64,000 bases of DNA. It comes from a bacterium (GTDB lineage: Bacteria > Bacillota > Clostridia > Oscillospirales > Acutalibacteraceae). Position 1 is the stretch's first letter. Each line of letters starts with the position of its first letter. Location: positions 283-64,282 of the forward strand of contig CAVGWP010000001.1 in NCBI GenBank assembly GCA_963633095.1, given 5' to 3'. Under the pieces are notes generated by a model. That model had not been told where the DNA came from. It saw only the letters and a list, made by a program, of their open reading frames with translations, and did not search any database. A program made the translations under genes and the position numbers. This document shows positions 1-64,000 of the stretch, piece after piece.

Positions 1-762
1 CTCAGTAAGATCGCAAAAGGCACTTCCGGCTTCACAGGTGCCGATCTTGAAAATCTTTTGAACGAAGCGGCGCTTCTTGCGGCGAGACAGGATAAAAAGG
101 CGATCACAATGGAAAATGTCGATGAAGCGACTATCAAGGTAATGATGGGCACTGAGAAGAAGTCCCATGTCGTGACCGACAGGGATAAGTGGATCACCTC
201 GTATCACGAGGCGGGTCACGCTATCGTTTCTTATTTCCTGCCGACTCAGGATCCCGTTCATCAGATATCGATCGTGCCGCGCGGTCTTGCTGCAGGCTAC
301 ACGATGTATATTCCGAATAACGATGACCGCCATGTTTCGCGCACAAAACTGCGCGAGCAGATCTGCTCGCTGCTCGGAGGCAGAGCCGCCGAAGAGCTCA
401 CGCAGGACGATGTCTGCACAGGCGCATCCAACGATATTCAGCGCGCAAGCGAGATCGCAAGAGCGATGGTCACAAAGTACGGCTTTTCCGACCGTATCGG
501 ACCGCTCGCGCTCGGCAATAATAATGAGGAGGTTTTCCTCGGCCGCGACCTCGGCTCTCACCAGAATTACAGTGAGGAGATCGCCGCGATCATTGATGAA
601 GAGGTCAAGAAGATCGTCGTCACCGAGTATGATAAGGCGAAAGAATTGCTCAGAGAGCATATGGCTCAGCTCGGTCATATCGCGCAGGTGCTGTTCACCT
701 CCGAAAAGATCGACGGCGCGGAGTTCCGCAGCTATATGAAGGAAAGTCTTATCGAAGCATAA
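1..762 (+). CDS. ftsH: ATP-dependent zinc metalloprotease FtsH, C-terminal part (5' end is upstream of the window)
   Basis: Frame 1 is open from base 1 (LSKIAKGTSGFTGADLENLLNEAALLAAR...). It carries the M41 zinc motif HEAGHA followed by an FtsH-type C-terminal helical region. Stop at 760-762. Confidence 0.95.
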   Translation, partial: LSKIAKGTSGFTGADLENLLNEAALLAARQDKKAITMENVDEATIKVMMGTEKKSHVVTDRDKWITSYHEAGHAIVSYFLPTQDPVHQISIVPRGLAAGYTMYIPNNDDRHVSRTKLREQICSLLGGRAAEELTQDDVCTGASNDIQRASEIARAMVTKYGFSDRIGPLALGNNNEEVFLGRDLGSHQNYSEEIAAIIDEEVKKIVVTEYDKAKELLREHMAQLGHIAQVLFTSEKIDGAEFRSYMKESLIEA

Positions 763-767
763 AAATT

Positions 768-803
768 AAAGGGACTGTGATTTTGCAGTCCCTTTGTGCT
801 GTT
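768..803 (+). terminator. Intrinsic terminator after ftsH
   Basis: Arms AAAGGGACTG and CAGTCCCTTT pair perfectly (10 bp), followed by a T-rich tail. Confidence 0.7.
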
Positions 804-853
804 TATGGGACAGTTGAAAGAATAAAATAAGAAAAAACGATGGGGGAGTTTGT

Positions 854-1561
854 ATGAGCGATAAAAAACAAAACAAGAACTTGATCAATTTTATTTTGAT
901 TATGCTAATTGCGATAGTAGTGATAGGCACACCTATCTTGGCTGAATACACTCAAAAGGCGGAAATACGCGAGAGAACATATGAAAATCTGCAAAATCAT
1001 ATGCTTAAGGAGAATTTTGACTCTGCAAAGAAAAAATTTGACGAACTTCCGGCTGATTATAAGTCGGTGGATATGCTTGAGGATTATTGCAAAGCAAGGA
1101 TATATTTCATAAAAGGAGAGTACAGCGCCGCTGTGCAATACTGCGGATATATCGATATCGCGTCGCTCGATGTGAAACCCGAAATGAAAGCGCAAATCGA
1201 GGAGTTTGTTAAGTCGGCAGGCGGCTCGTTTAATGTCGGAAAGTACACAACAACGACTACGACTGCCACTACTGCCACGACAACTGCCGCTGCGACTGAG
1301 AAAAAGACCGAGACGCCGACATCGACGACAAAGAAAAAAACGACATACAGCTATCGAGGCAGCGGAAAAAACAGCAAATCCGATAAGTACAACACAGATA
1401 TGTACAGCGATCCCGAGGACTTTTATTATGATAACTACGACGATTTCTATGAATATGAGGACGCCGAGGATTATTACAATTCCTATCAGAAAAACAAAAA
1501 GAAGAACAGCAAAACGAAAAAAAGCAGGCTGGACAGTTATTACAGCGACTACGATGACTGA
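854..1561 (+). CDS. Hypothetical membrane-anchored protein with poly-Thr linker and acidic Tyr-rich tail
   Basis: ATG lies 5 nt after GGGGGAG. It has an N-terminal hydrophobic helix (LINFILIMLIAIVVIGTPIL) and a helical segment. A TTTTTATTATTTAAAT linker follows, then a K-rich stretch and the tail DPEDFYYDNYDDFYEYEDAEDYY. No catalytic motif recognised. Confidence 0.7.
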   Translation: MSDKKQNKNLINFILIMLIAIVVIGTPILAEYTQKAEIRERTYENLQNHMLKENFDSAKKKFDELPADYKSVDMLEDYCKARIYFIKGEYSAAVQYCGYIDIASLDVKPEMKAQIEEFVKSAGGSFNVGKYTTTTTTATTATTTAAATEKKTETPTSTTKKKTTYSYRGSGKNSKSDKYNTDMYSDPEDFYYDNYDDFYEYEDAEDYYNSYQKNKKKNSKTKKSRLDSYYSDYDD

Positions 1562-1691
1562 TCGGCGATAATATCGCAGATATGCCGCCGGTCAAGCGTT
1601 GTAAATAGGGTAATCTTATATCTGATCTGTGTGCGGAGTGTGTGTCGCGCAAGTCGTAAAAATTGCAAAAATAAAGAAAAGAGGAGAATAT

Positions 1692-2180
1692 ATGATAGAT
1701 TTTAAATTTTCAAAAGAATCAAATGAGAAGGCAATGAAAAAGTGGGGTATTACGGTTGATGAAGCTGCTCGGGCTTTTGCCGAAGACCCTCAAAACGAAG
1801 AAAAACGAATGTGGTTTTATCGTGCAATAGACGCTGCGAGCGAGCAGGAGCAATTACACGGTAAATACATCTTGAAGCCTGATACTATAATAAAACTTAA
1901 TGAGCTCCTAAAATATTATAAAAGACTCATAAAGTATGATCAAATCATGTGGGACGACGACATAGGATTTTCATATGTTCCCGATTATAGGCGCGATTGT
2001 GTTTCTTTAATTTGCAAGTCGATCGCGCTCAACATAAGCTCCGAACCGCATGACAGAGAGATATGGGATAATATTATGTCACTGTGCAATTGCGTTGGTT
2101 TCAGAGCTTCTCAAAACAAAAATCCATTGTTGATTATTGAATTTGAGATAAAAGACGCATTTATTCATATAGATGATTAA
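1692..2180 (+). CDS. Hypothetical cytoplasmic protein (orphan, AT-rich gene)
   Basis: ATG at 1692 lies downstream of AAGAGGAG. The ORF-track start at 1629 has no RBS. No TM segment and no recognisable motif. Composition is clearly more AT-rich than the flanks. Confidence 0.6.
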   Translation: MIDFKFSKESNEKAMKKWGITVDEAARAFAEDPQNEEKRMWFYRAIDAASEQEQLHGKYILKPDTIIKLNELLKYYKRLIKYDQIMWDDDIGFSYVPDYRRDCVSLICKSIALNISSEPHDREIWDNIMSLCNCVGFRASQNKNPLLIIEFEIKDAFIHIDD

Positions 2181-2228
2181 CAATTAAAACAGGCTATGCT
2201 CCGAGGCCGAACTCCTCTCTCAAAACGC

Positions 2229-2260
2229 AAAAAAGAACGCCGTCATAAAAAAACGGCGCT
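2229..2260 (-). terminator. Orphan intrinsic terminator oriented on the minus strand
   Basis: The minus strand reads AGCGCCGT-TTTTTTATG-ACGGCGTT followed by CTTTTTTGCGTTTT. The plus strand has no U-tail. No credible minus-strand gene lies upstream of it. Confidence 0.4.
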
Positions 2261-2420
2261 CAGTCGGAAAAGCAAACGCACAAAAGATCCGACCGAGAAT
2301 ATGTTGCCCCGAAAGCCGTGCGTATATACATAAAAATATTATCTCCGTGGTTAAAATGCATAAATTTCAAACGCTTGATTGAGCAGTATTTACAAATAAA
2401 TTTTTGTTGAGCGAATGACC

Positions 2421-2449
2421 TTGAATTTCGCATTTTTTTATGATAAGAT
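2421..2449 (+). promoter_or_regulatory. Sigma-A type promoter for the dockerin protein gene
   Basis: TTGAAT, 17-nt spacer, TAAGAT, about 35 nt upstream of the GGAGG RBS and ATG 2484. Confidence 0.5.
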
Positions 2450-2483
2450 ATATGTGCAAAATTATTTTTTTGGAGGAATTTAA

Positions 2484-4871
2484 ATGAAAAGAAGAACCTC
2501 AAAACTTCTTGCTTTTATTCTCTCTGCCTGCGTGCTGATGAGTATGTTCTCAGTAATGGGAGTGCTTTCTTCATCGGCTGACAGCTACGGCAGCGAGACT
2601 CTCTTCAAGTTTTCCCCGGAAAGCGTCGGAGAGGGAAGCGCGATCGGCAGTCTTTCCTATACGGATGACGGTACACTTACCCTCACCAGCGACGGCGAAC
2701 CTCAGGACTATGCAAAGGGCGAATACATAAAGCAGGCGTTTTCTATCGGCAATTCCGAAGCAGCTATCGCAGCTGTTCAGGCAAACCGTGCTGAGAACCG
2801 TATTGCAACCGATGTCACTCTTTCGACCTGCACCTGCATCTTCGAGTTCAGCGACAACCCTGTTAAATCGGTTGAAGTTCAGCTCATGCTTTACGGTAAA
2901 GATGCATCGGGCAACCAGCTCGTCACAAAGACCTCTGCTTACATGAAAGAGGGCGACACAAGAACAGTTATTTTCGACATTCCCGAGAAAATGGTCTCTG
3001 CCGATACACTTGTTATCTGCTTCGAGAACAATATCTCCGGTATGAACGATACCGCTAAGAAAGACTGCGGCCCGAAGGATATTGTCGCAGACTTCTCATC
3101 CCTCAAGCTCTACACCGTTGAAAACGGCGTTGCTTCCTCGACTGCTGCTGCAGGCTGTGTCTACGACTGGTCGGAAACAGACGCTTATGCAATGCTCGGT
3201 TCGGGTCCGCTGATCCGTGACGCAGGCGTTCAGTTTAAGCATGATGCTGCCTCTTTCTATCCGGTCGGCGCTATGAACATTGCCAGCGACGAAAGCTATG
3301 TTAAGTTCCATCCGACTGAGTGGCAGTGGGAAGATACCGGTATCAAGGTATATCCTAAGGAAGGCGCTTTCAAGGGATACGACGGCATGAGCATGTATGT
3401 TCTTGTTGACAAGGACGAGCAGTTCATTAAGTGGGATTATCCGGATTATTCGATAGCTCCGTTCTCGATGACTATTCAGTGTGCAGTTCCTTCCCGCGAT
3501 GAGGACGGTAACTTCCTCAATGAGGACGAAGAAATTGTCGATACAATGGAAGAAGCTTACGTTGATATTGCTTACTTCAAGATCAATGAGATCGGCGTTT
3601 CCAACGATAAATACACAGCAACTACAACTAATGCGATCACAGCAGGCACACCGTATAAGCTTGATGTTAACTTCTCATCGCTTGCTCAGACAACACCGTG
3701 GCCGCAGATCGACCTTTGGGAGTGGGATTCGCTCGGCGATGACTATCCGGACGGTACAAAGCTTTCCGATCACATCAGCCTTATCTCGCTCGGCCGTGCA
3801 ACAATGGCTAACGATTGCTATGTGAACTACACAGTTTCGGATATCTACGGTATGAACAACGGCGTTTCAACTCTGCCGGAGATCACACCTGTTCCGACAA
3901 CTACAACAACAACTACCACTACTACAACCACAACCACAACCACTACTACCACTACAACAACTCAGCCGACAACAACAACTACCACTACTACCACAACTGC
4001 TCCGACAACTACCACAACGACTAATCCCGATCCGGTAGGCACTAAAGAAGCTATCCTTTCGTTCGACACAACCGGCAGAAACTATACAGACTGCTGGGGC
4101 ATGGCTACAAAGTGGTCAGGCGGTACATCCAACGGCAACGGAGCAAATATGAAGAACGGTCTTGTTTCTTCCGCAGACGGCAACCTCATCATTTCAACTC
4201 CGAACGGTTCTACTGCTTATATGATCCAGCAGCAGCTTTGGGGCGATCAGAGTAAAAACGCTCAGAATGCTTATAAGAAAGCCGTCGCAGCTCTCGGTAG
4301 CGACACGACCGGCAAGAAACTTCAGTTCACTGTGACCAACAACTCGACTTCAAATCCGCTTAAGTTTGGCTTCAAGCTGACTTGCCCGGGAGATGTCGGC
4401 GTGTTCAACTACAACACCAACGAAACACAGTTTATTGTTAAAAGCGGCGAGACAAAGGAAATCACACTCGAGCTTCCGGAAGGAAAGACATTCCCTGAAA
4501 CAATGACCAGCGGCACAGATACTTATAATGCCGCTCTCAGCCTTGAATTTAATGCCGTTTCGCTGAGCACGGATGAGTCCGGTTGGACAAACGGCGACAT
4601 CAATGTTGCTGTAAGCCCGATCTATCTCGTATCCGGTGAAGCTCCCGAAACAACTACAACCACCACAACAACTGCTAAGCCGTCCGCTCTTTCCGGCGAC
4701 GCTAACAATGACGGTGTTGTAAATGTTCTCGACCTTATCAGAATCAAGAGATACATTGCGGATAAATCGATTGATATCAACACTGAGAATGCTGATATCA
4801 ACGGCGACGGTGCTGTAAATGCGATCGATGTTTACGCACTTCTCGACAGACTCTGCGATCCTTCTAAATAA
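2484..4871 (+). CDS. Secreted multi-domain dockerin-containing (cellulosome-type) protein, catalytic/binding domains unassigned
   Basis: Signal peptide MKRRTSKLLAFILSACVLMSMFSVMGVLSSSADS. There are two long poly-Thr linkers. The C-terminal type-I dockerin has two Ca-binding segments (GDANNDGVVNVLDLIRIKRYI and ADINGDGAVNAIDVYALLDRL). Confidence 0.9.
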   Translation: MKRRTSKLLAFILSACVLMSMFSVMGVLSSSADSYGSETLFKFSPESVGEGSAIGSLSYTDDGTLTLTSDGEPQDYAKGEYIKQAFSIGNSEAAIAAVQANRAENRIATDVTLSTCTCIFEFSDNPVKSVEVQLMLYGKDASGNQLVTKTSAYMKEGDTRTVIFDIPEKMVSADTLVICFENNISGMNDTAKKDCGPKDIVADFSSLKLYTVENGVASSTAAAGCVYDWSETDAYAMLGSGPLIRDAGVQFKHDAASFYPVGAMNIASDESYVKFHPTEWQWEDTGIKVYPKEGAFKGYDGMSMYVLVDKDEQFIKWDYPDYSIAPFSMTIQCAVPSRDEDGNFLNEDEEIVDTMEEAYVDIAYFKINEIGVSNDKYTATTTNAITAGTPYKLDVNFSSLAQTTPWPQIDLWEWDSLGDDYPDGTKLSDHISLISLGRATMANDCYVNYTVSDIYGMNNGVSTLPEITPVPTTTTTTTTTTTTTTTTTTTTTTQPTTTTTTTTTTAPTTTTTTNPDPVGTKEAILSFDTTGRNYTDCWGMATKWSGGTSNGNGANMKNGLVSSADGNLIISTPNGSTAYMIQQQLWGDQSKNAQNAYKKAVAALGSDTTGKKLQFTVTNNSTSNPLKFGFKLTCPGDVGVFNYNTNETQFIVKSGETKEITLELPEGKTFPETMTSGTDTYNAALSLEFNAVSLSTDESGWTNGDINVAVSPIYLVSGEAPETTTTTTTTAKPSALSGDANNDGVVNVLDLIRIKRYIADKSIDINTENADINGDGAVNAIDVYALLDRLCDPSK

Positions 4872-4893
4872 TCGGTTTTGATCTGAGTTTAAA

Positions 4894-4927
4894 CACCTCT
4901 TGCGGGTCTTGCAAGAGGTGTTTTGTT
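4894..4927 (+). terminator. Intrinsic terminator after the dockerin gene
   Basis: CACCTCTTGC and GCAAGAGGTG pair perfectly, followed by TTTTGTT. Confidence 0.85.
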
Positions 4928-4959
4928 ATTCGCTTTTATTAGCTGAATTTTTTATAAAA

Positions 4960-4993
4960 CACAAAGCGGACTCATCATAGAGTCCGCTTTGTG
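4960..4993 (-). terminator. Intrinsic terminator after hpt
   Basis: CACAAAGCGGACTC and GAGTCCGCTTTGTG pair perfectly. The minus strand continues TTTTATAAAAAATT. Confidence 0.8.
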
Positions 4994-5021
4994 AAGAAAT
5001 GCTTTTAAGAAGCATAGAAGA

Positions 5022-5585
5022 TCAATTGTTTTCGTAGACCGAGGGGTCAAGCACGCCGATATACGGCAGATTGCGGTAAAGCTCGTTGTAATCAAGACCG
5101 TAGCCTATAACAAACTCATCGGGAATCTCGATCCCGCGGAAATCGACTGTTACATCGACCTTGCGGCGCTCGGGCTTGTCAAGCAGTGTGCAAAGGCGAA
5201 CATCGTCCGCACCCTTTGCTTTGAGATACTTCATAATGCAGGAAAGCGTGTTGCCCGAATCAAGAATATCCTCAACGACCAAAAGATCATAGTTTTGAAG
5301 ATCCTGGCACTTCAGATCAAGCCGCAGATTAACATTTCCGCACGAAACTGTGCTTGAGCCGTAGGACGAAGCCTGCATAAAATCGATCGTCAGCGGATGC
5401 TTGATACGGCGCATAAGGTCAGTCATAAAAACGACCGAGCCCTTGAGTATGCCGACCATCATCAGCGGCTTTTTCGAGTTTGCATAGTGGCAGTCGATTT
5501 CATTGGCAAGCCGCTCGACTGTTGCCTGAAGCTCCTGCTCTGTTATTAAAACTTTTTGAATATCCTTGTTTTCGGTTATGTCCAT
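5022..5585 (-). CDS. hpt: Hypoxanthine phosphoribosyltransferase
   Basis: Full-length 187 aa with the PRPP-binding loop LLVVEDILDSGNTL and the characteristic IGYGLDY motif. RBS GAAAGGAC. Confidence 0.93.
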   Translation of the reverse strand: MDITENKDIQKVLITEQELQATVERLANEIDCHYANSKKPLMMVGILKGSVVFMTDLMRRIKHPLTIDFMQASSYGSSTVSCGNVNLRLDLKCQDLQNYDLLVVEDILDSGNTLSCIMKYLKAKGADDVRLCTLLDKPERRKVDVTVDFRGIEIPDEFVIGYGLDYNELYRNLPYIGVLDPSVYENN

Positions 5586-5733
5586 TTTTATTTGTCCTTT
5601 CGGTTTTGCTACACTACAATTTTACCATAACAATGAGTGTAATTTATGAATAAATTGTGAACACAAAGCTTTGTAATTATGCTTTTCTTTTCTTTAAAAC
5701 TGTGATAAAATATTCTTGTAGCTGAAAACCGAG

Positions 5734-6255
5734 GTGATCCGATTGAACGATTTTGACAGCATGCTTCACATAGTCACAGAGCAGGCAATCGAGCTCGGCA
5801 TACCCGTGCCGAGCAATATTTCTCCGCACATTGTGCCGAACAGCCGAGCTGTCAAGCGGTTTGGGCTGTGCAGGAAAACAGGCTCGGTGTATGTGATCGA
5901 GCTTGCCTCAAGGTTAGCTTTCGCACCGCGCACCGCCTGCATGACAACTATTGCCCACGAACTGCTCCATACCTGTCCGGGCTGTGATAATCACGGTGCG
6001 CAGTGGAAACAATATGCCGCCCTGATGAACTCTGCTTACGGCTATAATATCAGCCGAACATCGTCCTGCGAGGCACTCGGTGTTGACGATATATCCAAGG
6101 CAAAATATACGCTTGTTTGCCAAAACTGCGGCAGTGAGATCAAAAGGGAACGAATGTGTCCGCTTGTGAAACGCCCTCAGAGATACCGCTGTAAATGCGG
6201 CGGCAAGCTGAAACTTTTGAAAAATCAGTCCGATCTGCTTGAAAATCGGAGATAA
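5734..6255 (+). CDS. SprT-like zinc metallopeptidase-domain protein
   Basis: HELLH zinc motif plus a C-terminal Cys4 ribbon (CQNCG...CKCGG). The true start may be TTG 5743, 5 nt after AGGTGA. Confidence 0.7.
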   Translation: MIRLNDFDSMLHIVTEQAIELGIPVPSNISPHIVPNSRAVKRFGLCRKTGSVYVIELASRLAFAPRTACMTTIAHELLHTCPGCDNHGAQWKQYAALMNSAYGYNISRTSSCEALGVDDISKAKYTLVCQNCGSEIKRERMCPLVKRPQRYRCKCGGKLKLLKNQSDLLENRR

Positions 6256-6297
6256 AGATGTTAAAATCAAAATAGATTAAAAAAGGAGCTTAAAATT

Positions 6298-6807
6298 ATG
6301 GAGAAAAAAGTTGCACAACTCATCAATGACCAGATAAACAAGGAGCTTTATTCGGCTTATCTTTACCTCGATTTCGCAAATTTTTATGCCGACGCAGGGC
6401 TTGACGGCTTTGAGAATTGGTACACGATCCAGGCTCAGGAAGAGCGCGACCATGCAATGCTTTTCTACAAGTATCTGCACAATAACGATGAAAAGGTAAC
6501 ACTTGAAGCGATAGCGAAGCCCGATGTCGAGCTGACAGATAATATGTCGCCGCTCAAAGCAGGACTTAAGCATGAGCAGTATGTCACAAGCCTTATCAAC
6601 GATATCTATGCGGCAGCTTTTGAATCAAGGGATTTTCGCACAATGCAGCTGCTCGATTGGTTTGTTAAGGAGCAGGGCGAAGAGGAGAAAAACGCCGCCG
6701 ACCTTATCACCAAAATGGAGCTCTACGGTTCGGACGCTAAGGGACTTTATATGCTCAACAGCGAGCTCGGCGCCCGTGTCTATACCGCTCCGTCGCTTGT
6801 TCTTTAA
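6298..6807 (+). CDS. ftnA: Non-heme ferritin
   Basis: 169 aa. The ferroxidase-centre pattern (ELYSAYLYL...QEERDHA...EQ) is typical of bacterial Ftn. RBS AAAGGAG. Confidence 0.9.
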   Translation: MEKKVAQLINDQINKELYSAYLYLDFANFYADAGLDGFENWYTIQAQEERDHAMLFYKYLHNNDEKVTLEAIAKPDVELTDNMSPLKAGLKHEQYVTSLINDIYAAAFESRDFRTMQLLDWFVKEQGEEEKNAADLITKMELYGSDAKGLYMLNSELGARVYTAPSLVL

Positions 6808-6861
6808 TATTAGGCGTAGTTCGGGATCAAATTATCAAAGCAAAAGCAGGAGTGTTTTTTT

Positions 6862-8190
6862 ATGATATATCAGCGCGAGATCAAAGAAAACAACGAATAT
6901 GATGTGATCGTTGCAGGCGGCGGCCCGTCCGGCTGTGCTGCGGCGGCTGCGAGCGCGAGAGAGGGCAAGAAAACGCTGCTCATAGAGAGCGACGGCTTTT
7001 TAGGCGGCATGGCGACCTCGGGACTCGTTCCCGCGTGGTGTCCGTTTTCCGACGGCGAAAAGATCATCTATAAAGGGCTTGCAGAGCGTGTTTTCCGCGC
7101 CGCGACAAAGCCCATGGCTCATATTGATGAGAACCGTCAGTTCGATTGGATCCCGATCGACGCTGAGGTCTTAAAGCGGGTCTATGATGAAATGATGCTT
7201 GAGTTCGGGGTGGACACTATGTTTCACAGCACCGTTTGCGACACTGTTTGCAATGGTGCAAAGCTTGAAAAAATCATTGTTTCAAACAAGGCGGGGCTCA
7301 CTGCTTACAGTGCAAAAATGTTCATCGATTGCACAGGAGACGCCGATCTTGCAGTAGGCGCGGGTGCTGAGTATCACTTCGGAGACGGCGGCGAGGTCCA
7401 ACCCTCGACAATGTGCTTCACTATTGCAAATGTCGATCAGTATTACTATCCGCTTATCGGAAATATGTATCCCTCGAATGAAAATTCAAAGGTGTTCGAT
7501 ATGATCGCGGATGAAAAATATCCGCTTATAACCGACAACCATATGTGTCAGTCGCTGATCGGCGACGGCGTTGTAGGCTTTAATGCAGGTCATATTTTCG
7601 GAGTCGATAATACCGATCCGATGAGCGTATCATCGGCGGAAATCCAGGGCAGACAGCTTGCATTCCAGCTACACAGCGCGCTTGCGGAGTACTGCCCGAA
7701 GGTCTACGGCAATTCGCACCTTGTGCAGACATCGCCGAGGATCGGCGTGAGAGAGTCGCGCAGAATTGTCGGCGAATATGTCCTCACGATCGACGACTAT
7801 CTTGCGCGCCGCAGTTTTGACGATGAGATCGGCAGAAACTGCTATTATATCGATATTCACAAGGGCGAGCAGGAGGCTAAGGCGATAAACAACCGCGACG
7901 CTTTCAATAAAATGGAGAGCGACGCGATCAGATACAAGCGCGGCGAAAGCCACGGTATTCCGTATCGCTGCCTTGTGCCTAAGGGTGTTGATAATGTGCT
8001 TGTCGCGGGGCGTTCGATCTCAAGCGATCGCATTGTGCAGGGCAGTGTGAGAGTCATGCCGACCTGCCTTGTAACAGGTGAGGCGGCAGGCGTTGCGGCG
8101 GCTGTTTGTTGCGACAGCGGTGCTAAAGCCAAAAATGCCGATGTGGCTCTTATCAGAGAGAAGCTCAGCCAAAACGGCTGTATGATCTGA
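6862..8190 (+). CDS. FAD-dependent oxidoreductase (function unassigned)
   Basis: N-terminal dinucleotide fold VIVAGGGPSGCAAAAASAREG. 442 aa. No terminator between it and ferritin. Confidence 0.75.
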   Translation: MIYQREIKENNEYDVIVAGGGPSGCAAAAASAREGKKTLLIESDGFLGGMATSGLVPAWCPFSDGEKIIYKGLAERVFRAATKPMAHIDENRQFDWIPIDAEVLKRVYDEMMLEFGVDTMFHSTVCDTVCNGAKLEKIIVSNKAGLTAYSAKMFIDCTGDADLAVGAGAEYHFGDGGEVQPSTMCFTIANVDQYYYPLIGNMYPSNENSKVFDMIADEKYPLITDNHMCQSLIGDGVVGFNAGHIFGVDNTDPMSVSSAEIQGRQLAFQLHSALAEYCPKVYGNSHLVQTSPRIGVRESRRIVGEYVLTIDDYLARRSFDDEIGRNCYYIDIHKGEQEAKAINNRDAFNKMESDAIRYKRGESHGIPYRCLVPKGVDNVLVAGRSISSDRIVQGSVRVMPTCLVTGEAAGVAAAVCCDSGAKAKNADVALIREKLSQNGCMI

Positions 8191-8195
8191 ACATG

Positions 8196-8230
8196 AAAAA
8201 ACCACCGTCTTTTTTAAGACGGTGGTTTTC
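8196..8230. terminator. Bidirectional intrinsic terminator
   Basis: ACCACCGTCT and AGACGGTGGT pair perfectly, flanked by an A-run on one side and a T-run on the other. It sits between convergent genes. Confidence 0.85.
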
Positions 8231-8242
8231 ACATTCGCAGAC

Positions 8243-8515
8243 TTATTTTTTAAGGGCTCTCTCAAGCCAGACATAGCCGAGATCCATAGCCTCGAAAAAG
8301 CCGTTTTTAACGCTCGACTTTACAGCCTTATCGCGCTCGGCGGTTTCGATAAGCTCAATCTTGATCTCTTTCGAGAGCTTTATATCGCCCGACTTATCAG
8401 CGTCCAGCACTGTGAACCTAACGGCAAATTCATCGTTCATATTGCCATAGTAGATCACATCGCCCGAACGCACGAGCGGCCTGCCCTTATATTCCAAAAA
8501 CTTGCCTTCAGCCAT
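8243..8515 (-). CDS. Small hypothetical protein (90 aa)
   Basis: ATG 8515 is preceded by AAGGAG. The ORF-track start at 8548 has no RBS. It has its own promoter at 8561-8589. No recognisable motif. Confidence 0.6.
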   Translation of the reverse strand: MAEGKFLEYKGRPLVRSGDVIYYGNMNDEFAVRFTVLDADKSGDIKLSKEIKIELIETAERDKAVKSSVKNGFFEAMDLGYVWLERALKK

Positions 8516-8560
8516 GCAAAATTCTCCTTTACAAATATCTTTTCTCAAATCCTAAATAAC

Positions 8561-8589
8561 ATTATAGCATAAGAGCACCGTTTTGTAAA
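8561..8589 (-). promoter_or_regulatory. Sigma-A type promoter for the 90-aa gene
   Basis: The minus strand reads TTTACA, 17-nt spacer, TATAAT. Confidence 0.5.
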
Positions 8590-8601
8590 GGGATTTTCGG
8601 C

Positions 8602-8928
8602 TTATTTGCCGATGATAGCGAGCAGCTCCTCTTTCGACTGCAACCCGACTGATTTTGCGGCAGCTTCGCCGTTTTTAATAACGACAAATGTCGGAATACT
8701 GACAATTCCGAAGCTCTGCGCAAGCGGAAGATCGTCGTCTACATTGATCTTGCCGACTTTAAAGCCCTCGGCTTCATCGGCAATCTCATCGACGATCGGC
8801 GCCATCATTTTGCAAGGACCGCACCAAGTCGCCCAAAAATCGAGTAGCACAGGAACATCGGAGCTTTTGACCTCGGAATCATAATTCTCAGCTGTAATAG
8901 TTAAAACCTTTTCAGACATAGCACTCAC
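8602..8928 (-). CDS. trxA: Thioredoxin
   Basis: 108 aa with the active site WCGPC. Its start overlaps the upstream gene's stop by 4 nt (ATGA). Confidence 0.95.
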   Translation of the reverse strand: MSAMSEKVLTITAENYDSEVKSSDVPVLLDFWATWCGPCKMMAPIVDEIADEAEGFKVGKINVDDDLPLAQSFGIVSIPTFVVIKNGEAAAKSVGLQSKEELLAIIGK

Positions 8929-9122
8929 CTTTCTTTATAGTAAAGCCTGCAATGGCAATAGCCTTCAAAATTCGGATCGCGGACTTTATCGCGAAAATCC
9001 TTGCACATACATTTTGTATCCTCGCTGCGTTCGAGCAGGCAGGGGCAGTATCCGCCGGTGCGCTTTAGTCCTTCCTTGACCGTTTTGACGACCTCGGTAT
9101 TTTCATTAAGCCTAACCTTCAA
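8925..9122 (-). CDS. Ferredoxin-thioredoxin reductase catalytic-subunit-like protein
   Basis: Three Cys pairs, CPC...CMC...CHC, match the FTR catalytic-subunit pattern of a [4Fe-4S] cluster plus a redox disulfide. The start is set at TTG 9122, 8 nt after GGAGG. The longer ORF-track start (9173) overlaps the promoter. Confidence 0.7.
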   Translation of the reverse strand: MKVRLNENTEVVKTVKEGLKRTGGYCPCLLERSEDTKCMCKDFRDKVRDPNFEGYCHCRLYYKER

Positions 9123-9144
9123 GATTTTCACCTCCGTTTTCTTT

Positions 9145-9173
9145 ATTGTACACCAAATTAGTCTATTTTTCAA
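9145..9173 (-). promoter_or_regulatory. Sigma-A type promoter for the FTR-like/trxA pair
   Basis: The minus strand reads TTGAAA, 17-nt spacer, TACAAT. Confidence 0.5.
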
Positions 9174-9218
9174 CCTAATGTATCAATAAAATTGTTGCCG
9201 AAAATTTTTCTAATATTT

Positions 9219-9253
9219 AAAAAAACGAACCCCGTCAATTTTGACGGGGTTCG
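9219..9253 (-). terminator. Intrinsic terminator after nifJ
   Basis: The minus strand reads CGAACCCCGTC-AAAATT-GACGGGGTTCG followed by TTTTTTT. Confidence 0.9.
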
Positions 9254-9276
9254 AATCGATTAAGATCAGATGAGGA

Positions 9277-12200
9277 TCAGTCCTCGTAGAGTTTATGACG
9301 ATTCTTGAGCTGTTCATACTTCGCCTTAGCGTCCTTCTCTGCCTTAGCAAAGAGATTCTCTGCCTTCTCAGGGAATGCGCGCTTGAGCGAGCTGTAACGA
9401 ACTTCGTTGAGAATGAACTCCTGATAGTCCTTAGTCGGCTCCTTGCTGTCGAGAGTGAAGGGCTTCTCGCTGTCCGGATTGAATCTGAACAGATTCCAGT
9501 AGCCTGCTGCAACAGCGTTCTTCTCCTCGGTCTGAGCGATCGACATACCACCCTTGATACCGTGGTTGATACACGGAGCGTAAGCGATAACGATCGACGG
9601 GCCGTGATATGCTTCTGCCTCAGCGAAAGCCTTGATGCACTGGTTGTAATCAGCACCCATAGCAACCTGAGCAACATATACATAGCCGTAGCTCATTGCG
9701 ATCGAAGCGAGGTCCTTCTTCTTAACTACCTTACCGGAAGCTGCGAACTGAGCGATAGCACCGGTAGGAGTAGCCTTGGAAGCCTGACCGCCTGTGTTGG
9801 AGTAAACCTCTGTATCGAATACGAGAACATTAACATCCTCGCCCGAAGCGAGAACATGATCAAGTCCGCCGTAACCGATATCGTAAGCCCAACCGTCGCC
9901 GCCGAAGATCCACTGTGACTTCTTAGCGAGGAAATCGCCGTCGGCGATAATAGCCTCAACATCAGCCTTGAGCTCGTCCTTCGGATCAGCAGCCTCGAGA
10001 GCCGCGAGGTAATCAGCAGCAGCCTTCTTGTTTGCGCCGCTGTCGTTGAATGTCTCGATCCATGCCTTTGCAGCCTCGACTACATTGCCGCCGCAATCGC
10101 ATTTCTCGATGATATTGTTAGTGTGAGCGAGCAGTCTCTCACGCATAGCCTTCTGAGCCATTGCCATACCGTAGCCAAACTCAGCATTGTCCTCAAACAG
10201 GGAGTTAGCCCAAGCCGGACCGTGACCCTCTTTGTTGACGGTGTACGGAGTAGACGGTGACGAACCGCCCCAGATAGAGGAGCAGCCTGTTGCGTTGGCA
10301 ATGTACATTCTGTCGCCGAAGAGCTGAGTTGCGAGCTTAGCATACGGTGTCTCACCGCAGCCTGCGCAAGCGCCGGAGAACTCGAGCAGCGGCTGTTTAA
10401 ACTGACTTCCCTTAACGGTTGTTTCCTTGAATTTAGCAGCAACCTCAGGCTTCTCATCGAGCTTGACGCCCATATCAAAGACTTCCTGCTGATCGAGCTG
10501 ACCTTCAAGCGGCTTCATTGTGAGAGCCTTTTCGCCCTTGAAGCCGGGGCATACATTAGCGCAAGAGCCGCAGCCTGTGCAGTCGAGCACGGAAACGGTC
10601 ATAGCGAACTTGTAGCCGGGCATACCTGTCATATCCTTAGTCTTAGTCTGAGCCGGAGCAGCGGCTGTTTCGTCCTCGGTCAGAGCAACTGGACGGATAC
10701 AAGCGTGCGGGCAGACATAAGAGCAGAAGTTACACTGAATGCAGTTCTGCGGGTTCCATTCCGGAACATTAACAGCGATACCGCGCTTCTCAAATGCCGA
10801 AGAGCCGAGCGGAACTTCACCGTCTGCATCGTCAACAAATGCGGAAACGGGGAGATCGTTGCCGCGCTGAGCATTGATCGGGTTGAGGATGTTGTTGACA
10901 TAGTCGAGCAGTCTGTTGCCGCCGAGCTTGTTGTGAGCAGTCTCAGCACCATCGGTCGTGGTCGCCCAGTCAGCCGGAACATCGACCTTAACTGCGCCTA
11001 CGATACCGCGATCGATAGCGTCATAGTTCATCTGAACGATCTTGTCGCCCTTCTTGCCGTAGGACTTCTTAGCAGCAGCCTTCATCAGGTCAACAGCTGT
11101 CTCAGCCGGAATGATACCCGAAAGCTTGAAGAATGCCGACTGAAGGATCGTGTTGATACGGCCACCCAGACCAAGCTCCATAGCAATGTGTGTAGCGTCG
11201 ATCGTGTAGAACTGAATGTTGTTCTTAGCAATATAATTCTTAACCTTAGCCGGCAGGTGCTTCGAAAGAGCTTCTGTATCCCAGGAGCAGTTGAGCAGGA
11301 ATGTGCCGTTCGGCTTGATGTCCTCAACGATATCGTACTTATCCATGTACGACGGGTTGTGGCAAGCAACGAAGTCAGCCTGGTTGATAAGGTATGTCGA
11401 TTTGATCGGAGTCTTACCGAAACGCAGGTGGGAAATAGTTACGCCGCCCGACTTCTTGGAGTCGTAAGCGAAGTAGCCCTGAGCGTACATATCGGTGTTA
11501 TCGCCGATGATCTTGATCGAGTTCTTATTAGCACCGACAGTACCGTCAGAGCCGAGACCCCAGAACTTGCAGGCGTGTGTGCCTTCCGGAGCTGTTGCGG
11601 GCTCGCCCTTAACTTCGAGCGACAGACCTGTAACATCATCGTCAATACCGATAGTGAAGCGCTCTTTAGCGTCGGAAGCGCCCATGTTGTCATAAACAGC
11701 AACGATCTGACCCGGAGTTGTGTCCTTAGAACCGAGACCGTATCTGCCGGAGTAAACCTTAGCGTCCTTCTTGTCCGATGCGAACAGGGAAGCAACAACA
11801 TCGAGGTAAAGCGGTTCGCCGATCGAGCCGGGCTCCTTTGTTCTGTCGAGAACGGAGATGTACTTAGCTGTGGACGGGATAGCAGCAAGAAGATGCTTTG
11901 TGGAGAACGGTCTGTAAAGATGAACTTTAACAAGTCCGACCTTCTCACCCTTTGCAGCGAGGTAATCAATAGTCTCTTCAATAGTCTCGCAAACCGAACC
12001 CATAGCGATGATGACTTTCTCTGCGTCGGGTGCGCCGTAGTAGTTGAAGAGCTTGTAGTCTGTGCCGATCTTAGCGTTTACCTTGTTCATATAGTCCTCG
12101 GTAACGCCTACGATCTCGTCATAGTACTTGTTGCATGCCTCTCTTGCCTGGAAGAAGATATCCGGGTTCTGAGCGGTACCGCGCTGTGCCGGATGCTCAG

Positions 12201-12828
12201 GGTTGAGCGAACGGCGGCGGAATGCTGCAACAGCGTCTTTATCGAGCAGATCGTCAAGATCTTTATAATCCCAAACTTCGATCTTCTGGATCTCGTGCGA
12301 AGTACGGAAACCATCGAAGAAGTGGATAAACGGAACTCTGCCTTTAATTGTGGACAGATGAGCTACTGCTGCGAGATCCATAGCCTCCTGCGGGCTGTTG
12401 GAGCAAAGCATAGCGTAGCCGGTCTGACGGCAGGCATATACATCGGAGTGGTCGCCGAAAATGTTCAGAGCGTGGGAAGCAACGCAGCGAGCGGATACAT
12501 GAATAACGCTCGGAAGCAGTTCGCCTGCCATTTTGTACATATTCGGGATCATAAGAAGAAGTCCCTGCGAAGCGGTGTAGGTGGTTGTGAGCGCGCCGGC
12601 TGTCAGCGAGCCGTGAACAGCGCCTGCTGCGCCGCCCTCGGACTGCATTTCGGAAATGCGAACTTCCTGACCGAACAGGTTTTTAGTGCCTGCAACAGCC
12701 ATCTTGTCGGTTTCCTCTGCCATTACCGAAGAGGGAGTGATGGGGTAGATCGCGGCGACATCAGTGAACGCATACGACGCGTACGCGGTAGCACTGTTGC
12801 CGTCCATGGTCTTCATTTTTCTTGCCAT
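9277..12828 (-). CDS. nifJ: Pyruvate:ferredoxin (flavodoxin) oxidoreductase, single-polypeptide type
   Basis: About 1183 aa and collinear with NifJ/PFOR. It has two ferredoxin-type CxxCxxCxxxCP motifs (CIQCNFCSYVCP, CTGCGSCANVCP) and the TPP motif GGDGWAYDIG. Start is ATG 12828 after AGGAGG. Confidence 0.96.
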   Translation of the reverse strand: MARKMKTMDGNSATAYASYAFTDVAAIYPITPSSVMAEETDKMAVAGTKNLFGQEVRISEMQSEGGAAGAVHGSLTAGALTTTYTASQGLLLMIPNMYKMAGELLPSVIHVSARCVASHALNIFGDHSDVYACRQTGYAMLCSNSPQEAMDLAAVAHLSTIKGRVPFIHFFDGFRTSHEIQKIEVWDYKDLDDLLDKDAVAAFRRRSLNPEHPAQRGTAQNPDIFFQAREACNKYYDEIVGVTEDYMNKVNAKIGTDYKLFNYYGAPDAEKVIIAMGSVCETIEETIDYLAAKGEKVGLVKVHLYRPFSTKHLLAAIPSTAKYISVLDRTKEPGSIGEPLYLDVVASLFASDKKDAKVYSGRYGLGSKDTTPGQIVAVYDNMGASDAKERFTIGIDDDVTGLSLEVKGEPATAPEGTHACKFWGLGSDGTVGANKNSIKIIGDNTDMYAQGYFAYDSKKSGGVTISHLRFGKTPIKSTYLINQADFVACHNPSYMDKYDIVEDIKPNGTFLLNCSWDTEALSKHLPAKVKNYIAKNNIQFYTIDATHIAMELGLGGRINTILQSAFFKLSGIIPAETAVDLMKAAAKKSYGKKGDKIVQMNYDAIDRGIVGAVKVDVPADWATTTDGAETAHNKLGGNRLLDYVNNILNPINAQRGNDLPVSAFVDDADGEVPLGSSAFEKRGIAVNVPEWNPQNCIQCNFCSYVCPHACIRPVALTEDETAAAPAQTKTKDMTGMPGYKFAMTVSVLDCTGCGSCANVCPGFKGEKALTMKPLEGQLDQQEVFDMGVKLDEKPEVAAKFKETTVKGSQFKQPLLEFSGACAGCGETPYAKLATQLFGDRMYIANATGCSSIWGGSSPSTPYTVNKEGHGPAWANSLFEDNAEFGYGMAMAQKAMRERLLAHTNNIIEKCDCGGNVVEAAKAWIETFNDSGANKKAAADYLAALEAADPKDELKADVEAIIADGDFLAKKSQWIFGGDGWAYDIGYGGLDHVLASGEDVNVLVFDTEVYSNTGGQASKATPTGAIAQFAASGKVVKKKDLASIAMSYGYVYVAQVAMGADYNQCIKAFAEAEAYHGPSIVIAYAPCINHGIKGGMSIAQTEEKNAVAAGYWNLFRFNPDSEKPFTLDSKEPTKDYQEFILNEVRYSSLKRAFPEKAENLFAKAEKDAKAKYEQLKNRHKLYED

Positions 12829-12906
12829 TTTCGTAATCCTCCTGATTCTAACTTGAATACCGAATGTTAAATAAATAACGATACGATCCAATATTCATAC
12901 ACATTC

Positions 12907-12935
12907 ATTTTATCACCGTTGAGCCCTGTTGTAAA
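12907..12935 (-). promoter_or_regulatory. Sigma-A type promoter for nifJ
   Basis: The minus strand reads TTTACA, 17-nt spacer, TAAAAT, with TG at the extended -10 position. Confidence 0.45.
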
Positions 12936-13025
12936 GAGGAAAATTACAAAAAAATAAGTTTTTTCGGCATAGCGGCGGGCTGGTTTGCCTTAAACCCGAT
13001 CATGCTCATGCTGAGATTTTTATTA

Positions 13026-13054
13026 TTGACTTATCGGGAATATGAGGGTATAAT
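13026..13054 (+). promoter_or_regulatory. Sigma-A type promoter for corA
   Basis: TTGACT, 17-nt spacer, TATAAT. It leaves a leader of about 200 nt before GTG 13258. Confidence 0.55.
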
Positions 13055-13257
13055 AAATTGAGTGAATGTCCTCGCCGACAATGTCGGTGTTTAACATTTC
13101 TATTAAAATTCAGATCATATTCAGATCATAAAATGAAAGGCAGGTGGAAACCGTGAAACCCGATCCGGCTCGACCGCGAAGTAGAATAATAAAACACAGT
13201 TCGGTGTGCGCGGTTCCCGCTGTTTGTTTTGCCGCGCCCCGATAAGGGGGTATTTTC

Positions 13258-14199
13258 GTGATAACTTATTACACGAGCATCGACAACTGTATCTGCAGGA
13301 TAGAGTCTGCCGAGCCCGGCTGCTGGGTCAATGTTATCGATCCGGAGCCGGAAGAAATAAAGCTTCTCAGAACCACCTTCGGTATTGATGAGGAGTATAT
13401 CAAGTCCTCGCTCGATGAGGAGGAGTCCGCCCGTATCGAATCGGAGGACGGCACGACATTTCTGATCTACGATGTGCCGTATGCCGAACGCGAGGAGGAC
13501 GATATTATCTACTACACAATGCCTGTCGGCGTTGTTATCCTGCCGCAGTTTTTGGTGACTATTTCGCTGAAAGACAATCCTGTTATCATGGATTTTGCGC
13601 AGGGCGTTGTTAAAAATGTCAAGACATCTTATAAGACAAGCTTTGTTTTGCGTATGCTTTTCCGCATGGCGACACGGTTTTTGCAATATCTGAAGCAGAT
13701 CGACAAGCATTCTTCAAACCTTGAAACAAGGCTCAGAAAATCGATGAAAAACAAGGAGCTGATCCAGCTTCTCGGTCTGCAAAAATCGCTGGTTTATTTT
13801 CAGACCTCGCTTAAATCGAATAATTCGATGCTTGAGAAAATGCTCAGAGGCAAGTATGTCAAGCTGTATGAGGACGATGAGGATCTTCTCGAAGATGTTC
13901 TCATCGAGCTAAAGCAGGCTATCGAAATGGCGGATATTTATTCGTCCGTCCTTTCGGGAACGATGGACGCATTCGCCTCTGTTATCTCAAACAACCTGAA
14001 TATCAGCATGAAATTTCTCTCGGTGCTGACGATCATTATGTCCATTCCGTCGATCATTTTCGGATTTTACGGTATGAATATCGGAGAAGATGCTTCAGGT
14101 GCTTTGCCGTTTGCGGGGACGATATGGTTTCCCCTTGCGCTGACAGTTGTTTCAGCCGGCATTGTTTGGTGGATAATGTACAAAAAGAAGATGTTTTGA
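13258..14199 (+). CDS. corA: CorA-family magnesium/cobalt transporter
   Basis: 313 aa with two C-terminal TM helices and the signature YGMN loop (FGFYGMNIG). GTG start lies 7 nt after AAGGGGG. Confidence 0.9.
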   Translation: MITYYTSIDNCICRIESAEPGCWVNVIDPEPEEIKLLRTTFGIDEEYIKSSLDEEESARIESEDGTTFLIYDVPYAEREEDDIIYYTMPVGVVILPQFLVTISLKDNPVIMDFAQGVVKNVKTSYKTSFVLRMLFRMATRFLQYLKQIDKHSSNLETRLRKSMKNKELIQLLGLQKSLVYFQTSLKSNNSMLEKMLRGKYVKLYEDDEDLLEDVLIELKQAIEMADIYSSVLSGTMDAFASVISNNLNISMKFLSVLTIIMSIPSIIFGFYGMNIGEDASGALPFAGTIWFPLALTVVSAGIVWWIMYKKKMF

Positions 14200-14201
14200 G
14201 G

Positions 14202-14230
14202 TTGACAAACCGAATTTCATCTGTTACAAT
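14202..14230 (+). promoter_or_regulatory. Sigma-A type promoter for the tyrS T-box leader
   Basis: TTGACA, 17-nt spacer, TACAAT. Confidence 0.6.
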
Positions 14231-14236
14231 TACCGT

Positions 14237-14497
14237 ATAGTAAAAAGACTGCGAACGAAAGAAGTAGCCCGATAACCGCATCCAAAGAGAGCCGGCGGCA
14301 GGTGTGAGCCGGTGAGCGTTTCGGGGGAAATACATTCGGGAGTCTGCTCGGTGAATAAAGTAGCCGCGCACGGGATCGCCCGTTACAGCGAGGCGGGATC
14401 GCTTTTGCCGTCCCGAATGAGATGCCGCGTCTGCGGCAACTGAGGTGGTACCGCGATAATTCGCCCTCTGCATTTTGCAGAGGGCTTTTATGTTTTT
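14237..14497 (+). promoter_or_regulatory. T-box leader (tyrosine specifier) with terminator/antiterminator
   Basis: AGAGA box at about 14286. The specifier-loop context GAAA-UAC-A places the Tyr codon at 14331-14333. The conserved T-box sequence TGAGGTGGTACCGCG is at 14441-14455. The terminator GCCCTCTGCA...TGCAGAGGGC plus TTTT is at 14463-14497. Confidence 0.9.
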
Positions 14498-14566
14498 CGG
14501 CAAAGATCGTTTTCATGCTGAAAGGCAGGATAAACTACACATATATTTATTTTAAGGAGAATTGTA

Positions 14567-15793
14567 ATGGGAGTTTTTGAAGAACTTAAAGGGCGCGGCA
14601 TGATCGCGCAGATGACAAACGAGGAGCAGGTTCGGCATCTGCTCAATGAAGAGAAGATCAAATTCTATATCGGCTTTGATCCCACGGCTGACAGCCTTCA
14701 TGTCGGACATTTCGTGCAGGTCATGGTAATGTCGCATATGCAGAAGGCGGGTCATACTCCGATCGCGCTTTTCGGCGGCGGCACAGGCATGATCGGCGAC
14801 CCCTCCGGCAAGACCGATATGAGAAAAATGCTCACAAGAGAGACTATTGAGTATAACATCTCGCGCTTTAAGGAGCAGATGTCTAAGCTTATCAACTTTT
14901 CCGACGGCAAGGCGATCATGGTCAACAATGCCGATTGGCTGATGAACCTCAACTATGTTGAATTTCTGCGCGAGGTCGGAGTTCATTTCTCGGTGAACAG
15001 AATGCTTGCGGCTGAGTGCTATAAGCAACGTCTTGAGAGAGGACTTTCGTTCTTCGAGATGAACTATATGATCATGCAAAGCTACGATTTCCTGACACTC
15101 AACCGTAAATACGGCTGCGTTATGGAGCTCGGCGGCGACGATCAGTGGAGCAATATCATCGGCGGCGTCGAGCTTTGCCGCAGAGCAGATAACAAGGATG
15201 TCTACGGTATGACATTCGCCCTGCTCCAGACGAGTGACGGCAGAAAGATGGGCAAAACGGAGAAGGGCGCTGTATGGCTTGACCCCGACAAGACCCCGCC
15301 TTATGAATTTTTCCAGTATTGGCGCAATGTTGACGACGCCGATGTTATAAAGTGCATGAAGCTGCTGACATTTATGCCGCTCGAAGAGATCGCGGAGTAT
15401 GAAAAGCTTAGCGGCTCCGAGCTGAACGCTGCAAAGGAAAAGCTCGCTTTTGAAGTGACCTCGCTTATCCACGGCAAGGACGAAGCCGAAAAGGCTCTCA
15501 CCGCCGCAAAAGCACTGTTTACAAAGGGTGCGGCGGATGCTAATATGCCTTCGACTGAGATAACCGACGAAGATCTTGCGGACGGCAAGGTCGGAATACT
15601 CGAGCTTATGATGAAAGCAAAGCTTGCGCCTTCAAAGGGTGAGGCTCGCCGGCTCGTTCAGCAGGGCGGTGTCTCGGTGGATGATGAAAAGGTCGCAGAT
15701 ATTGCGTTCTCGCTCAGCCGCGAGGATTTCTCAAAGGGCTATATTGTCATCAAAAAGGGCAAAAAGGTATTTCATAAGATAATCCTGAAATAA
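14567..15793 (+). CDS. tyrS: Tyrosyl-tRNA synthetase
   Basis: 408 aa with a HIGH-type motif (LHVGH), a KMSKS-type motif (KMGKT) and a C-terminal S4-like domain. Confidence 0.96.
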
Positions 15794-15807
15794 AAAAAGG
15801 GGGGCTT

Positions 15808-16152
15808 ATTATCAAAGTCGCCGTTGTAGGTTCAAGGGACTGCAAGATCGCCGATCTCGGCACATATTTGCCGGACGGGACAGACTGTATCGTTTCGGGC
15901 GGCGCGCGCGGGATCGACCGCTGCGCCGCCGACTATGCCCGCCGACACAGCCTGCAGCTTATCGAGTTTCTGCCCGACTATGAGCAATACGGCAGGCGCG
16001 CTCCGCTTATCCGCAACATGGATATTGTGCGCGAGTGCGATATGCTGATCGCCTTTTGGGATGGGAAAAGCCGAGGCACAAAGTTCACTCTGAACGAAGC
16101 AAAAAAGCAGGGCAAGCCTTTTAAGGTCTATGCCTGCGAAATAAAATCGTAA
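15808..16152 (+). CDS. SLOG/DUF2493-family protein (DprA/LOG-like Rossmann fold), apparently using a non-canonical ATT/ATC start
   Basis: The conserved N-terminal strand KVAVVGSRD is in frame but upstream of the first ATG/GTG/TTG (15868). The frame opens after stop 15775-15777. An AGGGGGG RBS lies just before ATT 15808 and ATC 15811. The rest matches the GGARGID...WDGKSRGT pattern. Confidence 0.6.
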   Translation: MIKVAVVGSRDCKIADLGTYLPDGTDCIVSGGARGIDRCAADYARRHSLQLIEFLPDYEQYGRRAPLIRNMDIVRECDMLIAFWDGKSRGTKFTLNEAKKQGKPFKVYACEIKS

Positions 16153-16193
16153 AAAAACAGGTCGAACGGAATTTCCGTTCGACCTGTCGCTTT
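16152..16193. terminator. Bidirectional intrinsic terminator
   Basis: ACAGGTCGAACGGA and TCCGTTCGACCTGT pair perfectly (14 bp), flanked by an A-run and a T-run. It sits between convergent genes. Confidence 0.9.
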
Positions 16194-16196
16194 AAG

Positions 16197-17126
16197 CTAA
16201 TCCTTCCAGAGCACTTTATACACCTTCTGTATCTTTGCGACACGCTCATCGGTTATCGCACCAATGGTTTTTTTGATATGAGCGTATGTCTTCGGCATCT
16301 TGGCTTTCAGGTTTGCGTTGTCTGTGACATACAGCGCATAGCAGCTCGCAAAAAATTCGCTTTGACTTTGAGTTGCATAGCTCTTATCCGACTTTTTATA
16401 ATACTTCGATTTTTCGGCGTTGTAGATACTTGTGAACGATGAGCCGTCGCCCGCCCCGACAAATCCGACAAAGTGACCGATTTCGTGGTAGATAGTGTTG
16501 GAGTCATCACTGATTGCAACAAGGCGGGCTTTAGTGTCATACCAGCCGCCGGGGAAGTTGAGATCTGCTTTCACACGGTAGCCGAGATCATTGAACGCCT
16601 TGACGATATTGGCATCAATTCGAGCGGCTGTTTTCGCTTTCAGCTTTTCTGTGGCGGCGTATGCCTTTTTCTTGACGGTCGTGGTGGTCGTGACCTTGGT
16701 AGTCCTGACCTTTTTAGTCAAGCCTTTTGTGTATTTATCGGTGATGATCGTTCTTGTTTTGACAGTTGTCGTCTCCTGGAAATATGTGTACTTAACGGTA
16801 TTTGTTTTACTCTTTGTCTTATCGGAAACCTTTGTGGTTTTTGTAGACGACGATTTGACGACCTTGCCTTTGCTGTTTTTCAGCGTTATATTCTTCGTTG
16901 ACGAAACGGTTTTTGTGGATGTTTTTGTGCGCGTCGAAACGGTGGTTTTTGATGTGTCTTTTAAGTCTGACCACGTGAGCGGCGTGAGCGACAGTTCTTC
17001 GACATCCTCCGCCTTCGCACCGACTGCTGCGCCGGGCAGCATTGGGAGCGCACCTGCCGTTATAACGATCGATAAGACAACGGCTGAAATTTTTGAAACA
17101 AAGCTTCTCATTGCTGTTGCAGACAC
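16197..17126 (-). CDS. Secreted zinc metallopeptidase, anthrax-lethal-factor/PPEP (M34)-like C-terminal domain
   Basis: Signal peptide (SKISAVVLSIVITAGALPMLPGAAVGAKA). A K/T/S-rich low-complexity region of about 110 aa follows. The C-terminal domain has HEIGH and a downstream SEFFA motif. Start is uncertain (GTG 17126 or ATG 17111). Confidence 0.65.
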   Translation of the reverse strand: MSATAMRSFVSKISAVVLSIVITAGALPMLPGAAVGAKAEDVEELSLTPLTWSDLKDTSKTTVSTRTKTSTKTVSSTKNITLKNSKGKVVKSSSTKTTKVSDKTKSKTNTVKYTYFQETTTVKTRTIITDKYTKGLTKKVRTTKVTTTTTVKKKAYAATEKLKAKTAARIDANIVKAFNDLGYRVKADLNFPGGWYDTKARLVAISDDSNTIYHEIGHFVGFVGAGDGSSFTSIYNAEKSKYYKKSDKSYATQSQSEFFASCYALYVTDNANLKAKMPKTYAHIKKTIGAITDERVAKIQKVYKVLWKD

Positions 17127-17347
17127 GATATGATCGGTCTGCTCCCCCCCTTTTTGTTTTTATTATGATTTGAAAACCAAGATATCCCTATTCTTATTAT
17201 ACACGGAATTTCTGCATTGTCAACACAATATTTATATAAATGTATAACAATTTTAAATATTTTTGAGCAAATAGAATAAAGTAGTCTTTAAAAACGCGGC
17301 AAAGCGACTTGAAAAACCCGAATCATCGCATATTTTGAATTTTTGTG

Positions 17348-17376
17348 TTGACAATTATAATATGTACAGCTATAAT
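17348..17376 (+). promoter_or_regulatory. Consensus sigma-A promoter for the TPP riboswitch/thiT transcript
   Basis: TTGACA, 17-nt spacer, TATAAT. Confidence 0.7.
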
Positions 17377-17384
17377 GAAAATGA

Positions 17385-17482
17385 ACTGAATAGGGGTGCT
17401 GGTGCAAGCCGGCTGAGATCGAGCGTAATGCCGCTCGGGACCCATATAACCTGATACGGATAATGCCGGCGTAGGAATTGAT
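17385..17482 (+). promoter_or_regulatory. TPP (THI-box) riboswitch
   Basis: The conserved blocks GGGGTGC, GCTGAGA, ACCC, AACCTGATACGGATAATGCCGGCGTAGGAA appear in canonical order. Confidence 0.93.
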
Positions 17483-17490
17483 TTGATCTT

Positions 17491-17524
17491 AAACGAGCGG
17501 ACATTTTCTCCGCTCGTTTTTTTG
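17491..17524 (+). terminator. Riboswitch expression-platform terminator
   Basis: AAACGAGCGGA and TCCGCTCGTTT pair perfectly, followed by TTTTT, directly after the aptamer. Confidence 0.85.
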
Positions 17525-17553
17525 CGCTGACGAAAAGAAAGGAAAGACTGAAA

Positions 17554-18381
17554 ATGAAAACAAAAGTAAGACCGATAGTATGGCTGACGGAGAGTGCCGT
17601 TATGATCGCTCTCGCAACAGTGCTGAGCTTTATAAAGCTGCTCGATCTGCCTTATGGAGGCAGTATCACAATAGGCAGTATGCTCCCGATGATCGTTATC
17701 GCTTATCGCTACGGTGTCGGCAGAGGCATGATAACGGGCTTGGTATACAGCGTGATCCAGCTTCTGTGCGGTATCGGCACACTCGAATATGCAACCTCAT
17801 ATAATGCGGCAATTGCGATAATTATGCTCGATTACATTATCGCATTCACGGTAACAGGTTTCGGCGGCGTTTTTCGCAACAAACTCAAAAACGATCAGAC
17901 CGCAGAGCTTATCTCCGGTGCGGTGCTCGTCTGCCTGCTCAGGTATATATGCCATGTGATATCGGGGTGCACGGTTTGGGCAGGCGTATCCATACCCAGC
18001 ACCGACGGGCTTATATATTCGCTGTCCTACAATGCAACCTATATGATCCCCGAAACGGTCATAGTTGTTGTGATTTTGTGGTATGTATCGGGGATTGTTG
18101 ATTTTCGATCCGAAAATCTCCGCCCGACAGTCCGCAAAAAGACAAAATCTCCGGCGGCTCTTGTCCTGGGCTCGATCGGTTGGCTCTGCGCCGTCGGCGC
18201 AGTAATATACGACACCGTAGCGGTGTTCGGTGCTCTTCAGAATCCCGATTCGGGCGAATTCGATTTCTCGCTTATAGGAACCGCTCCGTGGTGCGTTATC
18301 GGTATCGTGACTGGCGTTTGTGCCGTAATTTGTGCTGCTTTGCTTATAATCTCGCACAACTGCCGCAAAGCTGAAAAGTAA
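17554..18381 (+). CDS. thiT: ECF-transporter S component for thiamine (ThiT-like) with extra C-terminal TM region
   Basis: Polytopic membrane protein immediately downstream of the TPP riboswitch. Its N-terminal approximately 190 aa resemble ThiT (LTESAVMIALATVLS..., GGSITIGSMLP). At 275 aa it is longer than typical ThiT. Confidence 0.7.
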   Translation: MKTKVRPIVWLTESAVMIALATVLSFIKLLDLPYGGSITIGSMLPMIVIAYRYGVGRGMITGLVYSVIQLLCGIGTLEYATSYNAAIAIIMLDYIIAFTVTGFGGVFRNKLKNDQTAELISGAVLVCLLRYICHVISGCTVWAGVSIPSTDGLIYSLSYNATYMIPETVIVVVILWYVSGIVDFRSENLRPTVRKKTKSPAALVLGSIGWLCAVGAVIYDTVAVFGALQNPDSGEFDFSLIGTAPWCVIGIVTGVCAVICAALLIISHNCRKAEK

Positions 18382-18467
18382 AATCGTAAAAAATATTGCA
18401 AAAGCAGAATGTTTCTGTCATAATAGACTGTGGGGAGACCCGCAGTCTTTTTTTGAGGTGTGAAGAA

Positions 18468-19115
18468 ATGTATAAAGGCGCGATTTTCGATATGGACGGC
18501 ACATTGCTTGATTCTATGCATATGTGGCGCACGCTCGGCAGCAGCTTTCTTAAGGAACACGGTATCGTTGTCACCGACGAGCTGTTTCATCAGCTCGAGC
18601 ATATGCGGCTTGAGGAGGCGGCTCGGTATTTTGCGGAAAACTATGAGCAGTTTCGTGATCTTACCGTCGAGCAGGCTTTTAATTATTGGTTCAAAAAGAT
18701 CGGCGATGAATACCGCACGAATATAAAAGTGAAAGGCCATTCCGATGAATTTTTGCGCTATCTTAAATCCAAAGGTGTAAAGACGGCGGTCGCCAGCGTG
18801 ACGGATAAGCCGCTTATTGAAACTGCGCTTTCAGAGCACAATATGCTCGATTGCTTCGATTATATCACCTGCACGGGAGAAGTCGGCAGGGATAAGCATT
18901 TCCCTGATATTTATTTTAAGTGCACGAATGAGCTCGGGCTCGAAATTTCCGAATGCGCCGTGTTTGAGGACAGCTTGTATGCCGCAAAAACAGCAGCGGC
19001 GGCAGGATTCTACACAGTCGGAATGTTCGATAAATACACATCGGGCAGCGAAGCCGAGTTTGCGGCGGTGTGCGATATCGTTGTGCATGATTGGCGTGAG
19101 CTTATAAATGAGTGA
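18468..19115 (+). CDS. HAD-superfamily hydrolase (phosphatase, subfamily IA-like)
   Basis: Motif I is FDMDGTLLDS. Start is ATG 18468 after GAGGTG; the ORF-track extension from 18396 lacks an RBS. Confidence 0.8.
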   Translation: MYKGAIFDMDGTLLDSMHMWRTLGSSFLKEHGIVVTDELFHQLEHMRLEEAARYFAENYEQFRDLTVEQAFNYWFKKIGDEYRTNIKVKGHSDEFLRYLKSKGVKTAVASVTDKPLIETALSEHNMLDCFDYITCTGEVGRDKHFPDIYFKCTNELGLEISECAVFEDSLYAAKTAAAAGFYTVGMFDKYTSGSEAEFAAVCDIVVHDWRELINE

Positions 19116-19989
19116 GTGCAGACTTTGCCCGAGGCTTTGCGGGGCTGACAGAAGCCGCGGCGTCGGATTTTGCGGTGCTCGCGATAAAGCGGTCGTTGCA
19201 AGAGCGAGCCTTCATAAATGGGAAGAGCCGTGCGTTTCGGTCGGCTCGGGCGCGGGCACGATATTTTTCTCCCTTTGCAATCTTCGCTGTGTTTTCTGCC
19301 AGAATGTCGATATTTCGCACAGTAAAAAAGGCAAAGAGCTGTCCGACAGCGAGCTTGCCGAGCTGATGCTGAAGCTTCAAAAAAACGGCGCAGATAATAT
19401 CGATCTTGTAACGCCGACTCCATATGCCGAGAATATCCGCTCGGCTGTCGCACTTATAAAAGATCGGCTTTTTATCCCCGTTATCTATAACTGCTCTGGC
19501 TATGAACTTAAAAGCACTGTTGCGAGCCTTAAAGGCACAGTCGATATTTTTCTCACCGATATTAAGTTTAAAGACAGCGAAAAAAGCAGAAGATATCTTA
19601 AAGCGTTCGATTATTACAATGCCGCTGTCTCATCGCTTTCTGCGATGATCGAAACAGTCGGCAAGCCGAAATTCAGCGGCGATAAGCTTATATCCGGCGT
19701 GATAGTGCGCCATCTTGTTATGCCGGGGTGCTACCGCGATTCGCTTGAGATCCTGAATGATCTGAAAGAAAGGTTCGGCACGGATAGCTTTATTTTGTCG
19801 CTTATGAGCCAGTATATCCCGTGCGGCGACCTGTCGGACTTTCCGGAGATCGACCGCAGGATCACATCATTTGAATACAAAAAAGTGACCGACCGCGCAG
19901 CCGACCTCGGCTTTCGCGGCTACACTCAGCAGCGCGGCAGTGCCGATACCGACTACATACCCGATTTTTCAGACGGAGGCGTTTTATGA
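19108..19989 (+). CDS. Radical SAM protein (PflX/activase-like)
   Basis: CNLRCVFCQN is a CxxxCxxC cluster motif. It overlaps the HAD gene by 8 nt and the next gene by 4 nt. Confidence 0.8.
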   Translation: MSECRLCPRLCGADRSRGVGFCGARDKAVVARASLHKWEEPCVSVGSGAGTIFFSLCNLRCVFCQNVDISHSKKGKELSDSELAELMLKLQKNGADNIDLVTPTPYAENIRSAVALIKDRLFIPVIYNCSGYELKSTVASLKGTVDIFLTDIKFKDSEKSRRYLKAFDYYNAAVSSLSAMIETVGKPKFSGDKLISGVIVRHLVMPGCYRDSLEILNDLKERFGTDSFILSLMSQYIPCGDLSDFPEIDRRITSFEYKKVTDRAADLGFRGYTQQRGSADTDYIPDFSDGGVL

Positions 19990-21155
19990 AAATAAAAATA
20001 CAGAAAAAAGCGGCGGTGTTCACAGCGGCGGCAGTAATGATTTCGTTTGCGGCAGGCTTTTGCGTATCGCATTTTCTTTTTCCAAACGACATAAAGTATG
20101 ATAAGATAATCAGCCTAATGGATAAGTATTATCTTTATGATTTTGATAAAGATGCACTTAAAGACGGTGCGTACAGCGGCGTAGTTGCCGCCCTCGGCGA
20201 TGATTATTCCTATTATTATAATGAAGAAGCGGCGGCGGATAAAAAGCAGTCGGACGCAGGCAAAGCCGTTATGCTCGGCATAATGCTCTCGCGTCACCCC
20301 GACACAAACGCTCTCACAGTGACCTATGTCCATTCAAATTCGCCTGCGAAAAAGGCAGGTATTCAAAAGGGCGATGTCATAACTGCGATCAACGGCGAGA
20401 GCACCGACGATCTCAGTGTTTCCGATTCGGCGGCTCTTATAAAAAAGGAGGAGGGCGCCGAATGTACCCTCGATATACTCCGCGATAACAGTAAAATGAC
20501 GATAGAGTGCGAGCTTTTTGAATTTGTTGAAGACTCGGTGAGATACCGTATGCTCGGCAGTATCGGCTATATTTATATCAGCGGATTTGATCAGAGCACG
20601 CCCGAACAGTTCAAGACTGCGCTCGAATATGTAAACGGGCAAAACGCCGATTCGCTGATAATCGATTTGCGAAACGACCTCGGCGGACTTACCGCTGCGC
20701 TTAAAGACACCCTGCAGTCGATCTACCCCGATTCGGATATTGTGAGAGTTAAAGATAAAAACGGCAATATATCGGTCAGCGAGCGCACAGGCAGCGGCGA
20801 CGAATATCAAAACCCGATAGTCGCTCTCACAAACGGCTACACCGCAAGCTCCGCGGAGCTGTTCTCGCTCGCAGTGAGGGAACACGGCGGCGCGCTCATC
20901 GGAGATAAAACCTACGGCAAGGGTGTCGTTCAGACAACATATACGCTGTGGGACGGCTCGGCGGTCAAGCTGACAACGGGCTTGCTTGTCGATAAAAACG
21001 GAGAAAGCTATAATAAAAAGGGCATTGAGCCCGATGTTTCGGTGCCGCAAAGCGAGAAGGCTCAGAAGTATGCGGCGTTTCTCAGCGATGAGGACGATAC
21101 GCAGCTGCAAGCCGCAATTTCTTATTTGAAAGACAAAAAATCGGCAAAAAAATAA
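19986..21155 (+). CDS. ctpA: S41-family C-terminal processing peptidase with PDZ domain, membrane anchored
   Basis: N-terminal TM helix, PDZ segment (AKKAGIQKGDVITAINGES) and an S41 core (LRNDLGGL...TASSAELF...GDKTYGKG). Confidence 0.85.
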   Translation: MKIKIQKKAAVFTAAAVMISFAAGFCVSHFLFPNDIKYDKIISLMDKYYLYDFDKDALKDGAYSGVVAALGDDYSYYYNEEAAADKKQSDAGKAVMLGIMLSRHPDTNALTVTYVHSNSPAKKAGIQKGDVITAINGESTDDLSVSDSAALIKKEEGAECTLDILRDNSKMTIECELFEFVEDSVRYRMLGSIGYIYISGFDQSTPEQFKTALEYVNGQNADSLIIDLRNDLGGLTAALKDTLQSIYPDSDIVRVKDKNGNISVSERTGSGDEYQNPIVALTNGYTASSAELFSLAVREHGGALIGDKTYGKGVVQTTYTLWDGSAVKLTTGLLVDKNGESYNKKGIEPDVSVPQSEKAQKYAAFLSDEDDTQLQAAISYLKDKKSAKK

Positions 21156-21246
21156 AAATGTGTTTTAAATGCGTTAAAAAAATATTCACTTTATTTTTGA
21201 AAACAGAGGTATAATAAGTACAGAAAGTTCATCAGGAGGGATTTTT

Positions 21247-21951
21247 ATGAGCGGGAAAATAAAAGTAATGGTCGTGGACGATGATAATAATATCTGCGAG
21301 TATCTGCGGCTTTATCTCGAAAAAGAGGGCTATGATGTCATGATCTGCCACGACGGTCAGGAGGCAATAGATAATTTTCAGAAATACTCGCCGTCGCTCA
21401 TTCTGCTCGATGTTATGATGCCGAAGCTCGACGGATGGCAGACCTGCCGCGATATCCGCAAGACATCGGATGTCCCCGTTATCATGATAACCGCCAAGGG
21501 CGAGACTTTTGATAAGGTGCTCGGTCTTGAGATCGGAGCGGACGATTATATCGTCAAGCCGTTTGAAGCAAAGGAGGTTATCGCAAGAGTCAAGGCGGTT
21601 CTCCGCAGAAGCGGCGGCAACAATTCCGATAATGTCAAGCGTGTAGAATACGATAAGCTAATTATCAACCTTACAAACTACGAGATGATAGTAAACGGCA
21701 AGCAGGTCGATACTCCGCCTAAGGAGCTTGAGCTTATCTATCATCTTGCGTCCAACCCCAATAAGGTCTACACCCGCGATCAGCTTCTTGACGAGGTATG
21801 GGGATTCGACTACTACGGCGACAGCCGAACGGTCGATGTTCATGTTAAAAGACTCAGAGAAAAGCTTGAGAATGTGTCGGATCAGTGGAGTCTTGAAACA
21901 GTCTGGGGCAGAGGCTATAAGTTCAAGACCAACGACATATCTGCTCAATGA
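21247..21951 (+). CDS. OmpR-family response regulator
   Basis: Receiver domain (VVDDD...LLDVMMPKLDG...KG) plus a winged-helix output domain (RTVDVHVKRLREKL). RBS AGGAGG. Confidence 0.93.
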   Translation: MSGKIKVMVVDDDNNICEYLRLYLEKEGYDVMICHDGQEAIDNFQKYSPSLILLDVMMPKLDGWQTCRDIRKTSDVPVIMITAKGETFDKVLGLEIGADDYIVKPFEAKEVIARVKAVLRRSGGNNSDNVKRVEYDKLIINLTNYEMIVNGKQVDTPPKELELIYHLASNPNKVYTRDQLLDEVWGFDYYGDSRTVDVHVKRLREKLENVSDQWSLETVWGRGYKFKTNDISAQ

Positions 21952-23393
21952 GGGCGAAAAACAGTATCTTCTTTAAATATTTCTCAATAACGGCGACAAT
22001 TCTGCTTTGCAGCTTTGTGATATACAGCTCGATACTTATCGTGTATTCACGAACTCAGTGGATCAATGAGAAAAACTATATTCTCGGCAGAAATGTCCGC
22101 ACAATAGCCGAGCAGACCGAGCAGTCGCTCAATAACAACAGCTTCAGCCAGCAAACGAGCAAGCTGCTCGATATTTCGGGCGATATTGTCGGTGCGGAAA
22201 TATTCATAGCAGATACTTCCGGAGATTATATTTCCTGCAGTCATCCGCAGTCGGAGGATTGCTCCCATAAATCAAACACTATCCCGAGCGATCTTATGAA
22301 CAAGATAAATTCGGGAGAGGATGTCTATGCATTCGGAACAGTCGGCAGTATGTACCAAAGCGGGCACTACACCGTCGGCACCCCGATATATTACGGCGGC
22401 AAGGTCGCAGGCGGCGTTTTTGCAAGCGTGCCGAGTGCCGATCTGAACGGCTATATCGGAGAGCTTGTCCGCATAATTCTCATCTGTGCGCTGATAGTTA
22501 TGCTCATGGCGTTTGTCGCTATATATATCGTCACGGCGCAGCTCACCCGCCCGATCCGTCTTATGGCTCAGGCGGCAAGGAAGCTTGAGCAGGGCGAATT
22601 TATTCAGAGTATACCTATCGAAAGCCGCGACGAGATCGGACTTTTATCGGAGGAATTTAACCGAATGTCCAAGTCGCTCGCGTCGCTTGAGAATATGCGC
22701 CGAAGCTTTATATCGAGCGTGTCGCACGAGTTAAAGACACCGATGACGACTATCTCCGGCTTTGTTGACGGCATTTTGGACGGAACGATACCGCCCGAGC
22801 GGCAGGAGAAATATCTCAAAATAGTTTCCGATGAAACCAAAAGGCTGTCGCGGCTTGTTAACTCCATGCTTCAGCTCTCAAAGCTCGAAAATGAGGAAAT
22901 GAAGCTGAATATAACTACCTTCAACGCGACTGATATGCTGCTTCAGATTTTGTTCTCATTTGAAGACAAGGTCGAGAAAAAGAAGATCGACATACGCGGA
23001 CTTGACGATATGCTCACCGTTTTTCTTTCCGCAGATAAGGATCTTTTGTATCAGGTCGTGTATAATATCACCGAGAACGCCGTTAAATTCACACCCGAGG
23101 GCGGCTATATAGAGTTTGATATGCGGCTTGTAAAGGACGAAGTCCACCTTTCGGTCAAAAACTCGGGCGAGGGACTGACCGAAGAAGAGCTCTCAAAGAT
23201 CTTCGAGCGTTTTTATAAGACTGACCGCTCAAGAAGCGAGGACAAAACAGGCATGGGCTTCGGGCTGTATATTGTCAAAATGATAGTAAAACTTCATAAA
23301 GGCAATGTCAGAGCAACAAGTGTCAAAGGCGAGTATACCTGCTTTGAGGTCACTTTGCCCAACGCTATGACGCAAAAGCAGATAGAACGATAA
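21948..23393 (+). CDS. Sensor histidine kinase (2 TM, HAMP, HisKA, HATPase_c)
   Basis: H-box FISSVSHELKTP, N-box ENAVKFT, and G-boxes GEGL and GMGFGLYIV. It overlaps the regulator gene by 4 nt. Confidence 0.93.
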   Translation: MRAKNSIFFKYFSITATILLCSFVIYSSILIVYSRTQWINEKNYILGRNVRTIAEQTEQSLNNNSFSQQTSKLLDISGDIVGAEIFIADTSGDYISCSHPQSEDCSHKSNTIPSDLMNKINSGEDVYAFGTVGSMYQSGHYTVGTPIYYGGKVAGGVFASVPSADLNGYIGELVRIILICALIVMLMAFVAIYIVTAQLTRPIRLMAQAARKLEQGEFIQSIPIESRDEIGLLSEEFNRMSKSLASLENMRRSFISSVSHELKTPMTTISGFVDGILDGTIPPERQEKYLKIVSDETKRLSRLVNSMLQLSKLENEEMKLNITTFNATDMLLQILFSFEDKVEKKKIDIRGLDDMLTVFLSADKDLLYQVVYNITENAVKFTPEGGYIEFDMRLVKDEVHLSVKNSGEGLTEEELSKIFERFYKTDRSRSEDKTGMGFGLYIVKMIVKLHKGNVRATSVKGEYTCFEVTLPNAMTQKQIER

Positions 23394-23422
23394 TTTATTC
23401 TTTTTGAAAGGGATTGAAGATA

Positions 23423-25000
23423 ATGAACGAATTCGATAACAAATTCGGTGAAGAAGCAAAAGAAGCCGAACAGCCGACCGAGGCGGCAGCACCCGAAGAG
23501 CAGGCAAAATGTGCACCCGAAGAGCCGACTGCCGAGCCCGAGCAGCCCGCCGAGCCTCAGCCTGAACAGCCGCAAAACACAGGCTATCAAAGCACAAATT
23601 ATCAGGGCGGCTATTATCAAGGCGGCTATCAGAATACCGATCATCAGACTCAAAACACCTATCAAAACGGCTACGGATATTATGCTCCGAAACAGCCGAA
23701 TCAGCCGCCGCAAGGTGCGCCGAAGTCCCCGACAGGTGGTAAAAAGTCGGGCGGATTCAAGGTTTTCTGTGTGCTGCTTGCACTTGCAGTCGCGCTCACA
23801 GTCGGCGCGGGCGTAGGCTATATCATCGGTGGAAGCGGCTCAAGCACCGATCAGTTCGCATCGGCACAGTCCACACCGACCGATATCACTTTTATTGAGA
23901 ATAAGGTTCCCACAAAAGAGGGCATAGAAGCCGATGCAAACGGTAACTATACCGTATCGCAGGTCGCGTCGCTTGTGTCGCCGTCGGTAGTCAGCGTCTG
24001 CACCTATTCGGGCGATACTTCGAGCAGCAGCGGCACAACAACAACGAGCATTTCGTCCGGTGTTATCATCGATAAAAGCGGCTATGTCATCAGCAATGAT
24101 CACATCTATGCCGAGATCCCCAATGCGCAATTTGTTGTGACACTTTACGATAACCGCAGCTATAAAGCTTCGTTTGTCGCCGGCGATCAGAAAAGCGATA
24201 TCTGCGTTTTGAAGATCGAGGGCGCGACCGATCTCACTCCCGCTTCGTTCGGCGAGTCGGATAAGGTGAGCCAGGGCGATACAGTTGTTGCGATCGGCAC
24301 ACCCTACGGTATGTCGAACTCGGTCACAAGCGGTATAATCTCCGCCGCAAACCGCCGTATTCGCAAATCGGCGACTGATTCAAGCTCGCAGTCGTCCTCC
24401 TCGACATCGTCTTATACAATGCGCGTTATCCAGACCGACACTGCTATCAACCAGGGCAACTCGGGCGGCGCGCTTGTCAACCTCAAGGGTCAGGTCATCG
24501 GTATCAACTCATCGAAGATCGTTGCCGACACTTATGAGGGTATGTGCTTTGCGATCCCGTCCAACGACGCTGTAAGCGTTGCTAAAAACCTTATCGCAAA
24601 TAAAAAGGTCGTCGGCAGAGCAAAGCTCGGCATTTCCTATGTTGAGATCTCAACCGCTTCCGCAGTTGTGAATAATGTTCCGAGCGGACTTATGATCGCC
24701 TCGATCGACTCCGACAGCGGACTTTACAATAAAGGTTTCAATGAGAACGATATTATCTGCGAAATCGACGGCAAGGAGATAACCAGTGCCGATATTGCAC
24801 TTGATGTCATTGCTGATAAGACCGCGGGCGACACTGTTAAATTGAAGATATATTCATCGTCCACAGGACAGTATAGCACGGTTACTGTCAAGCTGCTTGA
24901 GGATCAGAGCGTTTCGAGTTATACAACTCAAAGCTCGACCGAAAGCTCGCAAAATCCGTTCAAGCTCCAGCCGACAACTACCAAAGCATCGGCAAGATGA
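23423..25000 (+). CDS. htrA: HtrA/DegP-family serine protease with PDZ domain and Q/Y/P-rich N-terminal region
   Basis: Catalytic-triad context (SNDH...DICVLK...GNSGGALVN) with one TM helix and a C-terminal PDZ domain. Start is ATG 23423, 9 nt after AAAGGGA. Confidence 0.9.
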   Translation: MNEFDNKFGEEAKEAEQPTEAAAPEEQAKCAPEEPTAEPEQPAEPQPEQPQNTGYQSTNYQGGYYQGGYQNTDHQTQNTYQNGYGYYAPKQPNQPPQGAPKSPTGGKKSGGFKVFCVLLALAVALTVGAGVGYIIGGSGSSTDQFASAQSTPTDITFIENKVPTKEGIEADANGNYTVSQVASLVSPSVVSVCTYSGDTSSSSGTTTTSISSGVIIDKSGYVISNDHIYAEIPNAQFVVTLYDNRSYKASFVAGDQKSDICVLKIEGATDLTPASFGESDKVSQGDTVVAIGTPYGMSNSVTSGIISAANRRIRKSATDSSSQSSSSTSSYTMRVIQTDTAINQGNSGGALVNLKGQVIGINSSKIVADTYEGMCFAIPSNDAVSVAKNLIANKKVVGRAKLGISYVEISTASAVVNNVPSGLMIASIDSDSGLYNKGFNENDIICEIDGKEITSADIALDVIADKTAGDTVKLKIYSSSTGQYSTVTVKLLEDQSVSSYTTQSSTESSQNPFKLQPTTTKASAR

Positions 25001-25075
25001 TCTAAAGCTGTTATACTGCCGATACCGAATAAACACAAAACGGCTCTTTGTTGTCTGCAAACGGATCGTAAATTA

Positions 25076-25108
25076 AAAAGCTGTACTTCAAAAAGTACAG
25101 CTTTTTTT
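25076..25108. terminator. Bidirectional intrinsic terminator
   Basis: AAAAAGCTGTACTT and AAGTACAGCTTTTT pair perfectly. It sits between the convergent htrA and acyl-CoA synthetase genes. Confidence 0.9.
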
Positions 25109-25112
25109 GATA

Positions 25113-26753
25113 TCACGATTTATCGTCTCCGCGGAGCTTTGCCCTGCGGATCTTTCCGCTTATAGTCTTAGGCAGCTCGCTCACAAATTCCACTATTCTC
25201 GGATATTTGTAGGGTGCGGTGCTTTCCTTGACATAGTCCTGCAATTCTTTTTTCAGACTGTCAGACGGTGCAAAACCGTTTTGCAGCACGATAGTCGCCT
25301 TAACGACATATCCGCGTTCTTCGTCGGGTACGCCTGTGACAGCACATTCGGCAACAGCGTTGTGCTTTATCAGCACATCCTCGATCTCAAACGGGCCGAT
25401 ACGATAACCGCTCGACTTGATAATATCGTCTTTTCTGCCGATATAGAAAATATAGCCGTCCTCATCCATATAAGCGACATCGCCTGTGTGGAAAACGCCG
25501 TCTACCCAGGCACGCGAATCGTTTGCGTCGCCGTTTTCAATGCAGATACCGAATCTATTTGCGTCCTTGGGATAAATGCAGATCTCGCCGTGCTCTCCGG
25601 GCGCGCACTGCTTGCCATCGTCATCAAGAATATGAACATCATAAAGCGGGTTCGGTCTGCCGATACTGCCCACCTTTGTCTTTTCGCCGACAAGGTTTCC
25701 GCACACCATAACAGTCTCTGTCTGACCGTATGCCTCTCGGATAAGCAGTCCTGTTGCTTCTCTGAAACGCTCGATAATAGCGGGGTTCAGCGACTCGCCT
25801 GCGGTCGTCACCTGATAGACCTTATCGAAGCAGTCGCCGTAGACCTCGTTTTTAACAATAAAGCGATAGATCGTCGGAGGAGCGCAGAAGCTCGTGACGC
25901 CGTATTTCTTAATGACCCTTGTCAGCTTGTCCGCTTCAAACTTCTCATAGTCGTAAACCATAACAGCACAGCCGCAAAGCCATTGACCGTAGATCTTGCC
26001 CCAGGAAGCCTTGCCCCAGCCCGTATCGGAAACGGTGAAGTGCAGTCCGCCGTTTTGAACGCCGTGCCAATAAAGCGCGGTTGGAATATGGCAGAGCGGA
26101 TAAGTGTAGTTGTGTGTGACCGCTTTCGGATAGCCTGTTGTGCCTGAGGTGAAGTAGATCATAAACGGCTCTTTGCGGTTTGTTTCAACACGCTCGAGCG
26201 TGTCGGGCATATCTTCAAGCTCTGTGTCGAGCCGGATAAAACCGTCTCTGTCGTCGCGGACATTGAAAAGATGAGTGAGTGTTTCACATTCGGGCTTTGA
26301 CGAAGCAACGCTCTCGATAATTGTGTTGTCCTGCGCGCAGACGATAGCCTTAACGCCGACCTTGTTCACACGGTACACAATGTCCTTTTTCTTCAGCATG
26401 TGAGTGGCGGGGATGACCACAGCACCGAGCTTGTGCAGGGCATTGATAACATACCAGTATTCGTAATGACGCTTGAGCATGAGCATAACTCTGTCGCCCT
26501 TGCCGATACCGTACTTCTGAAAAACATGAGCGGCTTTGTTTGAAAGCTTTGAAATATCCGAAAAAGTAAGCGTGCGTTCGTTGCCGTAGATATCGCACCA
26601 AACAAGTGCTGTCTTTTTCGGCTCTGCCGCAGCAATGGCGTCCACAACATCGTAGCCGAAATTGAAATTATCATTGCAGACGATCTCAAAGTTATTCAGT
26701 CTGCCGTTCTTATCAAAAGAAGAACGGCTGAATTTTTTATATAGGGGTTCCAT
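25113..26753 (-). CDS. AMP-forming acyl-CoA synthetase, medium/short-chain (ACSM/MACS-like)
   Basis: 546 aa with the AMP-binding motifs YFTSGTTGYPK, SDTGW and YGQTE, and the C-terminal SGKIRR. Its ATG shares one base with the accA stop (TAATG). Confidence 0.88.
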   Translation of the reverse strand: MEPLYKKFSRSSFDKNGRLNNFEIVCNDNFNFGYDVVDAIAAAEPKKTALVWCDIYGNERTLTFSDISKLSNKAAHVFQKYGIGKGDRVMLMLKRHYEYWYVINALHKLGAVVIPATHMLKKKDIVYRVNKVGVKAIVCAQDNTIIESVASSKPECETLTHLFNVRDDRDGFIRLDTELEDMPDTLERVETNRKEPFMIYFTSGTTGYPKAVTHNYTYPLCHIPTALYWHGVQNGGLHFTVSDTGWGKASWGKIYGQWLCGCAVMVYDYEKFEADKLTRVIKKYGVTSFCAPPTIYRFIVKNEVYGDCFDKVYQVTTAGESLNPAIIERFREATGLLIREAYGQTETVMVCGNLVGEKTKVGSIGRPNPLYDVHILDDDGKQCAPGEHGEICIYPKDANRFGICIENGDANDSRAWVDGVFHTGDVAYMDEDGYIFYIGRKDDIIKSSGYRIGPFEIEDVLIKHNAVAECAVTGVPDEERGYVVKATIVLQNGFAPSDSLKKELQDYVKESTAPYKYPRIVEFVSELPKTISGKIRRAKLRGDDKS

Positions 26754-27559
26754 TAAATATCTTCTCCGTTTTCTTCAAATTCTTCATACACACCGAACTT
26801 TCTGAAACGCTCATATCTTCTTGCGACCAGAAGCTCATCGGGCAGCGAGCAAAGCTTGCGAAGATCGCTCTTCAGCTGCTTTGAAAGCTCGCCGCACATT
26901 TTGTCGAAATGTGCGAAATCCTCGGGGATAACAGATTCCGCAACACCAAAACGATACATATCGTCTGCAGTGATATGCAGACAGTCGGCGGCTTCGTGAA
27001 CCTTGGAAGAGTCTTTCCAAAGTATGCTGGCGCACCCTTCCGGGGATATGACGGAGTACACCGAATTTTCAAGCATATAAACGCGGTCTGCCGCGCAAAG
27101 TGCGAGTGCTCCACCGGAGCCTCCCTCACCTATTATAACTGAGATCGTGGGCGTGCGTAAGCCGATCATTTCCATAATACTCTCGGCGATAGCCTCGCCC
27201 TGTCCGCGCTGTTCGGCGTCTGCACCGCAGTATGCGCCGAAGGTGTCAACAAAGCAGATGACCGGACGGTGAAATTTCTCCGCCTGTTTCATCAGTCTCA
27301 GTGCCTTGCGGTATCCCTCAGGCTTCGGACTGCCGAAGTTTGTCTTAATGCGTTCTTCAACCGTCGAGCCTTTCTCTATAGCAATAAAGGTAACAGGAGT
27401 TTCCGAGAGCTTGCCGATACCCGAATAAATAGCACTGTCGTCACCGAAACGACGGTCGCCGTGCAGCTCGATCACATCGGTGAGCACCTTGTTCACATAC
27501 TCTTTGCCTGTCGGTCTGCCGCTCTTGCGGACAGTTTTGAGCTTTTCGTAAGCAGTCAT
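26753..27559 (-). CDS. accA: Acetyl-CoA carboxylase carboxyltransferase subunit alpha
   Basis: 268 aa. The motif run RPTGKEY...FIAIEKG...GAYCGADAEQRGQGEAIA...GEGGSGGALA is typical of AccA. Confidence 0.92.
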   Translation of the reverse strand: MTAYEKLKTVRKSGRPTGKEYVNKVLTDVIELHGDRRFGDDSAIYSGIGKLSETPVTFIAIEKGSTVEERIKTNFGSPKPEGYRKALRLMKQAEKFHRPVICFVDTFGAYCGADAEQRGQGEAIAESIMEMIGLRTPTISVIIGEGGSGGALALCAADRVYMLENSVYSVISPEGCASILWKDSSKVHEAADCLHITADDMYRFGVAESVIPEDFAHFDKMCGELSKQLKSDLRKLCSLPDELLVARRYERFRKFGVYEEFEENGEDI

Positions 27560-28383
27560 ATCAACTTACCTCCTTCGTGCAGCTTGAGCACGCGCACGAG
27601 CGTTTCGCGCTGGTCTTTTCTTTCGACAATACCGTCGATAAAGCCGTGCTCCAGCAGAAATTCCGAGGTCTGAAAATTGTCCGGCAGTGCTTCTTTTGTG
27701 GTCTGCTCAACAACTCTGCGTCCCGCAAAACCGACAAGTGCTCTCGGCTCTGCAAAAATAATGTCGCCCTGCATTGCAAACGAAGCGGTAACGCCGCCTG
27801 TTGTCGGGTCGGTCAGCACGGTTATATAAAGATTGCCGTGCTCGCTGTGACGCTTAACGGCGGCAGAGCATTTCGCCATCTGCATAAGCGAAATAACGCC
27901 CTCCTGCATTCTTGCGCCGCCGGACGCCGTGAACCCGATAACGGGCAGACTGTTCTGATCGGCATATTCAAACGCTCTTGTTATCTTCTCGCCCACGACC
28001 GAGCCCATGCTCGCCATAATGTAGCGCGAATCCATAATGAAGATAACGCATCTCACACCGCCGACTTCAGCCTCTCCGCAGATAACGCCTTCGTCCTCTC
28101 CGGTCACTTCGTCAGCTTTTTCGAGCTTTTCCTTGTAGCGGGGAAACTCAAGAAAATCGACCGAATGCAGCCCTGTTGCAAACTCTTTAAAGCTGTCCTT
28201 ATCGCAGATCATATTGATCCTTGCTCTCGGATGAATGCGAAGCAGCTTGCCGCATTCAGGGCAGGTGTAGAAATTGCCGACAACCTTCGATTTTTCTATC
28301 TGTGCCTTGCAAACAGGGCAGACACGGATGTTGTTCGGATTTTTTAAGGCGTTCATCACCTTATCCTTGCCGGGGAATAGCAT
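27556..28383 (-). CDS. accD: Acetyl-CoA carboxylase carboxyltransferase subunit beta
   Basis: N-terminal Zn ribbon CPVCK...CPECG, then a carboxyltransferase fold (GGARMQEG). Start is set at the ATG 8 nt after AAAGGA (28383). ATG 28392 is possible. Confidence 0.9.
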   Translation of the reverse strand: MLFPGKDKVMNALKNPNNIRVCPVCKAQIEKSKVVGNFYTCPECGKLLRIHPRARINMICDKDSFKEFATGLHSVDFLEFPRYKEKLEKADEVTGEDEGVICGEAEVGGVRCVIFIMDSRYIMASMGSVVGEKITRAFEYADQNSLPVIGFTASGGARMQEGVISLMQMAKCSAAVKRHSEHGNLYITVLTDPTTGGVTASFAMQGDIIFAEPRALVGFAGRRVVEQTTKEALPDNFQTSEFLLEHGFIDGIVERKDQRETLVRVLKLHEGGKLI

Positions 28384-28396
28384 GGTTTTCATCCTT

Positions 28397-28825
28397 TCAC
28401 ATTTTGTCGTTTGGCACGACGGCAAACGAGAACTCTCCGCTGACGCACAGCTTGCCGTCAACATAGCCCTTGCCCTCGCAGAAGTAAAACACACTCTTTT
28501 TTCTTGTTATTTTGCACTCTGTTTCAAAAGTATCGCCGGGTTTAACGGGGCTTTTGAATTTAACATTATTCAGCGCGGTGAACAGCGTTGTAACATCTTT
28601 ACCGCCCGCTTCATCGGCAAGCAGCACGCAGGTGGACTGCGCCATTATCTCGCAGAGAATAACGCCGGGAACTATCGGGTTGCCGGGGAAATGTCCGTTT
28701 AGGAAAAACTCATCGCCGCGGATCAGCTTTTTGCCGTGAGCCACACCGTCTTCAACATAAGCCTCGTCTATAAGAAGCATATCGTCTCTGTGCGGCAGAA
28801 TGTTCATTATCTCGGATCTGTCCAT
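28397..28825 (-). CDS. fabZ: 3-hydroxyacyl-ACP dehydratase
   Basis: 142 aa hot-dog fold with LPHRDDMLLID and GHFPGNPIVPGVI. Confidence 0.93.
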   Translation of the reverse strand: MDRSEIMNILPHRDDMLLIDEAYVEDGVAHGKKLIRGDEFFLNGHFPGNPIVPGVILCEIMAQSTCVLLADEAGGKDVTTLFTALNNVKFKSPVKPGDTFETECKITRKKSVFYFCEGKGYVDGKLCVSGEFSFAVVPNDKM

Positions 28826-28827
28826 AT

Positions 28828-30057
28828 TCAGTCCTCCGCCTTTTTAAAAGCAACGCAGGCGTTATGTCCGCCGAAGCCGAGTGATGTGGAGATCGCGGTG
28901 TCGATCTTCGTGCTTACCGCTTTGCAGGGCGTGTAGTCGAGATCGAGCTCGGGATCCGGAGATAAAAGATTTATTGTCGGCGGAACCTTATCTTCTCTGA
29001 GCGCGAAGATGCAGGCAATAGCCTCCGCTGCGCCTGCCGCGCCGAGCATATGGCCCGTCATCGACTTTGTGGAGCTGATATGCAGCTTGTATGCATCATC
29101 GCCGAAGGCAAGCTTCAGCGCCTTTGTTTCGGCGGCGTCGTTGAGCGCGGTGCCTGTTCCGTGTGCGTTGACATAGGTAGTCGCAGCGTCAAATTCCACA
29201 CCCTTTAAAGCGGCTGTAACGCTCTTTGCGGTATATTCCGCGTCGGGCGACGGAGCTGTGACATGATAAGCGTCGCAGGTCGCACCGTAGCCTACGACTT
29301 CGGCATAGATCTTGGCGCCTCTTTTTAAAGCGTGATCTCTGTCCTCAAGAATGAGAGCGGCAGCGCCCTCGCCGAGAACAAAACCGCCTCTGCGGCTGTC
29401 AAACGGCAGGCTCGCTTCATTCGGATCGTCCGCATGGGTGAGCGCGGTGCAGTTGATAAAGCCCGAAGCCGTGAGCGGATTTATCGCCGCCTCCGAGCCT
29501 CCTGCGACCGCCGCGGTGAGATAACCGTCCTTGATCGCGCGGTATGCTTCGCCGATAGCGGTAGTGCCTGTCGCGCAGGCGGTGGACATTGACATCGCCG
29601 CGCCGTGCGCTTTAAGTCTTATTGCTATCTGACCTGCCGCAATGTTGATTATCATTTTCGGCACAAAAAGAGGGCTGACCTTTCTTGTTCCGCCGGAAAG
29701 CAGCTTTTCATGCTCCTCGCAAAGCGTATTGATACCGCCGACGCCCGAGCCGAAATAAACGCCGAACTCGTTTTCATCGATGTTGTTTTCAATAGCACTG
29801 TCCTCATAAGCTTCGACCGCACTGCACAGCGCATACTGCGTGTAGAGATCGGTCTTTCTGATCGTCGGTTTTTCGAGCACTCCCGTCGGATCGAAGTTTT
29901 TCACTTCACCCGCGACGGTGCTCTTGTAGCCCTCGGTGTCGAACTTAGTTATCTTAGAGATACCGTTCACACCTTCAAACAACGCCTTTTCATAATCCTT
30001 CGCATTGTTGCCGATAGGTGTTATCGCTCCGATACCGGTAACGACTACTCTGCCCAT
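28828..30057 (-). CDS. fabF: Beta-ketoacyl-ACP synthase II
   Basis: 409 aa. Active-site Cys context (STACATG) and the His-His motifs (HVTAP, AHGTGT). Confidence 0.95.
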   Translation of the reverse strand: MGRVVVTGIGAITPIGNNAKDYEKALFEGVNGISKITKFDTEGYKSTVAGEVKNFDPTGVLEKPTIRKTDLYTQYALCSAVEAYEDSAIENNIDENEFGVYFGSGVGGINTLCEEHEKLLSGGTRKVSPLFVPKMIINIAAGQIAIRLKAHGAAMSMSTACATGTTAIGEAYRAIKDGYLTAAVAGGSEAAINPLTASGFINCTALTHADDPNEASLPFDSRRGGFVLGEGAAALILEDRDHALKRGAKIYAEVVGYGATCDAYHVTAPSPDAEYTAKSVTAALKGVEFDAATTYVNAHGTGTALNDAAETKALKLAFGDDAYKLHISSTKSMTGHMLGAAGAAEAIACIFALREDKVPPTINLLSPDPELDLDYTPCKAVSTKIDTAISTSLGFGGHNACVAFKKAED

Positions 30058-30084
30058 ATTATCGTTCTCCTTCCTGCCATGCGG

Positions 30085-30819
30085 TCACATATTCATGCCG
30101 CCGTCTATCCTTATGCACTGTCCTGTGATATAGTTTGCCTTGTCGCTCGCAAGGAACGCAATAAGCTCTGCCGCTTCCTGCGGTTCGCCGAACCTTTTGA
30201 GCGGTATCGCCGCTTTAAGCTCTTCGTTGTCTTTAAAAGCGGCTGTCATATCGGTCGAGATAAAGCCGGGAGCGACTGCATTGACGCAGACTCCTCTTGC
30301 CGCAAGCTCTCTTGCGAGCGACTTTGTAAGACCGATAACGCCGGCTTTTGAAGCACTGTAATTGACCTGACCGGCATTGCCGAGCGTTCCCGCGACCGAG
30401 CTTAAATTGATGATCTTTCCGCTGCGCTGTTTCATCATCGGGCGGTAGACCTGCTTTATCGTGTTGAATGTGCCCTTGAGGTTAACATCCAAAACGCTCT
30501 CGAAATCATCGGGAGTCATTTTGAGCACAAGCGTGTCCTTGGTGATACCGGCGCAGTTGACAAGTATATCGACTGTCTGAAAATCGGCATAGATCTTTTT
30601 GAAAGTCTCGCTGACTTCATCGAAGTCGGCAACATTGCATTTATACGCCTGCGATCTGACGCCGAACTGCTCCGCCTTTGAGGTGACATCGTCGGCGGCT
30701 TTATCGTTGCTCGCGTAGATAACAGCGACATTACAGCCGTTTTGCATAAACACTTCGGCAGTCGCCGCACCGATACCTCTTGAGCCGCCTGTTATGACTG
30801 CTGTTTTGTTTTTAAGCAT
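30085..30819 (-). CDS. fabG: 3-oxoacyl-ACP reductase
   Basis: SDR with TGGSRGIG and YSASKAG, in the fabG position within the operon. Confidence 0.92.
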   Translation of the reverse strand: MLKNKTAVITGGSRGIGAATAEVFMQNGCNVAVIYASNDKAADDVTSKAEQFGVRSQAYKCNVADFDEVSETFKKIYADFQTVDILVNCAGITKDTLVLKMTPDDFESVLDVNLKGTFNTIKQVYRPMMKQRSGKIINLSSVAGTLGNAGQVNYSASKAGVIGLTKSLARELAARGVCVNAVAPGFISTDMTAAFKDNEELKAAIPLKRFGEPQEAAELIAFLASDKANYITGQCIRIDGGMNM

Positions 30820-31732
30820 CGGTGAACACCTCCTTGATTATCTCATCTGCCTGTCTCGGAGTCTCGCAGCTGTATGCCCTGCATTCAGGCGCGATCTTTG
30901 CGATCAGCTTTGTGAGAACATTGCCGACGCCCGTTTCGATAAACGTTTTGACTCCGCTGTCTGCCATAGAGCGGATTATCTTTTCCCATCTCACAGGGTG
31001 ATCTATCTGCGAATGCATAAGCTCTTTGACATCATCGCCGTAAAGCTCGCCTGTGAAATTTGAATAAACCTTCATCGACGGCTTTTTAATATCGTATTTA
31101 TCCAAAGCGGTTTTGAAAAGTCCTGCCGCTTCGGTCATATAAGGCGAGTGAAATCCGCCGCCGACCTTGAGCGGAATAACTCTGCCGCCTGCTGTCTTAA
31201 CATCGCCGGCGAGCAGCGTTATCTGCTGCAAGTCGCCCGCAACGACAGTCTGCGTTTGGCAGTTGTAGTTCACAGGGTAAAGATCATCGTATTTTTCGCA
31301 GAGCTGTTCGACCTTGTCGCTTGTCAGCTTTACTACAGCCGCCATCGAAGCGGGCTTCTTTTTCGCACAGATACCCATGTATCTGCCGCGGTCGCACACG
31401 ATTTTAAAACCTTCTATCGGCGAAAACGCGCCCGAAATGCTCAGTGCGGGAATTTCACCGAGCGAAAAGCCTGCAAGAAGAGAGGGGCTGACGCCTCTTT
31501 TTATAAGATAAAGAGCCGCCGCAATGTCCGCAAGATAAAGTCCGGGCTGAGTGTTCTCTGTGACCTTTAATTCTTCTTCAGAGCCGGAAAACATAATGTC
31601 GAGCGTGCCGGGACGATATTCATCGGCACTTTTGTAAAGCTCTCTTATAACCTCGTCGCAGTCATAAAACTCCTTGCCCATGCCTGCGTGCTGAGCACCC
31701 TGACCCGAAAAAATAAACGCTATTTTATCCAT
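30812..31732 (-). CDS. fabD: Malonyl-CoA:ACP transacylase
   Basis: FSGQGAQ and GFSLGE active-site motifs. Start is ATG 31732 (MDKIAFIFSGQGAQ). Confidence 0.93.
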   Translation of the reverse strand: MDKIAFIFSGQGAQHAGMGKEFYDCDEVIRELYKSADEYRPGTLDIMFSGSEEELKVTENTQPGLYLADIAAALYLIKRGVSPSLLAGFSLGEIPALSISGAFSPIEGFKIVCDRGRYMGICAKKKPASMAAVVKLTSDKVEQLCEKYDDLYPVNYNCQTQTVVAGDLQQITLLAGDVKTAGGRVIPLKVGGGFHSPYMTEAAGLFKTALDKYDIKKPSMKVYSNFTGELYGDDVKELMHSQIDHPVRWEKIIRSMADSGVKTFIETGVGNVLTKLIAKIAPECRAYSCETPRQADEIIKEVFTDA

Positions 31733-32673
31733 TTTGAGCTTGCCTCCGATAAAAGTTTTTCGCATTCTTTTGCCGTGCCGTGAACGATCTCTTCGGCAGT
31801 TCTTTCCTCTTTTATCATGCCGCTTACCTGACCTGCGAGGAAGCAGCCATCTTTCAGATCACCGTCTAAAACCGCCTTTCTGAGCGAGCCTACACCCAGC
31901 TCGTTTATTGTTTCGGCGGTGGTCTCAGGCGCATATTCGATCTTCAAAAAGTTGCGAGTGAACGCATTTTTGATACTGCGGCAGCTGCTGCCCATGAATC
32001 TGCGGCCTGTCTGAACAGTTGAAATATCGGAAGCCTTCAAAACCATGTCCTTATAGTTCTGATGAACATTACATTCCTTTGCAACCAAAAACGCCGTGCC
32101 CATCTGCACACCGCAAGCACCGAGCATAAACGCCGCCGCCATACCTCTGCCGTCGGCAATGCCTCCTGCGGCAATAACGGGAATGTCCACAGCGTCTGCG
32201 ATCTGAGGTACCATAGGCATAGTTGTCAACTCGCCGATATGTCCGCCCGATTCCTGACCTTCTGCGATAATAGCGTCTGCTCCGGAGCGTTCCATTTTCT
32301 TCGCCATAGCCACAGAAGCGATGACCGGAATAACGGTGATACCTGCGGCTTTCCAGCTTTCAATGTATTTCGAGGGGTTTCCCGCTCCTGTTGTGACAAC
32401 GCGAACACCGCTTTTTGCGATTATCTCGGCGACCTCGTCGGCGTGAGGGCTCTGAAGCATTACATTAACGCCGAACGGCTTATCTGTCAGACTTTTTGTG
32501 AGAGCGATCTGCTCTTTAAGATAGTCCGCGCCTGCATTCATTGCCGAGATAATACCGAGTCCGCCCGCGTTTGAAACCGCCGCGGCAAGAGAGCCGTCAG
32601 CGATCCACGCCATACCGCCCTGAAGTATCGGATACTCGATACCGAGCATATCACAAAGCTTAGATTTAAGCAT
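31720..32673 (-). CDS. fabK: Enoyl-ACP reductase II (FMN-dependent, NMO family)
   Basis: 317 aa with the QGGMAW motif and a TIM-barrel flavoprotein pattern, in the fabK position between acpP and fabD. Confidence 0.9.
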   Translation of the reverse strand: MLKSKLCDMLGIEYPILQGGMAWIADGSLAAAVSNAGGLGIISAMNAGADYLKEQIALTKSLTDKPFGVNVMLQSPHADEVAEIIAKSGVRVVTTGAGNPSKYIESWKAAGITVIPVIASVAMAKKMERSGADAIIAEGQESGGHIGELTTMPMVPQIADAVDIPVIAAGGIADGRGMAAAFMLGACGVQMGTAFLVAKECNVHQNYKDMVLKASDISTVQTGRRFMGSSCRSIKNAFTRNFLKIEYAPETTAETINELGVGSLRKAVLDGDLKDGCFLAGQVSGMIKEERTAEEIVHGTAKECEKLLSEASSKWIK

Positions 32674-32687
32674 ATCAATACACCCGA

Positions 32688-32912
32688 TTACTTGCTGAGC
32701 TCGTCAACGGCGCTGCAAAGCTCGCCGATAGTCTCAAAGGAAGCGTCGTCGCCGAATGAAACGCCGAAATCGTCTTCGATCTGCATTGTGATCTCAACAA
32801 CATCAAGCGAATCCAGACCGAGCTGTTCGATAGTGGAATCCTGCTTGATCTCTGCCTTGTCGATGTCTGCGTGCTCCGAAATGATGTCAGCGATTTTCTC
32901 AAAAGTAGTCAT
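32688..32912 (-). CDS. acpP: Acyl carrier protein
   Basis: 74 aa with the phosphopantetheine site LGLDSLD. Confidence 0.95.
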   Translation of the reverse strand: MTTFEKIADIISEHADIDKAEIKQDSTIEQLGLDSLDVVEITMQIEDDFGVSFGDDASFETIGELCSAVDELSK

Positions 32913-32969
32913 AAGTTTTATCTCCTTAAAATAAAAATATTTATTTAAGCCTTTCGGCGTAAATTCGAT

Positions 32970-33923
32970 TTACCATTTGATAAGGCAGGCGCCGTTTGAA
33001 AGGCCGCCGCCGAACGCGCACATAATAATAAGGTCGCCTTTTTCGAGCTTGTGCCCGCGGTTTATCTCGTCCAGTGCGATCGGGATAGACGCACTCGATG
33101 TGTTGCCGTAGCGATCGATATTAAGGCAGAACTTTTCATGCGGAATACCGAGCCTTTTCGCCGCAAAATCGATAATGCGCGAGTTTGCCTGATGCGGTAC
33201 GATATATTTGATATCGTCTTTGGTAAGACCGTTGTTCTGCAGCAGATAGTTTATATCGTTGCAAATTGCATTGACCGCGTATTTGAAGGTCTCCTGTCCC
33301 TGCATGTGGATATACGGCGTGTCCTGCTCGACAGTGTAAAACGGCGAGCAGCCTATCGCGTGCGGAATGTTTATAACATCGTTGCCGCCGTGGACGGTCA
33401 GAGTCGAGTCGAGATAACCGTCGCCTGCGGTGAGCACAGCTGCGCCGGCACCGTCGCCGAAGATAATGCAGGTCGAGCGGTCGGTCCAGTCCACAATGCC
33501 CGAAAGGCGTTCCGCACCTACAACAAGCACATTTTTAACCTTGCCTCTCGCAAAAAAACCAGCGGCTGTTTCAAGCAAAAACAGAAAAGCAGAACAAGCT
33601 GCATTGACTTCATAAGCACAGCATTCAGCACCGATCTTTTGCTGGATCATGCATGCGACCGAGGGCGATACCGATTCGCCGCTGACGGTGGACGCGATGA
33701 TAAGATCGAGGTCGTCAACTGTGATTCCGGCGTTTTCAATAGCTCTCATTGCGGCTTTTGCGCCGAGGTCAGAGGTGTTCTCGTCGGTGCAGACTCTGCG
33801 CTGTGCAATGCCGACTCTCTGGCGTATCCATTCGTCGTTTGTTTCGACCATTGTGGAAAGTTCATCGTTTGTGACAATTCTCTCGGGAACATACATACCT
33901 GTTCCGATAATGCGAAAACTCAT
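32970..33923 (-). CDS. fabH: Beta-ketoacyl-ACP synthase III
   Basis: 317 aa with the Cys-His-Asn contexts (NAACSAF, VPHQANSRI, GNTSSASIP). Confidence 0.95.
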   Translation of the reverse strand: MSFRIIGTGMYVPERIVTNDELSTMVETNDEWIRQRVGIAQRRVCTDENTSDLGAKAAMRAIENAGITVDDLDLIIASTVSGESVSPSVACMIQQKIGAECCAYEVNAACSAFLFLLETAAGFFARGKVKNVLVVGAERLSGIVDWTDRSTCIIFGDGAGAAVLTAGDGYLDSTLTVHGGNDVINIPHAIGCSPFYTVEQDTPYIHMQGQETFKYAVNAICNDINYLLQNNGLTKDDIKYIVPHQANSRIIDFAAKRLGIPHEKFCLNIDRYGNTSSASIPIALDEINRGHKLEKGDLIIMCAFGGGLSNGACLIKW

Positions 33924-34039
33924 TTTTATCGTCCTTTCAAAAAGCGGCTGAAACTCTTGCAGTTATTGTGCCGCTGCCGTGCCAAAAGTATCCTACATAA
34001 GATTAGTGTCGCCCGATATTGAAAAGTTACAAAAAATCG

Positions 34040-34067
34040 TTGAAAAAATTTTTAAATGCGTTATAAT
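34040..34067 (+). promoter_or_regulatory. Near-consensus sigma-A promoter firing into the 0.85-kb non-coding tract
   Basis: TTGAAA, 16-nt spacer, TATAAT. It is divergent from fabH, and no ORF with an RBS follows until 34904. Confidence 0.55.
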
Positions 34068-34118
34068 CTTAAGTGCAGATACATATTGCCATCGGCAATA
34101 TGCATTTCGGAATTGCCG
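34065..34118 (+). repeat. Direct repeat family 1, copy 1 (54 nt)
   Basis: AATCTTAAGTGCAGATACATATTGCCATCGGCAATATGCATTTCGGAATTGCCG. It is 54/54 identical to 34218-34271 and contains the palindrome ACATATTGCC-ATC-GGCAATATGC. Confidence 0.95.
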
Positions 34119-34217
34119 GAAGCAATTCCGACGGGAGCTGTCGCTCCCTCCTGCACAGCTTGCAATCTGTCGCAGGCTTTGCTCCTTGCAAGCAAAGCAA
34201 AGCCTTGCTCCGATTTA

Positions 34218-34271
34218 AATCTTAAGTGCAGATACATATTGCCATCGGCAATATGCATTTCGGAATTGCCG
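34218..34271 (+). repeat. Direct repeat family 1, copy 2 (54 nt)
   Basis: Identical to 34065-34118, with a 153-nt period. Confidence 0.95.
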
Positions 34272-34341
34272 ACCATTGCCATGGTGGGCAGGACGCGGGA
34301 AGCTTGTGCAGTGGGTAGCCTTTTGTACCCGACCAGTAGTT

Positions 34342-34414
34342 GGGTTCTTGTCGAGCATTAAAGGTTAGTAAATATGATAGCCGACCACGGCAGAGCAACT
34401 TTGTTGCCCCGACA
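34342..34414 (+). repeat. Direct repeat family 2, copy A (about 73 nt)
   Basis: GGTTCTTGTCGAGCATTAAAGGTT...AGCCGACCACGGCAGAGCAACTTTGTTGCCCCGACA. The 36-nt core (34379-34414) is identical to 34748-34783. Weaker similarity extends about 40 nt upstream (34304-34343 versus 34671-34715). Confidence 0.9.
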
Positions 34415-34715
34415 TTCGGCTATGCACAGAAAAGGCTCCCTAGTGTAAAGGGTTACTCCCCACGGTGCGGGGAGATGTCACGAAGTGACAGAGGGGACGG
34501 GCTCCGGTACACAGCTGTCAGCGACAGCTGACTGAGGGATTGTTATATAGTTGTCATATTGTATGACAACCCCTCCGAGACTTATTTGACAACCCCTCCG
34601 TCAAAACCTTGTTTTGCCACCTCCCCTTACACAGGGGAGGCTTTGCAGCACAGCTGCTTTGACGCGGAGAGTTTGTGCGGTGGGATACATACTATGCCCG
34701 ACAAACGGTAATCCG

Positions 34716-34783
34716 AATGTCGAGCATTTAAAGTTAAACAATATGGCAGCCGACCACGGCAGAGCAACTTTGTTGCCCCGACA
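34716..34783 (+). repeat. Direct repeat family 2, copy B
   Basis: GAATGTCGAGCATTTAAAGTT...AGCCGACCACGGCAGAGCAACTTTGTTGCCCCGACA. Confidence 0.9.
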
Positions 34784-34790
34784 AGAAGAT

Positions 34791-34860
34791 AGGTTCTTGT
34801 CGAGCATTGAAAGTTGGATAAGATGATATCCGACCACGGCATAGCAACTTCGTTGCCGGC
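34791..34860 (+). repeat. Direct repeat family 2, copy C (diverged)
   Basis: AGGTTCTTGTCGAGCATTGAAAGTT...CCGACCACGGCATAGCAACTTCGTTGCCGGC, in tandem with copy B. Confidence 0.85.
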
Positions 34861-34903
34861 ATAGCAGCTTTGCTGCAAATTTGAGAGGAAAGCGAGGAAT
34901 GAA

Positions 34904-35410
34904 ATGATCAGATTTGAAGAAATATACGAACAGAATTTCAACGGCATTTGGTCGTTTTTCATGAAGCTTTGTTCAGATAGAAACTTATCCGAGGAGCTGA
35001 CTCAGGAGACATTTTTCAGAGCATACACCTCGCTTGAAAGATACCGCGGCGACAGCAGCGTGTTCACATGGCTTGCGGCGATAGCGAAGAATGTCTGGTT
35101 TTCACACCTGAGAAAAAGGAGGCTCTCAGCCGACAGTATGTCAGTTGATTCGGTAATCGAGCTGTGGGGCGGCGAGCGCGTCTCGCCGGAGGACAGCTTT
35201 ATCAAAGAAGAAACAGCGGCGGCTGTGCGCGAATGGATAGCCGCAATGCCGAAAAAGTACCGCGATGTCGTGGTGCTGAGAATATATGCGGGTCTGCCGT
35301 TTCGGCAGGTCGCAAAAGCAATGAATATAAACGAAAATTCCGCAAAGGTTTTGTATTTCAGAGCGAAGAATATTTTAAAAGAGAGGATTGAAAGGGAAAA
35401 TGAAATGTAA
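34904..35410 (+). CDS. ECF-type RNA polymerase sigma factor
   Basis: 168 aa with region 2 (LSEELTQETFFRAY...FTWLAAIAKN) and region 4 (YRDVVVLRIYAGLPFRQVAKAMNINENSAKVLYFRAK). Confidence 0.9.
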   Translation: MIRFEEIYEQNFNGIWSFFMKLCSDRNLSEELTQETFFRAYTSLERYRGDSSVFTWLAAIAKNVWFSHLRKRRLSADSMSVDSVIELWGGERVSPEDSFIKEETAAAVREWIAAMPKKYRDVVVLRIYAGLPFRQVAKAMNINENSAKVLYFRAKNILKERIERENEM

Positions 35411-35720
35411 TGCTGTTCAGGATCTGGTGGTGTTATATAAGGAGGGTGCTGTGTGCGACGAAACGAGGGATGATATCCGAAGCCATCTTTTCAGCTGCCC
35501 GCGCTGCCGCAGATACTATCGCGACTATGAGCGGCTTTGCAGCGATAATCCGTCGCTTGCTTACGATCGGTCTGAGCCGCCGGTACACGATTTCGCAATG
35601 CTTGCCCACCGTATCCGTATCCACCACTGGCTCAGACGGATCTCCCGTATTGCAGTCGGCATTTCCGCAGTCGCCGCGACAGTTGTCGTCTGCCGTCTGC
35701 TTTTCAGATCGAAAGACTGA
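35400..35720 (+). CDS. Membrane-anchored anti-sigma factor with ZAS (zf-HC2) motif
   Basis: An HxxxCxxC motif (HLFSCPRC) sits near the N-terminus and a single C-terminal TM helix (IAVGISAVAATVVVCRLLF) follows. Its start overlaps the sigma gene stop. Confidence 0.75.
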   Translation: MKCNAVQDLVVLYKEGAVCDETRDDIRSHLFSCPRCRRYYRDYERLCSDNPSLAYDRSEPPVHDFAMLAHRIRIHHWLRRISRIAVGISAVAATVVVCRLLFRSKD

Positions 35721-35761
35721 TCGCATTCTCACATATTCAAAATTGATTAAAGGGTGATTTT

Positions 35762-36427
35762 TTGACAGCTTTTATGTTGTGTTGCGCCGTCCTTTCGGTG
35801 ATGGTCAATATTATCTGGGTCTTCAAAAGCGGCGCCGGTATTCACACAAGAGTGCAGACTTCTGTTATAAACGCGCTGTTTGCGGTATATCTCATCATTT
35901 GCGACGCAGTCTATCCGTCGCTTTCGGAGCAATCGCTTTATAATGTCAGCGAAAACTATTCATATATCTTCATCATTTCTCTCACAGTCATTTCGCTGCT
36001 GCCGATACTTATCCTGCAAATGGCTCATTCATTCAAGCGATATGCCCCGAAATTCACTCATTTCTGGGGATTTTTCACACTGTATATCGCACTTCTTATC
36101 GGACTTATAGTGAACTGCTGGGCATTCAATAAAGCGTTTCGGTTCCTTGTGATCTTCGTTCCGCTGCATCTTGTATTCTTCATGCTCATGCTCAGCTCGA
36201 TCATGCTCGATATGTCGAAAAAAGCCGAATTTATAAGCGGTGTCTGCATAAACAGCGTGCTGTGCGGTCTGACTCTTGCAATGCTCATTTTCGCCGTGTG
36301 GGACGATCTCTCAGGCGGTATGATCAGCATAGCGTCGATCGTTATGACAGCTGCCGTGCTGCTGCTCACGCTGATAAGCGTGCTCATGCCGATATTTGCG
36401 CATAAGTCGGCAGGGAAGAAAGCATGA
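35762..36427 (+). CDS. Polytopic integral membrane protein, unknown function
   Basis: About 6-7 hydrophobic helices. TTG start lies after AAGGGTGA. It overlaps the next gene by 4 nt. Confidence 0.65.
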   Translation: MTAFMLCCAVLSVMVNIIWVFKSGAGIHTRVQTSVINALFAVYLIICDAVYPSLSEQSLYNVSENYSYIFIISLTVISLLPILILQMAHSFKRYAPKFTHFWGFFTLYIALLIGLIVNCWAFNKAFRFLVIFVPLHLVFFMLMLSSIMLDMSKKAEFISGVCINSVLCGLTLAMLIFAVWDDLSGGMISIASIVMTAAVLLLTLISVLMPIFAHKSAGKKA

Positions 36428-37638
36428 AGATCGCAATTATCGGCGGCGGTGCTTCGGGACTTATCGCCGCAATAACGGCAGCAAAAAACGGCGCGGATGT
36501 CACTGTTTTCGAGCGTAACGACCGTGTCGGCAAGAAGCTGCTCTCAACAGGCAACGGCAGATGCAATATTACAAACGACAAAGTGTTAGCCGAGAATGAA
36601 AACGGTGCGCTTTCCCACTATTTCGGGGAGGATACCGAGTTTGCAAAGCCGGCGCTCAAGGCGTTTGACAATGAAGCACTGCTCGGGTTTTTCGGCTCGC
36701 TCGGCGTGTTTTTTCGCTTCGATCGCGGCAAATATTATCCCTATTCCGAAACTGCGTCCACCGTGCTCGATGTCCTCAGAGGGTATGCCGACCGCTGCGG
36801 TGTTAAAACCGTATGCGGCAGTATGATAACCTCGGCGGTAAAGAAAAACGGCGGATTTATTGTCGGTGATACATTGTTTGACCGTATTATAATCGCCTGC
36901 GGCGGCAAAAGCAGTCCGCACCTTGGAACGGACGGCTCGGGCTATGATCTCGCAAGATCGTTTGGTCATAAGATAAGTCTGCTCACCCCTGCGATAACTC
37001 AGATCAAAACTAATTCGGATATTCCGCGTAGGCTCAAGGGTATAAAGTGCGACGCTCGGCTGACAGCGATAAAGCACGGTAAAGCGGTTCGCAGCGAGAT
37101 TGGTCAGCTGCTGTTTACCGACTACGGACTTTCGGGCCCGCCTGCGTTTTCGCTTTCCGTTTGTGCGGACGAGCATACGATCATCGAGCTTGATCTTTGC
37201 CCGGATCATTCGTTCGGCGAGCTCACAGACAATATCAAAAAAATAATCAATAATCCTTATAAGACCGGACTTCAGGCAGGAGAGCTGCTGATGCCTATGC
37301 TCAACCGCAGAGTGGGACAGGAGATCGTCCGCTATGCGAAAATTCCGCTTTCAATGCCCGCGCACGACCTTAATGACAGGCAGATAAAAGCGGTTGCGAA
37401 CGCTATGAAAAAGCTTTGTATGCCGTGCGGCGGAGTCAAGGGCTTTCAAAACGCGCAGGTCACTCTCGGCGGCGTCAAAACGCGCGAGATCGACAGCAAA
37501 ACAATGGGCTCAAAGCTATGCAAAGGGCTTTATATCTGCGGCGAGGCTCTTGATATAACAGGCGACTGCGGCGGATATAATCTTCAGTGGGCGTTTTCAT
37601 CGGGCTTCGCGGCAGGAAAGGCGGCGGCAGAATGTTAA
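36424..37638 (+). CDS. BaiN/RdsA (HI0933)-family NAD(P)/FAD-dependent flavoprotein
   Basis: IAIIGGGASGLIAA...STGNGRCNITN matches the N-terminal signature of this family. 404 aa. Confidence 0.8.
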   Translation: MKIAIIGGGASGLIAAITAAKNGADVTVFERNDRVGKKLLSTGNGRCNITNDKVLAENENGALSHYFGEDTEFAKPALKAFDNEALLGFFGSLGVFFRFDRGKYYPYSETASTVLDVLRGYADRCGVKTVCGSMITSAVKKNGGFIVGDTLFDRIIIACGGKSSPHLGTDGSGYDLARSFGHKISLLTPAITQIKTNSDIPRRLKGIKCDARLTAIKHGKAVRSEIGQLLFTDYGLSGPPAFSLSVCADEHTIIELDLCPDHSFGELTDNIKKIINNPYKTGLQAGELLMPMLNRRVGQEIVRYAKIPLSMPAHDLNDRQIKAVANAMKKLCMPCGGVKGFQNAQVTLGGVKTREIDSKTMGSKLCKGLYICGEALDITGDCGGYNLQWAFSSGFAAGKAAAEC

Positions 37639-39206
37639 AAGTCAATATGCGTCTGCCGCTGGATTACGACGGCAAGATCATAAAAAAGCGGATCTGTTCA
37701 TCGCTCGGCATAGAAAAGGATAAGCTCCTTTCTTATAAGCTTTTAAAGCTTTCTCCCGATGCAAGAGATAAATCGGCGGTCTGCTTCAATGCTTCTTTCG
37801 CGGTCGCCGTTGATAAAAAGGTTTATAAAAAAGCAGCGGCGAGAAAGGGTGTGCAGGAATATTCGCGGTGCGGCTATATTTCACCGAAGCCGCTTGAGTG
37901 TGCGCCCAAACTTCGTCCTATCGTTGTCGGCGCAGGCCCTGCGGGGCTATTCTGCGCTTATGTCCTTGCACTGTCGGGTGCGCGCCCGATAGTGTGCGAA
38001 CGCGGCGAAACAATAGAAAAGCGCGTTTTGTCGGTTGAGCGGTTCTGGAAAAGCGGCGAGCTCGACACCGAATCGAATGTCCAGTTCGGCGAGGGCGGAG
38101 CAGGCACCTTTTCTGACGGCAAGCTGAATACCGGCATACGCGATGAGCGCATTTCATTTGTGTTTGACACATTTGTCGGCTGCGGCGCGCCCGAAGAGAT
38201 ACTTTGGCGGCAAAAGCCTCATGTCGGCACCGATAAACTCCGATTTGTCATAACAAATCTCCGCAAGAAAATAATCGAGCTCGGCGGCGAATTTATGTTC
38301 GGCGCTAAGCTGTGCGGTATCAAAACGAGCGGTGGTTCACTTAAAGCCGCTGTGATAGAAAGAAACGGTGCTATTGAAGCTGTCGAGTGCGGAAGGCTTG
38401 TTTTGGCACTCGGCCACAGTGCAAGAGATACATTTGAAATGCTGCTTCAAAGCGGCGTCGAAATGACGCAGAAGCCCTTTGCTGTCGGCGTTCGTATCGA
38501 ACACAGCCAGCAGTTTATAAACAAAGCGCAGTACGGCGCTTTTGCAGACCACCCCGCGCTTCCGGTTGCGGACTATAAGCTTGCCGTTCATCTTCAAAGT
38601 GGCAGAGGACTTTATACTTTCTGTATGTGTCCGGGCGGCTTTGTCGTCAATGCGTCAAGCGAGAAAAATATGATCGCAGTCAACGGAATGAGCAATTTCG
38701 ACCGCGCCGGTAAAAACGCAAACAGCGCTTTGCTCTGCGGTGTCGGAACAGACGATCTTCAAAGCAGTCACCCGCTGGCGGGAGTCGGATTTCAGCGCAA
38801 AATTGAATCGGCGGCTTACAGCATAAGCGGAAGCTACCGTCCCCCTGCAATGACGGTGGGCGCTTTGTTCGGCAAACACACGCCGATAGCAAAGGTCAAG
38901 CCGACGGCGGATGTCGCTGAATGTGATATTTCAAAGATCCTGCCCGATTTTGTTTCGGATAGCCTGAAAGACGGACTTTTGCTCATGGACAAAAAGATCA
39001 AGGGCTTTTGCGATGATAACGCGGTGCTGACAGCTCCCGAGACCCGATCGTCGTCGCCTGTGCGGATCACGCGGGATGACTGCGGCAGATCGAATGTTCT
39101 CGGAGTCTATCCGTGCGGCGAGGGAGCGGGATATGCGGGCGGAATAGTCTCCGCCGCGGTGGACGGCATTAAAACCGCCGAAAATGTAATAGCGTCTTTA
39201 AGATAA
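37632..39206 (+). CDS. FAD-dependent dehydrogenase (COG2509-like)
   Basis: Internal dinucleotide fold IVVGAGPAGLFCAYVLALSG. Start is ATG 37632, overlapping the upstream stop (ATGTTAA). Confidence 0.75.
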   Translation: MLKVNMRLPLDYDGKIIKKRICSSLGIEKDKLLSYKLLKLSPDARDKSAVCFNASFAVAVDKKVYKKAAARKGVQEYSRCGYISPKPLECAPKLRPIVVGAGPAGLFCAYVLALSGARPIVCERGETIEKRVLSVERFWKSGELDTESNVQFGEGGAGTFSDGKLNTGIRDERISFVFDTFVGCGAPEEILWRQKPHVGTDKLRFVITNLRKKIIELGGEFMFGAKLCGIKTSGGSLKAAVIERNGAIEAVECGRLVLALGHSARDTFEMLLQSGVEMTQKPFAVGVRIEHSQQFINKAQYGAFADHPALPVADYKLAVHLQSGRGLYTFCMCPGGFVVNASSEKNMIAVNGMSNFDRAGKNANSALLCGVGTDDLQSSHPLAGVGFQRKIESAAYSISGSYRPPAMTVGALFGKHTPIAKVKPTADVAECDISKILPDFVSDSLKDGLLLMDKKIKGFCDDNAVLTAPETRSSSPVRITRDDCGRSNVLGVYPCGEGAGYAGGIVSAAVDGIKTAENVIASLR

Positions 39207-39270
39207 TTTCCGCTGGACTTGGGGCGCGGAAAAGTGTATAATCAAATATAGAAATAAAAAGGTTGCGTGA

Positions 39271-39369
39271 TATCATGTTGAAAAGGGCGATGTCGATCCG
39301 GACGATAAGGTTGCTCTTCCCGATATCAGAGTACTTATTTCGGATATAACTGCAGGCAATGTTCAGTAA
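39271..39369 (+). pseudogene. Possible relic of a dockerin-encoding 3' end
   Basis: A 32-codon frame with no start codon translates to ...EKGDVDPDDKVALPDIRVLISDITAGNVQ*. It matches one dockerin Ca-loop/helix segment (D-x-D-x-D-x-x-V-x-x-x-D). Confidence 0.3.
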
Positions 39370-39405
39370 TCAAATCAAACTTTTAAAAACTCAGAGGTCG
39401 GGATC

Positions 39406-40119
39406 ATGAAGTATGAAAAGCTCGGGCAGTTCGGCGTTTTTTGTTCCGATGATCACAAATTCGGAACAGACGCTGTTTTGCTTGCGGACTTTGCCGCACC
39501 GAAAAGCGGAGAACGTATGTGCGAATTTGGCTGCGGCTGCGGTATCATAACAATGCTTTGCTGCCAAAAACAAGCCGATCTTTCGGTGACTGCGGTCGAT
39601 ATTCAAAGTGAGGCGGCTCATCTTGCACGCCTTTCCGCCGAGAAAAACGGGATCGTTGACAGAGTGTCGGTTGAATGTGCCGACCTGCGCGACTTTTCGG
39701 CGGAGCATAAAGCGCAGTTTGATCTTGTTGTGATGAATCCGCCTTATAAAAAGGCAGGCGCGGGGCTTGTGTCCGGCAACAAGGCTCGGGACATTGCCCG
39801 TTTCGAGACCTGCGGCACGATAGATGAGATCGCTTTAGCTGCGGCGGAGGTCTTGCGCTATCAGGGCAGATTTTGTATTTGTCACCGCCCCGAACGCTTG
39901 GGCGACGCGATCAAAGCCATGTATTTAGCAGGGCTCACGCCGAAAAAGCTCAGAACAGTCAGTCAAAGTAAACACAGCCGCGTATCACTCGTTCTGCTCG
40001 AAGCACGCAACGGCGGCGGCGACGGTATGACGGTTTGTCCGCCGCTGTTTATAGAGGACGAGAGCGAGCGGCTTTTCAAGGATTATTTCAGCGAAGAACG
40101 GAGAAAAACGAATGTCTAA
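39406..40119 (+). CDS. Class I SAM-dependent methyltransferase (TrmN6/YabB-like, N6-adenine type)
   Basis: SAM motif I EFGCGCG and the catalytic NPPY tetrad (VMNPPYKK). The position upstream of rsmI matches the Firmicute yabB-yabC arrangement. Confidence 0.8.
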   Translation: MKYEKLGQFGVFCSDDHKFGTDAVLLADFAAPKSGERMCEFGCGCGIITMLCCQKQADLSVTAVDIQSEAAHLARLSAEKNGIVDRVSVECADLRDFSAEHKAQFDLVVMNPPYKKAGAGLVSGNKARDIARFETCGTIDEIALAAAEVLRYQGRFCICHRPERLGDAIKAMYLAGLTPKKLRTVSQSKHSRVSLVLLEARNGGGDGMTVCPPLFIEDESERLFKDYFSEERRKTNV

Positions 40120-40942
40120 ATTGTTTGTTGTCGGAACACCTATCGGCAACCTTTCGGATATGTCGCCGCGCGCGGTCGAGACGCTGTCGAGCGTTGATTT
40201 TATCGCCTGCGAGGACACGAGAGTGACGATGAAGCTGATGAACCATTTTGATATAAAAGCACCGATGATAAGCTACCACGATCACAACCGCAAAATGCGC
40301 GGCGAAGAAATATTGCGGCGGCTTCAAAGCGGCGAAAGCTGCGCACTTGTGACCGATGCGGGAATGCCGGCAATATCCGATCCGGGCGAGGATCTTGTTA
40401 AACTGTGCCGTGAAAACGGTATCGAGGTCGAATCCGTCCCCGGCCCGACAGCGTTTGCGACCGCAATGGCGATCTCGGGTATGCCCGGCGGCAGATTCAC
40501 ATTCGAGGGCTTTTTGAGCGTTAATAAGCAAAGCCGCCGAGAGCACCTCGATTCTATCAAAAACGAACGCCGCACAATGATCTTTTATGAAGCTCCGCAC
40601 AAGCTTTTGAACACGCTCAAGGATCTGCTCGAAACGTTAGGCGACCGCGATACAGCCGTTTGCAGAGAGCTCACAAAGCTGCATGAGCAGGTTATCCGCA
40701 CAACGCTTTCGGCGGCAGTCGAAAAATACGAGGCGGAAAAACCGATAGGCGAATTTGTGCTTGTTGTCGGCGGTAAAACAGAAACGGAAAAAGCGGAGTA
40801 TACATTGTCCGAGGCGGTCGAAATGGCGCTGAAGCTGGTCAAAGGCGGTATGCAGATGACCAAAGCCGCAAAGGAAGTGAGCGGCGAGACAGGCTTTAAG
40901 AAAGGCGATATCTATAGATCGATGCTTGAAAAAATGGAATAA
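40112..40942 (+). CDS. rsmI: 16S rRNA (cytidine1402-2'-O)-methyltransferase
   Basis: The tetrapyrrole-methylase-fold N-terminus LFVVGTPIGNLSDMSPRA...CEDTR is typical of RsmI. 276 aa. Confidence 0.9.
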   Translation: MSKLFVVGTPIGNLSDMSPRAVETLSSVDFIACEDTRVTMKLMNHFDIKAPMISYHDHNRKMRGEEILRRLQSGESCALVTDAGMPAISDPGEDLVKLCRENGIEVESVPGPTAFATAMAISGMPGGRFTFEGFLSVNKQSRREHLDSIKNERRTMIFYEAPHKLLNTLKDLLETLGDRDTAVCRELTKLHEQVIRTTLSAAVEKYEAEKPIGEFVLVVGGKTETEKAEYTLSEAVEMALKLVKGGMQMTKAAKEVSGETGFKKGDIYRSMLEKME

Positions 40943-40948
40943 ACCCAT

Positions 40949-40987
40949 GCCGTGTTCGCAGTGCGCTGTGAAAACACGGCTTTTTTG
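40949..40987 (+). terminator. Intrinsic terminator after rsmI
   Basis: GCCGTGTT and AACACGGC pair, followed by TTTTTT. Confidence 0.75.
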
Positions 40988-41018
40988 TTCCCAAAAAACG
41001 AAAATCGGCAAAAACCAG

Positions 41019-41047
41019 TTGTAATTTCGGCTCGGGTGTGATAAAAT
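41019..41047 (+). promoter_or_regulatory. Candidate sigma-A promoter for aspS-gatCAB
   Basis: TTGTAA, 17-nt spacer, TAAAAT. Confidence 0.4.
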
Positions 41048-41098
41048 AATAAATAATTGTAATCAGATTTAATATGTATAGTGAGAGGACTGTTTTAA

Positions 41099-42835
41099 AT
41101 GGTTTATGAAAATGAATACCGCACTCACGAATGCGGTCAGCTCAGAGAAAGCGATATAGGCAAAAGCGTTCGCCTTTCCGGCTGGGTCGAGAACATTCGT
41201 GATCACGGCGGTATCCTTTTTATCGATCTGCGCGATGAAACAGGCGTTACACAGATCGTTATAAAAGATGAAAAAATGCTCGAGAATGTCACAAGAGAGA
41301 GTGCTGTTAAGATCGCGGGTGAGGTTCTTCGCAGAAGTGAAGAAACATATAATCCGAAGATCGAAACGGGCACTGTCGAAGTCAAGGCGGAAAGCCTTGA
41401 GATCCTCGGCAGGGCAAAGGCAAATCTCCCATTTGAAGTCGTTTCGTCCAAAGAAACAAGAGAGGATGTCCGCCTTTCCTATCGCTTTCTCGATCTGAGA
41501 AATAAAAAGGTTCATAATAATATTATCTTCCGCTCGAAGGTTATCTCTTTTCTGCGCGAGAAGATGACCTCTCTCGGCTTCCTCGATATTCAGACACCGA
41601 TCCTTTCGGCGTCCAGCCCCGAGGGTGCGAGAGACTATCTTATCCCGAGCCGCAAGCACAAGGGCAAGTTCTATGCTCTGCCGCAGGCTCCGCAGATCTT
41701 CAAGCAGCTTCTCATGGTATCCGGCTTCGATAAGTATTTTCAGGTCGCTCCCTGCTTCAGAGACGAGGATGCCAGAGCCGACAGAACACCGGGCGAGTTT
41801 TATCAGCTCGACCTTGAGATGGCGTTTGCAACTCAGGAGGATGTTTTCAAGGTCGCTCACGAGCTGCTTTACAGCACCTTCACAAAATTCTCGGATAAGC
41901 CTGTTTCAAAGGAGTTTTTGAAGATCCCTTATGAGACTGCAATGCTTAAATACGGCACAGATAAGCCCGATCTTCGCAACCCGCTTGAGATAATCGAGCT
42001 TTCGGATATGTTTGTCGAGACGGATTTTGCACCGTTTAGAGGAAAGACTGTCCGCGGCATCAATGCTCCGTGCGGAAAGCAGTCGAAGGGCTTTTTCGAG
42101 AAAATGCTCAAATTCGCAACAGATGAAGTCGGCATGAAAGGCCTCGGCTACATCACTGTTTTGGAGGACGGTTCTTATAAAGGCCCGATCGACAAATTCT
42201 TAACTCCCGAGCAGCGCGAGGAGCTCCGCCGCAGAGCCGATCTCAAAACCGATGATGTGCTTTACTTCATTGCAGACACAAAGCAGAATGCTCCGAAGTT
42301 CGCAGGTCAGATCCGCGAAGAGCTCGGTATTCGTTTGGGACTGCTCAAGGATACATTTGAGATCTGCTATATTATCGACTTCCCGATGTACGAGGAGGAC
42401 GATGACGGCAAGATCATCTTCACACACAACCCCTTCTCAATGCCGCAGGGCGGGCTTGACGCATTAAACGACGATCCGCTCAAGGTCCTCGCATATCAGT
42501 ATGATATCGTTTGCAACGGCGTTGAGCTGGTTTCCGGTGCCGTGAGAAACCACGACACCGAGATCATGAAGAAAGCGTTTGAGATCGCGGGCTACTCGGA
42601 GGATGATTTGAAGGCTAAATTCTCATCGCTCTACCGCGCATTCCAGTACGGCGCTCCGCCGCACGCAGGCATGGCGCTCGGTATCGACCGCACGCTTATG
42701 CTGCTGCGCGATGAGGACAATATCCGCGAAGTCATCGCATTCCCGATGAACTCCAATGCGCAGGATGTATTGATGGGAGCGCCGAACGAGGTAACGGAAC
42801 ATCAGCTTCGTGAGGTCCATATAAAGCTTAGATAA
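41099..42835 (+). CDS. aspS: Aspartyl-tRNA synthetase (bacterial type, probably non-discriminating)
   Basis: 578 aa with class II motifs (FRDEDARADR, GGLDR-type motif 3 GIDRTLML) and an OB-fold N-terminus. It is followed directly by gatCAB. Confidence 0.95.
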   Translation: MVYENEYRTHECGQLRESDIGKSVRLSGWVENIRDHGGILFIDLRDETGVTQIVIKDEKMLENVTRESAVKIAGEVLRRSEETYNPKIETGTVEVKAESLEILGRAKANLPFEVVSSKETREDVRLSYRFLDLRNKKVHNNIIFRSKVISFLREKMTSLGFLDIQTPILSASSPEGARDYLIPSRKHKGKFYALPQAPQIFKQLLMVSGFDKYFQVAPCFRDEDARADRTPGEFYQLDLEMAFATQEDVFKVAHELLYSTFTKFSDKPVSKEFLKIPYETAMLKYGTDKPDLRNPLEIIELSDMFVETDFAPFRGKTVRGINAPCGKQSKGFFEKMLKFATDEVGMKGLGYITVLEDGSYKGPIDKFLTPEQREELRRRADLKTDDVLYFIADTKQNAPKFAGQIREELGIRLGLLKDTFEICYIIDFPMYEEDDDGKIIFTHNPFSMPQGGLDALNDDPLKVLAYQYDIVCNGVELVSGAVRNHDTEIMKKAFEIAGYSEDDLKAKFSSLYRAFQYGAPPHAGMALGIDRTLMLLRDEDNIREVIAFPMNSNAQDVLMGAPNEVTEHQLREVHIKLR

Positions 42836-42850
42836 AAAGGAGACGGGTGT

Positions 42851-43129
42851 ATGGTAACGAAAGACGAGATACTTGATATCGCTCTGCTCTCTAAGCTCTC
42901 CGTTTCGGAGGACGAGCTTGAGGAGCTCACAGAGGAAATGATGAATATCATTAAATTTGCCGACACTATCAACGCCTTTGACGGCGAGATCGGCGAGTTT
43001 GACAATATCAACGGGCTCAAAAATGTGCTGCGGGACGATGAAGTCGTACCGTCTTACGACCGCAGCCGTATCCTCTCCAATGTAAACGGCGGAGAGGACG
43101 GATATTTCCCCGTTAAGAAGAAAATGTGA
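42851..43129 (+). CDS. gatC: Asp/Glu-tRNA amidotransferase subunit C
   Basis: 92 aa in the operon position for gatC. The KLSVSEDELEELTEEMMNIIKFAD pattern is typical. Confidence 0.9.
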   Translation: MVTKDEILDIALLSKLSVSEDELEELTEEMMNIIKFADTINAFDGEIGEFDNINGLKNVLRDDEVVPSYDRSRILSNVNGGEDGYFPVKKKM

Positions 43130-43145
43130 GCAAAGGAGTGTTGAA

Positions 43146-44606
43146 ATGAAACCTTACAGTAAGATCAAAAAATACAACGCTCTGCTCAAAAACGGCGAGC
43201 TTTCGGCAGCCGAGCTGACAGAAAAGTTCATCTCGGCGGTCGAAAAGGAAAATCCGGCTATAAACGCCTATGTCAAAACCACTTTCGACCTCGCAAGAGC
43301 GCAGGCTCTCGCTGTCGATGAGAAAATAAAGGCAGGCAGGGAGATAGACCTTCTTGAGGGTATTCCGATGACATTGAAGGACAATATCTCGACAGACGGT
43401 ATCGAAACCACCTGCTGTTCGAAGATCCTCGGCGGCTATATCCCGATATATGACGCTTTTGTTTGGGACAAGCTTAAAAACGGCGGCGCAGTTCTGCTCG
43501 GAAAAACCAATATGGACGAATTTGCAATGGGCTCTTCCTGCGAGACATCTTATTACGGCGGCGCGCACAATCCGCATAACACCGAGCATGTCTCGGGCGG
43601 TTCATCGGGCGGCGCGGCAAGTGCTGTCGGTGCAAATATTGCGGTCTACGGTCTCGGCTCGGACACCGGCGGATCGATCCGTCAGCCGGCGTCGTTTTGC
43701 GGTATTGTCGGTTTGAAGCCGACCTACGGCGCTGTCTCGCGTTACGGTCTTATCGCTTATGCGTCGAGCCTTGATCAGATCGGTCCGATCACAACAAGCG
43801 TTGAAGACGCGGCTATTGTGTTCGATCATATTTCGGCGAAAGATCCTATGGATTCGACTTCTAAGGGTGCGTCCGAAACAACGGCGGATAAGCTCACAGG
43901 AGATATAAAGGGTCTGAAGATCGGCATTGCAAAAGAGTATTTCGACGGACTTAACGACGATGTCCGTGAAAATCTTGAGAATGCGATTAAAACCTATGAA
44001 TCACTCGGCGCGCAGATCGTTCGTTTCGAGCTTCCGATCCTCAAATATGCGCTTCCGGTCTACTATATTCTCGCGTGTGCCGAAGCGTCATCGAACCTTG
44101 GCAGATATGACGGTATCCGTTACGGCTACCGCACCGAGAGCTACACCGGTATTCACGATATGATCTGCAAGACCCGTTCGGAGGGCTTCGGAAAGGAAGT
44201 TCAGAGAAGGATCCTGCTCGGAACTTATGTTTTGTCGAGCGGCTATTATGACGCCTACTATAAAAAAGCTCAGAATCTTCGCGGCAACATTGTAGAAGCA
44301 TTCCGAAAGGCTTATGATATTTGCGATGTTATCCTCGCTCCGACCGTCCCGATGACGGCGTTTAAGCGCGGTTTTACCTCGCAGGACGCTGTCCAGACAT
44401 ATCAGACGGACATCTGCACAGTCCCCGTTAATATCGCGGGTCTGCCGGCTGTTTCGATTCCGTGCGGCAAGGGCGCAAACGGACTTCCTGTCGGAATGCA
44501 GCTTATCGGTAATTCGTTCTGCGAATCAACAGTTTTAAATGCGGCTTTCGCTTTCGAGCAAAATGCAGACGCTTATTTTGACACGGGATTGGGGGTTAGA
44601 CTCTGA
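43146..44606 (+). CDS. gatA: Asp/Glu-tRNA amidotransferase subunit A
   Basis: Amidase signature GGSSGGAASAV...GSDTGGSIRQPA. 486 aa. Confidence 0.96.
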   Translation: MKPYSKIKKYNALLKNGELSAAELTEKFISAVEKENPAINAYVKTTFDLARAQALAVDEKIKAGREIDLLEGIPMTLKDNISTDGIETTCCSKILGGYIPIYDAFVWDKLKNGGAVLLGKTNMDEFAMGSSCETSYYGGAHNPHNTEHVSGGSSGGAASAVGANIAVYGLGSDTGGSIRQPASFCGIVGLKPTYGAVSRYGLIAYASSLDQIGPITTSVEDAAIVFDHISAKDPMDSTSKGASETTADKLTGDIKGLKIGIAKEYFDGLNDDVRENLENAIKTYESLGAQIVRFELPILKYALPVYYILACAEASSNLGRYDGIRYGYRTESYTGIHDMICKTRSEGFGKEVQRRILLGTYVLSSGYYDAYYKKAQNLRGNIVEAFRKAYDICDVILAPTVPMTAFKRGFTSQDAVQTYQTDICTVPVNIAGLPAVSIPCGKGANGLPVGMQLIGNSFCESTVLNAAFAFEQNADAYFDTGLGVRL

Positions 44607-46024
44607 TGGCGGAATATGAAATAGTATCGGGACTCGAAACTCATGTCGAGCTTTCCACCAAAACAAAGATCTTCTGCTCCTGCACAACGCAGTTCGGCTC
44701 TGACCCGAACACGCATTGCTGCCCTATCTGCATAGGTCTGCCCGGCACAATGCCTAAGCTAAACCGTGAGGTCGTCCGCTATGCTATCATGGCAGGCCTC
44801 GCAACACATTGCACCATTAACCCGATCGCCAAGATGGACAGAAAGAACTATGTCTATCCCGATCTGCCGAAAGCATATCAGATCTCGCAGTATGACAAAC
44901 CGCTCTGCTCAAACGGTTATATCGAGCTGAAAAGCGGCAGACGGATCAGAATACTTCGTATTCATATCGAGGAGGACGCCGGCAAGCTTGTCCACGAGCA
45001 CGGCGATACCTTTGTCGATTATAACCGCGGCGGCGTTCCGCTTATCGAGATCGTTACAGAGCCGGATATCCGCAGTATTGATGAAGCTATCGAGTATGTT
45101 GAAAAGCTCCAGCTTATAATGAAGTATATCGGCGTTTCCGACTGTAAGATGCAGGAGGGCTCGCTCAGATGCGATGTTAATATCTCGGTCAGAAAATCGG
45201 GCGATGAAAAGCTCGGAACAAGAACCGAGATCAAGAATATGAACTCATTTGCGTTTATGCAGAAGGCAATGCAGTATGAGTATGAGCGTCAGATCGATGT
45301 TATCGAGAGCGGCGAAAAGGTCATTCAGGAGACCCGCCGTTATAACACCGACACCGGCGAGACCGAGCCGATGAGAGGCAAGGAGGACGCGCACGACTAT
45401 CGTTATTTCCGCGAACCCGATCTTGTCACTATCGAAACGCCGCAGAGCGTTGTCGATGAGATCGCAGCGAAATTGCCCGAACTGCCCGACGCTAAGCTGA
45501 AACGGTACACGGAGGAGTATTCTCTGCCCGAAACAGACGCTATGATAATCGTGAAATACCGCAAGGTAGCGCAGTTTTTCGATGAAAGCGTCAAGGGCTT
45601 GAAAAAGCCGAAAAACGCGTCGAATATGATAATTTCGCAGATCTTCAAGCACCTCTCGACAGACGCCGCTAAGGAAGACTTTAAGCTGAAGTTTGAGCAT
45701 GGCGAGTTTAAAAAACTGCTCAGCCTTATCGAGAACGGCAAGATCAATATGAACCTTGCGAAGTCCGCACTCGATAAGATGATCGAAACGGGCAAGCCCG
45801 TCAGCGAAGTCATTGACGAAAAGGACATGGGCGGAGTTGACGACGGCGAGCTCACCGAGATCTGCAAAAAGGTCGTAGCCGAAAATCAAAATGCCGTGAA
45901 CGATTATAAAAACGGCAAGGAAGCGGCGTTTAAGTCACTCGTCGGCGGTGTCATGAAGGCGACAAGAGGCAAAGCAAACCCTGTCAGAGCCACTGAGATC
46001 ATCACCGAATTGATAAACGAATAA
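44606..46024 (+). CDS. gatB: Asp/Glu-tRNA amidotransferase subunit B
   Basis: 472 aa with GLETHVEL... and a C-terminal YqeY-like tail. Its start overlaps the gatA stop (TGATG). Confidence 0.96.
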   Translation: MAEYEIVSGLETHVELSTKTKIFCSCTTQFGSDPNTHCCPICIGLPGTMPKLNREVVRYAIMAGLATHCTINPIAKMDRKNYVYPDLPKAYQISQYDKPLCSNGYIELKSGRRIRILRIHIEEDAGKLVHEHGDTFVDYNRGGVPLIEIVTEPDIRSIDEAIEYVEKLQLIMKYIGVSDCKMQEGSLRCDVNISVRKSGDEKLGTRTEIKNMNSFAFMQKAMQYEYERQIDVIESGEKVIQETRRYNTDTGETEPMRGKEDAHDYRYFREPDLVTIETPQSVVDEIAAKLPELPDAKLKRYTEEYSLPETDAMIIVKYRKVAQFFDESVKGLKKPKNASNMIISQIFKHLSTDAAKEDFKLKFEHGEFKKLLSLIENGKINMNLAKSALDKMIETGKPVSEVIDEKDMGGVDDGELTEICKKVVAENQNAVNDYKNGKEAAFKSLVGGVMKATRGKANPVRATEIITELINE

Positions 46025-46030
46025 AATTTT

Positions 46031-46065
46031 ATCGCCCACGGCAAACTCACTGTGCCGTGGGCGAT
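46031..46065. terminator. Hairpin terminator between gatB and the convergent small ORF
   Basis: ATCGCCCACGGCA and TGCCGTGGGCGAT pair perfectly (13 bp). The T-rich tail is better on the minus strand. Confidence 0.7.
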
Positions 46066-46091
46066 ATCATCGTTTGAACAGCAGACCGTGA

Positions 46092-46292
46092 TCAGTCGGA
46101 AAGGCAGTCGCAAGCCCGTGTGAGCAACGCTTCGGCGCTGTCGGAGCAGCTGCGGTCACGGCTGCTGTTACGGGCTCTGCTGTCGGAGCAGCCGCTCTGA
46201 ACGCTTGTTTCAGCCGACTGAGAGCTGTTCTGATTGCAGCGGTCTGTTATCCTTGTCTTTGAACACTGCGAAAGACAATCCCTGTAAAACAT
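46092..46292 (-). CDS. Candidate Cys-rich small protein (66 aa, 8 Cys), unassigned
   Basis: ATG lies 10 nt after AAGGA, and a terminator hairpin follows the stop. There is no TM segment. The composition is S/R/D/C-rich, with an internal 14-codon repeat (GCSDS / SCSDS). The coding status is uncertain. Confidence 0.35.
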   Translation of the reverse strand: MFYRDCLSQCSKTRITDRCNQNSSQSAETSVQSGCSDSRARNSSRDRSCSDSAEALLTRACDCLSD

Positions 46293-46393
46293 AGAGTATC
46301 AATCCTTTTTAAACGCATAGATTAGACCTTGCGGTCTGTTTTATTATATTCATCGGCGCGCCGAACGGTGTCGCCGCAGGAAAGGGGCAAACT

Positions 46394-47101
46394 ATGCCGC
46401 AGCTTGAATGTATCGATCTTGGCTTGGGGTATGACGGTAAAGCCATCGTCGGCGGACTTAATTTCGCCGTGAATGCCGGCGACTATCTTTGCATAGTCGG
46501 CGAAAACGGCTCGGGAAAAAGCACGCTTGTTAAAACTCTGCTTTCATTAAACCGTCCGCTCGGCGGCGAGATCAGATTTTCAGAAGGGCTTTCAAATTCA
46601 TCGATAGGCTATCTTCCTCAGCAAGCCGAGCACCAGCGCGATTTTCCCGCAAGCGTTCGGGAAATCGTCCTTTCGGGCTGTCTTAACGGCAGATTCACCC
46701 CGTTTTACACAAAGGAGCAAAAGCAGCGAGCGCAGGACGCTTTAAAGAGAGTGGGAATTTATGATCTGAAAAACAGATCCTATCGCGAGCTTTCGGGCGG
46801 TCAGCAGCAAAGAGTTTTGCTTGCCCGTGCCCTTTGCGCCGCAGATAAAATGCTTCTGCTCGACGAACCTGCCGCAGCACTTGACCCTGCTGCGACCGCC
46901 GAGCTTTACGACCTTGTAAAAACGCTAAACCGCCGTGATAACATAACGGTTATAATGGTGTCGCACGATATTGACGCCGCAATAAAATACGCCGATCATA
47001 TCCTGCATATCGGTGAAAACATCTTTTTCGGGACAACCGAGCAGTATTTAAGAAGCGATGTTTCCGCGAGATTTATTTCGGGAGGTGTTTGCCGTGGCTG
47101 A
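46394..47101 (+). CDS. Metal (Zn/Mn-type) ABC importer ATP-binding protein
   Basis: Walker A GENGSGKST, signature LSGGQQQR and Walker B LLLDEP. The ZnuC/MntB-like length (235 aa) and pairing with an ABC-3 permease support the call. Confidence 0.85.
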   Translation: MPQLECIDLGLGYDGKAIVGGLNFAVNAGDYLCIVGENGSGKSTLVKTLLSLNRPLGGEIRFSEGLSNSSIGYLPQQAEHQRDFPASVREIVLSGCLNGRFTPFYTKEQKQRAQDALKRVGIYDLKNRSYRELSGGQQQRVLLARALCAADKMLLLDEPAAALDPAATAELYDLVKTLNRRDNITVIMVSHDIDAAIKYADHILHIGENIFFGTTEQYLRSDVSARFISGGVCRG

Positions 47102-47942
47102 AATATTCGATAAGCTGGCACTTTATCTTTCATACCCGTTCGTGCAGTATGCGCTCGCGGCGGCTGTGCTTATCTCGCTTTGCTCATCGCTTTTCGGAGT
47201 AACACTTGTTTTAAAACGGTTTTCGTTTATAGGCGACGGACTTTCCCATGTTGCGTTCGGCGCGCTCGCAATAGCTGCAGTCTTAAATGTTTCAAGCAAT
47301 ATGCTGATCGTTATGCCGATAACCGTCATTTGCGCTGTTCTGCTTTTGCGAACGGGCAGCAATTCCGCTATCCGAGGTGACGCCGCCGTCGCAATGATCT
47401 CTGTCGGCGCACTCGCTGTGGGATATTTGATAATGAATGTCTTTTCAACTTCGTCAAATGTGTCGGGCGATGTCTGCTCGTCGCTGTTCGGTTCAACCTC
47501 GATCCTCACTCTCACCAAAGCCGAAGTGATGCTGTGCGTTGCTGTTTCGGTCGTTGTAACACTGCTGTTTGTGCTGTTATATAACCGCATTTTCGCTGTC
47601 ACCTTCGATGAAAGCTTTGCAAAAGCGAGCGGACTGCGAACAGGCGCGTATAACCTAATGATCGCGGTCATCATCGCAGTTATAATTGTGCTTGCAATGG
47701 AGCTTGTCGGCTCACTGCTTATCTCGGCACTCGTTATTTTCCCCGCGCTGTCTGCAATGCGGGTGTTCAAAAGCTTCCGCGCCGTCACTGCTTGCGCGGC
47801 TGTCTTTTCTGTTGTCTGCACAAGCGTCGGCTTGCTTTTGTCGATCGTGCTTTCAACTCCGGTCGGATCGACCATTGTTGCGATAGACATTGCCGCATTT
47901 TTCGTTTTCTGTTTAGTAGGCTTCATTAAAAAAAGAGCATGA
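47094..47942 (+). CDS. Metal ABC importer permease (ABC-3 family, ZnuB-like)
   Basis: Polytopic protein of about 8 TM helices. GTG 47094 lies after GGGAGGTG and overlaps the ATPase stop (GTGGCTGA). Confidence 0.85.
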   Translation: MAEIFDKLALYLSYPFVQYALAAAVLISLCSSLFGVTLVLKRFSFIGDGLSHVAFGALAIAAVLNVSSNMLIVMPITVICAVLLLRTGSNSAIRGDAAVAMISVGALAVGYLIMNVFSTSSNVSGDVCSSLFGSTSILTLTKAEVMLCVAVSVVVTLLFVLLYNRIFAVTFDESFAKASGLRTGAYNLMIAVIIAVIIVLAMELVGSLLISALVIFPALSAMRVFKSFRAVTACAAVFSVVCTSVGLLLSIVLSTPVGSTIVAIDIAAFFVFCLVGFIKKRA

Positions 47943-47980
47943 AAAACGGCGGTCAAAAGACCGCCGTTTATTGTTGTTTT
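47943..47980. terminator. Bidirectional intrinsic terminator
   Basis: AAACGGCGGTC and GACCGCCGTTT pair perfectly. It sits between convergent genes. Confidence 0.85.
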
Positions 47981-47981
47981 G

Positions 47982-48788
47982 TCAGTTTTGGTTCTTTGTG
48001 CCGAGCTGCTCGCAATTTGCAAATATTTTGTCAAGCCGCTCATCGGGGAACCTGTCGTCCATCACACGATCGACAATGTTTGAAGCGGGCAGACCTCTGA
48101 CACGCTCTTTTCTGCGGTAGTTTGCCGCGAATGTGACAGCGCAGTCAAAGAGCAGGAAAATCGAAAGCAGTATAGCCACGACTCTTGTTCCGCGCTGAGG
48201 GAGCTTCAAAAACAAAGCGCAAAGCCGAGGATAAAGATCCTTTATCCACCAAACAGATAAGATCGCCCAATACACCGAATAAAGCAGACAAACGCGTCCG
48301 TTTATGTTGAACGGAGCGTCACTGTAATCCCATGAACGGGAGTCGAGCACTGTTTCCTGCAACCATGAACAAAAGTATTCAAAAGCAGTCGCTGCGGCGC
48401 CGCCGACAAAAAACGACCACAAAAAATTTCGGTTTCTGAAAGGATAAAGCACAACAGTGAGCATAACCGCAGCCGCGCCGTAAAGCATATTAAACGGGCC
48501 GTAAACAAGTCCGGAGCGACTTTCGAGATATCCTCTTGTGATATAGCACCATACAAGCTCCACGGCAACGCCGATCAAACAGCCCGCAAAGCAGACGAGC
48601 ATCAGTTTGTAGATGTTCAGTCCGCAAGCAAAATAGCCGTTTTGTCGTTCAAGCCTGTCCACCTCGCAGTTTTTCGGAGCTGCAAGTGCAAATCTGGTTT
48701 TTTTCGGTGCAACGATCCCTATTTTCGGCTGTTCGCCGTTGTCAGCAATGTCGGTGTCGGAGTTTTTCTGCAAGACCTTATTAGCCAT
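47982..48788 (-). CDS. Membrane protein, 'putative ABC-transporter type IV' (DUF1113-like)
   Basis: 268 aa with 4-5 TM helices and W/Y-rich loops (SRSWDYSDAPFNINGRVCLLYSVYW) resembling that family. Confidence 0.6.
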   Translation of the reverse strand: MANKVLQKNSDTDIADNGEQPKIGIVAPKKTRFALAAPKNCEVDRLERQNGYFACGLNIYKLMLVCFAGCLIGVAVELVWCYITRGYLESRSGLVYGPFNMLYGAAAVMLTVVLYPFRNRNFLWSFFVGGAAATAFEYFCSWLQETVLDSRSWDYSDAPFNINGRVCLLYSVYWAILSVWWIKDLYPRLCALFLKLPQRGTRVVAILLSIFLLFDCAVTFAANYRRKERVRGLPASNIVDRVMDDRFPDERLDKIFANCEQLGTKNQN

Positions 48789-48877
48789 TCAAGCCTACCT
48801 CGCAATTTGTTTATAAATCTATTATATACTCTTGCTAATACTTTGTCAAATAAAATCGAAAAAAAGAAAAGCCGCGG

Positions 48878-48906
48878 TTGTTAAATTCTTTACAGCGTGT
48901 TATAAT
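48878..48906 (+). promoter_or_regulatory. Sigma-A type promoter for the ABC exporter pair
   Basis: TTGTTA, 17-nt spacer, TATAAT. The downstream 25 nt resemble the 34062 promoter region. Confidence 0.55.
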
Positions 48907-48968
48907 CTTAATGCAGATATATTGCCGATTTGCCGGCGATAGTCAGAAAGGACTGTGTTATTTAGAAG

Positions 48969-50687
48969 ATGAAGAAGCTTTTGCGATTTCTCTCGGGATA
49001 TAAAAAGGAGTGTGTTATTGCACCGCTTTTCAAGATGCTTGAAGCGATCTTTGAACTGCTGGTTCCGCTGATCGTCGCGCAGATAATCGATGTCGGCGTC
49101 CGGCAGGGTGACAGCGGCTATGTTTTTCGCCGCAGCCTTGTTATGGTACTGTTCGGCGTTATCGGACTTTCGTGCACACTTGTCGCGCAGTATTTTGCGG
49201 CAAAGGCGGCAGTCGGCTTCGGCAGTAAGACCCGCCGCGCGCTTTACTCGCATATTCAGTCGTTTTCTTATTCCGAGATCGACACTATCGGAACAGACAC
49301 CCTGCTCACCCGACTCACGGGCGATGTCAATCAGGTGCAAAACTGCGTTAATATGACTATCCGCCTGCTTTTGCGTTCGCCGTTTATTGTTTTCGGTGCA
49401 ATGGTAATGGCGTTTTCAGTTGATTCAAAAGCGGCAGTCACCTTCGCTGTTGTTATTCCGCTTTTGTCGATAATCGTTTTCGGAATAATGCTTATCACGA
49501 TTCCGCTCTTCAAAAAGGTGCAGGCGGCTCTCGATAAGGTGCTCGGCGCAACAAGAAGCAACCTGCTCGGCGTTCGCGTGGTGCGTGCGTTCTGCCGCGA
49601 GGAAAGCGAAAAGGCGGAGTTTGAAGAGCGCAATAATTCATTAAATGCGCTCAGCCGTCTTGCGGGCAGGATCTCGGCTTTGCAAAGCCCGATGACATTC
49701 GCTGTTATAAATGTCGCTATTGTCGCGCTGATATATGTAGGCGCAATAAGAGTCGATTCCGGCGACCTAACTCAGGGTCAAGTAGTCGCACTTTATAATT
49801 ATATGTCGCAGATCTTAATAGAACTTATCAAGCTTGCAAATCTCATTGTCACAATGACAAAGGCGGTTGCGTGCGGCAACCGTGTGCAGAGCGTTTTTGA
49901 AACCGAATGTTCGATGAAAAACGGCGATAAGAGCCTTCAAAAAATCGAAAGTATCGAGTTTAAAAAGACAGCTTTTCATTATCCGCTTTCAAAGGAAAAT
50001 TCGCTGACGGATATCAGCTTCAGTGCAAAAAAAGGCGAGACGATCGGCATTATCGGCGGCACAGGTTCGGGCAAAACAACGCTCGTGAACCTGATCCCGC
50101 GGTTTTATGACGCGACCGACGGCGAAGTGCTTATAAACGGCGAAAATATCGGGCATTATGATATAAACGCTTTGCGCCGCCGTATTTCTGTTGTTCCGCA
50201 AAAAGCGTCGCTTGTTTCGGGAACTATCCGTGATAACCTTTTGTGGGGGGACAAATCAGCCTCCGACAGCCGAATAAACGAAGCACTCGCAGTGGCGCAG
50301 GCTCTCGATGTTGTCGAGTCCAAGGAAAACGGGCTCGATTCAGAGATCGAAGCGGGCGGAAAAAACCTTTCGGGCGGTCAGCGTCAAAGGCTGACTATTG
50401 CCCGCGCCTTGGTCAGAAACCCCGATGTTTTGGTGCTTGACGACAGCCTTTCCGCGCTCGACTATGCGACAGACGCAAGACTTCGCGCAGCACTCTCGCA
50501 AATGAAGTCGCCGCCGCTGACATTTGTCATAACTCAGCGAGCCTCATCGATAATCCATGCGGATAAAATAATCGTGCTCGACGACGGTGAAGCAGTCGCG
50601 CAGGGCACGCATGAGCAGCTGCTCGATAACTGCGACATCTACCGCGAGATCTATCACACGCAGTTTGAAAAGGAGGCGGCAGTATGA
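48969..50687 (+). CDS. ABC exporter, fused permease/ATPase (type I, heterodimer partner 1)
   Basis: Six-TM domain plus an NBD with GGTGSGKTT, LSGGQRQR and LVLDD. Confidence 0.92.
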   Translation: MKKLLRFLSGYKKECVIAPLFKMLEAIFELLVPLIVAQIIDVGVRQGDSGYVFRRSLVMVLFGVIGLSCTLVAQYFAAKAAVGFGSKTRRALYSHIQSFSYSEIDTIGTDTLLTRLTGDVNQVQNCVNMTIRLLLRSPFIVFGAMVMAFSVDSKAAVTFAVVIPLLSIIVFGIMLITIPLFKKVQAALDKVLGATRSNLLGVRVVRAFCREESEKAEFEERNNSLNALSRLAGRISALQSPMTFAVINVAIVALIYVGAIRVDSGDLTQGQVVALYNYMSQILIELIKLANLIVTMTKAVACGNRVQSVFETECSMKNGDKSLQKIESIEFKKTAFHYPLSKENSLTDISFSAKKGETIGIIGGTGSGKTTLVNLIPRFYDATDGEVLINGENIGHYDINALRRRISVVPQKASLVSGTIRDNLLWGDKSASDSRINEALAVAQALDVVESKENGLDSEIEAGGKNLSGGQRQRLTIARALVRNPDVLVLDDSLSALDYATDARLRAALSQMKSPPLTFVITQRASSIIHADKIIVLDDGEAVAQGTHEQLLDNCDIYREIYHTQFEKEAAV

Positions 50688-52414
50688 AAAAGACCACCTT
50701 TAAAAAAGTGCTTTCGTATATCAAAAGCTATCGGATAAGCATTGCGCTGTCGATACTCACAGCTTCCGTTTCTGCGGTGCTCGCGCTTATTATCCCGATC
50801 AAGATCGGCGACGCTATCGACAATATCATAGGCAAGGGAAATGTTGATTTTGAGGCTCTTATCAAAACCCTGATCACAGCGCTCGTGATAACAGGCGTTT
50901 GCGCACTTCTTCAGTGGCTGATGAACGCCGTCAACAACCGAGTTGTTTACAATGTCGTGAGAGATATAAGAAGCGATGCGTTTTCGCGCCTGCAAAAGCT
51001 GCCGCTTTCCTATCTTGATACGCATAAAACAGGCGATATAGTCAGCCGTGTTATAACCGATGCCGACCAATTCGCAGACGGTCTTTTGCTCGGCTTCACA
51101 CAGTTTTTCACCGGCGTTGTGACGATCGTGTTCACCCTTGTTTTCATGTTCTCGATAAACGCGATCATTGCGCTTGTTGTCGTTGTGCTGACCCCGCTTT
51201 CGCTGATAATCGCAAATTTTATTGCCAAGCGGACATATTCGATGTTTAAAAAGCAGTCTGTCGTTCGAGGCGAGCAGACCTCGTTTTCGGAGGAAATGAT
51301 AGGCGAACTTAAAACAGTCAAGGCGTATTCCAAGGAAGCCGACTGCTCCGAGCAGTTTGACGAGATCGATAAACGGCTTGAGAAATGCTCTGTTCGGGCG
51401 ACATTCTTCTCATCGCTCACAAACCCTTGCACACGCTTTGTCAATGCGCTTGTGTATGCCGCAGTCGGACTGACGGGTGCTTTATTCGCAATAAGCGGCT
51501 CGCTCACAGTCGGCGGACTTTCCTGCTTTTTAAGCTATGCAAACCAGTATACAAAGCCGTTTAATGAAATATCGGGCGTGTTCACCGAACTGCAAAATGC
51601 GCTTGCCTGCGCGGCTCGCCTTTTCGAGCTGATAGACGAACCGACAGAGTCCGAGGAGCCTGCCGATATGAAGGAACTTACCGATGTCAGCGGCAATATC
51701 GAGCTTTCCGATGTCAGCTTTTCCTACACTCAGACCCGCCCGCTTATCAAAAACTTAAACCTTTCGGTCAAAAGAGGAATGACCGTCGCAATAGTCGGCC
51801 CGACTGGCTGCGGCAAAACAACGCTGATAAACCTGCTCATGCGGTTTTACGATGTCGGCGGCGGCAGCATTTCGGTGGACGGCACCGACATTCGCCATGT
51901 CACTCGAAACAGTCTGAGGCGCAATTTCGGCATGGTGCTTCAGGACACATGGATAAAGCCGGGAACTGTTAAAGAAAACATTGCTTTCGGCAAGCCCGAC
52001 GCTACCGATGAAGAGATCGAGGCGGCGGCGAGAGCGTCCCACGCGCACAGCTTCATAAAGCGCCTGCCTCAGGGCTACGATACCGTCCTCGGAGACGGTG
52101 CAGGCGGGCTTTCGCAGGGACAAAAGCAGCTTTTGTGTATCACAAGAGTCATGCTTTGTCTGCCGCCTATGCTGATACTCGATGAAGCGACATCGTCTAT
52201 CGATACGCGAACCGAACAGCGCATACAGCGTGCGTTTGCCAAGATGATGAACGGCAGGACCAGCTTTATCGTGGCGCACCGCTTGTCCACTGTCCGCGAC
52301 GCCGATCTGATCCTTGTTATGAAAGACGGCGACATTATCGAGCAGGGCGATCATGATTCGCTGATCAAAAAAGGCGGCTTCTATAAAAAGCTGTACGATA
52401 GTCAGTTTGTATAA
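50684..52414 (+). CDS. ABC exporter, fused permease/ATPase (heterodimer partner 2)
   Basis: Six-TM domain plus an NBD with GPTGCGKTT, LSQGQKQL and LILDE. It overlaps partner 1 by 4 nt. Confidence 0.92.
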   Translation: MKKTTFKKVLSYIKSYRISIALSILTASVSAVLALIIPIKIGDAIDNIIGKGNVDFEALIKTLITALVITGVCALLQWLMNAVNNRVVYNVVRDIRSDAFSRLQKLPLSYLDTHKTGDIVSRVITDADQFADGLLLGFTQFFTGVVTIVFTLVFMFSINAIIALVVVVLTPLSLIIANFIAKRTYSMFKKQSVVRGEQTSFSEEMIGELKTVKAYSKEADCSEQFDEIDKRLEKCSVRATFFSSLTNPCTRFVNALVYAAVGLTGALFAISGSLTVGGLSCFLSYANQYTKPFNEISGVFTELQNALACAARLFELIDEPTESEEPADMKELTDVSGNIELSDVSFSYTQTRPLIKNLNLSVKRGMTVAIVGPTGCGKTTLINLLMRFYDVGGGSISVDGTDIRHVTRNSLRRNFGMVLQDTWIKPGTVKENIAFGKPDATDEEIEAAARASHAHSFIKRLPQGYDTVLGDGAGGLSQGQKQLLCITRVMLCLPPMLILDEATSSIDTRTEQRIQRAFAKMMNGRTSFIVAHRLSTVRDADLILVMKDGDIIEQGDHDSLIKKGGFYKKLYDSQFV

Positions 52415-52423
52415 TATGAAAAT

Positions 52424-52450
52424 AAAACTCCGGCGTGAAGCCGGAGTTTT
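52424..52450. terminator. Bidirectional intrinsic terminator
   Basis: AAAACTCCGGC and GCCGGAGTTTT pair perfectly. It sits between convergent genes. Confidence 0.85.
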
Positions 52451-52451
52451 G

Positions 52452-54380
52452 CTATTCATCGAGCTTTATCGAAAGCTGTTCTGCCTCTTCCATAAGAGAA
52501 AGCAGCTCGCTTTCCTTTTCGTCTATCTGCTGCTGGATCTGGGCGAGCTTTATATAATCCGATGATATCTCGTCATTTGACAGCTCTGCTGTCAGCCTAT
52601 CGAGCTCTGTCTGCATTTCATCGCAAAGACGGTTTAGCTTTGCAAGTCTTGCTCTATCCTTCTGAGCCTGCTTTTTCTGCAAATAAGCTTCCTTGCCCTT
52701 GCCGCTTTTCTCTTTTTGCACTGCGCGTGACGCGGTGATCTTCGGCATACCCTTGTCGCTCGACGCCTCTTCGATCGGGTTTTCCTCTTCGTATTGCTCA
52801 TAGCCGAACGGATATGTCCTGATCCCGCTGCCCGTAAATTCCACGATCTTGTCCGCAACTTCGCTGAGCAGCCATCTGTCATGCGTCACAAATAAAAGCG
52901 TGCCCTTGTAGTTTTTAAGCATATCGCAAAGCGCCTGCTTGCCCACAATATCCATGTGGTTTGTCGGCTCGTCAAGCACCAAAAAATTAGGTCGCTTTTG
53001 CATAAGCTTTGCGAGGGCAAGTCTGACTCTCTCGCCACCCGAAAGCTCTGCGGTGCTTTTGAAAACATCCTCGCCAGAAAACAGAAACGATCCGAGTATT
53101 GAGCGCGCCGCGGTCTGCGTCAAGTCGGGAAAATCGTCCCAAAAATCATCAAGCACACTTTTTCCGGTAAATTCATGCGCCATGTGCTGATCGAAATAGC
53201 CCATATCCACTCTGAATCCAAACTGAAAATCGCCCGACAGCTTTTCGATTTTTCCGCAAACCGTCTTTAAAAATGTCGATTTTCCCGTTCCGTTCGGTCC
53301 GACAACGCCGACCTTTTCGCCGCGCTTTATTTCAAGCGACACCGTGCCGAGCGGATTTTCTCTGTCGTAGCCGATCACCAGCTCCCTTGTTGTCAAAACA
53401 TCGTTTCCGCTTTCAAAAAGCGGCTCCAGCTTTGAGAAAAACGCCTTGGTGTCGGCAGCTTCGGGATCTTCTATCAATTCCATGTGTTCGAGCTGTTTTA
53501 ATTTCGACTGCGCCATTGCCGCCTTTGTCGCCTTGTATCTGAATCGCTCGACAACAGCCCCGATGCGTTCTATCTCTTTTTGCTGAGCCTCGTATTCGCG
53601 CTTTTGCTGTTCGTAGTCCTTTTCCTTTTGCTTTTCATAAGCGGAATAGTTACCGACATATTTTTTGCATTTTCCGCGCTCTATTTCATAGACCTCTTCG
53701 GCGACTCTGTCTAAAAACATTCTGTCGTGCGAAACAACAACTACCGCTCTCGGATAGCTTTTTATATATTGCTCGAGCCAGCGGATGGTGCGAATGTCGA
53801 GGTGGTTTGTCGGCTCGTCGAGCAGGAGAATATCGGGCTTTGAAAGCAGCAGCTTGATGAATGATATCTTTGTCTGCTGACCGCCCGAAAACTCGCTTAA
53901 TTTCTTTTGTTCATCTTCCTTTGAAAAGCCGAACCTTGAAACCACTGTCTGATAATTCTTCTCGATCAGATATCCGTCCTCATATAAAAAGCGCTGTTCG
54001 AGAGCGGTGTAGCGTTCTATCAGCTTTTCATCGGCTGTTTTCTCGATTTCGGGGAGCAGCTCGTCCATCTGCCGCTTTATTTTGAGAGCAGGCTCAAAAG
54101 CCTTGCGGATCTCATCACGAAGAGATAGATTCGGGTCGTCGAATGTCATCTGTTCAAGACATCCGATAGTGCACCCTGTCGATTTCGCAACGCTCGACTT
54201 CTCGCCGTTTTTTCGCACAAGCGGCAGCTGCCCCTTGATAACCTTCAAAAGCGTGGATTTTCCGCAGCCGTTTCGTCCGACGACCGCTATTTTTTCCGTG
54301 TTGCGTATTTCAAAATCAATATTTTTAAGCACCTCGTCCGCTCCGTAAGCGAAAGTGCCGTTCACAATCTGAAAAAGCAT
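52452..54380 (-). CDS. ABC-F family ATPase with C-terminal coiled-coil (Uup/YfmR-like translation factor)
   Basis: Two NBDs with no TM domain (GRNGCGKST/LSGGQQTK and GPNGTGKST/LSGGERVR), an inter-domain linker and a K/E/Q-rich tail. Start is ATG 54380, 4 nt after GGGAGA. Confidence 0.9.
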   Translation of the reverse strand: MLFQIVNGTFAYGADEVLKNIDFEIRNTEKIAVVGRNGCGKSTLLKVIKGQLPLVRKNGEKSSVAKSTGCTIGCLEQMTFDDPNLSLRDEIRKAFEPALKIKRQMDELLPEIEKTADEKLIERYTALEQRFLYEDGYLIEKNYQTVVSRFGFSKEDEQKKLSEFSGGQQTKISFIKLLLSKPDILLLDEPTNHLDIRTIRWLEQYIKSYPRAVVVVSHDRMFLDRVAEEVYEIERGKCKKYVGNYSAYEKQKEKDYEQQKREYEAQQKEIERIGAVVERFRYKATKAAMAQSKLKQLEHMELIEDPEAADTKAFFSKLEPLFESGNDVLTTRELVIGYDRENPLGTVSLEIKRGEKVGVVGPNGTGKSTFLKTVCGKIEKLSGDFQFGFRVDMGYFDQHMAHEFTGKSVLDDFWDDFPDLTQTAARSILGSFLFSGEDVFKSTAELSGGERVRLALAKLMQKRPNFLVLDEPTNHMDIVGKQALCDMLKNYKGTLLFVTHDRWLLSEVADKIVEFTGSGIRTYPFGYEQYEEENPIEEASSDKGMPKITASRAVQKEKSGKGKEAYLQKKQAQKDRARLAKLNRLCDEMQTELDRLTAELSNDEISSDYIKLAQIQQQIDEKESELLSLMEEAEQLSIKLDE

Positions 54381-54455
54381 AATTTCTCCCAAAACATTTT
54401 CCGAATGATTTATTTAAAATCAGAGCAAAGGAGTGCCGCTCCCTCTGCACTAAAG

Positions 54456-54484
54456 ATTATACCAAATTGCCGCCGAAATTACAA
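54456..54484 (-). promoter_or_regulatory. Sigma-A type promoter for the ABC-F gene
   Basis: The minus strand reads TTGTAA, 17-nt spacer, TATAAT, with TG at the extended -10 position. Confidence 0.55.
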
Positions 54485-54511
54485 CCGACGATTTAAAACC
54501 GCATTTTTTGG

Positions 54512-54540
54512 TTGACTGAGCGCGTCGGCTCGGTTATAAT
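54512..54540 (+). promoter_or_regulatory. Sigma-A type promoter for the THUMP methyltransferase gene
   Basis: TTGACT, 17-nt spacer, TATAAT. Confidence 0.55.
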
Positions 54541-54634
54541 ATTAGTAAAATATCCTCTGATTTTTGCAGTCGGCAGACCGCCTTTATTGCCGCCGATTTA
54601 AATAAAAAATCAGAATATGAGAGGAACTTTTTTA

Positions 54635-55744
54635 ATGAGATTTTGCGCGCCTTGTCTTTTCGGCGTCGAAGGTCTGCTTGCAGACGAGCTGAGAAGAATG
54701 GATATAAAAGATGTAACACCCGAAAACGGCTGCGTTTTGTTCAGCGGCGATATCAGAACAATGTGCAGAGTCAACCTGCGTTCAAGAGTTGCCGAGCGTA
54801 TTTTGCTCGTCCTCGGCGAGTTTCACGCCGCTTCGTTTGATGAGCTTTTTGAAAATGTAAAGCGGCTGCCGTTTGAGCAGTACATCCGCAAGACAGACGC
54901 GTTCCCCGTTAAAGGCTGGTCGCTCGATTCAAAGCTTCATTCGGTGCCCGATATTCAAAAGATAGTAAAGAAAGCCGCTGTCGATAGGCTCAAGTCGTAC
55001 TACGGCATTTCTTGGTTTGAAGAAACGGGAGCAAAAAATCAGCTTCAGTTTTCAATTCTTAAAGACAGAGCGCGGATCATGATCGACACAAGCGGCGAGG
55101 GACTGCACAAGCGAGGCTACCGCGAAAACGCAAATTCCGCACCGATAAGAGAAACGCTTGCCGCCGCGATGGCTCAGGCGGCGAGAGTGTATCCCGACTC
55201 GGTGATGTACGATCCCTTCTGCGGTTCGGGAACTATCCTTATAGAGTCGGCTTTGATCGCACATAACATTGCACCCGGACTGCGGCGCGGTTTTGCTCTG
55301 GAGTCGCTCGGCTGGGTGGATCAGGAGATCTTCTCCGATGAACGCGAGGCAGCTTTTGCCGATATCAAACGCAACCATGATTTCATCGCCTACGGCAGCG
55401 ATATAGATAAGCGCGCACTCGGACTCTGCGCGCAAAACGCCAAAAAAGCCGGCGTGGATTACAGCATTAAAACAACTGTCAAAGACATTTGCGATTTTGA
55501 AACTAACGACGGCAAGGGCCTTGTGATAACAAATCCGCCCTACGGCGAGCGTATGCTCGATATTGAGCAGGCAAGAAAGCTCTATGCTGCGATGGGCGGG
55601 AAGTTTGTCCGTCAGCGCGGCTGGCGTTATTATATCATCACACCGGACGAGCGCTTTGAAGAGTGCTTCGGCAAAAAGGCGGATAAGCGCCGCAAGCTCT
55701 ACAACGGCATGATCAAATGCCAGATGTATATGTATTTTAAATAG
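54635..55744 (+). CDS. THUMP-domain class I SAM-dependent RNA methyltransferase (YpsC/RlmL-like)
   Basis: N-terminal THUMP-like region, SAM motif DPFCGSGT and catalytic NPPYGER. Start is ATG 54635. Confidence 0.85.
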   Translation: MRFCAPCLFGVEGLLADELRRMDIKDVTPENGCVLFSGDIRTMCRVNLRSRVAERILLVLGEFHAASFDELFENVKRLPFEQYIRKTDAFPVKGWSLDSKLHSVPDIQKIVKKAAVDRLKSYYGISWFEETGAKNQLQFSILKDRARIMIDTSGEGLHKRGYRENANSAPIRETLAAAMAQAARVYPDSVMYDPFCGSGTILIESALIAHNIAPGLRRGFALESLGWVDQEIFSDEREAAFADIKRNHDFIAYGSDIDKRALGLCAQNAKKAGVDYSIKTTVKDICDFETNDGKGLVITNPPYGERMLDIEQARKLYAAMGGKFVRQRGWRYYIITPDERFEECFGKKADKRRKLYNGMIKCQMYMYFK

Positions 55745-55749
55745 TGTGC

Positions 55750-55782
55750 AAAGGACTGTTAAATTTTTAACAGTCCTTTTAT
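55750..55782 (+). terminator. Intrinsic terminator after the methyltransferase gene
   Basis: AAAGGACTGTT and AACAGTCCTTT pair perfectly, followed by a T-tail. Confidence 0.85.
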
Positions 55783-55843
55783 ACAATGACGGCTTTTTAG
55801 ATAAAATTCATACAAATCCGGCAAAATGCCAAAAGCAACGCGC

Positions 55844-55872
55844 TTGCATAATCAGCGGCGTTTTGGTACAAT
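55844..55872 (+). promoter_or_regulatory. Sigma-A type promoter for the V-ATPase operon
   Basis: TTGCAT, 17-nt spacer, TACAAT, with TG at the extended -10 position. Confidence 0.5.
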
Positions 55873-55915
55873 AATAAAAAATGAGCTGCATTGCAGCAGG
55901 AAAGGCGGCGACAAA

Positions 55916-56227
55916 ATGGCAAAAGAAGTGATCGATGAAATAAGAGCGGCAGAGGACAGCGCGCGTCAGACGAACACAGCCGCGCAGGACACTGCATATC
56001 AAACGATCGAAGCAGCAAAGGCAAAAGCTAAAAAGATCGCAGAGCAGGCAAAGGCGGACGCAGCCGAGCGCGCAAAGCAGATCATCGCCACAGCCGAAAA
56101 CGAGGCTTATAAGGTCAAGACCCGCGCGGCAGAGGAAAATGCTCGGTCGGTGAGGGCGGAGTATATCCCCGACAGCGGCAGACAGCAAAAGGCCGCAGAA
56201 TATATAATTTCAAAGATAACACAGTGA
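55916..56227 (+). CDS. V-type ATPase peripheral-stalk subunit (G/H-like coiled coil)
   Basis: 103 aa, A/E/K-rich and all-helical, and the first gene of the operon, as in the Enterococcus hirae ntp operon. Start is ATG 55916. Confidence 0.75.
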   Translation: MAKEVIDEIRAAEDSARQTNTAAQDTAYQTIEAAKAKAKKIAEQAKADAAERAKQIIATAENEAYKVKTRAAEENARSVRAEYIPDSGRQQKAAEYIISKITQ

Positions 56228-56258
56228 AAAACAAAAAATAAAGATCGGCGGTGATAAC

Positions 56259-58735
<2,477 letters not shown>

Positions 58736-58764
58736 AAAAATCCAACCGGGAAAGGAAAATTATT

Positions 58765-59367
58765 ATGGAAGGGCTTGAAAGGATAATCGGCGAGATCAAC
58801 TCTCAGGCAGAACGCGACGCGAAAGCGATAATCGCCGAAGCCGAGAAAGAAGCCGCCGAGATCATTAAAAACGCCGAAGCGGACGCCGAGCGCGAGATAA
58901 AAGCCGCCGAGACAGACGCTGAAAAGCGCGCGGTCAGGATCCGGCAGTCGGCTGAGTCGTTTTCGGAGCTTGATAAAAGCAGTCGGATCCTCTCGGCAAA
59001 GCGCGAGGCTATCGACAATGCTTTTAATAAAGCACTCAGTGATCTTAAAAACCTGTCGGCGGACGAATATTTCAACACGATAAAACGCCTTATCGTGAAG
59101 TATGCCGAAAATGGAGAGGGCACACTCGTGTTTAATTCGGCGGATCTGCTGCGTGTTTCCCCCGGCTTTGAGATAGTTGTAAACGACGCATTGCCGGACG
59201 ATAAATCGATAAGGCTCAGCGAAACGGCGGACGATTCGATAGACAGCGGTGCAAAGATCATCTACGGCAATATCGAAATCAACTGCGATTTTTCGGCTCT
59301 TGTAAACGAGAGCCGCGAAACTGCGACCTTAGGCGTTGCAAGCATACTTTTCGGCGAGGAGAACTGA
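58765..59367 (+). CDS. ntpE: V-type ATPase subunit E
   Basis: 200 aa with an A/E/K-rich N-terminal helix and a globular C-terminus, in the operon position for E. Confidence 0.85.
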   Translation: MEGLERIIGEINSQAERDAKAIIAEAEKEAAEIIKNAEADAEREIKAAETDAEKRAVRIRQSAESFSELDKSSRILSAKREAIDNAFNKALSDLKNLSADEYFNTIKRLIVKYAENGEGTLVFNSADLLRVSPGFEIVVNDALPDDKSIRLSETADDSIDSGAKIIYGNIEINCDFSALVNESRETATLGVASILFGEEN

Positions 59368-59368
59368 T

Positions 59369-60325
59369 ATGAGAGACGCTGAATATGCAAACGCCGTTGC
59401 AAGGATCAGAATGAATGAAAACCGCCTTTTATCGGCGGAGGATACCGAGCGGCTCATAACTGCGCCCACAGCGGCGGACGCTGTCGGGATCGTGACAGAG
59501 CGCGGACTTTGCCGAAGAGACGGCGACACAGCTGATTTTTCGGGCTCGCTCGATGAGATGAGACGGCTCATTGTGTCGGTGGTGCCGGATGAAAAAGAGT
59601 TTTTGTTCCTGCTTATCGACAATGATTTTCACAATCTCAAAACAGTTATAAAGGCGGCTGTTGCGGACAAACCGACCGACGGCTTGCTACTCCCCGAAAT
59701 ATCCTGCTCGGTCGATGATATGAAAAAGGCGATCGGTGAAAAGAAGTTCGATCTTTTGCCCGAATATATGTCGTCTGCCGCACGGAGAGCGTATTCGCTC
59801 ATAACCGAAACGGGCGACGGCCAGCTGTGCGACGCGGTGCTCGATCGTGCTTATTGCGGCGCCGTTATCTCGCTGACCGAAAAAAGCGGCGATTTTATAA
59901 GAAACCTCGGCGAGTTGATCGCGGCGGACTGCTGTATGAGAACAGCGGCAAGATGCGCTTTTATGAAAAAGGATAAGGATTTTATCGAGCTTTCGGTCGG
60001 AGAATGCCGTTCGCTCCAAAGGCAGCGGCTTATCGACGCCGCCGCTAAAAGCGTTGAAAGCGTTTCGCAGTACCTTTCTCACACAGCTTATGAAACGCAG
60101 GCACAGGCTTTGTCGGAGTCTATCCGCGATTTTGAAAAGCAGTGCGAGGATATGCTTCTTCGGTATTGCGACAGCGCTAAATACACTGCGCTCGGCCCTG
60201 CGCCGATAGCGGCGTATATCATTCGCAAAAAAGCGCAGATAAAAACAGCCCGAATAGTCATCGGCTGTAAAACAGCGGGGCTTTCCGAGCAGATGATAAG
60301 ACAGCGTGTGAGAAAGACCGTCTGA
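59369..60325 (+). CDS. ntpC: V-type ATPase subunit C (d-type)
   Basis: About 318 aa. Start is ATG 59369, 7 nt after GAGGAG. The N-terminus YANAVARIRMNENRLL is typical of this subunit. Confidence 0.85.
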   Translation: MRDAEYANAVARIRMNENRLLSAEDTERLITAPTAADAVGIVTERGLCRRDGDTADFSGSLDEMRRLIVSVVPDEKEFLFLLIDNDFHNLKTVIKAAVADKPTDGLLLPEISCSVDDMKKAIGEKKFDLLPEYMSSAARRAYSLITETGDGQLCDAVLDRAYCGAVISLTEKSGDFIRNLGELIAADCCMRTAARCAFMKKDKDFIELSVGECRSLQRQRLIDAAAKSVESVSQYLSHTAYETQAQALSESIRDFEKQCEDMLLRYCDSAKYTALGPAPIAAYIIRKKAQIKTARIVIGCKTAGLSEQMIRQRVRKTV

Positions 60326-60346
60326 TATTAAAAAGGGCGTGATACA

Positions 60347-60664
60347 ATGAAAAATATAGCGGTGGTCGGCTCTGCCGACAGTGTACGCGGCTTTGCGGCT
60401 TTAGGGCTCGGAGTTTTCACTGCGGACACTTCGGGCGACGCCGAGCAGATAATCATAAAGCTCACCAAAAACGACTATACTGTCATTTATGTGACCGAGG
60501 TGCTTTATAAAGACCTCGGTGCACTGACAAGCAGATTTTTCGATGATCCCGAGATCGCGATCATCCCGATACCGGGTACCTTCGGCAACAACGGTATCGG
60601 CAAGAGCGAGCTCAGCCGCGCAGTAGAACGCGCGGTCGGATCGGATATACTTTCAAATGAGTGA
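60347..60664 (+). CDS. V-type ATPase subunit F
   Basis: 105 aa. The pattern [18 protein letters not shown]...IIPIPG is typical of subunit F. Confidence 0.88.
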
Positions 60665-60678
60665 AAGGATTGATTGAA

Positions 60679-62454
60679 TTGGCAAGCAAAGGAACGATAA
60701 CGAAGGTCGCGGGACCTCTCGTCATCGCGTCAGGTATGAGGGACGCGGATATGTTCGATGTCGTGCGGGTCAGCGATAAGCACCTCATCGGAGAAATAAT
60801 CGAGATCCACGGCGATAAAGCGTCGATACAGGTCTATGAGGAAACCTCGGGGCTCGGCCCCGGCGAGATCGTCGAATCAACAGGTGCTCCGCTTTCGGTC
60901 GAACTCGGTCCCGGACTTATCGGCTCTATTTTTGACGGTATCCAGCGGCCGCTGGAGAAGATAATGGAGGTCGCGGGCTCTAATCTTGAGCGCGGCGTTG
61001 AAGTGCCGTCGCTCGACCGCGAACGCAAATGGAATTTTGAAGCCACCGCGCAAAAGGGCGATAAAGTCGAGGCGGGCGACACACTCGGCAAGGTCAGCGA
61101 GACCGCTGTGGTCGAGCATAAGATCCTTGTGCCGAACGGAGTTTGCGGCACTGTTGAGGAGATAAAAAGCGGCGAGTACACCGTGTCGGACACGGTCGCC
61201 GTCATCAAGGATGAAAAGGGCGAACTGCACAATATTTCAATGATGCAGAAATGGCCCGTTCGAGTCGGCAGACCTTATAAGCAGAAACTTTCTCCCGATA
61301 TTCCGCTCGTTACAGGTCAGCGTGTTATCGACACGATGTTTCCGATCGCAAAGGGCGGCGTTGCGGCTGTTCCGGGTCCGTTCGGTTCGGGCAAGACAGT
61401 CGTTCAGCATCAGCTTGCGAAATGGGCGGCTGCGGACATTATCGTTTATATCGGCTGCGGCGAACGCGGCAATGAGATGACCGATGTTTTGAATGAATTT
61501 CCCGAGCTTCGTGATCCGCGCACAGGCTCGTCGCTTATGGAGCGAACTGTCCTTATTGCGAACACTTCGGATATGCCGGTCGCAGCACGTGAAGCGTCGA
61601 TCTACACCGGTATCACCATCGCCGAATATTTCAGAGATATGGGCTACACAGTTGCACTCATGGCAGACTCGACCTCGCGCTGGGCGGAAGCACTCAGAGA
61701 AATGTCGGGCAGACTTGAAGAAATGCCGGGCGAAGAGGGCTATCCTGCATACCTCGGCTCTCGACTTGCTCAGTTCTATGAGCGCGCAGGCAGAGTTATT
61801 GTAAACGGCAGTGAGGACACCGAGGGCGCGCTTTCTGTCATCGGCGCGGTATCTCCTCCGGGCGGCGATATTTCCGAGCCTGTTTCACAGGCGACTCTCA
61901 GAATCGTCAAAGTGTTCTGGGGACTCGATGCGTCACTTGCTTATAAGCGCCATTTCCCTGCGATAAACTGGCTTAATTCGTATTCGCTTTATCTCGATAT
62001 GCTCGGCGCATGGTACACAGAGAATGTTTCGGCGGATTGGATGCCTCTGCGTGCGAGAATGATGGCTCTGCTTCAGGACGAAGCCGAACTCGAAGAGATA
62101 GTTAAGCTTGTCGGTATGGACGCTCTCGGCGCAAAGGACAGATTGAAGCTTGAAGCCGCCCGCTCGATAAGAGAGGATTTTCTGCATCAAAACGCTTTCC
62201 ATGAGACCGATACCTATACATCGATGCACAAACAGCTTCTCATGATGAAAGCTATCCTCAGCTACTTTGATAAATGCTGCGACGGACTTGACCGCGGCGC
62301 AGGAATAAACGATCTTGTCGCTCTTCCGATAAGAGAGAGCATAGGCAGATTTAAATATCACAAAGAGGACGAAGTCGATGCGGAATATGAGCGTATCGAA
62401 GCCGAGCTTTCGGCAGAAGTTGCAAATGCGGTGAATACCGCCGAGAATTTATAA
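60679..62454 (+). CDS. ntpA: V-type ATPase catalytic subunit A
   Basis: Walker [10 protein letters not shown] and the non-homologous insert typical of A subunits. The start is set at TTG 60679 ([15 protein letters not shown]), 9 nt after AAAGGA. GTG 60661 is the alternative. Confidence 0.95.
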
Positions 62455-62467
62455 GGGGGCTTCACAC

Positions 62468-63841
62468 ATGGCTAAAGAATACAGAACGATAGAAGAAGTC
62501 GCAGGCCCGCTTATGCTGGTGCGGCAGGTCGAGGGAGTTAAGTATAACGAGCTCGGCGAAATAGAGCTGAAAAACGGCGAACGCCGCCGCTGCAAGGTTC
62601 TCGAGGTCAACGGCACGGACGCGCTCGTCCAGCTTTTTGAAAACTCCGCGGGTATCAACCTTGATTCGTCGAAGGTGCGTTTTCTCGGCAGATCAATGGA
62701 GCTTTCGGTCTCGCCCGATATGCTGTCGCGTGTTTTCGACGGTCTCGGCAGACCGAAGGACGGCGGCCCCGAGCTTATCCCCGAAAAGCGGCTCGATGTA
62801 AACGGCACGCCCATGAACCCCGCCGCAAGAAACTATCCGCAGGAGTTTATTCAAACAGGTGTTTCCGCGATCGACGGCTTGAACACGCTTGTTCGCGGTC
62901 AGAAGCTGCCTATCTTCTCCGCGTCGGGCTTGCCGCACGCAAACCTTGCGGCTCAGATAGCCCGTCAGGCAACGGTGCTCGGCGATAACGAGCAGTTCGC
63001 GGTTGTCTTTGCGGCAATGGGTATCACCTTTGAAGAGGCGAACTTCTTTATTGAAAGCTTTAAGGAAACAGGTGCTATCGACAGAACCGTTATGTTTGTA
63101 AACCTTGCAAACGATCCTGCAGTCGAGCGTATCGCAACGCCGAGAATGGCACTCACAGCGGCGGAGTATCTCGCGTTTGACCGCGGTATGCATGTGCTTG
63201 TTATCATGACTGATATTACAAACTATGCCGACGCTCTGCGAGAAGTATCCGCAGCGAGAAAGGAAGTCCCCGGCAGACGAGGCTATCCCGGCTATATGTA
63301 CACCGATCTTGCAACGCTTTATGAGCGAGCAGGCAGACTTAAGGGCAAGGACGGTTCGATAACGCTTATCCCGATCCTCACCATGCCCGAGGACGATAAA
63401 ACTCACCCGATCCCCGACCTCACAGGATATATCACCGAGGGTCAGATCATTCTTTCACGCGAGCTTTACCGCAAGGGAATAACACCGCCTATCGATGTTT
63501 TGCCGAGCCTTTCTCGACTCAAGGATAAGGGTATCGGCGAAGGCAAGACCAGAGCCGACCATTCAAACACATTGAATCAGCTTTTTGCGGCTTATGCGCG
63601 AGGCAAGGAAGCCAAGGAGCTTATGGTCATTCTGGGTGAGTCGGCGCTTACCGATATCGATAAGCTTTATGCTCGTTTTGCCGATGAGTTTGAGCGCGAA
63701 TATGTTTCTCAGGGCAACGATACCAACCGCACTATCGAGGAAACGCTCGATCTCGGCTGGAAGCTGCTCAGAATACTGCCGCGTTCCGAGCTCAAGCGTA
63801 TCGATGATAAGTATCTCAATATGTATTATGAGAAAGAGTGA
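62468..63841 (+). CDS. ntpB: V-type ATPase subunit B
   Basis: 457 aa and collinear with V/A-type B subunits ([15 protein letters not shown]...[14 protein letters not shown]). Confidence 0.95.
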
Positions 63842-63846
63842 ACGCT

Positions 63847-64000
63847 ATGGCAGTCCTGAATGTTAACCCGACAAGAATGGAGCTGTCCCGTCTGAAAAAG
63901 CGGCTCAGCACCGCAACAAGAGGTCATAAGCTTTTGAAGGATAAGCGCGATGAACTCATGCGGATCTTCTTGCAGACTGTCAGAGAAAACAAGGCGCTCA
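63847..64000 (+). CDS. ntpD: V-type ATPase subunit D, N-terminal part (continues beyond the window)
   Basis: [37 protein letters not shown] is the canonical subunit D N-terminus. The frame is still open at base 64000. Confidence 0.9.

Follow-up and report, generated by a model that had tools for sequence, protein, structure and literature searches.

A probable lineage-specific mosaic of palindromic repeat modules between the promoter and the ribosome-binding site of an ECF sigma gene

The space between the promoter and the ribosome-binding site of an ECF sigma gene in the window, as we call the whole 64-kb stretch of DNA analysed here, is probably filled by a lineage-specific mosaic of small non-coding palindromic repeat modules. 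The tract is not a conserved regulatory RNA; being a pile-up of repeat elements instead, it belongs to an ordinary category. At least two of its module families count among the dispersed, modular repeats of the BOX/BIME/MITE kind, namely, a five-hairpin family that is widespread in gut Clostridia and their phages, and a narrower family, D1. Both seem to be undescribed, and no description was found in the literature on the core sequence and on gut-Clostridia MITEs. The first-pass annotation of this locus had described a gap of about 980 nt between fabH and the sigma gene, with no credible ORF and with a near-consensus promoter pointing into it. All of this stands: the gap measures 980 nt, the ORFs of the tract give no Pfam signal, and the promoter matches 11 of 12 consensus positions. 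The layout of the locus is as follows.

32970-33923, minus strand: fabH.
34003-34031, minus strand: TGTAAC-N17-CACTAA motif facing fabH, kept in orthologous fabH/sigma gaps and lying outside the inserted tract.
34040-34067, plus strand: sigma-A-type promoter, TTGAAA-16-TATAAT.
34073-34156: module M1, with perfect hairpins at 34082-34102, 34107-34131 and 34133-34148.
34157-34271: module M2, with a GCTTTGC/GCAAAGC hairpin at 34176-34198 and, after it, the second copy of a 54-nt repeat (34218-34271).
34272-34432, plus strand: D1 element A, with a head starting CCATTGCCATGGTGGGCAGGACGCGGGAAGCTTGTGCAG, one body unit (34328-34408) and the tail CCCCGACATTCGGCTATGCACAGAAAA.
34433-34541, plus strand: long unit of the five-hairpin family, from AGGCTCCC to GAGGGATT.
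34452-34508, plus strand: core of about 60 nt within the five-hairpin unit, starting GTTACTCCCCACGGTGCGGGGAGATGTCACGAAGTGACAGAGGGGACGG.
34542-34641, plus strand: spacer and terminal module, with the spacer hairpin at 34550-34570 and the terminal hairpin CCTCCCC-TTACACA-GGGGAGG at 34620-34640.
34642-34880, plus strand: D1 element B/C, with a head, two tandem bodies (34697-34777 and 34777-34857) and a 20-nt hairpin repeat (34857-34876).
34881-34903, plus strand: ribosome-binding region of the sigma gene, unstructured, with a GAGG Shine-Dalgarno sequence at 34894-34897.
34904-35410, plus strand: ECF sigma gene, with its ATG at 34904.

The inserted tract begins directly 3' of the TATAAT promoter and divides into self-closing modules. 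M1 is closed by a GTGCAG/CTGCAC stem around its three hairpins and holds most of the first copy of the 54-nt repeat (34065-34118), of which the two copies are identical, as had been reported; the copy in M2 reproduces the left part of M1 in truncated form. The three-copy repeat of the tract (34272-34432 and 34642-34880) is the dispersed, head-body-tail D1 family, and its element B/C is closed by a 23-nt stem that pairs 34642-34664 with 34857-34879. Its 81-nt unit shows 77-84% identity to the reference copy, and the 36-nt core that was said to be identical in all three copies is so in copies 1 and 2; copy 3 carries two mismatches in a 28-nt core and diverges after GTTGCC. Between the D1 elements, 34433-34641 forms one complete composite of five-hairpin unit, spacer and terminal hairpin, the last two being those usual for the five-hairpin family. 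The spacer holds AACCCCTCCG twice (34568-34577 and 34591-34600), and the twofold occurrence of TGACAACCCCTCCG, 23 nt apart, was recovered at 34564 and 34587. The 64-kb window contains no further copies of any of the three repeat families.

All seven hairpins listed in the first-pass annotation lie where it placed them, and one of them, at 34456-34474, is not fully perfect, having six perfect pairs, an A.C mismatch and then one more pair. Altogether, 813 nt of the tract hold 13 distinct perfect hairpins with stems of 6 bp or more (24 stem/loop records in the raw count), as compared on the same count with a mean of 2.4 and a maximum of 10 in other 813-nt stretches of the same sequence (n=308), and with a mean of 1.4 and a maximum of 6 in dinucleotide shuffles (n=200). 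Thus, the hairpin and repeat density of the gap is far above chance. Compared with shuffles, the folding has z-scores of -6.8 (plus strand) and -11 (minus strand); this strong folding of both strands reflects the palindromes and is uninformative on which strand matters.

Such a heap of palindromes just 3' of a promoter, including one with 12-bp arms (34079-34105) that is perfect in a strain with 98% identity, may also be read as a cluster of sites acting at the DNA level, for instance REP-like sites for nucleoid proteins or gyrase, both of which REP-type elements bind, or repressor operators for the divergent fabH and sigma promoters. This we consider very unlikely, since every palindrome differs in sequence, no binding protein is identifiable and relatives lack the palindromes.

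The families to which the blocks of the tract belong carry the argument for a repeat mosaic. First, positions 34433-34541 match a 74-unit profile built from copies found elsewhere (nhmmer E = 4e-26). This five-hairpin family is present in 16 IMG/VR contigs and in more than 120 metagenome stretches, with 184 matches in 1.85 Mb of fetched loci. Its arrays are tandem and keep a constant module order, in which one or more units are followed by a spacer and then by a terminal hairpin, and the stems of the unit covary between copies. With respect to flanking ORFs, the copies fall into orientation classes of 22, 17, 14 and 12, that is, without bias, and 50 of 155 clusters of copies lie at contig ends. 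Many copies at contig ends are the usual sign of high-copy DNA repeats. The terminal-hairpin pattern had zero matches in viral contigs.

Conserved, covarying hairpins over hundreds of five-hairpin copies, in a constant order, might be expected if the repeat units were themselves genes for independent small RNAs, structured or multi-copy, which was one of the readings first proposed. We regard this as very improbable, given that the copies lie in either orientation relative to their neighbours, that many sit at contig ends, that some lie within ORFs, with one splitting a phage gene, and that the tract holds no promoter/terminator pairs. In the tract the only promoter-like sites are that at 34040-34067 and one overlapping the start codon, and no plus-strand terminator-like sites were found.

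The core of about 60 nt, whose consensus is GTGAyTCCCCrC..GyGGGGAr-A-TGTCrC..GyGACA-rAGGGGAC followed by a variable third hairpin, is found by itself in other places, among them phage and bacterial ORFs. Four of its six frames are open, and a phage methyltransferase, a holin-like ORF and others run through it; in the 582-aa phage methyltransferase ORF it is read as GDSPQCGEMSRSDRGDG. At one phage C5-methyltransferase site, near-identical contigs differ in its state, as follows.

Core absent: L092, L097 and L100.
Core in forward orientation: L089 and L102.
Core in reverse orientation: L087, L090, L091, L094, L095 and L099.

Because one and the same site is empty, forward-filled or reverse-filled in near-identical contigs, the three-hairpin core is demonstrably mobile. 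The target-site duplication at this sole empty/filled site is ambiguous. Flanks complementary over at least 6 nt were seen in 20% of core copies as against 9% of controls, which is only suggestive of targeting of hairpin loops. Clustering of the nearest 300 of 356 non-redundant neighbour ORFs gave no recurrent transposase near the copies, and no parent element was found near them. We also considered that the core might be bypassed in translation or excised from the RNA, and set both ideas aside. In other loci (L036 and L225), GTAG-tagged hairpins adjoin the core.

Second, D1 has three copies in the window, 12 in a contig unrelated to it (L228) and three in another (L229). In L228, D1 copies fill three separate intergenic gaps (rubrerythrin/secA/degV/dnaA), and the copies of L228 and L229 lie in both orientations, with both strands used in L228. 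The arrays consist of head, body and tail, with one to six bodies; one of those in L228 abuts the ribosome-binding site of degV, and the array of the window likewise abuts that of the sigma gene. Scans of genome, viral and metagenome collections for exact patterns of the D1 core gave zero matches, which is misleading, as the identity of D1 relatives is only 70-88%; these relatives came to light only through a translated-repeat search, in which the only real matches to an 80-aa frame of the tract were other translated repeat copies. In the representative protein search, three of five matches proved to be genuine repeat proteins, WD40-like and similar, and were left out.

Third, the first 200 nt (34068-34271, M1/M2, including the 54-nt repeat) gave no match outside this species in any search, and their putative assignment as a repeat element is based on form and position only. 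The 54-nt palindrome had zero matches in viral contigs, nhmmer with M1/M2 pieces against 0.87 Mb of loci gave nothing, and blastn of the tract against plasmids gave chance matches only. Scattering of the repeat units over unrelated intergenic sites, which the first-pass annotation had named among the outcomes that would refute it, was found for two of the three repeat-bearing blocks; because these two belong to families present at many unrelated loci, this speaks against both RNA readings, and the third one proposed, a local pile-up of intergenic repeat elements, is the one supported.

Comparison with relatives places the gain of the tract in this lineage. An exact look-up of the fabH of the window gave no record. 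In L105 and L106, whose sigma gene is 74% identical and whose fabH is likewise divergent, the fabH/sigma gap is 163 nt and aligns with positions 33985-34067 of the window up to TATAAT, with the start codon about 33 nt later. With only about 33 nt between promoter and start codon in this 74% relative, the lineage of the window has gained about 815 nt 3' of TATAAT; the tract as a whole is present here and absent in L105, the nearest relative with the same fabH and sigma arrangement. A relative with 82% identity has a 76-nt leader without the tract, and the more distant orthologous loci, about 25 in number, show gaps of 150-250 nt and leaders of about 30-100 nt, again without it. The promoter is common to the 74% relative and identical in the 98% strain (L227).

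This distribution bears on another reading that had been proposed, in which the tract is a long structured 5' leader dedicated to control of the sigma operon and akin to a riboswitch, an antiterminator or a thermosensor. The position of the tract between the only good promoter and the gene, its extreme folding energy and the compensatory changes that preserve the hairpins in the 98% strain are what a leader would show. More generally, hairpins are kept through compensatory changes both between copies and between strains, a pattern also compatible with a selected RNA structure. We nevertheless hold a dedicated leader to be highly improbable: neither the 74% and 82% relatives nor any of the more distant orthologous loci carry the tract, and two of its blocks belong to dispersed repeats that lie beside unrelated genes in either orientation. 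There is also no terminator/anti-terminator pair, the Shine-Dalgarno sequence is not sequestered, and no Rfam family matches. In the predicted fold positions 34881-34903 stay unpaired, and the 98% strain has the identical sequence there.

With regard to known RNA families, Rfam 15 at gathering score returned only a T-box and a TPP riboswitch for the 64-kb window, both outside the tract. At permissive E-values the best match of the tract was a eukaryotic snoRNA with E = 0.17, whereas membership called for the gathering score or, failing that, E < 0.1. Of the 12 related loci covered, the ten with the five-hairpin unit yielded tRNAs only, and the D1-rich ones gave nothing credible. With no match in the tract, and no internal promoters or terminators, independent small RNAs are without support.

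It is extremely improbable that the tract is an assembly artefact or a decayed gene, the latter having been named as a possible refutation. Perfect 54-nt and 36-nt repeats are prone to misassembly, and short-read contigs do break in the tract: independent contigs of the 98% strain cover 172 nt of the gap from the fabH side (L227) and 58 nt from the sigma side (L103), a contig of 100% identity (L001) covers 92 nt from the sigma side, and all three end inside the gap, L227 doing so inside a repeat. However, both junctions were found again in independent samples, and the independent assemblies of the 98% strain confirm that they are real. Likewise, the eight ORFs of the tract have no Pfam match, and a six-frame chimera of M1/M2/M3/M5 matched none of 5.8 billion protein clusters at E <= 10.

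In architecture the tract is akin to the BOX elements of Streptococcus pneumoniae and S. suis, which are organised as boxA - boxB(n) - boxC (Croucher et al., 2011, PMC3049150). The five-hairpin family and D1 combine a head and a tail with tandem middle units that vary in number; pairing of the ends lets the whole element fold back on itself, as seen in the closing stems of the modules of the window; copies are intergenic, clustered and nested with other repeats; co-transcription with neighbouring genes is predicted for the tract; and some frames are open, hence the copies within ORFs. The likeness proposed is one of architecture, and BOX membership is not claimed. The hosts here are uncultured gut Clostridia and their phages, the units are strings of three to five short perfect hairpins, and one family includes a 60-nt core that is separable and also found by itself.

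The REP/BIME clusters of Proteobacteria consist of GTAG- or CGTC-tagged palindromes associated with RAYT transposases, and the roles proposed for REP-type elements have been reviewed (Di Nocera et al., 2013, PMC3733652). Common to them and to the tract are short GC-rich palindromes heaped as intergenic mosaics, some copies within genes, and a role, if any, thought to be that of RNA hairpins or protein-binding sites. However, neither tag flanks any of the 13 perfect hairpins of the tract, which sets them apart from REP sensu stricto. Rickettsia palindromic elements and the small dispersed repeats of cyanobacteria are very small and palindromic, nest in one another, and insert into coding sequences with the frame staying open. 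The 60-nt core similarly inserts in ORFs with the frame open, in other loci and not in the window; we know of no sequence similarity between the tract and these repeats. MITEs, in turn, are shared between prokaryotes and their viruses (PMC11602168), much as the five-hairpin/core family is found in both bacterial and IMG/VR or 'Bacteriophage sp.' contigs, and the closing stems of the modules in the window resemble terminal inverted repeats, whereas two classical marks of MITEs, an unambiguous target-site duplication and terminal inverted repeats that match those of a known insertion sequence, are not established here.

Taken together, the tract is probably a BOX/BIME-like repeat mosaic that is co-transcribed as a long 5' UTR. 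Its modules would have accumulated head-to-tail, by insertion and local duplication, in this lineage only; they may move or multiply at the DNA level via hairpin-forming intermediates, possibly driven by a trans-acting enzyme encoded elsewhere. Merely co-transcribed from TTGAAA-16-TATAAT, with no internal terminator, they would yield a hairpin-rich 5' UTR of about 830 nt in which the Shine-Dalgarno region would remain free, and effects on sigma expression, such as those on mRNA stability or RNase cleavage, would be incidental, with no dedicated switch. It is tempting, if unlikely to prove right, to see in the core a distinct and undescribed mini mobile element that, with its modular carriers, was exapted as a functional RNA or DNA module. 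Such a core may be a non-coding element with four open frames that enters the same palindromic target in either orientation and nests in hairpins, and its exapted role may be, for instance, that of an mRNA-end protector or a recombination site; if true, the pile-up before the sigma gene would tune expression and not be inert.

As a repeat mosaic, the tract is a warning for RNA discovery, in that extreme folding, perfect hairpins and even compensatory changes can stem from dispersed palindromic repeats. The analysis also defines two modular repeat families of uncultured gut Clostridia that are apparently undescribed. One of them is shared with phages and tolerated in genes; this phage-shared family is a possible marker of phage-host linkage and a possible source of assembly breaks in gut metagenomes. 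For the organism itself, the leader of the sigma operon, about 30 nt in relatives, has become one of about 830 nt, which may alter the stability or the translation of the mRNA.

The tract, a hairpin-rich repeat region of ~815 nt (34068-34880), lies in the 980-nt gap between fabH and an ECF sigma gene whose operon also encodes a zf-HC2-type anti-sigma factor, an unknown 221-aa protein and two HI0933-like flavoproteins. The promoter, repeats and hairpins listed by the first-pass annotation are all present in this gap, with two corrections: the 36-nt core, described as identical in three copies, is identical in two of them but differs in the third, and the hairpins described as perfect are found at the listed sites, but that at 34456-34474 has an A.C mismatch. 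The tract holds two identical copies of a 54-nt repeat, three copies of an 81-nt unit (77-84% identity to the reference copy), four of a 20-nt hairpin unit and two of a 19-nt repeat, with no further copy of any of these elsewhere within the 64-kb window. Within 813 nt there are 13 distinct perfect hairpins (≥6 bp); raw hairpin records number 24, whereas 308 other windows average 2.4 (maximum 10) and 200 dinucleotide shuffles average 1.4 (maximum 6). Repeat and fold analyses dissected the tract into blocks, each of which closes on itself.

Features of the fabH/sigma gap and modules of the tract.
32970-33923, minus strand: fabH, head of the fab operon
34040-34067: promoter, TTGAAA-16-TATAAT
34073-34156: M1, three hairpins within a GTGCAG/CTGCAC stem
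34157-34271: M2, one hairpin and the second 54-nt copy, a truncated M1
34272-34432: D1-A, head, single body unit and tail
34433-34641: composite, five-hairpin unit, spacer and terminal hairpin
34642-34880: D1-B/C, 23-nt closing stem, tandem pair of 81-nt bodies and one additional 20-nt hairpin
34904-35410, plus strand: ECF sigma gene, operon head

D1-A begins precisely at the end of the second 54-nt copy, and the final 23 nt before the sigma gene, including a GAGG Shine-Dalgarno, are unpaired in the predicted fold.

The tract is neither a known RNA nor a gene. The Rfam comparison suggested at first pass found no known family in it: at the gathering score there was no match, and at permissive settings the best was a eukaryotic snoRNA (E = 0.17). 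Elsewhere in the window, Rfam recognised a T-box leader (14242-14471, 126.9 bits) and a TPP riboswitch (17382-17493, 66.9 bits), both on the plus strand. Pfam had zero matches among eight tract ORFs, and no plus-strand terminator-like site was found in the tract. Folding is far better than that of shuffles on both strands, which is expected of palindromes and does not indicate an RNA.

Among one-genome-per-species bacterial assemblies, sigma identity peaked at 51%, and most of these relatives likewise carry it divergently to fabH, with a gap of just 150-250 nt. Closer relatives, at 98%, 82% and 74% identity, came from a protein search. The 74% relative (L105/L106) keeps the fabH/sigma arrangement with a gap of 163 nt, which aligns with window 33985-34067 (..TCCTACAT.AAGATTAGT..GAAArGTTACAAAAAA..TTGAAw-N17-TATAAT) and places the start codon ~33 nt after TATAAT; the 82% relative has a 76-nt leader in another genomic context. 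In the window, the same TATAAT is followed by ~815 nt of repeat modules and then a 23-nt ribosome-binding stretch. Judged from these alignments, an originally short leader gained the tract in this lineage only. As a separate observation, in L105 genes for a PfkB kinase and an aldolase lie on the opposite strand (2529-4194) between the anti-sigma gene and the unknown 225-aa gene, whereas in the window the sigma, anti-sigma and unknown genes are contiguous.

The tract is real: independent contigs enter the gap from either side. Of those from the 98% strain, assembled from another sample, one extends 172 nt from fabH, ending within the first palindrome's loop, and another 58 nt from sigma; a contig of 100% identity extends 92 nt from sigma. 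All three break off within the gap, as repeats would break assemblies. Relative to the window, the leader of the 98% strain differs at 5 of ~36 repeat positions while its ribosome-binding stretch is unchanged; two changes are compensatory within one stem, and one further change renders the first palindrome perfect.

The composite belongs to a widespread family. In a blastn search of phage records, the tract matched five human faecal contigs named 'Bacteriophage sp.' (best E = 1e-23), and a degenerate 30-nt pattern of the core, the three-hairpin part of the unit, matched 16 IMG/VR contigs and at least 120 metagenome stretches. A 74-unit profile scored the window copy at E = 4e-26, with no second copy in the window, and found 184 copies across 1.85 Mb of fetched loci. 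The unit consensus is aGGCTCCCTTGtAAAGGG-TGAyTCCCCrC.GT.GyGGGGAr-A-TGTCrCG.AGyGACA-rAGGGGAC-hairpin-hairpin-TGAGGGATT. Compensatory changes are clean in two stems (CG<->UA in 9/34 sequences, GC<->AU in 11/34 and in 7/34), and the remaining stems keep pairing despite variation in length and sequence. Units occur in a long form and in a short form without the ~60-nt core, and tandems have a period of 117-119 nt. An AT-rich spacer and terminal module (AATCCCTCCGG..CCACCTCCCTTTACAAGGGAGGC) lies downstream of the unit in 20 of 67 non-redundant cases, the order seen in the window, and upstream in 9. The orientation of copies is not biased with respect to flanking ORFs (classes of 22, 17, 14 and 12), no recurrent gene family was found beside them, Rfam recognised only tRNAs at ten loci carrying the unit, and contig ends hold 50 of 155 clusters. 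Five-hairpin units are often flanked by a further family of palindromes, (C)GTAGGGGCGG..CCGCCC(C) (L082, L083, L116, L181, L225), with the GTAG tag that is characteristic of REPs mobilised by RAYT.

The core is mobile, and genes tolerate its presence. In near-identical IMG/VR contigs (L087-L102), a 582-aa phage C5-methyltransferase ORF (for example, L097 816-2562) reads one core copy in frame as ..GDSPQCGEMSRSDRGDG... About 150 nt upstream, a second site at the small palindrome CTGGGG-AGTG-CCCCAG is empty in three contigs and filled by a related element, forward in two and reverse in six, with the ORF split in both orientations. Further in-frame copies occur in a holin-like ORF and two more ORFs; four of the six reading frames of the core are open. 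At several loci the core lies within the loop of another palindrome, which is weakly supported as a general rule (20% versus 9% in controls). In a Ruminococcus MAG (L036 5460-5663), 205 nt of GTAG-tagged REP-like hairpins, one with a core copy nested in its loop, separate the orthologous sigma and anti-sigma genes, which abut in the window.

Exact-pattern scans for D1, the 81-nt repeat family, returned zero matches, so the translated open minus-strand frame of 34643-34882 was searched instead against 1.84 billion representative proteins. This yielded two short 'proteins' that are translated repeat DNA, on contigs unrelated to the window locus. In one (L228, a metagenome contig with rubrerythrin, secA, degV and dnaA genes), D1 copies, 12 in total and on both strands, fill each of the three intergenic gaps (647, 474 and 942 nt; 997-1643, 4383-4856 and 5727-6668), one array extending to the degV ribosome-binding site; ~940 nt of these repeats lie directly 5' of dnaA, the expected position of a replication origin. 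The other (L229) has three D1 units and shares the window's junction of D1 tail and five-hairpin unit (86% identity over 159 nt). D1 is a dispersed modular family, with a head (CCATTGCCATGGrGGGCAGGACGCGGGrAGtTTGTGCGG..CCCGAC-hairpin-GTCGAGC), one to six tandem bodies (GTCGAGCATT.AAAGTT.GATAA.ATGATA.CCGACCACGGCA.AGCAAC..) and a tail (CCCCGACATTCGGyyrTGyrCA.AAAA); Rfam had zero family matches to it. L229 also carries a 67-nt piece (258-323; window 34513-34579; 94% identical) comprising the last hairpin, GAGGGATT, the spacer hairpin and AACCCCTCCG, inverted relative to the adjoining core; this points to a flip between inverted repeats of the element. M1/M2 (34068-34271) had zero matches in phage, plasmid and viral collections, fetched loci and the protein search.

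In the tract, small palindromic repeat modules form a mosaic that has been inserted into a once-short 5' leader. Of the readings offered by the first-pass annotation (sigma leader, small RNAs or intergenic repeat pile-up), the last is borne out by the dispersal of both the five-hairpin composite and D1 at unrelated loci. In build and behaviour the tract resembles the BOX elements of pneumococci (PMC3049150) as well as REP/BIME clusters (PMC3733652), and the five-hairpin family is common to bacteria and phages, a pattern described for MITEs in general (PMC11602168). The category of the tract is known, and its particular repeat families appear undescribed, since they are absent from Rfam and literature searches for their sequences gave no match. 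The promoter and the absence of terminators suggest that the tract is transcribed; most likely, it would be a passenger, forming a long 5' UTR rich in hairpins, and would affect sigma expression at most incidentally. In the window's sub-lineage, the sigma gene is faced by a sigma-A-like promoter instead of TGTAAC-N17-(T/C)ACTAA, a motif that points toward fabH in almost every orthologous fabH/sigma gap (window 34003-34031, minus strand; L002-L027, L104, L105), with a second copy pointing at the sigma gene in many loci. This motif resembles a promoter used by the ECF sigma itself; the fab operon would then belong to the ECF sigma regulon.
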